The translations under genes and the position numbers were made by a program. This document shows, piece after piece, positions 1-20,267 of a stretch of 20,267 bases of DNA (positions are counted from its first letter, which is position 1; the number at the start of each line of letters is the position of its first letter). The notes beneath the pieces are model-generated. The model saw only the letters and a list, made by a program, of their open reading frames with translations, ran no database searches and was not told the DNA's origin. Source of the DNA: Candidatus Nanohalobium sp. (GTDB lineage Archaea > Nanohalarchaeota > Nanosalinia > Nanosalinales > Nanosalinaceae); NCBI GenBank assembly GCA_042216335.1, contig JBDGTY010000026.1:23409-43675 (forward strand), in the 5' to 3' direction.

Positions 1-680
1 GAGGATGATTCCGGGTCTTTGAGTATCTTGTCGCCCTTCATCTCCGGGGATATCTCCTGTTCTGAGAGCGTGTTGACGAGTATGACATCGGAGCCCACGA
101 GGTTCTTGACTGCGTCCTCTACTTTCTCCGGTTCGACGAGGAAGTCGGAGAGTATAATCACTGCGGACTTGTTCTTGATCCTCGATGAGTATTCCGTTAA
201 GCAGGAATCCACCTTGCTCTCCGGGGTCTTTCTCAGCGAGTTGAGCGTGTCGACGAGCTGTGGCAGATTGGCGTTTCTCCGCGCAGAGGTCAGGTCAGTT
301 AAGGTTTCGGAGAAGACTGAGTAGTGGAACCTGTCATTGGTTTTGTTGGCCATGTAGGCGAGTGCAAGGCCAATCTTGGAGGCGTATTCGTACTTGTTGA
401 CATCGCCGTAGTCCATTGAGCTGCTTCTGTCGACGACGATGTGGAGCGTGACGTTCTTCTCCTCCTGGAACCGCTTGACATAGTACTCTCCTGTCCGTGC
501 ATATGCCTTCCAGTCTATCTTCCGTATGTCATCGCCGGGGACATACTGCTTGTGGTCCTTGAATATCATGCCCTGGCCCGAGTATTCTGACTTCTGCTCT
601 CCCTGGTTAATCTCGGTCGAATTCTTCTTCAGTGCGAGGTGGAACCTATCGAGCTGGTCAAGAAAGTCTATCTCTATCAA
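1..680 (-). CDS. DUF58 family protein (MoxR-associated, VWA-like), 3' end outside window
   Basis: Not in the ORF track. My translation from TTG at 680 (SD GAGGTGA at 687-693) gives MIEIDFLDQLDRF...SGQGMIFKDHKQYVPGDDIRKIDWKAYARTGEYYVKRFQEEKNVTLHIVVDRSSSMDYG. This matches the DUF58 pattern YxPGDDxRxIDW...D-x-S-x-SM. The frame stays open to the window edge and lies directly downstream of moxR. Confidence 0.92.
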   Translation of the reverse strand, partial: MIEIDFLDQLDRFHLALKKNSTEINQGEQKSEYSGQGMIFKDHKQYVPGDDIRKIDWKAYARTGEYYVKRFQEEKNVTLHIVVDRSSSMDYGDVNKYEYASKIGLALAYMANKTNDRFHYSVFSETLTDLTSARRNANLPQLVDTLNSLRKTPESKVDSCLTEYSSRIKNKSAVIILSDFLVEPEKVEDAVKNLVGSDVILVNTLSEQEISPEMKGDKILKDPESS

Positions 681-721
681 ATATTCTCACCTCGTGGTTT
701 CCGGGAATTTTTCGGTCCTCT

Positions 722-1687
722 TCATTGTTCCTCGACTATCTGTTCGACGACCTCGTCCTCTGTCATGCCCTTTTTCTCGGCCTGGAAGCTGAGGCCTATC
801 CTGTGACGGAGCACCGGCTTCGCCATATCCTCGATATCGGATTCCGAGACATGGTTCCTTCCTTCGATGAGTGCTCTTCCTTTCGCCGCCAGTACAAGGT
901 TCATAGACGCTCTTGGAGAGGCTCCGTAGTCGAGTTCCTCCCTGTCACGGGTCGCCGAGACGATCCTGACGGCCTTCTCCCGTAGATCGTTGGCTATCGG
1001 CACCTTGCGGGTGAACTCCTGCAGCCGGATAAGCGAGGAACGCGAGATCACCTGCTCCAGGTCCGGGTCGTAATCCAGTTCCGAGGTGAAGCGGTCGACT
1101 ATCTTGTTCTCCTCTTGAAGCTCCGGATAGTCCAGTTCTACCTTCATCATGAAGCGGTCTCTCTGGGCCTCAGGCAAGGGGTAGGTCCCCTCCTGTTCTA
1201 TCGGGTTCTGTGTCGCCATAAGGAAGAAAGGCTCGTCCAGATTGTAGGAATTGTTTCCGACCGTCACCTGCTTTTCCTGCATCGCCTCAAGAAGTGCGGA
1301 CTGGGTTTTGGGTGTCGCACGGTTGATCTCGTCTGCCAGGATCATGTTGGCGAAGATTGGGCCCTTCTGGAACACGAAGTCAGTAGTGTCCGAGGATTCG
1401 TCGATGATGTGTGTACCTGTTATGTCAGAAGGCATCAGGTCCGGCGTGTTCTGGATGCGCGAGAACTCAAGCCCGAGCACTTTTGATATCGTGGACACCA
1501 TCTTTGTCTTTCCCATGCCCGGATTGGATTCAAGCAAGATATTACCGTCGCAGAGTACTGCCACAAGCACCTGTTCGATTATCTCCTCCTGTCCGACCAT
1601 CACCTTCCGGACCTCGTCCTTGACCTTTGCGAGCTTCTGATTTGCTTTTTCGTACTTGCCGGCTTCGTCCGTGCTTTTCACTTTCAT
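722..1687 (-). CDS. moxR: MoxR family AAA+ ATPase
   Basis: Walker A variant (ESNPGMGKT), RIQNTPDLMPSDITG, Walker B ILADEINRATPKTQSALLEAMQE, ATQNPIEQEGTYPLPEAQRDRF, GASPRAS and VLRHRI are all MoxR-type motifs. Confidence 0.96.
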   Translation of the reverse strand: MKVKSTDEAGKYEKANQKLAKVKDEVRKVMVGQEEIIEQVLVAVLCDGNILLESNPGMGKTKMVSTISKVLGLEFSRIQNTPDLMPSDITGTHIIDESSDTTDFVFQKGPIFANMILADEINRATPKTQSALLEAMQEKQVTVGNNSYNLDEPFFLMATQNPIEQEGTYPLPEAQRDRFMMKVELDYPELQEENKIVDRFTSELDYDPDLEQVISRSSLIRLQEFTRKVPIANDLREKAVRIVSATRDREELDYGASPRASMNLVLAAKGRALIEGRNHVSESDIEDMAKPVLRHRIGLSFQAEKKGMTEDEVVEQIVEEQ

Positions 1688-1710
1688 ACACTTTAGAATG
1701 GTCTCCGCGG

Positions 1711-1722
1711 GAATTTAAATTC
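1711..1722 (-). promoter_or_regulatory. Putative TATA box for moxR (palindromic GAATTTAAATTC)
   Basis: TTTAAA element about 25-30 nt upstream of the moxR ATG in a 39-nt intergenic gap with no SD, which fits a leaderless archaeal transcript. Confidence 0.5.
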
Positions 1723-1726
1723 AACT

Positions 1727-2473
1727 TCACTCACGGATAGCCAGCGAGTACTTCCGGGCCAGTTCGACATCATCCGGCATCTCAGGGTTGGCGGCCTCGA
1801 ACGTGAAATCCTCCCTGTTGAGAGCCCTGACGTTGCCCTGTTCTCCTCCTGTGGCGTTCCCTGTCACCTTGATCTTCAGTTCGGTGGAAATGGCGTCGAT
1901 ACTCTTCTGCTCGCCGTAGATCGCCGAAGCGTTCTTCAGCACTCCCTCACCTCTTCCGCCCGGGTTAAGGATGTCCTGGGGCTCGAACTGTGAGAAGACC
2001 TCCCTGCTTTCCTGGACGGGTTGGAAGTTGACGAGGCCGGAGAGAACCGTCAGGAAGCTAAGCAATCCAATGACAAGTATCTTCTTGATTATCTCTGTTG
2101 ACGGTACGATGCTCTCAGACGTGACTGAACGCGCCCTCTCCATCAGATCGTCGAACATAGCCTGAGAAACGATGTTCTGGTTGTCAAGGTTGTCCCGGGC
2201 TGTCCTCAGAATCTCCTGTAGCTGCGGATTCTCCTGCTCGTATATCTCCAATCGGTACTTCCTGGAGCGATGCACCCAGTCACCCAGGAAGAACACGAAA
2301 GTCAAGGCCGCAAGAGCCTGGTAATGCACCTGCTCGTTTATCAGCGTGACGTTCATCAGGAAAAGCACCAGGTCCGCCGACAGAAAAGCGATGATCGAGT
2401 CGAGAGAGGCCTGGATCAGGTTGACCTTGATGAATTCTCTCCTCAGCCTTTTGAGAAGTTTCTCAACCCTCAT
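1727..2473 (-). CDS. Hypothetical membrane protein (about 3 hydrophobic segments), MoxR-module associated
   Basis: 248-aa ORF with hydrophobic stretches (IIAFLSADLVLFLM, ALAALTFVFFLG, ILVIGLLSFLTVLSGLV). SD AAGGTG upstream; overlaps the upstream gene by 11 nt. Confidence 0.8.
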   Translation of the reverse strand: MRVEKLLKRLRREFIKVNLIQASLDSIIAFLSADLVLFLMNVTLINEQVHYQALAALTFVFFLGDWVHRSRKYRLEIYEQENPQLQEILRTARDNLDNQNIVSQAMFDDLMERARSVTSESIVPSTEIIKKILVIGLLSFLTVLSGLVNFQPVQESREVFSQFEPQDILNPGGRGEGVLKNASAIYGEQKSIDAISTELKIKVTGNATGGEQGNVRALNREDFTFEAANPEMPDDVELARKYSLAIRE

Positions 2474-2933
2474 CGAGGTTCACCTTGTGCCCCCATTGGT
2501 TGCATTCCTGCTTTACAGTGTCTGAATCTCCCGAGTAAAGGGCGCAGACGAATGAAAGTGAACTGTTCAGGTCGTTGATCTTGTCGGACTGGTTGAGCGC
2601 CCTTCTCTGCTGATCGAGTTGGCTTCTTAAATCCGAGATTCTCTGCGTCTTGTTCTCGATAAGGGATTCCTTGCGTTCCAGTTTTTTTCTCAGAGTTGAA
2701 ATAGTGGAATTCAAATTCTCCGTAGTATTCTTCAGATTCCTGGTTTTGTTTTCAAGGGTTCTTATCCTTTCCATCGATTCCGAGATGTTCTGATTTAATT
2801 TTTCTATCTCCCCGACTTTGCTGGATACCCTGTCCTGGTAGATGACCGAGACACCTGCGAGAAGTGAGAGTGCTGCCACGGTCGAGATCAGCAGGAGTGG
2901 GTTGAGTCTGCGTTTCAGTATCGGTGTTGCCAT
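2463..2933 (-). CDS. Membrane-anchored coiled-coil protein
   Basis: Basic N-terminus plus hydrophobic helix (PLLLISTVAALSLLAGVSVIY), then about 90 aa of heptad-like coiled coil, then a C-terminal pair of Cys. Confidence 0.8.
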   Translation of the reverse strand: MATPILKRRLNPLLLISTVAALSLLAGVSVIYQDRVSSKVGEIEKLNQNISESMERIRTLENKTRNLKNTTENLNSTISTLRKKLERKESLIENKTQRISDLRSQLDQQRRALNQSDKINDLNSSLSFVCALYSGDSDTVKQECNQWGHKVNLDEG

Positions 2934-3023
2934 CGCTGTTTAAGTTGTGGTTATTGACTGGTTTTAACCCTTATGCGTCCGGTTTTATTTTTAAGTAGAA
3001 GCTCGGGTATAATTCTTTCAGGG
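2934..3023. promoter_or_regulatory. Divergent promoter region with two TATA-like boxes
   Basis: TTTAAGTA at 2990-2997 lies about 27-34 nt before ATG 3024 (+). TTAAAA on the minus strand at about 2962-2967 lies about 30 nt before ATG 2933 (-). Confidence 0.5.
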
Positions 3024-4694
3024 ATGAGCCACGGCCACGGAGACCTGGAAGACTCGACCTGCAAGTTCGGACATATCATCAGGACAGAAGGCGGAAGCGA
3101 TGAACTGAAGAACAAGATCAGGTCCGGAGATGTAGAGTCGCTTTCTGACCTCAGGGAGAAAGACTACACAGTTTTCGACATATTCGGCGGCGACCCGTGG
3201 AAACACCTGAAGGTTTCCTCCGGAAGCCAGGGAACAGCCCTCGCCGCAGTCTTCACTGCAGTAGATAACCTGGATACAGCCATGGAGTACAACGCACAGA
3301 AGATCGACGAATCAGTGCACATCGCGCCTCAGAGCAACTTCCACCAGGAGTTCATGCAGAGGAAACAACAGGCCGAGCAAAATATTAAACAGACGATGCA
3401 GAGCTACCAGCAGTTGATAAAGCAGAAGCACATGCTGGAGCACGACATAAGAAAGCTGCGGAGCCGCGTCGAGGCCATAGAATCCAAGGATGAAACACTG
3501 CTTAAAGGAGACTTCATCGAGCTCGTGGATGGTGCCGGACAGTCTCCACGTCAGGGCGGCGACCAGATGAGTCTGAAGGCGTATCGTGACCAGAACATCT
3601 ATCCCTCCATCGTCGCGGATTTCAACGAGATGGAGAGCGTGGAGGACCTTGAGGATGCGGAGCAGAGGGCGGAGAGGTACGATGACAGGGATGCCGACGA
3701 CCTCGATGACGGCCGGTTGTCTGACCTGCCGAGGAACGAGAAGGCTATACTGAAGAAGAAGTGGAAGATGTACGAACAGTGGAAGGATCTCTACGGCTCC
3801 GAGGTCTCGAGGAAGCTTGACGAACTGAAAGGGCAGTTGAAGAACGTGGAGAGGAGTATAGAGGAGACGAAGGAGTGGCTGGAGCCGTACGTCCGGGACG
3901 CCGCGATGATCAACAGGATGGGAGACCAGCAGTTCGCTCACGGCGAAAGCATAAACCTGAAAGGCAACTCCACGATGCTCAGGCTGCTTGACTTCCTTCT
4001 CTGGAAGCCCATGAAGTACGACGCAGAGCACAACAGCCTGGACTACGCCGACAAAGACGAAGCCACGCACTACCGTGTTCTCTTCATCAAAGGCGTCCAC
4101 GCCAACCTCGCTAGCTTCGAACAGCCGCAGAGCCCTGCCGACGGCCCATCAGCCGGAAGAGTCAAGTGGTTCCCGGGATTCGTCTGCCGCCACGTATTCG
4201 AAAACATCATCAAGCCACGCGCCGACGAACACGCAGAACTTGTCGACCAGATGATGAAAGACTACACCGGCGACTGGGAGAAAAGCGACGACGCCGAAAA
4301 ACTGAAACAGGCACGTCAGGACGCGGAACTCTCGGTCCGCCAGCTGAGAGAAGAGATACAGGACGAGGTAGACGACGACGTACCCATCGAACTTTCATCA
4401 CAGATCAGGAGGGTAGAGGACGGACTCGAATCCATAGATATACTTGACGACAAATACATAGACGCCATCGACAGCATACTCGAAGACGAACTCGAAGAAA
4501 AATTCAAAGAAGACGAAGACGGCGACAGCGACATGTACGAAGGCTTCACCAAAACCCTCAGAGAATTCACAGGCCAGGTCGATCCATTCTACATGAAAGA
4601 ACCTGGAGACGGCCTCAAAGGCTTCGAAAGAGAACTACGCTACGACTACTACTGGGACCTCAAAATCGGCCTCGGCCTCTACACAATGAAGTGA
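3024..4694 (+). CDS. Hypothetical coiled-coil protein with an XRE/Cro-like HTH segment near the C-terminus
   Basis: Long acidic ORF with start placed at ATG 3024 (MSHGHG...) by TATA spacing. Two coiled-coil stretches. The segment LKQARQDAELSVRQLREEI...SSQIRRVEDG resembles an XRE HTH. Confidence 0.8.
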   Translation: MSHGHGDLEDSTCKFGHIIRTEGGSDELKNKIRSGDVESLSDLREKDYTVFDIFGGDPWKHLKVSSGSQGTALAAVFTAVDNLDTAMEYNAQKIDESVHIAPQSNFHQEFMQRKQQAEQNIKQTMQSYQQLIKQKHMLEHDIRKLRSRVEAIESKDETLLKGDFIELVDGAGQSPRQGGDQMSLKAYRDQNIYPSIVADFNEMESVEDLEDAEQRAERYDDRDADDLDDGRLSDLPRNEKAILKKKWKMYEQWKDLYGSEVSRKLDELKGQLKNVERSIEETKEWLEPYVRDAAMINRMGDQQFAHGESINLKGNSTMLRLLDFLLWKPMKYDAEHNSLDYADKDEATHYRVLFIKGVHANLASFEQPQSPADGPSAGRVKWFPGFVCRHVFENIIKPRADEHAELVDQMMKDYTGDWEKSDDAEKLKQARQDAELSVRQLREEIQDEVDDDVPIELSSQIRRVEDGLESIDILDDKYIDAIDSILEDELEEKFKEDEDGDSDMYEGFTKTLREFTGQVDPFYMKEPGDGLKGFERELRYDYYWDLKIGLGLYTMK

Positions 4695-4701
4695 CCAAAG
4701 A

Positions 4702-7464
4702 ATGGCATTCATAATCGACAAGATCCGGGAAAACCTGAAAAGCAACGACAGTGACGAAGACGGAGACAAAGGCTTCGACGACCTGAACTATGTGATCGGG
4801 AATTCTTCCGCAATGGACATGGGAGAGGTTCCTACGCCCATGGATGAGAGGATCGGATACGCATCCATGATAGGCGGAGAACTCCTGGAATTACAGATAA
4901 CCAACCCGGCCACGTTCGAGATGGAGGCCGAGCAGATGATTCGAACCATCGACCAGCTAGGCCTCGACATTACACTCCACCCCGACATGAATGCAGGATT
5001 CACATCCGCATACAAAGCAGTACCAGGCGAAAACTACGGCTACGACGCAGTCGAACAGTACATAACAAACTACATGCAGGAACTCGCATACTTCAAAAAA
5101 AGAGTAAACGAACAGGGACAGGGCAACGAACCACTCTTCAACATAGGCAGGATGAATCCACACATCTCCACAACACCCATGCCCGCACTCGCCGAAAGAA
5201 TGGCACAGGAAGTCAGCCTAGACCCATTCGGCTTCCAGGTGGACGAATACAACGAAGAAATGAGAAAAATGCGGAAAGCCAAAAAACAGGACATCTGGGC
5301 CAACAAAAATTTCCTCGAAAAATTCTACGACGTCTACCTCAAAAACATGGTAGACCAGAAATGGCAGCTATTCACCGGAAGACAAGGCCTATTCACACAG
5401 TACTCCGACAAATTCGACAGAGTCTACAGAGACACCATGAGAAGAGCGTGCGACCACTTCTATAGAGAGACCAAGAAATCTCCTGACATCGACGAACTTC
5501 AGGCTGCAATCTCACTGATATCAACAGCAGCAAGAGCAGATGTAGGAGTCCAAAATGCATGGCTAAACAAGATAGATAAAGAAAAGGACGATCCAATACA
5601 GACACTAAAATTTGAGTCAGAAGAAGTTCCAGAACACGTGAAAAACCAACTTCCTGACGATCTTTCTATATCTGAGGTTGTTAACGGAGTCTTAACCCAG
5701 TATAATGTATTGAAACTAAGCGACCTGAACGATTATCTTCCCCCTAATGTAAGAGTAACTCGAATTAATTCACTGGCTGAAGCCGTCTATAATATAGATA
5801 ATCATGAATTTAGCCAGCCTAGAGGAATAGGGCAGGCAATAAGCAGTCAGATTCCCATACCTATGGGAGAAACACTCATTCAAGGCATAGTCTCTGGAGT
5901 AAAACTGAAGAACCAAGATAAATTAGAAGAATGGGCGAAAAATGAAATCAAAGAAGGTTTGAACGATATCTGGCATGGTGAAACTGAAGAGGAGGAAGAT
6001 GAGTTTCTCATAACGGTTCAGGGTAAGCTGAGGGCTTTAGCTAACAACGCTGATATTGAGGTCGATAGGATAAGGAACAGAGCCCTAAGAGAACCGGGTG
6101 AAGGACCTGAAGGCGAAGTCTACAAGGATATTGATAAGGCTGCCCGGAAGACTTTGGCTAATGAGGATGGTTTCTTTGAGGAAGAGGATAGGTATTACCA
6201 GTTTATGGATGCTTTGATTGGGCAGTTTGGCAGGGAGATGTGGAAGGAGTCTAGTTTGTTTTACTATATTATTCCTGCCTGGATGTCTGAGGCTGATAAC
6301 AATTTCAAGGGTCATGAGGGTTGGAAGGCTCCGGAGTTTATCTGGAAGGTTCTGGTTGAGGATAAGTGGGGTGGTCGTGATGACGTGGTTCTGGATTTGG
6401 AGAATCCTAGGAATGGCGTTTATGATGAGGACGTTGACTCGGATGCATTTCATTACCTGGATTTGCTGGAGGAGAGTGAGGAGTTTCGGAGTGATGTTGC
6501 GGCGGCGGTCGGTGCGTGTTATGTCTGGGCGCATTTTACTCAGCGTAATGCCCAGTTTGATCTGAAGGGCCGTGACTTTGGCCTAGGCGATGACGAAGTA
6601 GAGGAAGTGAAGCATGAAGGCTGGACGTGGATAGAGTGGATGAATCGTTTTGGCCTTGGCGTGAACCTTGAGACCATGGCGGGTAGTCCGAGGGATCGTT
6701 TCAAGATCTGGAGGCCGAAGGATATCTCGGTCACGGCTCATGCCATCAACCTGACTGCGAGGAACCAGCTGGAGGAGGATGGAAGTCTTGGTGGGCTTGA
6801 CCATCTTCACGAGGAGCTTGATGGCTGTCCGGCGAAGTTCACGATAGACATGGAGCACGTGGCGACGATGGGCGCTCCACCGCTGGATGAGATGAAAAAG
6901 ATGGTTGAACAGGAGGGAGAACTTGCGAAGAACTGGCCCGAACTCGAAATCGATGAGGACAAGCCTCTGGCCAAGATTATGAGGCAGATGCACCTGATGG
7001 ATCCTGGTGTTGAGGCCAACAGAGGGACTCACCACGGAGCGTTCGACAGAGGAAACGAACAACTCTATGAATGGCTGTACTACTTCGTGGAGAATGGATT
7101 CGCACGGAACGAGAACGAACCTGCCTCTGTACTGTTTGAACTGGGAGAACATAAAGGAGAGTCCAGCTACATGATGAGAATCACCATGGACCTCATAGAA
7201 CTCGGAGTTGAACCGGAAGACCTTGATCCTTCACGCGTCGATCCAAGTACGGATCCGAAGTCGGAGGAGGAGGCATTGATAAGCCGTTTCTATGGTATCG
7301 ACCGGGCCAACTACACGCGTGAGTGGGCGAAGATCGAGGAACACGCGTTTGATCCTTTGAAGGGTCTGCTCGAGGCCGAGCCGTTCGATTACACTTATTC
7401 GAGTCGGGCGGCTACGGATAACGAGAACCGGCCTCAGGAGTGGAATAGTGAGGAGTACAGGTAG
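4702..7464 (+). CDS. Large TIM-barrel metalloprotein (AP endonuclease 2 / xylose isomerase-like superfamily) with large internal insertion
   Basis: Ordered motifs ITLHPD (about 4978), MNPH (about 5161), VNLETM (about 6670), TIDMEH (about 6850), MHLMD (about 6991), THH-GAFDRGN (about 7030) and LFELG (about 7138) match the metal-ligand pattern of that fold. The gene starts 7 nt after the upstream stop. Confidence 0.7.
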   Translation: MAFIIDKIRENLKSNDSDEDGDKGFDDLNYVIGNSSAMDMGEVPTPMDERIGYASMIGGELLELQITNPATFEMEAEQMIRTIDQLGLDITLHPDMNAGFTSAYKAVPGENYGYDAVEQYITNYMQELAYFKKRVNEQGQGNEPLFNIGRMNPHISTTPMPALAERMAQEVSLDPFGFQVDEYNEEMRKMRKAKKQDIWANKNFLEKFYDVYLKNMVDQKWQLFTGRQGLFTQYSDKFDRVYRDTMRRACDHFYRETKKSPDIDELQAAISLISTAARADVGVQNAWLNKIDKEKDDPIQTLKFESEEVPEHVKNQLPDDLSISEVVNGVLTQYNVLKLSDLNDYLPPNVRVTRINSLAEAVYNIDNHEFSQPRGIGQAISSQIPIPMGETLIQGIVSGVKLKNQDKLEEWAKNEIKEGLNDIWHGETEEEEDEFLITVQGKLRALANNADIEVDRIRNRALREPGEGPEGEVYKDIDKAARKTLANEDGFFEEEDRYYQFMDALIGQFGREMWKESSLFYYIIPAWMSEADNNFKGHEGWKAPEFIWKVLVEDKWGGRDDVVLDLENPRNGVYDEDVDSDAFHYLDLLEESEEFRSDVAAAVGACYVWAHFTQRNAQFDLKGRDFGLGDDEVEEVKHEGWTWIEWMNRFGLGVNLETMAGSPRDRFKIWRPKDISVTAHAINLTARNQLEEDGSLGGLDHLHEELDGCPAKFTIDMEHVATMGAPPLDEMKKMVEQEGELAKNWPELEIDEDKPLAKIMRQMHLMDPGVEANRGTHHGAFDRGNEQLYEWLYYFVENGFARNENEPASVLFELGEHKGESSYMMRITMDLIELGVEPEDLDPSRVDPSTDPKSEEEALISRFYGIDRANYTREWAKIEEHAFDPLKGLLEAEPFDYTYSSRAATDNENRPQEWNSEEYR

Positions 7465-7466
7465 GT

Positions 7467-7996
7467 CTAGAATTTGAGATCCAGATATTTTGCTCTGGCG
7501 CGCATGTTTCTGATTGCCGAGTTAAGGATTTTGTGTTCTTTATCTGTTTCTACGCCAAAGAGATGCGCTTCAGTTTCCGGCAAATCGTTTCTAATGAATA
7601 TCTTGTCTTGGGATAGGGAGTAGTCAGATGTGAAGAAGTGTATTTCTTCGTCGCCATTGAGGACGCCGGATAATTCTCTGAGTTCCTGGTCTCGGGAATC
7701 TTTACCGGCAGTTGAAGTTACGTTAGTTTCCTCAAGCTCGTCCGGGCTGAGAGCCTCTTCAACTAGCTCCGATTCTGCTTCTGGCGCTGCAAAGTATGGA
7801 TTTTTGTCGAGCTGCCTGAGATTTCTGTAGTGCACAACCGAGTAGTTTACCCTGTCAGCCATCTCACCTTCTGGTGCCCGAGAGGTGCAATCACGTCCGG
7901 ATCAGAATGCCTCAAAAACTGTCTGTAATCAAAAGCACTGTTCAAATCGTTTCCACCGTTGTACATATCACCGAGTTCTTCCTCAGCCCAATTCAC
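7467..7996 (-). pseudogene. Probable frameshifted DUF218/YdcF-like gene (49-aa ORF 7847-7996 plus 131-aa ORF 7467-7862)
   Basis: GTG at 7996 with SD GGTGA opens a frame ending ...SDPDVIAPLG. The adjacent frame continues APEGEMADRVNYSVVHY...IHFFTSDY. One extra base near the GGG at 7877-7879 would join them into about 176 aa with DUF218-like motif order. Confidence 0.5.
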
Positions 7997-8026
7997 TTTT
8001 TCACCAAAAGGTAACAAATATCGCGT

Positions 8027-8040
8027 AAGGTTTTTAAGGC
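8027..8040. promoter_or_regulatory. TATA-like element between divergent genes
   Basis: AAGG-TTTTTAAG at 8027-8038 lies 33-40 nt before ATG 8071. On the minus strand it reads TTAAAAA, about 35-40 nt before GTG 7996. Confidence 0.5.
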
Positions 8041-8070
8041 TGCGGTTTCAAGCGTAGATTATGTGGTACC

Positions 8071-9333
8071 ATGAGTTCTAAGGATAAGATGAAGGAGATG
8101 CGTCAAAAGTCCCAGGAAAGAAGGATGGAGAGTGCTGAGGAATTCTCCGACAAGCTTCTGGATAAACTGGGTGATAAAGTTAAAGTTGTTGCTGTCTGGG
8201 GCAGCGTTGCGAAAGGCGAGCACGGACACGACAGCGATATTGATACTCTTGTTGTTCTGGATGATACTAAGTTGCAGAAGGATGTTCCTGATGATGCGAA
8301 GAAGAAGATCAGGAAGAAGGTCACGGACCTGGCGAAGGAGACGGACGAAAGGATCACCATCCAGTACTTCCCGTTCCTGACCGAGTTCTGGGACTCCCTG
8401 CGGAAGGGAGAGCCCCTGGCCATCGAGGCAGTGCGTAACGGAGAGCCTATATACGATACAGGCATCTTCATGCCCGCTAAAAGACTCTTGGAGAGAGGTA
8501 AGATCTCAGGTACGCAGGAATCAGTGAAGAAGCGTTTGAAGCTCGGTGCCGCAGGTTACAAGAAGGCGGAGAAGACTATGCGTTCCTCCCTGCCTCACAA
8601 GCTGGAACAGGCGATGGCCAACGCTGGCCAGGCACCTATCATGCTTTCCGGTGCGAATCCTCCTCCGAAGGAGAAGGTTCCGGAAAGGCTTGAGGAGATG
8701 TTCGTGGAGAAGGATATGCTCGAGCAGGAGTTCGCTGACAAGGCCCAGGAGATCTACGACTTCGGTAAGAAGGGCGAGAAGAACCCTGAGGAAGTCACGG
8801 GCGATGAACTTGAGGAGATGATGAATAAGACTGACGACTTCGTGCGGAGGATGCACAAGCTTGTCTCCCAGATGGGAGCAAGGAAGAAGGTCAAGGGCAT
8901 CGTCGACGATTACAAGCAGTTCCTGAAGGCAAACGTCGCCGCCCTCAGAGCACAGGACATCGAACCGCCGGAGGACAAGGACGACCTGCCAGAGGTTGTC
9001 GCGGAGAACCTTGACGTCGACGAGGAGCACCTCGAGATGTTCGACCGCTGGGAGGAAGTCGTGGAAAAGGTTAAGGACAAGGATATGGACGACCTGGACG
9101 ACAAGGAGGTCTACGAACTGAAGAACGAGACCAAGGAGTTCGTCAAGAAGGTATCCAAGGAGTACCAGGAGATGCAGGAACAGGAAGAAGAGAAGGCCGA
9201 ACAGATGACACCGGACATGGACACCTCTTCAGTGGCGAAGGCCGCTGACACCGAGGACATGGTGCCTAACCTGAGGGAGAAAGCCGAGAAAGAGATCGAA
9301 GAGGAAGATGAGGAAGGGGAAGAGGAGAAGTAA
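8071..9333 (+). CDS. Pol-beta-superfamily (minimal) nucleotidyltransferase domain protein with HEPN-like/helical acidic C-terminal region
   Basis: VAVWGSVAKGEHGHDSDIDTLVVLDD is the hG[GS]x9-13DhD motif, followed by AVRNGEPIYDTG. The rest is helical and very acidic; the HEPN assignment is inference. Confidence 0.8.
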   Translation: MSSKDKMKEMRQKSQERRMESAEEFSDKLLDKLGDKVKVVAVWGSVAKGEHGHDSDIDTLVVLDDTKLQKDVPDDAKKKIRKKVTDLAKETDERITIQYFPFLTEFWDSLRKGEPLAIEAVRNGEPIYDTGIFMPAKRLLERGKISGTQESVKKRLKLGAAGYKKAEKTMRSSLPHKLEQAMANAGQAPIMLSGANPPPKEKVPERLEEMFVEKDMLEQEFADKAQEIYDFGKKGEKNPEEVTGDELEEMMNKTDDFVRRMHKLVSQMGARKKVKGIVDDYKQFLKANVAALRAQDIEPPEDKDDLPEVVAENLDVDEEHLEMFDRWEEVVEKVKDKDMDDLDDKEVYELKNETKEFVKKVSKEYQEMQEQEEEKAEQMTPDMDTSSVAKAADTEDMVPNLREKAEKEIEEEDEEGEEEK

Positions 9334-9342
9334 GTAACTGAT

Positions 9343-9358
9343 CTTTTTTCTTTTTACT
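9343..9358 (+). terminator. Oligo-T archaeal terminator
   Basis: CTTTTTTCTTTTTACT directly after the TAA at 9333. Confidence 0.55.
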
Positions 9359-9361
9359 TCT

Positions 9362-10024
9362 ATGGATGTTCCAGAAAAGCTTGAGGAGCTAGGCAGGCAG
9401 GGCTATAAAGCGGCTGATGAGCGAATCCGGTTCAGAACTGAAGAAAAGAATTACAGTGAAGAAGGATTTTTCAAATCAAAAGCCGGGCGGAACGAAAGCC
9501 GTCTCGAGTTCGCCAGAGAGTTTCCTGCCTCCGACACAGTATTCGTGGCTCCTCACGGAGGGCATATAGAGCCCTACACCGGCAGACAGGCCTACACGGC
9601 CAGCGAGGAAGCTTCGGCATCGGCATGGATTTTCGGCGGGTTCAGGAAGGACTGGGAGACAAGTTTCGAGGAGATGCATGTTCCAAGCCACAGGATCGAT
9701 CCCTCGGAAAATGAGTACCTTGAGAGCCTTCTGGACGGAGACCACGAAGAATCTGTCTCCTTCCACTGTTTCAGAGACAGCGGAGTTGAAAGCGACATCA
9801 TTCTGGGCGGCCAGGGCAGCGAGCTGAAACAGGAACTGAAGGACCAACTGGCCTCAGACTACGATGTTTCCGTAGCGGATTCCCGCCATGACAGGTACCA
9901 CGGACTCAGCGACTCGAACATCGTGAATACTCTATCGGACCAGGGCGTTCAGATAGAACAGGACTGGGAGGTACTGAGAGAAGACTGGAGAGACATCGCC
10001 GAGAAAGCAGCCAGAACAGTATGA
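9362..10024 (+). CDS. Poly-gamma-glutamate hydrolase family protein (PghP/YjqB/DUF867)
   Basis: Motifs APHGGHIEPYT, MHVPSHRIDP, SVSFHC, IILGG, YHGLSDSNIVN and GVQIEQ match the family pattern HGGxIE...HxTS...SxHG...GG...NIxN...GVQxE. Confidence 0.85.
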   Translation: MDVPEKLEELGRQGYKAADERIRFRTEEKNYSEEGFFKSKAGRNESRLEFAREFPASDTVFVAPHGGHIEPYTGRQAYTASEEASASAWIFGGFRKDWETSFEEMHVPSHRIDPSENEYLESLLDGDHEESVSFHCFRDSGVESDIILGGQGSELKQELKDQLASDYDVSVADSRHDRYHGLSDSNIVNTLSDQGVQIEQDWEVLREDWRDIAEKAARTV

Positions 10025-10067
10025 AGCACTCGAAAAGTTATACATGATCCTTTCCCAACATCCGGAT

Positions 10068-10457
10068 ATGAGACTTCTCTACATCTGCACCGGCAACAGC
10101 TTCAGAAGCCCTGTAGCCGAGGCCCTGACAAGGAAATTTCATCCAGAGATAGAGGTCGAGTCAGCAGGAACAGATGCAGTCGGTCGTGTAGCAGAGAACG
10201 CGGAAAGGATGCTTGAGGAGGACGAAGCCAGGAAATATGTCAAGCCTTCCCCAGACCAGGTTTCACAGAGAGCAGTGGATGAAGCGGATAAAGTGGTTTG
10301 CATGATGCCAGAACACAGGGAGTTCATCGAGAAGAACTTCGATGTAGAGGAAGAAAGGTTAGAAGTCTGGAATATTCAGGATCCGATTAATCCCGGAGTT
10401 TCACCACAGGCAGCTTACAGGAAGATCAAGGATAAAATCAGAAATCTAAATGAGTAA
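10068..10457 (+). CDS. Low-molecular-weight phosphotyrosine phosphatase / ArsC-fold protein
   Basis: P-loop CTGNSFRS (CX5R), ESAGT and WNIQDP. Start moved to ATG 10068 because a BRE/TATA-like GAAAAGTTATAC lies at about 10032-10043. Confidence 0.88.
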   Translation: MRLLYICTGNSFRSPVAEALTRKFHPEIEVESAGTDAVGRVAENAERMLEEDEARKYVKPSPDQVSQRAVDEADKVVCMMPEHREFIEKNFDVEEERLEVWNIQDPINPGVSPQAAYRKIKDKIRNLNE

Positions 10458-10459
10458 TC

Positions 10460-11086
10460 TTACTCTTCCTGCATCTCCTTGACCTTCTTCATCCTGAATG
10501 TCTCTTCCCTCGCCCTTTCCTGGAGCTGCTGGGATACTTCATCCAGGGCGTCGCTCATCTCGGGTATGACCTTGTGCTCCAGTGCGTTGACCCTTCTCTT
10601 CGTCTTCTCTATCTCGTTCAGAAGCTTGAGGACCTTGGTCTGTGTCTCGGCCGCGTCCACGATCTTCTCAAGAAGTTCCTCGTATTTGTCGGCGGTCGAG
10701 TCGACCCTGGAGGATGTGGAGCTTATTCCGTACTGCCTGTCAAGCACTTCTCTCCGGACCTCCTCTGACTCGATCTCCGGGACGACCACGCCCATGATGT
10801 TCTGGGCCTCTGTATCAAGACCGGTCTCCTGCTCCTCCGCGATGGCGTTAGCCCTGAGAGAATCCTCACCGTCGTAGATCTTCGCCAGCATCAGTTTGAG
10901 ACGTGCCTGACTATACAGATCGGCGAGTTCCTGGTTGACCTCCTGAGCATCGTCGATTACCTCCATGAACTCGTGTATAAGGCCGTCCCTCTTCTTCTCA
11001 AGGATCTCATGGCCGTTCTCCGCCAGTTCGATCCTCTCCTTCAAACGGAGCTCCTCACTTCTTGTAGGTTTTACGTCCTGTGCCAT
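10460..11086 (-). CDS. atpD: A/V-type ATP synthase subunit D
   Basis: VKPTRSEELRLKERIELAENGHEILEKKRDGL...NIMGVVVP...EIEKTKRRVNALEHKVIP; SD GGAGGTG. Confidence 0.96.
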   Translation of the reverse strand: MAQDVKPTRSEELRLKERIELAENGHEILEKKRDGLIHEFMEVIDDAQEVNQELADLYSQARLKLMLAKIYDGEDSLRANAIAEEQETGLDTEAQNIMGVVVPEIESEEVRREVLDRQYGISSTSSRVDSTADKYEELLEKIVDAAETQTKVLKLLNEIEKTKRRVNALEHKVIPEMSDALDEVSQQLQERAREETFRMKKVKEMQEE

Positions 11087-11430
11087 CAGTTGACACCTCC
11101 TCGTCCACTATCCTCGCTGTACCACGAGACTAGGTCTCCTTCAAAAGTTTCTTTCCTGGCATGAAGATAGTTTGCCATTTTTGTGAAAAAGTCATCGCCT
11201 TCTACCAGTTTTTCTCGGACTTCCATCTCGTAAGTTGCATTCTCATAAATCTGAATTGAGACACTGAGCCCAGCATCTCCTGATACCTCCTCTACTCGCT
11301 CAACATCTTCATATCGTTCTTCTGCTTCCAGTATCTCCCTGGCTCTGTCGGCACTGATCTCTCTTTCATGAGTATGAAGAGGAGGGAAGATACGTTCTAC
11401 AGAAGCGCTGGTGGCTGTGCCTCCTCCCAT
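11086..11430 (-). CDS. Hypothetical acidic protein located between atpB and atpD
   Basis: The ORF fills the whole B-D gap. Likely start is ATG 11430 with SD GGTGAG in the end of atpB (the track uses GTG 11439). Its stop overlaps the atpD start (TGATG). Confidence 0.7.
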   Translation of the reverse strand: MGGGTATSASVERIFPPLHTHEREISADRAREILEAEERYEDVERVEEVSGDAGLSVSIQIYENATYEMEVREKLVEGDDFFTKMANYLHARKETFEGDLVSWYSEDSGRGGVN

Positions 11431-11431
11431 T

Positions 11432-12808
11432 TTACTCACCTGTGCCCAGGTACTTTTCCTGTAGTTCGTTGTCGATCCTGGTGAGTTCTCCTTCCGGTAC
11501 TACCTCGAGCAGGTCCCAGGCGAGGTCGAGCGAGTCGTCGATATCTCTGTTCTCTCTCCATCCCTGGTCGATGAACTCGGACTCGAACTTCCGGGCGAAC
11601 TCGAGGATCTTCCTGTCCCTGTCACTCAGTGCGTCCTCTCCAACGATGGAGACGAGGTCTCTGAGGTCCTCTCCTTCGGCGTACATCGCGTACATCTGGT
11701 CGGACAGGTCCGGGTGGTCCTCTCTTGTGAATCCTTCACCGATCCCGTTGTCCTCCAGTCTGGAAAGACTTGGAAGTACATCTACAGGCGGGTTGTAGCC
11801 CTGGTTGTTGAGGTCTCTGTCAACCACGATCTGTCCCTCTGTAATATATCCTGTGAGGTCAGGGATCGGGTGTGTCTTGTCGTCGTTAGGCATCGTCAGG
11901 ATCGGGATCTGCGTCACCGAACCTTCACGGCCTTCGATAATCCCCGCGCGTTCGTAGAGCTGTGCCAGATCCGTGTACATGTATCCCGGATAACCTCTTC
12001 TACCAGGTACTTCCTCTCTTGCCGCGGAGACCTCACGGAGGGCGTTGCAGTAGTTTGTCATGTCTGTCATGATGACAAGTACTTCGTAACCTTTCTCGTA
12101 TGCAAGGTACTCTGCCGTCGTCAAAGCCATCCTCGGCGTGATAATCCTTTCCGGTGCAGGGTCGGAGGCCTTGTTCAGGAATACTACTGAGCGCTCAAGG
12201 GCTCCTGTCTCCCTGAACTCCTCGATGAACTCCTGGGACTCTTCCTCCGTGATTCCCATTCCTGCGAATACTACTGCGAACTCCTCATCATCGCCCTGGA
12301 TATCCGCCTGACGGGCGATCTGCATTGAGAGTTCGTTGTGCGGAAGACCTGAACCTGAGAAGATCGGCAGCTTCTGCCCACGGACCAGTGTGTTCATTAC
12401 GTCGATGCTGGAGATACCTGTCTGGATGAAATCCTCAGGAAGCTCTCTCGAGTATGGATTGATGGCCTCTCCTATGATGTCCCTTTCCTCGTCCGGGATG
12501 ATCTCCGGGCCGTCGTCTATAGGATTCCCAGTACCGTCGAGAATCCTTCCGAGAAGGTCTTCCGTCACCGGCATCTTGACGTTCTGATCGAGGAAGCGTA
12601 CCTTTGCGTCTCTACCGACTCCGGTAGTCTCCTCGTAAAGCTGGATAATAACGACATCCTTCGAGGTCTCAAGGACCTCTCCTCTCTTGACTTCGCCGTC
12701 CGGAGTCTCAACCTCTACAATGTCTCCATAGGCGATGTCTTCGGTTTTCTCCACGAAAACAAGTGGGTCCTTAACTTCGTTGATCGTCTGGTATTCTTGT
12801 TGTGTCAT
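11432..12808 (-). CDS. atpB: A/V-type ATP synthase subunit B
   Basis: [68 protein letters not shown]. Confidence 0.98.
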
Positions 12809-12820
12809 TCTTAACCACCT

Positions 12821-14548
12821 CTACTGCTCGACTACCTCTTCGAACTCGTCTTGCATCTGCTTTTGAATCTCCTGCTTGAGTTCGAGGTAGTCCTCCGAGG
12901 TCTGGAGTTCTGCGATCCGGTTCTTGGAGTCGAGCGCGATGATGTCTTCTACCATCGCTCCGTCTTCCAGTGCATCGTAGGCCTCGTCAGCCCACTCCAG
13001 CACGAGGTCCAGTATCTGGTAGGTTTTGTCCGGGCTGCTGTACTGGTCGACGGGGTGGAAGGCGTTCTGCTGGAGGAAGAACTTCTTGACCATCGTCGCG
13101 ACCTCCAGAGTCAGTCTTTCCCTATCAGGCAATGCGTCCTTTCCTACGAGCTGGACCGTCTCCTGGAGATCTCCGTCCTTTTGCAGGATGTCCCGGGCTC
13201 TCTGGATCTTCTCCGGCCATTCGTCCTCTACTTCCTCCTGGAAGTAGTCGGCCAGTTTCTCGCTGTATCCTGAGTAGCTGTCGTCCCAGTTGATAGCCGG
13301 AAAGTGCCTCTTCTCTGCCAGGCTGGCGTCCAGCGCCCAGAAGTTCTCAACAACTCTCAACGTGTTCTGGGTTACAGGCTCCGAGAAGTCTCCTCCCGGA
13401 GGACTAACTGCACCGATGATGGAGACTGATCCCGGGTCTTCGTCTGCGAGAGGCTGTACCCTTCCTGCCCTCTCATAGAACTCTGCAAGTCTTGAGGAGA
13501 GGTATGCCGGGTAACCTCTCTCACCGGGCATTTCTTCCAGTCTCGCTGAGACTTCACGCATAGCTTCTGCCCATCGGCTTGTCGAGTCTGCCATCAGTGC
13601 AACGTCGAGTCCCATGTCCCTGAAGTACTCTGCGATTGTTACTCCTGTGTAGATGGATGCTTCTCTTGCTGCTACAGGCATGTTTGACGTGTTTGCGATA
13701 AGTACTGTTCTGTTTATGATTTTGTCGCCTGTCTGCGGGTCTTCGAGTTCCGGGAATTCTTCCAGTACTTCTGTCATCTCGTTTCCACGTTCTCCGCATC
13801 CAATGTAGACGATGATGTCTGCGTCGGAGAACTTAGCCAGGGATTGCTGTGTAACTGTTTTCCCTGAACCAAAAGGCCCTGGGATTGCTGCTGTTCCTCC
13901 CTTCGCGATCGGGAACATGCCGTCGAGTACTCTCTGTCCTGTGATAAGTGGTACTTCCGGCCTCATCTGTTCCTCTGCAGGTCTTGCGTCTCTGATCGGC
14001 CATTCCTGCCTCATGGATATCTCTTCCCCGTCTACTACTGCGACTGTTTCGTCCACGGTGAAGCTTCCTTCCTTGATCTCCTCTACTTCGCCTCCCTCGA
14101 TGTGTGGAGGAAGCAGGACTTTATGCTCTCCATAGCTGACCTCTGTCTTTCCCAATGCTTCCCCTGCTTCTATTTCGTCTCCCTCCTCGACCAGTGGTTC
14201 GAATTCGTATTCTTTTTCAGGGTCGATTCCCGGCGCTTCCTCTCCTCTCGAGATGAAGTCTCCACTCTGTTCCTCGAGCTGTGGAAGAGGTCTCTGTAGT
14301 CCGTCGTAGATGGAGCCGAGGAGGCCTGGCCCTAGCTCTACTGAGAGAGGCTGTTCTGTGTTTTCTACTGGTTCTCCTGGTTTTACTCCTGTTGTGTCTT
14401 CGTAGACCTGGATGTAGGCTTTGTCTCCCTCAATCTGGATGACCTCGCCCATCAGGCCCTCTTTACCGACAGATACAACGTCGTACATCTGCGGTTCGAG
14501 ATCGGTCGCGACCACGACCGGCCCTGCAACTTTGTAGATTTGTCCCAT
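12821..14548 (-). CDS. atpA: A/V-type ATP synthase subunit A (catalytic), no intein
   Basis: Walker [60 protein letters not shown]; 575 aa. Confidence 0.98.
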
Positions 14549-14600
14549 TCAAAAATCGCCTCCGCGATTTTCTGCAATCCGAGAAAATCCTTGATTTTCG
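14546..14600 (-). promoter_or_regulatory. Two-hairpin cis-regulatory RNA element, copy 1 (atpA leader)
   Basis: mRNA GAAAAUC-AAG-GAUUUUC-UCGGAUUGCAG-AAAAUCGC-GGAG-GCGAUUUU-UGA-AUG; 43/55 ungapped identity to 16830-16884. Confidence 0.75.
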
Positions 14601-14635
14601 GAAGCGTCTGTCTGCTGAAGATCTGCTTGTGCCAT
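14549..14635 (-). CDS. Putative leader peptide/uORF before atpA (28 aa, MAQADLQQTDASENQGFSRIAENRGGDF)
   Basis: SD AGGTGA at 14646-14651, ATG at 14635, and TGA at 14549-14551 directly abutting the atpA ATG in frame. Confidence 0.55.
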   Translation of the reverse strand: MAQADLQQTDASENQGFSRIAENRGGDF

Positions 14636-14672
14636 TTTTAATTTGTCACCTATAGTATGAATTTCCGAGCGG

Positions 14673-14981
14673 TCACGTGATGTCCGCTCCGATTGCTTTC
14701 TTGATTTTCTCCTGGAGCCGCTCGCTCTCTGCTGTCTCGCTGAGCGCCACAACTACAGGTTCGACCGAGTCTTCTACCTGATTACGGGTTCTTTTCGGAA
14801 GTTGTTCGAGGTCCGTTTCCTCTGCGACCAGGATCCCGATGTCGTCCCTTTCGACCAGTTCCAGGATCTTTTCCTCGTAGTTCTCCGGGTTGAAAGTTTT
14901 CTGGACTCCTGCCAGTTTGAATCCAAGCGTGAATTCCTCGTCACCGATAATCGCTATCTCTTTTTTCTTTTCTTCATTCAT
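14673..14981 (-). CDS. atpF: A/V-type ATP synthase subunit F
   Basis: EIAIIGDEEFTLGFKLAGV...DIGILV...IKKAIGADI; position between C and A. Confidence 0.95.
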   Translation of the reverse strand: MNEEKKKEIAIIGDEEFTLGFKLAGVQKTFNPENYEEKILELVERDDIGILVAEETDLEQLPKRTRNQVEDSVEPVVVALSETAESERLQEKIKKAIGADIT

Positions 14982-14991
14982 CTTCCTTCAC

Positions 14992-15987
14992 CTAGTTCGG
15001 AAGCACGAGTTGCTTCCTGATCGTGTCCTGATTTTGAATTCCTGTCTCCTTCGCCCTGAGAAGCATCCTCAGGTTCTTGACCTCGGTCATCTTCGCCACC
15101 ACGTATCCGAGGATGGAGGAAAGACTTAGGGGCTGCGTGTGGAGCATCCTCAGTGCGTTCTCCAGTCTGTGGACCTCAATCGCGTGCTCGACAGATTCGA
15201 TCTGTGGCTCTACCTCGAGACCCAGTTCGGAGATAACGTACTCCAGAGCATCCTCAAAGTCTCTGTTAATGACTTCCTCGACTTTTCTTCCGTTCTTCGA
15301 GGTCAGCAGTCTTTTCTCTATCTCGTCCTGTGGTATTTCGTATCTCTTCATCCTCAGCGCCATTTTCAGGTTTTCGTATTCGACTTCCTCAGCAACGAAG
15401 TCGCCCAGCGCCCCGTTTCCTACTTCTCTTGAAAGGGCGGTAAGTTCGTCGTAGTAGGCCTGGTCGAGGCCTGACTCGATCTCTGCTAGCGTCTCAGCAC
15501 CCTTGATGTACTCCTGATAGTCTACTTTTGAGTCTCTGAAAACTATAGCATCTTTTACCTGTTCAAACTCCATATCCTTCAGCTCCTCCAGTTTCTCCGG
15601 GCTGATACCGCCGACCGGTACAAGGAACTCTTCGAAGCTTTCCTTACCGGATTTCTTGGCTCGAAGTATCCTTTTCAGCGTAAGCACATCGTACTTCCTC
15701 AAGTATGTCTCTATAACTGTTTCAAGCTTTCCATCTGCCATCTCGACAAGATCTGACATCTCACGTGCCAGATTCTTAGCCAACGCCAGCTCAGCCAGCT
15801 GTACACCGTCGTACATAGATCCAAGCTTGTTGATATCCTCTTTATAGGCTCCTTCCTCCATCTTCCTGGAGATCTCATTCGGTCCCATCTTCAGAAAGTT
15901 CTCGTAGTCCGATGAGTCGTACAGCTTCGCCCTCTTTGCTGATACACGGGCGTACATGTAGGGATAGTCCTTCTGGATTTTAATCAT
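14992..15987 (-). CDS. atpC: A/V-type ATP synthase subunit C
   Basis: YPYMYARVSAKRAKL N-terminus, C-terminal GYVVAKMTEVKNLRMLLRAK, 331 aa, operon position. Confidence 0.93.
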   Translation of the reverse strand: MIKIQKDYPYMYARVSAKRAKLYDSSDYENFLKMGPNEISRKMEEGAYKEDINKLGSMYDGVQLAELALAKNLAREMSDLVEMADGKLETVIETYLRKYDVLTLKRILRAKKSGKESFEEFLVPVGGISPEKLEELKDMEFEQVKDAIVFRDSKVDYQEYIKGAETLAEIESGLDQAYYDELTALSREVGNGALGDFVAEEVEYENLKMALRMKRYEIPQDEIEKRLLTSKNGRKVEEVINRDFEDALEYVISELGLEVEPQIESVEHAIEVHRLENALRMLHTQPLSLSSILGYVVAKMTEVKNLRMLLRAKETGIQNQDTIRKQLVLPN

Positions 15988-16538
15988 TCCTCCACCTCGC
16001 CGAAGAGTTTGTCGGCTACTTCCTTCCTGAAGCGTGATTTCATGTCATCGATGATCTTGTCGACAGAGTAGTTCTTGCTTCTCTCTTCGTCTTCGGATAC
16101 AAGGATGAAGCCTTCGACATCTTTCTGCTCGAAGTCGACCTTCCTCTCATCTACTGCCTCTTTATACTCTTCAGCAGCCTGCACTTTTGCTACATCGAAC
16201 TCTGCCTCTTCCACAGCTTCTCTCACAAGTTTCTTTTTCTCATCGGTTGCAAGGTTCTGTATCTCTTCCTTGAAGTTCCGGAAGGCTTCCTGGATCTTCT
16301 CCTGCTTAGCGGCCAGTTTTTCCTGCCTGGCTTCCATCCTTGCGTTAGATACGACTTTCTTCCTCTCCGCTTCTTTTTCTTCCTCTATCTCTTCTCTTGC
16401 GTTTTCCTTGATTTCTTCTGCTTCTTCCTCTGCTTCTTCGAGGATTTCATTTGCTTCTCTCTGTGCTTCTTCCTCTATACTGTTTGCTTTTTCCCGTGCT
16501 TCCCTGAGGATGTCGTTTTTCACGTCTTGTAGTGCCAT
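15984..16538 (-). CDS. atpE: A/V-type ATP synthase subunit E
   Basis: MALQDVKNDILREA..., N-terminal charged coiled coil, C-terminal GFILVSED...NYSVD...EVADKLF; operon position. Confidence 0.92.
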   Translation of the reverse strand: MALQDVKNDILREAREKANSIEEEAQREANEILEEAEEEAEEIKENAREEIEEEKEAERKKVVSNARMEARQEKLAAKQEKIQEAFRNFKEEIQNLATDEKKKLVREAVEEAEFDVAKVQAAEEYKEAVDERKVDFEQKDVEGFILVSEDEERSKNYSVDKIIDDMKSRFRKEVADKLFGEVEE

Positions 16539-16575
16539 AATATCGTTTTCACGCCTTGATGTGTAGTATGTAGGA

Positions 16576-16597
16576 AAGGAGCCGTTGCCGGCTCCCT
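16576..16597 (-). terminator. GC-rich GNRA-capped hairpin between atpK and atpE (terminator/stabiliser-like)
   Basis: mRNA AG-GGAGCCG-GCAA-CGGCUCC-UUUCC: 7-bp perfect stem extendable to 9 bp, GCAA tetraloop, short U tract. Confidence 0.6.
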
Positions 16598-16610
16598 GTG
16601 AAAGTTTTTC

Positions 16611-16832
16611 TTAGATGAATCCCAGTGCAACCAGTGAGACAACCAGTCCGAAGATAATGATGGTCTCCGGGATAGCTGTCAAAATCAGGACGTTACCGAA
16701 TAGGCTGTCGTCTTCTGCGAGCGCTCCGACGCCAGCACTACCGATTTTGGCCTGTGCATAGGCCGTTCCGATAGCTGCGAAAGCTATCGCGATTCCTGCA
16801 CCGATTGATGGGAAAGCTCCGATTCCTGCCAT
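16611..16832 (-). CDS. atpK: A/V-type ATP synthase subunit K (proteolipid c), single hairpin
   Basis: 73 aa with two hydrophobic helices, AIGTAYAQAKIGSAGVGALAE and the catalytic Glu in AIPETIIIFG. Confidence 0.95.
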   Translation of the reverse strand: MAGIGAFPSIGAGIAIAFAAIGTAYAQAKIGSAGVGALAEDDSLFGNVLILTAIPETIIIFGLVVSLVALGFI

Positions 16833-16884
16833 TCAAAAATCACCTAGGTGATTTTCTGCATGATCAGAAACTCTTTGAGTTTCG
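16830..16884 (-). promoter_or_regulatory. Two-hairpin cis-regulatory RNA element, copy 2 (atpK leader)
   Basis: mRNA GAAACUC-AAA-GAGUUUC-UGAUCAUGCAG-AAAAUCAC-CUAG-GUGAUUUU-UGA-AUG; same geometry as copy 1 with compensatory changes in both stems. Confidence 0.75.
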
Positions 16885-16889
16885 TTCAT
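16833..16889 (-). CDS. Putative leader peptide/uORF before atpK (18 aa, MNETQRVSDHAENHLGDF)
   Basis: SD GAGGTGA at 16900-16906, ATG at 16889, and TGA at 16833-16835 directly abutting the atpK ATG in frame. Too short for the ORF track. Confidence 0.55.
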   Translation of the reverse strand: MNETQRVSDHAENHLGDF

Positions 16890-16917
16890 TGTGTGATTTT
16901 CACCTCAAAATACTGTT

Positions 16918-18759
16918 TTAACTGCGATTTGCTCCGAATGGAGCGTATTCTTTGCCGCCTCCCTCAAAGAACTTTCCGAACATCTCCACGTAGTGGAGTC
17001 GGATTCCCTGAAGGAAGCCTTCCATGATTTTGATGAACGTGTTGAAAACGTGCCCGATCACGAGGATCAATGTACCGAATACAATTCCCATAATTCCTCC
17101 TGTACCGAACGCTGTGTTGGCTATGCTGTTTACAACCGCTGCGAGTGCGACTGCCGCTACCGATACCCCGAAGATCCTGAGATAGGACAGGATGTTTGCG
17201 AGTAGTGACGGGATCTCTACCAGTCCCTCTACTCCTTCCCCAAGGTAGAGAAGCGGTACTGCGAGCGCCATCACCGGTAGCCCCGCCGTCGGGCTGACGA
17301 GGAGTGCTAGTGCTGCCCCTGCCTGGAGTACGTACCACGAACCTTTCTCAAGGAACGCCTCCTTGACGCCATGGTTGATGTACTCGTTGTAGAACCCGAT
17401 GCCGTATCCCAGATTGACGTGGAGTACTCCTATCAGTGCTGAGATTTTGAATACCTGACCCAGGTGCTCCGCCCTGTGGAACACAATCGGGATCTGTTTG
17501 AACAGATGAATACCTGTCACGTGCGCCAGCTCGCTGTGATGGCCGAATATGACGTAACCGAACGCGTCACCGAACAGAAGCCCAAAGAATATCGTGGCGA
17601 CGGATGCATACATCAATGACTTGAAGATCTCCGCGCCCTTCGGGAACATACGATAACCAGCGTAGAAAACCGCCAAGGTCGTCAAACCGTAACCTGCATC
17701 ACCGATCATGAATCCGAAGAACAGCGGGAACGTAAGCATCAGTACCGCCGACGGATCTAGTTCGTTATATCTCGGTACAGCCACGAGGTCCGTCAATGAC
17801 TCGAAAGGCTGCACCGCCCTATTATTTTCGTGTTTTACAGGAGGCTCTTCATCCTCTGCCTCCTCTCTCTGGACGTGGATATTCCCTTCTGCGACATCAG
17901 CCAGAGACTCCTCTACTTCACCGTACTTCTCTTCAGGAATCCATCCCTGGGCGATGAAAGCATGGTCGGTTGTCGCGAAGTTGATCGGTGCCTCCGCCTT
18001 CTCAACCTTCTCAGTCAGAAAGTCCTCGACGTAGAGGAGTTTAACCCTCCATTTCTCGGCCAGGTCCTTTCTGTCATTCTCGACCTGCTCAACCTCGTAT
18101 TCTATGCTTTCCTTCCTGTCATCTATCTCGCTGTAGATCTGCTCCATACTCTTGCTTCCGTCGACACCGGCTTCAGGCACGCGGTACTGCTCCTTCGACG
18201 CATCCTGGATAGCCCCCTCGACCTGACGGGACTTGTCGGAGGAGTAAACTACTGCTGTGGCCGACTCGCCCTCGAAAATCTCGAACCTGTCGGTCATGAC
18301 TTCGGAGCGGAAACTTTCGATGTCCAGCTTTCCCACCCAGACGCTCAATGCTTCAGACTCCTGGAGATCCCTGTACTCAAGTCCAGAACCTTTCAGCCTC
18401 TTGAAGAACTTTCTGTTATCTTTGATCTGTTCGAGCTCCCGCTCGTACTCTTCTTCCTCTGCGTCCAGAGACTCTACCTTCTCCGAGATTTCAGGGAACT
18501 TCTCCTGCATCTTCTCGATCGAGTATGTTTCCTTTTCCGCCTCTACTTCCGGCAGTTTGGACAGGAGCGACCTGACGTCAACAAGTAGTTCGGAGAGTTC
18601 CTCGGCCTCTTCTCCAGGACTTCCCGTCTCCAGTTCGCCATCGTACTGGCTGATATCCATGACTTCGAGCCTGTGAAGCTCTTCGATCACTGCTTCAAGG
18701 TTGTTCTTCGGTCCTGTGACCGATATCCTGGTCATCCGTGTAGGCCTGATCTTATTCAC
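16918..18759 (-). CDS. atpI: A/V-type ATP synthase subunit I (a)
   Basis: PRYNELDPS...TFPLFFGFMIGDAGYG, NILSYLRIFG with the essential Arg, LQGIRLHYVEMFGKFFEGGG. Confidence 0.96.
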   Translation of the reverse strand: MNKIRPTRMTRISVTGPKNNLEAVIEELHRLEVMDISQYDGELETGSPGEEAEELSELLVDVRSLLSKLPEVEAEKETYSIEKMQEKFPEISEKVESLDAEEEEYERELEQIKDNRKFFKRLKGSGLEYRDLQESEALSVWVGKLDIESFRSEVMTDRFEIFEGESATAVVYSSDKSRQVEGAIQDASKEQYRVPEAGVDGSKSMEQIYSEIDDRKESIEYEVEQVENDRKDLAEKWRVKLLYVEDFLTEKVEKAEAPINFATTDHAFIAQGWIPEEKYGEVEESLADVAEGNIHVQREEAEDEEPPVKHENNRAVQPFESLTDLVAVPRYNELDPSAVLMLTFPLFFGFMIGDAGYGLTTLAVFYAGYRMFPKGAEIFKSLMYASVATIFFGLLFGDAFGYVIFGHHSELAHVTGIHLFKQIPIVFHRAEHLGQVFKISALIGVLHVNLGYGIGFYNEYINHGVKEAFLEKGSWYVLQAGAALALLVSPTAGLPVMALAVPLLYLGEGVEGLVEIPSLLANILSYLRIFGVSVAAVALAAVVNSIANTAFGTGGIMGIVFGTLILVIGHVFNTFIKIMEGFLQGIRLHYVEMFGKFFEGGGKEYAPFGANRS

Positions 18760-19075
18760 CTAGATAGTCCTGTCTGAACTTTTCCATCAGAAAATCTTCC
18801 ACTTCCTCCATGTTTTCAGAAGCGGCTGAACTGATTTTCCGGGCTTCGTCCTCGCCCTCTTCGATTATCCTTTCCTTCTCGTCCTCCAGATTGTTCCTGA
18901 ACTTCTTCATGCGGCTTTCCTTGAGCTCCTCTACGTCTTCACGGGCGTCCTCGATTATATTCTCTGCCTTCTCCTTTGCTCTCTCTATTCGCTCCTCTTT
19001 TTCTTCCTTTGCTTCCTGGACTATCTCGTCTGCCCTTTGCTCCGCTTCCTTTACCTCTTGAACTACTTCAGCCAC
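18752..19075 (-). CDS. atpH: A/V-type ATP synthase subunit H (G)
   Basis: 107-aa charged coiled coil (EVVQEVKEAEQRADEIVQEA), first gene of the operon, overlaps the atpI start; GTG start with GGTGG upstream. Confidence 0.88.
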   Translation of the reverse strand: MAEVVQEVKEAEQRADEIVQEAKEEKEERIERAKEKAENIIEDAREDVEELKESRMKKFRNNLEDEKERIIEEGEDEARKISSAASENMEEVEDFLMEKFRQDYLGE

Positions 19076-19179
19076 TTGTAATCCACCGCATCAAACACAC
19101 ACCATTAGAAAGTTTATAAACCCCTTCACAGCCGATATCGAAGACCTATTTAAAAAGATTTTGCCGACCAGATATTTTC
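19076..19179. promoter_or_regulatory. Divergent promoters for the atp operon and trm1
   Basis: TTTATAAA at 19113-19120 lies about 40 nt before atpH. TTTAAAAA at 19149-19156 lies about 24-31 nt before the trm1 ATG. Confidence 0.6.
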
Positions 19180-20267
19180 ATGGAACGTGGAGAGGAACGT
19201 GGAACAGTCTTCTACTCCAGCAAGGAGGCCGAGAAAGATACTGAAGTCTTCTTCAACGAGGATATGAAGACCAACAGAGACCTCTCCGTGCTCGCCGCCC
19301 GCGTGTTCAAAGATAATATAGAAGGCGAGATGAGGATAGTTGATGCGCTGGCAGCCTCCGGAATCCGCGGAATGCGTTACTCATCGGAGGGAAAGGTTTG
19401 GATGAACGACGCCAACCCTTCAGCAGTTGAAGCCATGGAGAAAGGACTGGAGGAAAACAATGTAGAGGCAGAAGTGTCGGAGAACGACACCAACGTGTTC
19501 CTCTCCGAACACAAGAACTACTTCCACTTCGTCGACGTCGACCCCTACGGAAGCTTCGTGAACTTCCTCGACTCTGCCGCCCGAGCCACGAACCACACCG
19601 GATTCGCAGGCTTTACAGCGACGGACAACGCGGCACCTGCAGGAAGCTACAAAACCGTCTGCCAGAGACGCTACGGATCAACACCGCTGAAAAACAGCTT
19701 CATGCACGAGACCGGCCTCCGGATATACATCAGAGAAGTATTCGAGAACTACGCAAGATACGACAAGGCCTTTGACCCAAAAGTCTGCTGGCACGAGCAG
19801 CACTACAGCCGGGTCATGGGCCGCGTCACCGAATCCAAACAGCGCTGCAACAACTCACTGGAAAACATAGAATACCTATCATACTGCAACGATTGTGGAT
19901 GGCGAAAACTGGAAGATATAGACAGATGCCCACGATGCGAGACAGAGACTCAGAAGGCCGGGCCTCTATGGACAGGAAAACTTTCAGACCAGCGATTCAC
20001 GGAGAAAATGCTGGAAGAAACGCCGAAAAGATGGGAAGATTCCAGAGAATTCCTGGAGAAGATCCACGGCGAGGCCGAGATAATCACGCCTTTCTACGAC
20101 ATCCATGAACTCTGCTCCAAGCACAAGTTGCAGGTTCCAAAACGGAAAGACGTCATCAAAGCCCTGAAAGACACCGGCTATCCCGTCTCACGTACCCACT
20201 TCTCTGCCACAGGCCTCAGAACAGATGCACCGTTAGACGACATATTGAAGATTCTCAGAGAGTTAAA
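19180..20267 (+). CDS. trm1: tRNA (guanine-26 N2)-dimethyltransferase Trm1, last codons outside window
   Basis: Not in the ORF track. My translation from ATG 19180 gives VFFNEDMKTNRDLSV, DALAASGIRGMRY, WMNDANP, VDVDPYGS, TATD, HETGLRI, a CxxC...CxxC Zn ribbon, AGPLWTG and SRTHFSATGLRTDAP. Confidence 0.95.
   Translation, partial: MERGEERGTVFYSSKEAEKDTEVFFNEDMKTNRDLSVLAARVFKDNIEGEMRIVDALAASGIRGMRYSSEGKVWMNDANPSAVEAMEKGLEENNVEAEVSENDTNVFLSEHKNYFHFVDVDPYGSFVNFLDSAARATNHTGFAGFTATDNAAPAGSYKTVCQRRYGSTPLKNSFMHETGLRIYIREVFENYARYDKAFDPKVCWHEQHYSRVMGRVTESKQRCNNSLENIEYLSYCNDCGWRKLEDIDRCPRCETETQKAGPLWTGKLSDQRFTEKMLEETPKRWEDSREFLEKIHGEAEIITPFYDIHELCSKHKLQVPKRKDVIKALKDTGYPVSRTHFSATGLRTDAPLDDILKILREL

Follow-up and report, generated by a model that had tools for sequence, protein, structure and literature searches.

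Leaders of atpA and atpK

The window, i.e., the whole stretch of DNA analyzed (20,267 nt), comes from Candidatus Nanohalobium sp. (GCA_042216335.1, contig JBDGTY010000026.1, positions 23,409–43,675). It carries two copies of a leader element, both on the minus strand, in front of atpA and atpK. The features, in window positions, are as follows.

12821..14548, minus: atpA, A-type ATPase catalytic subunit A, 575 aa (Pfam PF00006, PF22919, PF16886, PF02874)
14546..14551, minus: stop–start junction TGA-ATG (uORF stop, atpA start), read from the sequence
14551..14572, minus: hairpin 2 of the atpA copy, 9 bp, loop GGAG (fold, alignment)
14583..14599, minus: hairpin 1 of the atpA copy, GAAAAUC-AAG-GAUUUUC (fold, covariation)
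14549..14635, minus: atpA-leader uORF, 28 codons (MAQADLQQTDASENQGFSRIAENRGGDF) plus TGA, the stop adjoining the atpA ATG (TGAATG)
14646..14650, minus: SD1 (GGTGA) of the atpA-leader uORF (sequence; aligned with the normal atpA SD of element-free relatives)
14673..14981, minus: atpF, upstream neighbour of the atpA leader (Pfam PF01990), its stop 37 nt before ATG1
16611..16832, minus: atpK, c/proteolipid subunit, 73 aa (Pfam PF00137)
16830..16835, minus: stop–start junction TGA-ATG (uORF stop, atpK start), read from the sequence
16835..16856, minus: hairpin 2 of the atpK copy, 9 bp, loop CUAG (fold, alignment)
16867..16883, minus: hairpin 1 of the atpK copy, GAAACUC-AAA-GAGUUUC (fold, alignment)
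16833..16889, minus: atpK-leader uORF, 18 codons (MNETQRVSDHAENHLGDF) plus TGA, the stop adjoining the atpK ATG
16900..16906, minus: SD1 (GAGGTGA) of the atpK-leader uORF (aligned with the normal atpK SD of element-free relatives)
16918..18759, minus: atpI, upstream neighbour of the atpK leader (Pfam PF01496), its stop 28 nt before ATG1

The frame of the atpA-leader uORF can also be read from an upstream TTG, as ORF 14549..14752.

Realignment of 14600..14546 with 16884..16830 (both minus) is gapless and gives the same 43 identical bases of 55 as the sequence-only reading of this DNA, each copy terminating on the ATG that starts the AtpA or the AtpK ORF. The 12 differing bases all preserve the structure, as had been claimed: they comprise two compensatory pairs, at element positions 6/14 (A-U to C-G) and 36/43 (G-C to A-U), and eight unpaired bases, at positions 11 (loop 1), 20–24 (linker), and 38–39 (loop 2). 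The two leaders form the longest two-copy repeat of the window (64 nt, 77%), and first-order Markov simulations of the window (n = 12) reach at most 33–35 matches per 55 nt, against the 43 observed. Isolated 55-mers each fold into two hairpins, at −14.7 kcal/mol (z −1.7) and −16.5 kcal/mol (z −3.5); the minimum of the full 143-nt atpF–atpA spacer is a different, long-range fold, not the two-hairpin form (z −0.46).

Hairpin 2 had been described as burying the SD of the subunit gene. It does hold this SD, here SD2, but in the atpA copy GGAG sits in the loop and only the next bases lie in the 3' arm: SD2 (GGAGG, 14559–14563) extends across the loop to the 3' arm, of which it takes in the first base, and the final pair of the hairpin includes the T of the uORF stop codon. 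In the atpK copy, the loop and the 3' arm each contain half of SD2 (AGGUGA, 16840–16845). A further SD and ATG stand shortly ahead of hairpin 1 in each copy; the upstream ORF enclosing it had been overlooked, and makes relay, i.e., coupled, translation a likelier mechanism than structure-gated initiation. The SD1 and ATG1 of these uORFs are the normal SD and ATG of relatives, as seen at empty sites: in the same-genus genome (L052), the atpA spacer has 33 nt and ends ...ATACTATAGGTGACAAATTAAAC before ATG, while at atpK an example is L053, with ...TTTGAGGTGAAAACCACACA before ATG. Compared with such empty sites of relatives, the filled atpK site is an exact 57-nt insertion beside the ATG.

Distribution and covariation of the element

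Covariance models were searched against the own genome at E ≤ 10 and 41 relatives at E ≤ 1 (R1), and against 70 genomes of the phylum at E ≤ 1e-4 (R2). The own genome (1.02 Mb) has approximately 15 copies, with 27 matches to R1; R1 matches 31 of the 41 relatives (G000 included) and 21 of 24 same-family genomes, and R2 matches 43 of the 70. A third copy of the own genome, 83% identical, precedes rpl21e and is the nearest own-genome relative of the atpA copy. Rfam gave no family matching the element, in agreement with the earlier remark that it is not a recognised one. The element is a multi-copy family of Nanohaloarchaeota, not an ATPase-specific one.

The two-hairpin structure is genuine and covaries, in support of the sequence-only reading. 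In 88 distinct copies, 96.8% of paired cells are complementary, compared to 82.0% in shuffled controls and at most 69% in slid ones; double changes occur at 15 of the 16 pairs, in 171 cells against 33.6 expected. Since these copies were picked by covariance models that reward pairing, the figures carry a selection bias, lessened, although not removed, by two controls: arms pair better within copies than between copies (permutation p < 0.0005), and 33 of 64 matches to an unbiased regular expression are complementary at both free positions, with about four expected. An alternative 2:3 pairing shows no co-selection. At the paired positions G-U (22) is no commoner than A-C (17; p = 0.52), hence the pairing cannot be credited to the sense RNA over DNA or the opposite strand.

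At 71 of 80 distinct places the element ends where an ORF of 50 or more codons starts. A large number of randomly placed copies outside leaders had been named as an outcome that would count against a leader function; this applies only in part, as the copies are indeed many, but 71 of the 80 keep register with a start codon. Ribosomal-protein families account for 23 of 40 representative downstream proteins, the other downstream genes including initiation factors, RNA polymerase subunits, AtpB, CDC48, and others. Recurrent across several genera are S3, L21e, S24e, and atpA (four genomes each) and atpK (three). The module is also found in introns of tRNA-Arg(GCG), tRNA-Lys(UUU), and others.

Orthologous sites may be empty or filled. 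On a 30-genome tree, at least eight presence/absence changes are seen at atpA, where sister pairs differ and 15 of 30 relatives, the own sister genome among them, have a plain 22–40-nt SD–ATG spacer; the atpK two-hairpin form is seen in only three of 30. Tandem relays and nested four-hairpin variants preserve the open frame. Copies at the same gene are 70% identical, compared to 48% at adjacent third codon positions (39 of 41 pairs). Copies are equally alike within and between genomes (0.627 vs. 0.626), hence there is no sign of recent copy bursts, and no co-distribution of transposases with the element was found.

Relay uORFs and competing explanations

Of the 71 start-adjoining places, 62 have an ATG just before hairpin 1, and the stop of the resulting uORF (median length 18 codons) is placed at −4 (18 cases), −1 (17), 0 (19), or +1 to +7 (8) nt from the main start, i.e., in 54 of 62 at one of the first three offsets. 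Frames with an ATG at most 15 nt before hairpin 1 are open throughout the element and stop at the junction in 56 of 59 cases; for frames lacking such an ATG this holds in only 39 of 154. The peptide is not conserved, as two frames over the same hairpin 1 read ENQRFS and KIKDFL. A match of at least 5 nt to GGAGGTGATC is present within 22 nt before the start in 65 of 71 places (control windows, 13%), and this SD2 is at least half paired in the minimum-energy fold in 49 of 69. From these features we infer translation of the uORFs.

We consider it fairly likely (probability about 0.6) that the elements are portable relay-uORF leader cassettes acting by translational coupling, rather than a specific regulator of atpA and atpK; the real gene probably receives its ribosomes by this relay, with no special regulation of ATP synthase. 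A cassette of some 55–90 nt would be placed directly on the start codon of a gene, so that translation from the original SD and ATG now enters a mini-ORF, usually of 17–19 codons, spanning hairpin 1, the linker, and hairpin 2, with its stop touching or overlapping a second start codon, that of the real gene. Hairpin 2 would bear the second SD, paired with an anti-SD-like 5' arm. A ribosome would initiate at SD1/ATG1, translate the uORF, melting hairpin 2, and terminate at the junction; reinitiation, or new subunit binding at the freed SD2, would follow on the real gene, and expression would thus pass through the insert by translational coupling. The uORF peptide itself would be of no relevance. 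In Haloferax volcanii, termination–reinitiation coupling was shown to be strict at −4/−1 overlaps and to fail at approximately 20 nt (PMC6728339, PMC10666635); passages of the review PMC12548453 describe an RNA-unfolding model of coupling and state that mycobacterial MIRUs, with a coupled ORF, "insert themselves at start codons". Gained and lost gene by gene, the cassette may be either merely tolerated, as proposed for MIRUs, or put to use by the host; the share of ribosomal-protein families among downstream proteins (23/40) weighs against mere tolerance.

The same bias is central to the strongest competing explanation, which we nevertheless regard as rather unlikely: a regulon-wide translational operator, with one trans-acting factor binding the hairpins, above all hairpin 1, which closely follows ATG1 and has a CUGG flank, and co-regulating the synthesis of ribosomal proteins, translation factors, and subunits of RNA polymerase and ATP synthase, as well as tRNA maturation via the intron copies. 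Functionally, this would resemble the eukaryotic 5'TOP regulon. The translation-machinery bias extends to aIF2gamma, SUI1, and a class-II aaRS; stem and linker sequences are conserved well beyond the needs of pairing, with A-U at pairs 8-35 and 52-80 in 87 of 88 rows; the element evolves more slowly than adjacent third codon positions (0.70 vs. 0.48 identity); the tRNA introns repeat the architecture in full, down to the linker ...CUG..ACGCAGAAA and the tail UUUCGAGUG; and within-genome homogenisation is absent. However, four same-family genomes (96%, 96%, 99%, and 79% complete) have no element at E ≤ 0.01, the number of matches per genome ranges from 0 to 42, and atpA shows the gains and losses given above (at least eight). 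Moreover, in G009 (L067) the hairpins have decayed and the uORF relay is retained, loops lack conservation, and no candidate binding protein was found.

Near-perfect Watson–Crick stems with G-U about as frequent as A-C (22 vs. 17) would also suit a family of DNA palindromes, either a REP/MITE/PATE-like relic of the IS200/IS605 type or a recombination or protein-binding site, whose hairpins matter in single-stranded DNA, not in mRNA, the uORF being the price of tolerance. Many places give model matches on both strands, the module is also present outside leaders (introns, after stop codons, spacers), nested and tandem copies exist, and in G002 one copy precedes a Y1 transposase gene by about 90 nt. 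We consider this improbable: neither the Y1 transposase family (3 of 41 genomes) nor TnpB (above its cut-off in 10 of 41) tracks the element, only one of four tnpA loci has a copy, recent within-genome bursts are lacking, the only possible target duplication is ATG or AATG itself, and 17 viral contigs that match the core pattern contain no true copies.

Less probable still is an intra-operon transcription attenuator or terminator, or an RNA-processing or stability element, formed by hairpins followed by U tracts. Each hairpin ends with U4–U5, a single such hairpin directly follows the atpI stop codon in some relatives, and the own-genome copy C50:11292 lies after a stop codon; most copies, however, have only T4, termination leaves the ATG1 register, the stop–start junction, and SD2 unexplained, and it would be harmful between the genes of tightly packed ribosomal-protein operons, where copies are found.

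The sequence-only reading, a dedicated cis-regulatory mRNA structure tuning atpA and atpK initiation, e.g., for the subunit stoichiometry of the A-type ATP synthase, is largely refuted by the distribution, and we give it hardly any credence. Both copies do lie within the atp operon, before two subunits of special copy number, and atp-operon copies in other genomes precede atpK, atpA, atpB, atpF, and one more position; but most copies of the family precede non-ATPase genes, others lie inside tRNA introns, the nearest own-genome relative of the atpA copy belongs to rpl21e, 15 of 30 relatives have plain atpA spacers, and only three of 30 have the atpK form. Least credible is an intron-like insert cut from mRNA by the tRNA-splicing endonuclease: the two-hairpin architecture is common to the introns of tRNA-Arg(GCG), tRNA-Lys(UUU), and others, and excision of exactly 57 nt at atpK would restore the ancestral leader, but the tRNA modules are internal to much longer introns, away from splice sites, no bulge–helix–bulge was seen by eye at leader boundaries, and a spliced insert would need no conserved ATG1, open frame, SD2, or junction stop.

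Relation to known systems

Leader-peptide attenuators and autoregulatory leaders likewise place uORFs and hairpins before ribosomal-protein genes (Eckert and Weinberg, 2020, PMC7247131, in part); unlike these, the cassette lacks both co-selected 2:3 pairing and an Rfam match, and it cannot imitate the rRNA site of any single protein, as non-ribosomal genes and genes of at least 23 ribosomal-protein families all carry it upstream. The proposed relay cassettes also resemble synthetic bicistronic designs (PMC12548453, PMC5995908, bioRxiv 10.1101/2023.02.09.527918), in which a short leader cistron brings its own SD, contains a second SD towards its 3' end, and overlaps the target ATG with its stop, ribosome helicase activity clearing structure at the second RBS; however, the cassette is natural, repeated, and archaeal, and has the conserved hairpins that these designs avoid. 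Overlapping gene pairs share the stop–start geometries (ATGA/GTGA, TAATG/TGATG, TGAATG), an SD within the upstream ORF, and an inhibitory structure that covers the RBS of the second gene (Huber et al., 2019, PMC6728339; Huber et al., 2023, PMC10666635; PMC12548453), although here a mini-ORF borne by the repeat, its peptide not conserved, takes the place of an upstream gene.

Among repeats, the contact-regulated REP2 of Neisseria marks a co-regulated gene set, and upstream inverted-repeat elements of Borrelia are described as similar to it; REP2 also supplies a promoter and an ATG that is fused to the gene (PMC3184786), whereas the cassette lies within operons and has a separate mini-ORF ending at the gene start. 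MIRUs (mycobacterial interspersed repetitive units; Supply et al., 1997), as portrayed in PMC12548453 and PMC3184786, are short repeats of 40–100 bp; a genome has tens of them, located in polycistronic units between genes of the same direction, with orthologous sites empty or filled, tandem copies, an internal ORF with its stop coupled to the start codon that follows, and start-codon insertion with minimal effect on expression. The cassette differs in having no sequence relation to MIRUs and belonging to another domain of life, in its two strongly covarying A/U-rich hairpins, in the internal SD in hairpin 2, in a uORF that mostly starts from the former SD/ATG of the gene instead of overlapping the stop of the upstream gene, in its marked bias to ribosomal-protein and other core genes, and in its presence within tRNA introns. 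By analogy, the cassette is best read as an archaeal counterpart of mycobacterial MIRUs and neisserial REP2.

Copies in the ATPase operon and spread of the family

The A-type ATPase operon, as delimited by ORFs and Pfam, lies entirely on the minus strand and comprises atpH, I, K, E, C, F, A, B, an ORF of no assigned family, and D. Two copies of a two-hairpin element (hairpin 1, linker, hairpin 2) end on start codons here:

14600..14546, minus strand: copy ending on the ATG of atpA (atpF-atpA spacer, 124 nt)
16884..16830, minus strand: copy ending on the ATG of atpK (atpI-atpK spacer, 85 nt)
11086-11439, minus strand: ORF of 117 aa between atpB and atpD, no Pfam match at E ≤ 0.001

As the sequence-only reading had described, the two stretches align ungapped and are identical at 43/55 positions, and of their 12 differences, eight fall on loop or linker bases and the other four form two compensatory pairs, with A-U changed into C-G in hairpin 1 and G-C into A-U in hairpin 2; its supposition that no known RNA family is involved also agrees with Rfam 15, which yields no match in the whole window (cmscan, both strands, permissive filters, E ≤ 1). 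No other two-copy repeat of the window is longer than this pair, and 12 Markov simulations of the window reach no more than 33–35 matches per 55 nt. Folded in isolation, both 55-mers give two hairpins; the MFE fold of the full atpF-atpA spacer differs from the two-hairpin fold. A motif (A)TACT(A/T) or ATATTT is seen 2–6 nt 5' of the SD (14651-14660 and 16907-16915, minus strand) and almost every atpF-atpA and atpI-atpK spacer keeps it, as do most atp spacers in the loci L051–L080 of related genomes. The sole DNA data set found to contain the stretch is a salt-lake metagenome, and AtpA of the closest named genome, "Nanohaloarchaea archaeon SG9", is 82% identical.

DNA search of the own 1.02-Mb assembly reveals a third copy, 83% identical, directly 5' of rpl21e, in which the variable position of hairpin 1 is occupied by a pair type different from those of the other two copies. 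The covariance model built from the three copies (R1) has 27 matches in the own genome at E ≤ 10, and a broader model from 47 hits (R2) has 40 at E ≤ 1, with about 15 places in leader position: before atpK, atpA, L21e, RpoF, CDC48, L13, S28e, S4, RpoB, and S3, and also before ORFs read as L39e-, S11-, and S27e-like. R1 at E ≤ 1 matches 31/41 relatives (the own genome included) and 21/24 same-family genomes; R2 at E ≤ 1e-4 matches 43/70 genomes of the phylum, with 35/49 in the own family, 2/10 and 5/8 in two other families, and 0/1 in each of two more. Four own-family genomes (96%, 96%, 99%, and 79% complete) have no R2 match at E ≤ 0.01.

The census of R2 matches at E ≤ 1e-4 comprises 80 distinct places in 71 loci of 25 genomes. 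In 71/80 places the element end coincides with an ORF start (ATG in 53, GTG in 18), counting ORFs of 50 codons or more; the nine others include tRNA-intron copies, the leading members of tandems, and a copy situated about 90 nt 5' of a Y1 transposase gene. The downstream proteins form 46 similarity groups, 40 of which were scanned against Pfam by one representative each, the remaining six being atpA and atpK (Pfam-identified separately), two short doubtful ORFs, and two groups read as L10e-like and P0-like. Ribosomal-protein families account for 23/40 representatives; 14 have other Pfam assignments (aIF2gamma, SUI1, class-II aaRS core, Rpb4, Rpb2, Spt4, AtpB, transketolase-like E1-beta, DnaJ, CDC48, PAPS-reductase-like, topoisomerase VI A subunit, OB-fold protein, and OapC), and three have no hit. 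By group size, Pfam-verified ribosomal-protein genes are downstream of 36/71 places, many of them inside large ribosomal-protein operons.

The sequence-only reading is thus retained in part. A real, selected structure at the ribosome-binding site stands; its scope does not, because the element is not ATPase-specific and a short upstream ORF (uORF) running through it had been overlooked. A device dedicated to atpA and atpK is not what is seen, as the same element precedes 23 ribosomal-protein families and other genes. The further copies that it proposed to seek are many; in the census of 25 genomes they end on an ORF start in most places (71/80) and elsewhere in 9/80. So wide a range of genes, with 14 other Pfam-assigned representatives besides the 23 ribosomal-protein families, also rules out a ribosomal-protein autoregulatory leader, that is, a gene- or operon-specific mimic of one rRNA site.

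Related modules are found in tRNA genes. ARAGORN predicts introns of 26–213 nt in 22/33 own-genome tRNA genes (e.g., C16:37642-37873, C35:16971-17179, and C53:22014-22300). The introns for tRNA-Arg(GCG) and Lys(UUU) contain the two-hairpin module, complete with the linker and tail of the leader copies, and several others contain single hairpins of the same type; by manual reading, the intron copies have neither the uORF start codon (ATG1) nor an SD in hairpin 2. The own-genome introns look like modular hairpin strings, several of which share a 5' block (...gggactggttacgctc...), and hairpins of the GAAAATC/GATTTTC type occur in about eight of them. Clusters of two to three family hairpins are also seen outside predicted tRNA genes and ORF starts, at C48:1163-1308 and C40:3171-3233 of the own genome, the latter between two intron-bearing tRNA genes; these may be an unrecognised non-coding RNA or mis-predicted tRNA structure. 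A module common to mRNA leaders and tRNA introns would point to a shared trans-factor, or to a novel, transposase-free movement of RNA-structured modules.

Pairing and constraint on copies

The covarying two-hairpin structure claimed from the two window copies is borne out across the family. Standard pairs make up 96.8% of the cells in 88 distinct rows, compared with 82.0% in shuffles; both sides have changed in 15/16 pairs, and such double changes number 171 cells where 33.6 are expected; and sliding the partner by 1–3 columns leaves at most 69% paired. The 47-row set gives a similar pairing result. Since both row sets were picked by models that reward pairing, regex and permutation controls were added. 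Complementarity at both free positions is seen for 33/64 plus-strand matches to GAANNTC-N3-9-GANNTTC in the own genome, with about four expected, and the arms of both hairpins pair much better within a copy than between copies (1:2 and 3:4, permutation p < 0.0005). The alternative 2:3 pairing, which would join the downstream arm of hairpin 1 to the upstream arm of hairpin 2, shows no such preference (–3.93 kcal/mol within vs. –4.28 between copies, permutation p = 0.97), hence an attenuator-type 1:2/2:3/3:4 switch is rejected. At paired positions, G-U (22) is no commoner than A-C (17), so the pairing cannot be attributed to sense RNA over DNA.

Several genes have a copy in more than one genus (S3, L21e, S24e, and atpA in four genomes each, atpK in three). 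Copies at the same gene are about 70% identical, compared with 48% at third codon positions of the adjacent gene, the element being the more conserved in 39/41 pairs; any two family copies are about 63% identical. Likeness within a genome (0.627) equals that across genomes (0.626), and the nearest neighbour is a same-genome copy in 0/35 cases; hence there have been no recent within-genome bursts, and all copies are near one consensus. Such closeness could stem from selection acting copy by copy or from movement from one genome to another.

The uORF and the proposed relay

The atpA copy is preceded by GGTGA, 10 nt, and an ATG that opens a predicted uORF of 28 codons; the atpK copy, by GAGGTGA, 10 nt, and the ATG of a predicted 18-codon uORF, this ATG1 being 4 nt from hairpin 1. 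In both cases the TGA stop of the uORF directly adjoins the main ATG. A uORF is found by a strict rule in 62/71 start-codon places, with a median length of 18 codons (range 14–35), and the stop-to-start offset is –4 in 18, –1 in 17, 0 in 19, and +1 to +7 in eight of them, so that –4, –1, and 0 together account for 54/62. Among frames with an ATG at most 15 nt before hairpin 1, 56/59 are open across the element and stop at the junction with the main gene, compared with 39/154 frames without such an ATG; by this comparison, openness of the frame is conserved. The main gene's SD (SD2) lies half in the loop and half in the 3' arm of hairpin 2, hence the 5' arm, as read from the sequence, resembles the 16S rRNA 3' end. 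A match of at least 5 nt to GGAGGTGATC is present in 65/71 places and in 13% of control windows.

The uORF peptide shows a different behaviour. Hairpin 1 is read in two frames, giving ...ENQRFSG... in some copies and ...KIKDFL... in others, which means that there is no conservation of the peptide; together with the 10/12 differences between the window copies at codon positions 1 or 2 (manual reading), this rules out a functional conserved peptide. Judged from the aligned copies, the structure is evidently selected, and the uORF peptide is not.

Some copies depart from the common plan. Four-hairpin variants, with an extra hairpin pair (about 51 nt) nested in the linker, are seen in three genomes (L180 of G009, before S24e; L174 of G002, before SUI1; L184 of G021, before an OapC-like gene), and the uORF is still open there, at 35 codons (...GLKGLSGL.Q.RNL.GFG...). 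A hairpin-1-type palindrome, GAAGATC/GATCTTC, at C35:32768-32826 (minus strand) of the own genome lies in a frame open into an ORF of 717–747 codons, and this module may be fused in frame to a protein N-terminus.

The element is, with a probability of roughly 60%, a portable relay-uORF cassette. Ribosomes would enter at SD1/ATG1, the ribosome finishing the uORF would open hairpin 2, and it would then be passed to the main start, helped by SD2. The mechanism, all steps of which we infer, is proposed since the element geometry matches experimentally shown translational coupling: in Haloferax volcanii, termination-reinitiation at –4/–1 overlaps is strict and is lost at about 20 nt, according to the relevant parts of PMC6728339 and PMC10666635, and in the other accepted model, as outlined in part of PMC12548453, the upstream ribosome unmasks a structured RBS.

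The chief rival takes the same cassette as a host-used, regulon-wide translational operator. The concentration of copies on ribosomal-protein and core genes speaks for it; the four own-family genomes with no R2 match and the at least eight presence/absence changes at atpA (see below) speak against it, and we regard it as unlikely. More doubtful still is a specific form of regulation, in which the cassette would be the cis-element of a "translation-apparatus regulon" of Nanohaloarchaeota, with one hairpin-binding factor gating uORF initiation on dozens of mRNAs as well as the processing of intron-bearing pre-tRNAs in which these two hairpins recur. The mRNAs concerned would be those for ribosomal proteins, aIF2gamma, SUI1, aEF-2-like GTPases, RpoB/RpoF/Spt4, and ATP synthase A/B/K, and the regulon, if true, would be a single growth/dormancy switch for host-dependent cells, comparable in archaea to the 5'TOP system of eukaryotes.

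Insertion-like behaviour and likeness to known systems

Forms of the atpF-atpA spacer were classed by hand in 30 genomes of the family. A plain spacer of 22–40 nt, '...ATACTA..GGTGA..N8|ATG', is present in 15/30, and a two-hairpin or hairpin-1-only form in 5/30; most of the remaining spacers have a short uORF, an internal SD, a junction stop, and decayed hairpins. The sister genome has an empty site at atpA, and the own SD1/ATG1 aligns with the ordinary SD/ATG of an element-less genome of the same genus. At atpK, filled and empty sites differ by exactly 57 nt adjoining the ATG. Presence or absence at atpA requires at least eight changes on a tree of AtpC and the first 330 AtpA residues, with differences inside four well-supported sister groups. 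The element has no end repeats other than ATG/AATG itself. The atpI-atpK spacers of five relatives' loci (L052, L056, L064, L067, and L078) have no cassette; one hairpin of the same type (e.g., CAGAAAATCC...GGATTTTCAAAA) stands just past the atpI stop, with an ordinary atpK SD-ATG downstream.

In one genus, a two-step arrangement is observed, where uORF1 ends on the ATG of uORF2, and uORF2 on the ATG of atpA (L056:2848-2996 of genome G041 and the L067 spacer of G009). The hairpins of these tandem cassettes are intact in L056 and decayed in L067, yet both uORFs, the SDs, and the junctions are intact there. Such spacers suggest that, after insertion, the putative relay is the part that must be retained.

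The own atpA leader is identical at 83/90 nt to that of a G041-like genome of another genus, while atpF is only 71% identical. For the first 180 nt of atpA, identity is 88% with L056 and 77% with the sister genome. Lateral exchange of the leader with a G041-like donor is thereby suggested, though not conclusively, since atpA is too conserved and, over the remainder of the gene too, the sister fails to be the best match.

The Y1 transposase family PF01797 is present in 3/41 genomes and PF07282 above the cut-off in 10/41, neither correlating with the element, and a copy is seen at just 1/4 tnpA loci; hence, a hairpin element derived from IS200/IS605 (PATE/MITE) is not supported. That one copy (L213:1346-1416, contig C11 of G002) lies inside a longer inverted repeat, GGGCGGT...ACCGCC, about 90 nt 5' of the Y1 (IS200/IS605-type) transposase gene, with a TnpB-like gene next after the latter; at the three remaining tnpA loci, no copy is present. 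A viral carrier is likewise dismissed, as 17 IMG/VR contigs with GATTTTCTGN{4,7}GCAGAAAAYC are about the number expected by chance by a rough estimate, and R2 matches 0/17 at E ≤ 0.01.

If the relay reading is true, a family of inserts that are "translationally transparent" occupies start codons among the most conserved nanohaloarchaeal genes. Such inserts escape standard annotation, as the uORFs have 14–35 codons and the spacers resemble unexplained gaps in tight operons; it would be wrong to take long spacers, e.g., those of atpF-atpA (124 nt) and atpI-atpK (85 nt), for gene-specific promoters or regulators. The copies would also provide dozens of natural variants for studying archaeal termination-reinitiation and RBS unmasking. 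Literature searches on Nanohaloarchaea tRNA introns and Nanohaloarchaeota uORFs turned up no account of the element, and the consulted sections of Eckert & Weinberg (2020; PMC7247131) mention neither "nanohalo" nor "uORF".

The closest likeness, in working and not in homology (which would not be expected between domains of life), is to mycobacterial interspersed repetitive units (MIRUs), for which the relevant section of PMC3184786 reports empty and filled sites and overlapping ORFs. The present element is likewise a short repeat with many copies per genome; it has a uORF in 62/71 places, with an offset of –4, –1, or 0 in 54/62 and with 56/59 ATG-bearing frames open to the junction; and orthologous sites are both empty and filled, as at atpA (15/30 plain, 5/30 hairpin forms). 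Neisserial REP2 repeats, as characterized in the same section, precede co-regulated genes and combine two stem-loops with an RBS and an ATG; the present element, immediately 5' of ORFs, likewise has two internal stem-loops, an RBS, and an ATG. The synthetic bicistronic design (BCD) follows the same logic as the cassette, going by its outline in PMC12548453. Unlike all three, the present family has no transposase that tracks it, is archaeal, is concentrated on ribosomal-protein and core genes, shares its module with tRNA introns, and is built of two A/U-rich hairpins that covary strongly, the second of them holding the SD. It would, if the relay reading is true, be a natural archaeal case of a bicistronic relay, of which the examples known so far come from mycobacterial MIRUs and synthetic biology.

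Follow-up and report, generated by a model that had tools for sequence, protein, structure and literature searches.

A hairpin-bearing leader mini-cistron inserted at the starts of atpA, atpK and other core genes of nanohaloarchaea, with probable translational coupling

Coupling between neighbouring cistrons is textbook knowledge. In the leader-peptide attenuation of ermC and cat, a short leader ORF is combined with four complementary segments, the SD and start of the gene lie in the last hairpin, and the stop of the leader lies away from the main start. Short hairpin repeats such as the Rickettsia palindromic elements, REP/BIME and ERIC occur in many copies, are patchily distributed and are tolerated in transcribed or coding sequence; they are not known to contain an SD-stop-start unit or to be bound to start codons. 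Structure-dependent translational coupling is reported to operate at E. coli atpH-atpA and IF3-L35-L20 (PMC6728339), termination-reinitiation reportedly takes place at overlapping gene pairs of Haloferax volcanii and E. coli (PMC6728339, PMC10666635), and an SD is helpful, not essential, for coupling in H. volcanii (PMC6728339). In synthetic bicistronic design (BCD) elements, the helicase activity of the ribosome opens the second start (10.1101/2023.02.09.527918, PMC5995908). A further report, which describes RNA-seq of a cultivated nanohaloarchaeon, mentions four unclassified, highly expressed hairpin-hinge-hairpin-tail ncRNAs, conceivable relatives of the element treated here (PMC10266531).

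The window analysed here, a stretch of 20,267 nucleotides from Candidatus Nanohalobium sp., contains an ATP synthase operon with the gene order H-I-K-E-C-F-A-B-D (Pfam). Two of its genes, atpA and atpK, both on the minus strand, begin at the 3' end of a cassette of about 54-57 nt in which an ATG is followed by a 7-bp hairpin, a linker and a 9-bp hairpin with a second SD; a stop codon, placed at the gene start or overlapping it, closes the unit. The atpA leader ORF (14549-14635, minus strand; 28 codons plus TGA) runs from the ATG at 14635-14633 to the TGA at 14551-14549, encodes the peptide MAQADLQQTDASENQGFSRIAENRGGDF and is preceded by SD1 (AGGTGA, 14646-14651, minus strand), which is homologous to the atpA SD of relatives. 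Its first 12 codons represent the ancestral N-terminal extension of AtpA, and the leader reaches 28 codons because the cassette was inserted behind this extension. Hairpin 1 (GAAAATC-AAG-GATTTTC) lies at 14583-14599 and the 9-bp hairpin 2 at 14551-14572, both on the minus strand, with SD2, GGAGGCGAT (14563-14555), within the loop and 3' arm of the latter. The gene for the catalytic A subunit (12821-14548, minus strand; 575 aa) starts with the ATG of the cassette (14548), directly after the leader TGA and in frame.

The atpK leader ORF (16833-16889, minus strand; 18 codons plus TGA) is organized in the same way, with its ATG at 16889-16887, its TGA at 16835-16833 and the peptide MNETQRVSDHAENHLGDF. 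Its ATG corresponds to the ancestral atpK start codon, and its SD1 (GAGGTGA, 16900-16906, minus strand) is homologous to the atpK SD of cassette-less relatives. Hairpin 1 (GAAACTC-AAA-GAGTTTC) is found at 16867-16883 and the 9-bp hairpin 2 at 16835-16856, again on the minus strand; SD2 (AGGTGAT, 16845-16839) occupies the loop and 3' arm of hairpin 2, and this hairpin ends on the T of the leader stop. The ATG of atpK (16611-16832, minus strand; proteolipid c/K subunit, 73 aa) adjoins the leader TGA at 16832, in frame, and the ORF is a few N-terminal codons shorter than its orthologues. A sequence-only reading of this DNA had reported two leader ORFs of 28 and 18 aa with their own SDs, TTT-TGA-ATG junctions of zero spacing in frame with atpA and atpK, and identity at 9 of the 16 C-terminal residues of the two peptides; the window sequence, the coordinates and our own count agree with this description.

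A third, near-identical copy with the same architecture precedes rpl21e (the L21e gene) on another contig of the same genome. A covariance model derived from the three copies, which are 89% alike, gave hits in 47 of 61 related genomes. Of 70 genomes of the order, 41 carry 1-25 copies at E<=1e-4, and the number per genome ranges from 0 to 25, with none found in several genomes that are 96-99% complete and with 11, 11, 17 and 1 copies within the genus of the window. The genes behind the cassettes are strongly skewed to ribosomal proteins, translation factors, Spt4 and ATP synthase subunits. Copies away from protein genes were located inside a tRNA intron and between tRNAs, and a hairpin of this type also precedes the 16S rRNA of one family member, on the sense strand. 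Against Rfam 15 the whole window gave no match to a known RNA family (riboswitch, r-protein leader, thermometer) at the gathering score; at E<=10 the region 14400-17100 matched only the MS2 operator (E=3.6, 14.7 bits vs a gathering score of 40), as expected by chance.

Comparison with orthologous loci indicates how the arrangement arose. It is missing from 20 of 30 atpA loci and 23 of 30 atpK loci, which start at the homologous SD and ATG. Both congeners show a clean 57-nt gap in rpl21e in place of the cassette, and metagenome contigs of relatives run continuously across the atpA and atpK cassette sites with the cassettes absent. These contigs also attest the presence of the cassettes; the sequencing runs listed as containing the region are DNA runs, with no RNA run among them. 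Judged from these alignments, the gene originally started at what is now the SD and ATG of the leader, and the cassette was inserted just within its 5' end. The ancestry of the leader start, the origin by insertion and the clade-wide family are, on this sequence comparison, three points beyond the earlier single-window view. AATG flanks both sides in two of the three insertions of this genome. Among the 80 loci listed in an AtpA search of genome contigs, 79 belong to distant archaea or bacteria and one to a named close relative.

As to purpose, a rival account, compatible with the same coupling mechanism, holds that the cassette is a selfish or duplicative mini-element which propagates into gene starts and does not regulate anything for the host. 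Insertion would be nearly harmless to a gene because the cassette brings its own SD, stop and start. The patchy distribution with 0-25 copies per genome, the uneven numbers within one genus, the clean lineage-specific insertions at rpl21e, atpK and atpA, the presence of copies at presumably neutral places (a tRNA intron, between tRNAs) and the 89% likeness of the three copies here vs about 73-76% for copies in general all speak for it. On the other hand, likeness is 0.73 within a genome, 0.73 between genomes and 0.76 for orthologous copies, with no homogenisation seen within genomes, and these values fit constraint to one consensus better than copying in bursts with later decay. The skew of the served genes likewise argues against this account. 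A search for the Y1 (HUH) transposase PF01797 gave no hit in this 96%-complete genome, while the control search was positive in 6 of 14 reference genomes; this counts against a self-mobile element and led us to reject a REP/RAYT- or IS200/IS605-derived repeat. We know of no mobility mechanism for the cassette. Taken together, a purely selfish element is possible, yet we would not bet on it.

The geometry of the leader was examined in 118 unique sites from 100 loci, a sample in which coding-type copies and TGAATG junctions are over-represented because the search models include the 3' ...GAATGG and the best-scoring hits were taken, and in which copy counts are not independent events because the copies share kinship. 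A main ORF starts at the 3' end of the element in 102 of the 118 sites (76 ATG, 25 GTG, 1 TTG), and 83 of these 102 have an ATG at -12..+3 of the element, placed at -5 in 55 cases. The frame defined by this ATG is open and reaches a stop within -12..+11 nt of the main start in all 83 copies, whereas the other two frames are open and end there in 4/83 and 22/83. The stop lies at -3 (22), +1 (31) or -2 (13) relative to the main start in 66 of the 83 copies and elsewhere in the remaining 17, and stop motifs at the junction fall within the leader frame in 69 of 72 cases. Among the 19 copies that have no nearby ATG, 15 possess a longer or GTG/TTG-started ORF of the same geometry. The body of the element has two or three open frames by its composition, also in 15 of 16 non-coding copies, and an open frame alone is therefore weak evidence. 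The argument for coupling rests on the agreement of the ATG frame with the junction stop, not on openness alone. Stop and start are co-directional and overlap or lie within a few nucleotides of each other, which is the arrangement that characterizes termination-reinitiation.

Both ends of the leader carry ribosome-binding signals. An SD-like 5-mer lies 5' of the leader ATG in 66/83 copies (vs 13% of random windows) and 5' of the main start in 92/102. The consensus of SD2, GGAGGYGAU, is complementary to the 3' end of the 16S rRNA, GGAUCACCUCC, as read from a family member, since no 16S rRNA was found in the assembly under study. The GGAG-type loop is absent from non-coding copies; the SD within hairpin 2 is thus specific to mRNA copies.

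The use of all three leader frames has two consequences. One concerns the peptide: read through the same hairpin, the three frames give ENQRFS, TKIKDF and RKSKIF, and for this reason the leader peptide is not conserved. The caveat that the likeness of the atpA and atpK peptides might simply follow from RNA constraint is therefore well placed, and compensatory changes in the stems, which alter leader residues, are in line with it. A conserved stalling peptide was rejected, since the C-terminal residues vary (GDF, VIFE, VVF, GGL) and those three sequences differ by frame. Attenuation of the ermC type, in which segment 2 would pair alternatively with segment 3 and so release segment 4, was also rejected: the energy of the 2:3 duplex was -1.93 within copies vs -2.15 between copies, and 1846 of 2000 permutations were at least as good, while the same permutation test on the true helix 1 gave 0/500.

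The other consequence concerns the proposals that UGA readthrough, or RNA removal or ribosomal bypass of the 51-nt structured segment, yields AtpA and AtpK with the upstream N-terminus, for instance MAQADLQQTDAS joined to GQIYK. Both junctions in the window are in frame, precise removal would restore the ancestral protein because the leader start is the true gene start in orthologues, and the same hairpin module recurs within a tRNA intron, which has to be removed by splicing. Nevertheless, only 25 of 83 leaders are in frame with their gene, and in 44 of 83 cases stop and start overlap as ATGA/GTGA or TAATG, a junction that neither readthrough nor in-frame removal could use. Excision or bypass would moreover have no need of the second SD and the start codon that are kept at the 3' end, and a preserved open leader frame would be pointless in a removed segment. 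An archaeal bulge-helix-bulge intron has two 3-nt bulges flanking a 4-bp helix at its two boundaries, and no such shape appeared among the MFE folds viewed (window copies and sampled copies). As general mechanisms, readthrough and removal or bypass thus find no footing in the family, and we consider them highly improbable.

The two hairpins show covariation. In 43 aligned copies, 13 of 16 base pairs have compensatory changes, with 98% of the cells paired; 0/500 shuffles matched the observed covariation, in an alignment that had been fitted to the model. The helix of hairpin 2 shows compensatory changes at 7 of its 9 pairs, and one pair reads A-U, C-G and U-A across the three copies of this genome. 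In the predicted structures, the 5' arm of hairpin 2 is formed by leader codons ~10-13 and the 3' arm by SD2, the disposition of a structure-masked coupled start, with SD2 partly paired only, its GGAG lying within the loop. Opening -15..+4 is predicted to cost a mean of 11.6 kcal/mol at main starts vs 5.1 at leader starts and 4.8 kcal/mol at 43 cassette-less orthologous atpA/atpK starts, values computed for 37 C and standard salt rather than for a salt-in cytoplasm. Pairing of a linker CAU/CAC with the start codon was considered; it is partly real and was rejected as a general feature: a linker CAT accompanies ATG starts only (21 vs 0) and CAC occurs in 16 of 24 GTG starts, but the start codon is fully paired in just 32 of 100 MFE folds.

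Sequence comparison shows the anatomy, the covariation, the geometry of frame and stop and the history of insertion; that the leader is translated, that it governs the main ORF and that it has a part in regulation are inferences. The sequence-only reading had favoured ribosomes that translate the leader, melt the SD-hiding hairpin and reinitiate, and this model is the one best supported by the leader frames that end at the main start, the stops in frame and the higher opening cost of main starts. Obligatory leader-dependent translational coupling, by termination-reinitiation and/or unmasking, is therefore our preferred interpretation, with a probability of roughly three in four. The old SD and ATG of the gene now begin a leader of ~18 codons that passes through the weak 7-bp and then the stronger 9-bp hairpin, in whose loop and 3' arm the new SD lies, with the leader stop against or overlapping the new start codon. 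Hairpin 2 would lock the main start region and make it a poor site for free ribosomes. A ribosome initiating at the accessible leader ATG would unwind both hairpins and terminate at the junction with the new SD inside its exit channel; it may then restart on the main ORF, or leave the site open for a new small subunit. By such a leader-first mechanism, atpA, atpK, rpl21e and dozens of translation-apparatus genes would be slaved to initiation at one common leader.

A pure coupling model, however, leaves hairpin 1 without a role, despite its conservation and its presence in a tRNA intron and 5' of a 16S rRNA; the hairpins may for this reason act outside translation. One could then regard the hairpins as the functional part and the leader ORF as secondary, with an RNA-binding protein, or salt or temperature, acting on the GAAAAUC/GAUUUUC hairpins of mRNA leaders, pre-rRNA and pre-tRNA, and with the main ORF initiated de novo upon opening of hairpin 2, no translation of the leader being needed. 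The conservation of hairpin 1 and of the stem sequences across genes and genera, the position of the hairpins before 16S rRNA and in or beside tRNA genes, and the A/U-rich, weak to moderate stems (-3.6 and -9.8 kcal/mol) are consistent with this. It leaves unexplained, though, the ATG at -5 in 55 of 83 copies, the always-open leader frame and a stop that tracks the main start through three frames, and we judge it unlikely.

Under leader-dependent coupling, the cassette may serve regulon-wide control, provide a standardised start or be a tolerated mobile element. A more speculative, on balance rather doubtful, combination would be a self-propagating mini-cistron that has brought ATP synthase and translation-apparatus genes of Nanohaloarchaeota together in one leader-gated regulon; one factor, or else intracellular salt or temperature, would act on its hairpins and on the same hairpins in the pre-rRNA leader and in pre-tRNAs. 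If so, the cell would adjust its production of ribosomal proteins, translation factors and ATP synthase to the output of rRNA and tRNA, in the manner of a Nomura-type feedback or of an archaeal version of the eukaryotic TOP regulon, with a mobile element as its raw material. DPANN archaea have ~1-Mb genomes and few regulators, and coupling through a shared leader, if true, would offer a handle on how they co-ordinate ribosome and ATP synthase synthesis, and an instance of a small insertion that re-defines the start codon of essential genes. The cassette also matters for annotation, since gene callers are likely to misplace starts or overlook leaders in these genomes. Its repeats break assemblies; one metagenome contig passes from the cassette of atpA directly into that of rpl21e.

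In the searched literature on nanohaloarchaea we found no link to leader peptides, uORFs, SD-hairpins or repeats of this kind. A dedicated, conserved and repeated leader mini-cistron before dozens of core genes is not textbook knowledge, and we found no counterpart in Rfam or in that literature; a leader cistron born by insertion into the start of the gene itself is likewise not textbook. The cassette shares with REP/BIME, ERIC and the Rickettsia palindromic elements that it is a short, multi-copy hairpin repeat with a patchy distribution among relatives; unlike them, it carries an SD-stop-start unit and is tied to start codons. With ermC/cat it has in common a short leader ORF, four complementary segments and an SD and start in the last hairpin, but its leader stop sits on the main start, and neither a conserved peptide nor 2:3 covariation is present. 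The gene pairs of H. volcanii and E. coli resemble the cassette in their ATGA, TGATG/TAATG or zero-spacing junctions and in an SD within the upstream ORF a few nucleotides before the stop, and those of H. volcanii provide an archaeal precedent for coupling at such junctions; they are pairs of full-length genes, whereas the upstream partner in the cassette is a leader with built-in hairpins, and the SD, which aids coupling in H. volcanii and is not required there, is conserved in 92 of 102 cassette copies. At E. coli atpH-atpA and IF3-L35-L20, as proposed here, the downstream initiation region is locked by pairing with the upstream ORF and opened by upstream translation, and the classic case likewise concerns an ATP synthase gene, that of an alpha-type subunit. 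Unlike in these systems, the upstream cistron of the cassette is a dedicated mini-ORF of ~18 codons and not a real gene, and it is repeated before dozens of unrelated genes and inserted into their own 5' ends. The BCD elements share with the cassette an SD1, a short leader peptide, an SD2 in the 3' end of the leader and a stop that overlaps the gene start; they were engineered to remove the effects of structure, whereas the cassette is natural, archaeal and equipped with two stable hairpins, and would, if coupling holds, be the natural counterpart of this synthetic design.

The A-type ATP synthase operon in the window, assigned from its ORFs and Pfam families, is archaeal, lies on the minus strand and has the gene order H-I-K-E-C-F-A-B-D. 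The two short leader ORFs that a sequence-only reading had proposed before atpA and atpK are both present, at 14635-14549 (minus strand, 28 codons plus TGA, AGGTGA 10 nt upstream) and 16889-16833 (minus strand, 18 codons plus TGA, GAGGTGA 10 nt upstream), and each ends in TTT-TGA with the subunit ATG directly next and in frame. Their final 51 nt and the ATG align without gaps and contain two hairpins (7-bp stem with 3-nt loop, 10-nt linker, 9-bp stem with 4-nt loop), the second of which carries GGAGGCGAU or AGGUGAU in its loop and 3' arm. A family member has a 16S rRNA ending in GGAUCACCUCC, so that the full Shine-Dalgarno (SD) sequence is GGAGGUGAU. A separate G+C-rich hairpin, GGAGCCG-GCAA-CGGCUCC followed by UUUCC (16578-16595, minus strand), lies 15 nt past the atpK stop within the 72-nt atpK-atpE gap; it may act like a terminator or stabiliser, which would favour an excess of the K subunit. 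The host genome comprises about 1.02 Mb in 74 contigs (49% G+C, 96% complete), and despite this completeness rating a search of the assembly found no 16S rRNA gene. The sole close named relative of AtpA among the matches listed is a nanohaloarchaeon (82% identity), and the window DNA is present in a salt-lake metagenome. We regard the organism as belonging to the Nanohaloarchaeota.

The element forms a family that goes beyond the two window copies. On a different contig of the host genome, a simple pattern search turned up a third copy preceding the gene for a 95-aa L21e-type ribosomal protein; it too has an SD and an ATG, then a single codon, the 51-nt element and TTT-TGA-ATG. A covariance model built on these three copies (R1) pointed to about ten more sites in the host genome and matched 47 of 61 related genomes. 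A second model (R2) was built on 43 copies from 30 genomes, in which 98% of cells are paired and 13 of the 16 pairs show two-sided changes. In 500 shuffles and six slid registers nothing close to these values arose; the alignment had been fitted to the model, which somewhat favours the structure. At E<=1e-4, R2 matched 41 of 70 genomes of the order (34/49 in the window's family, 2/10 and 4/8 in two others, 0/1 in each of two more), with 0 to 25 copies per genome, among them 11, 11, 17 and 1 in the window's genus and zero in several genomes that are 96-99% complete. Rfam holds no family matching the element.

For the analysis of leader geometry we collected 118 unique sites in 100 loci (each genome's best match, 60 more high-scoring matches with flanks, and the ATPase loci); since both models contain the 3' end ...GAATGG and best matches were sampled, coding-type copies are over-represented, and the counts ignore kinship, the copies sharing ancestry rather than being independent events. 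At 102 of the 118 sites the 3' end of the element coincides with the start codon (76 ATG, 25 GTG, 1 TTG) of an ORF no shorter than 35 codons, and 83 of these 102 have an ATG at -12 to +3 of the element's first base, exactly at -5 in 55; conservation of sequence starts sharply at this leader ATG. The frame that it sets is open across both hairpins in 83/83 copies and stops at -12 to +11 of the main start, the first base of the stop lying at -3 (TGA-ATG, n=22), +1 (ATGA/GTGA, n=31), -2 (TAATG type, n=13) or elsewhere (n=17). The remaining two frames stop in that interval in 4/83 and 22/83 copies and prematurely in 63 and 32. By composition, two or three frames are open in the element, as also in 15 of 16 non-coding copies, and the weight therefore rests on the match of the junction stop to the ATG frame: stop motifs touching the main start fall in the leader frame in 69 of 72 cases, where chance would give one in three. 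The -5 offset is common to all three junction types (17, 19 and 6 copies), which argues that small changes in loop or linker length accompany a change of junction. The 19 copies with no nearby ATG include 15 in which an ORF of the same geometry is longer or starts at GTG/TTG, five of them with leaders of about 35 codons spanning four hairpins; of the four exceptions, three are tRNA-type sites. These long leaders (loci L175, L176, L177, L198 and L187) end at the main start, and that of L176 belongs to the S24e orthologue group. Ahead of the leader ATG, 66/83 copies carry an SD-like 5-mer, compared with 13% of random windows from the same loci; 92/102 carry one before the main start. The leader ORF, as predicted from this sample, is a property of the family.

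In the commonest frame the leader reads M-x-E-N-Q-R-F-S-G-H-A-E-N-H-x-G-D-F; where the ATG is shifted by one or two bases, the same RNA reads TKIKDFL... or RKSKIF..., and compensatory changes in hairpin 1 exchange N/T/I against F/V/I. This bears out the earlier caveat that the likeness of the two window peptides may simply follow from constraint on the RNA. By this comparison the peptide itself is not conserved, and the feature that is kept is translating up to the main start. UGA readthrough and in-frame removal of the cassette (the inserted unit of hairpins, second SD, stop and new ATG) had been offered as alternatives for the two window genes, whose leaders are in frame; as only 25 of 83 leaders share the frame of their gene, both are ruled out as general mechanisms.

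Predicted folds have a mean stability of -3.6 kcal/mol for hairpin 1 and -9.8 kcal/mol for hairpin 2. On average, holding positions -15 to +4 single-stranded takes 11.6 kcal/mol at main starts, versus 5.1 at leader starts and 4.8 at 43 cassette-less orthologous atpA/atpK starts; by these predictions, then, the leader start resembles an ordinary one and the main start seems to be locked. In some copies a linker CAU or CAC pairs with the AUG or GUG start: linker CAT is exclusive to ATG starts (21 versus 0), and CAC accompanies 16 of 24 GTG starts. Only 32 of 100 minimum-free-energy folds have the start codon completely paired, and covariation gives no support to an attenuator-like pairing of the 3' arm of hairpin 1 with the 5' arm of hairpin 2.

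We infer, with a probability of roughly three in four, that translation of the cassette genes is obligatorily leader-dependent, the leader being translated and the main ORF depending on it. A ribosome would initiate at the accessible ancestral SD and ATG, open hairpin 1 and next hairpin 2, and arrive at the stop with the second SD 4-12 nt behind; it would then re-initiate at the adjacent or overlapping start, or leave the site open for a new small subunit.

The leader arrangement is missing from 20 atpA and 23 atpK loci in a set of 30 family genomes. In these leaderless relatives AtpA starts at an ATG behind the same SD, with an extension of 2-13 residues (congener MAQQSTVQRESA-DGEIYKV versus window MAQADLQQTDAS-[cassette]-MGQIYKV), and AtpK starts at an ATG after GAGGTGAAAAyCACACA, the SD and ATG of the window leader. 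At rpl21e both congeners match perfectly either side of a clean 57-nt gap, and contigs of related organisms from a second metagenome bridge both window cassettes, joining 14545 to 14603 at atpA by three letters that restore the orthologues' Asp codon, and 16815 to 16887 at atpK by eleven letters. Homologous starts and clean gaps argue that the leader start is the gene's ancestral start codon and that the cassette (hairpins, new SD, stop, new ATG) was inserted just behind it. The three host-genome copies are 89% alike, and both congeners examined at those sites lack all three, pointing to a recent gain in the window lineage. Across the whole sample copies are 73-76% alike regardless of common genome or gene; there is no general within-genome homogenisation, and the element consensus seems to be held by constraint. 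In another genus (locus L127) two tandem cassettes precede atpA (2852-2904 and 2936-2991), the downstream one nearly identical to that of the window, including the 12 leader codons ahead of it. One metagenome contig leaves the atpA cassette at about 14576 of the window and continues into the rpl21e leader; near-identical copies lead to such repeat-induced joins in short-read assemblies. The cassette might be a tolerated mobile mini-cistron: its patchy distribution favours mobility, as do insertions that are clean and recent; a Y1 transposase was not found in the host genome.

The bias towards certain genes, like the constraint on the sequence, favours a function for the host; such a function is compatible with mobility. 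A family scan of 99 downstream proteins most frequently found S24e and the A/B ATPase N-domain (6 each), S3 (5), EF-type GTPases, L21e and Spt4 (4 each), and S19, S13/S15, SUI1, S27e, L13 and the c/K proteolipid (3 each), with L2, L4, L1, L11, exosome RNase PH and class II aminoacyl-tRNA synthetases also among the most frequent. In the host genome, coding copies stand ahead of atpA, atpK and an L21e gene; from translations read by eye, they also stand ahead of likely L39e, L13, S28e, S4 and S11 genes, of the gene that follows rpl21e, and of genes for a small membrane protein and a Cdc48-like ATPase. It could take the form of shared gating of the translation-apparatus and ATP synthase genes, responsive to a factor, salt or temperature, or of a standardised start insulated from the coding sequence.

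The double hairpin also occurs outside mRNA. With a hairpin-2 loop that lacks GGAG, it lies inside the 157-nt intron of a host-genome tRNA gene (L011 1389-1618, C16:37643-37872) and between two intron-bearing tRNA genes of a congener (L172 50-239 and 426-585, with inserts of 119 and 88 nt); all inserts are very long and sit at the canonical intron position, and all three genes were missed by ARAGORN and found by the Rfam tRNA model. At locus L241 three sense-strand hairpins of the GAAAAUC/GAUUUUC type (about 50-135) lie within about 130 nt upstream of the 16S rRNA (180-1655) of a family member. The non-coding copies without GGAG show, at the level of sequence, that it is the mRNA copies which have adapted hairpin 2 to carry an SD, and the hairpins may in addition serve a role independent of translation. 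For a cultivated nanohaloarchaeon, PMC10266531 reports four unclassified ncRNAs that are very highly expressed and have a hairpin-hinge-hairpin-tail shape; they may or may not be related to the double-hairpin module.

As far as Rfam and the literature were searched, a conserved, repeated, insertion-derived leader mini-cistron serving a core-gene regulon in a DPANN lineage is undescribed. The coupling mechanism is of a known kind: re-initiation and coupling by site opening are both established in bacteria and archaea, according to PMC6728339, and the synthetic bicistronic design, as outlined in 10.1101/2023.02.09.527918 and PMC5995908, has an architecture equal to that of the cassette.
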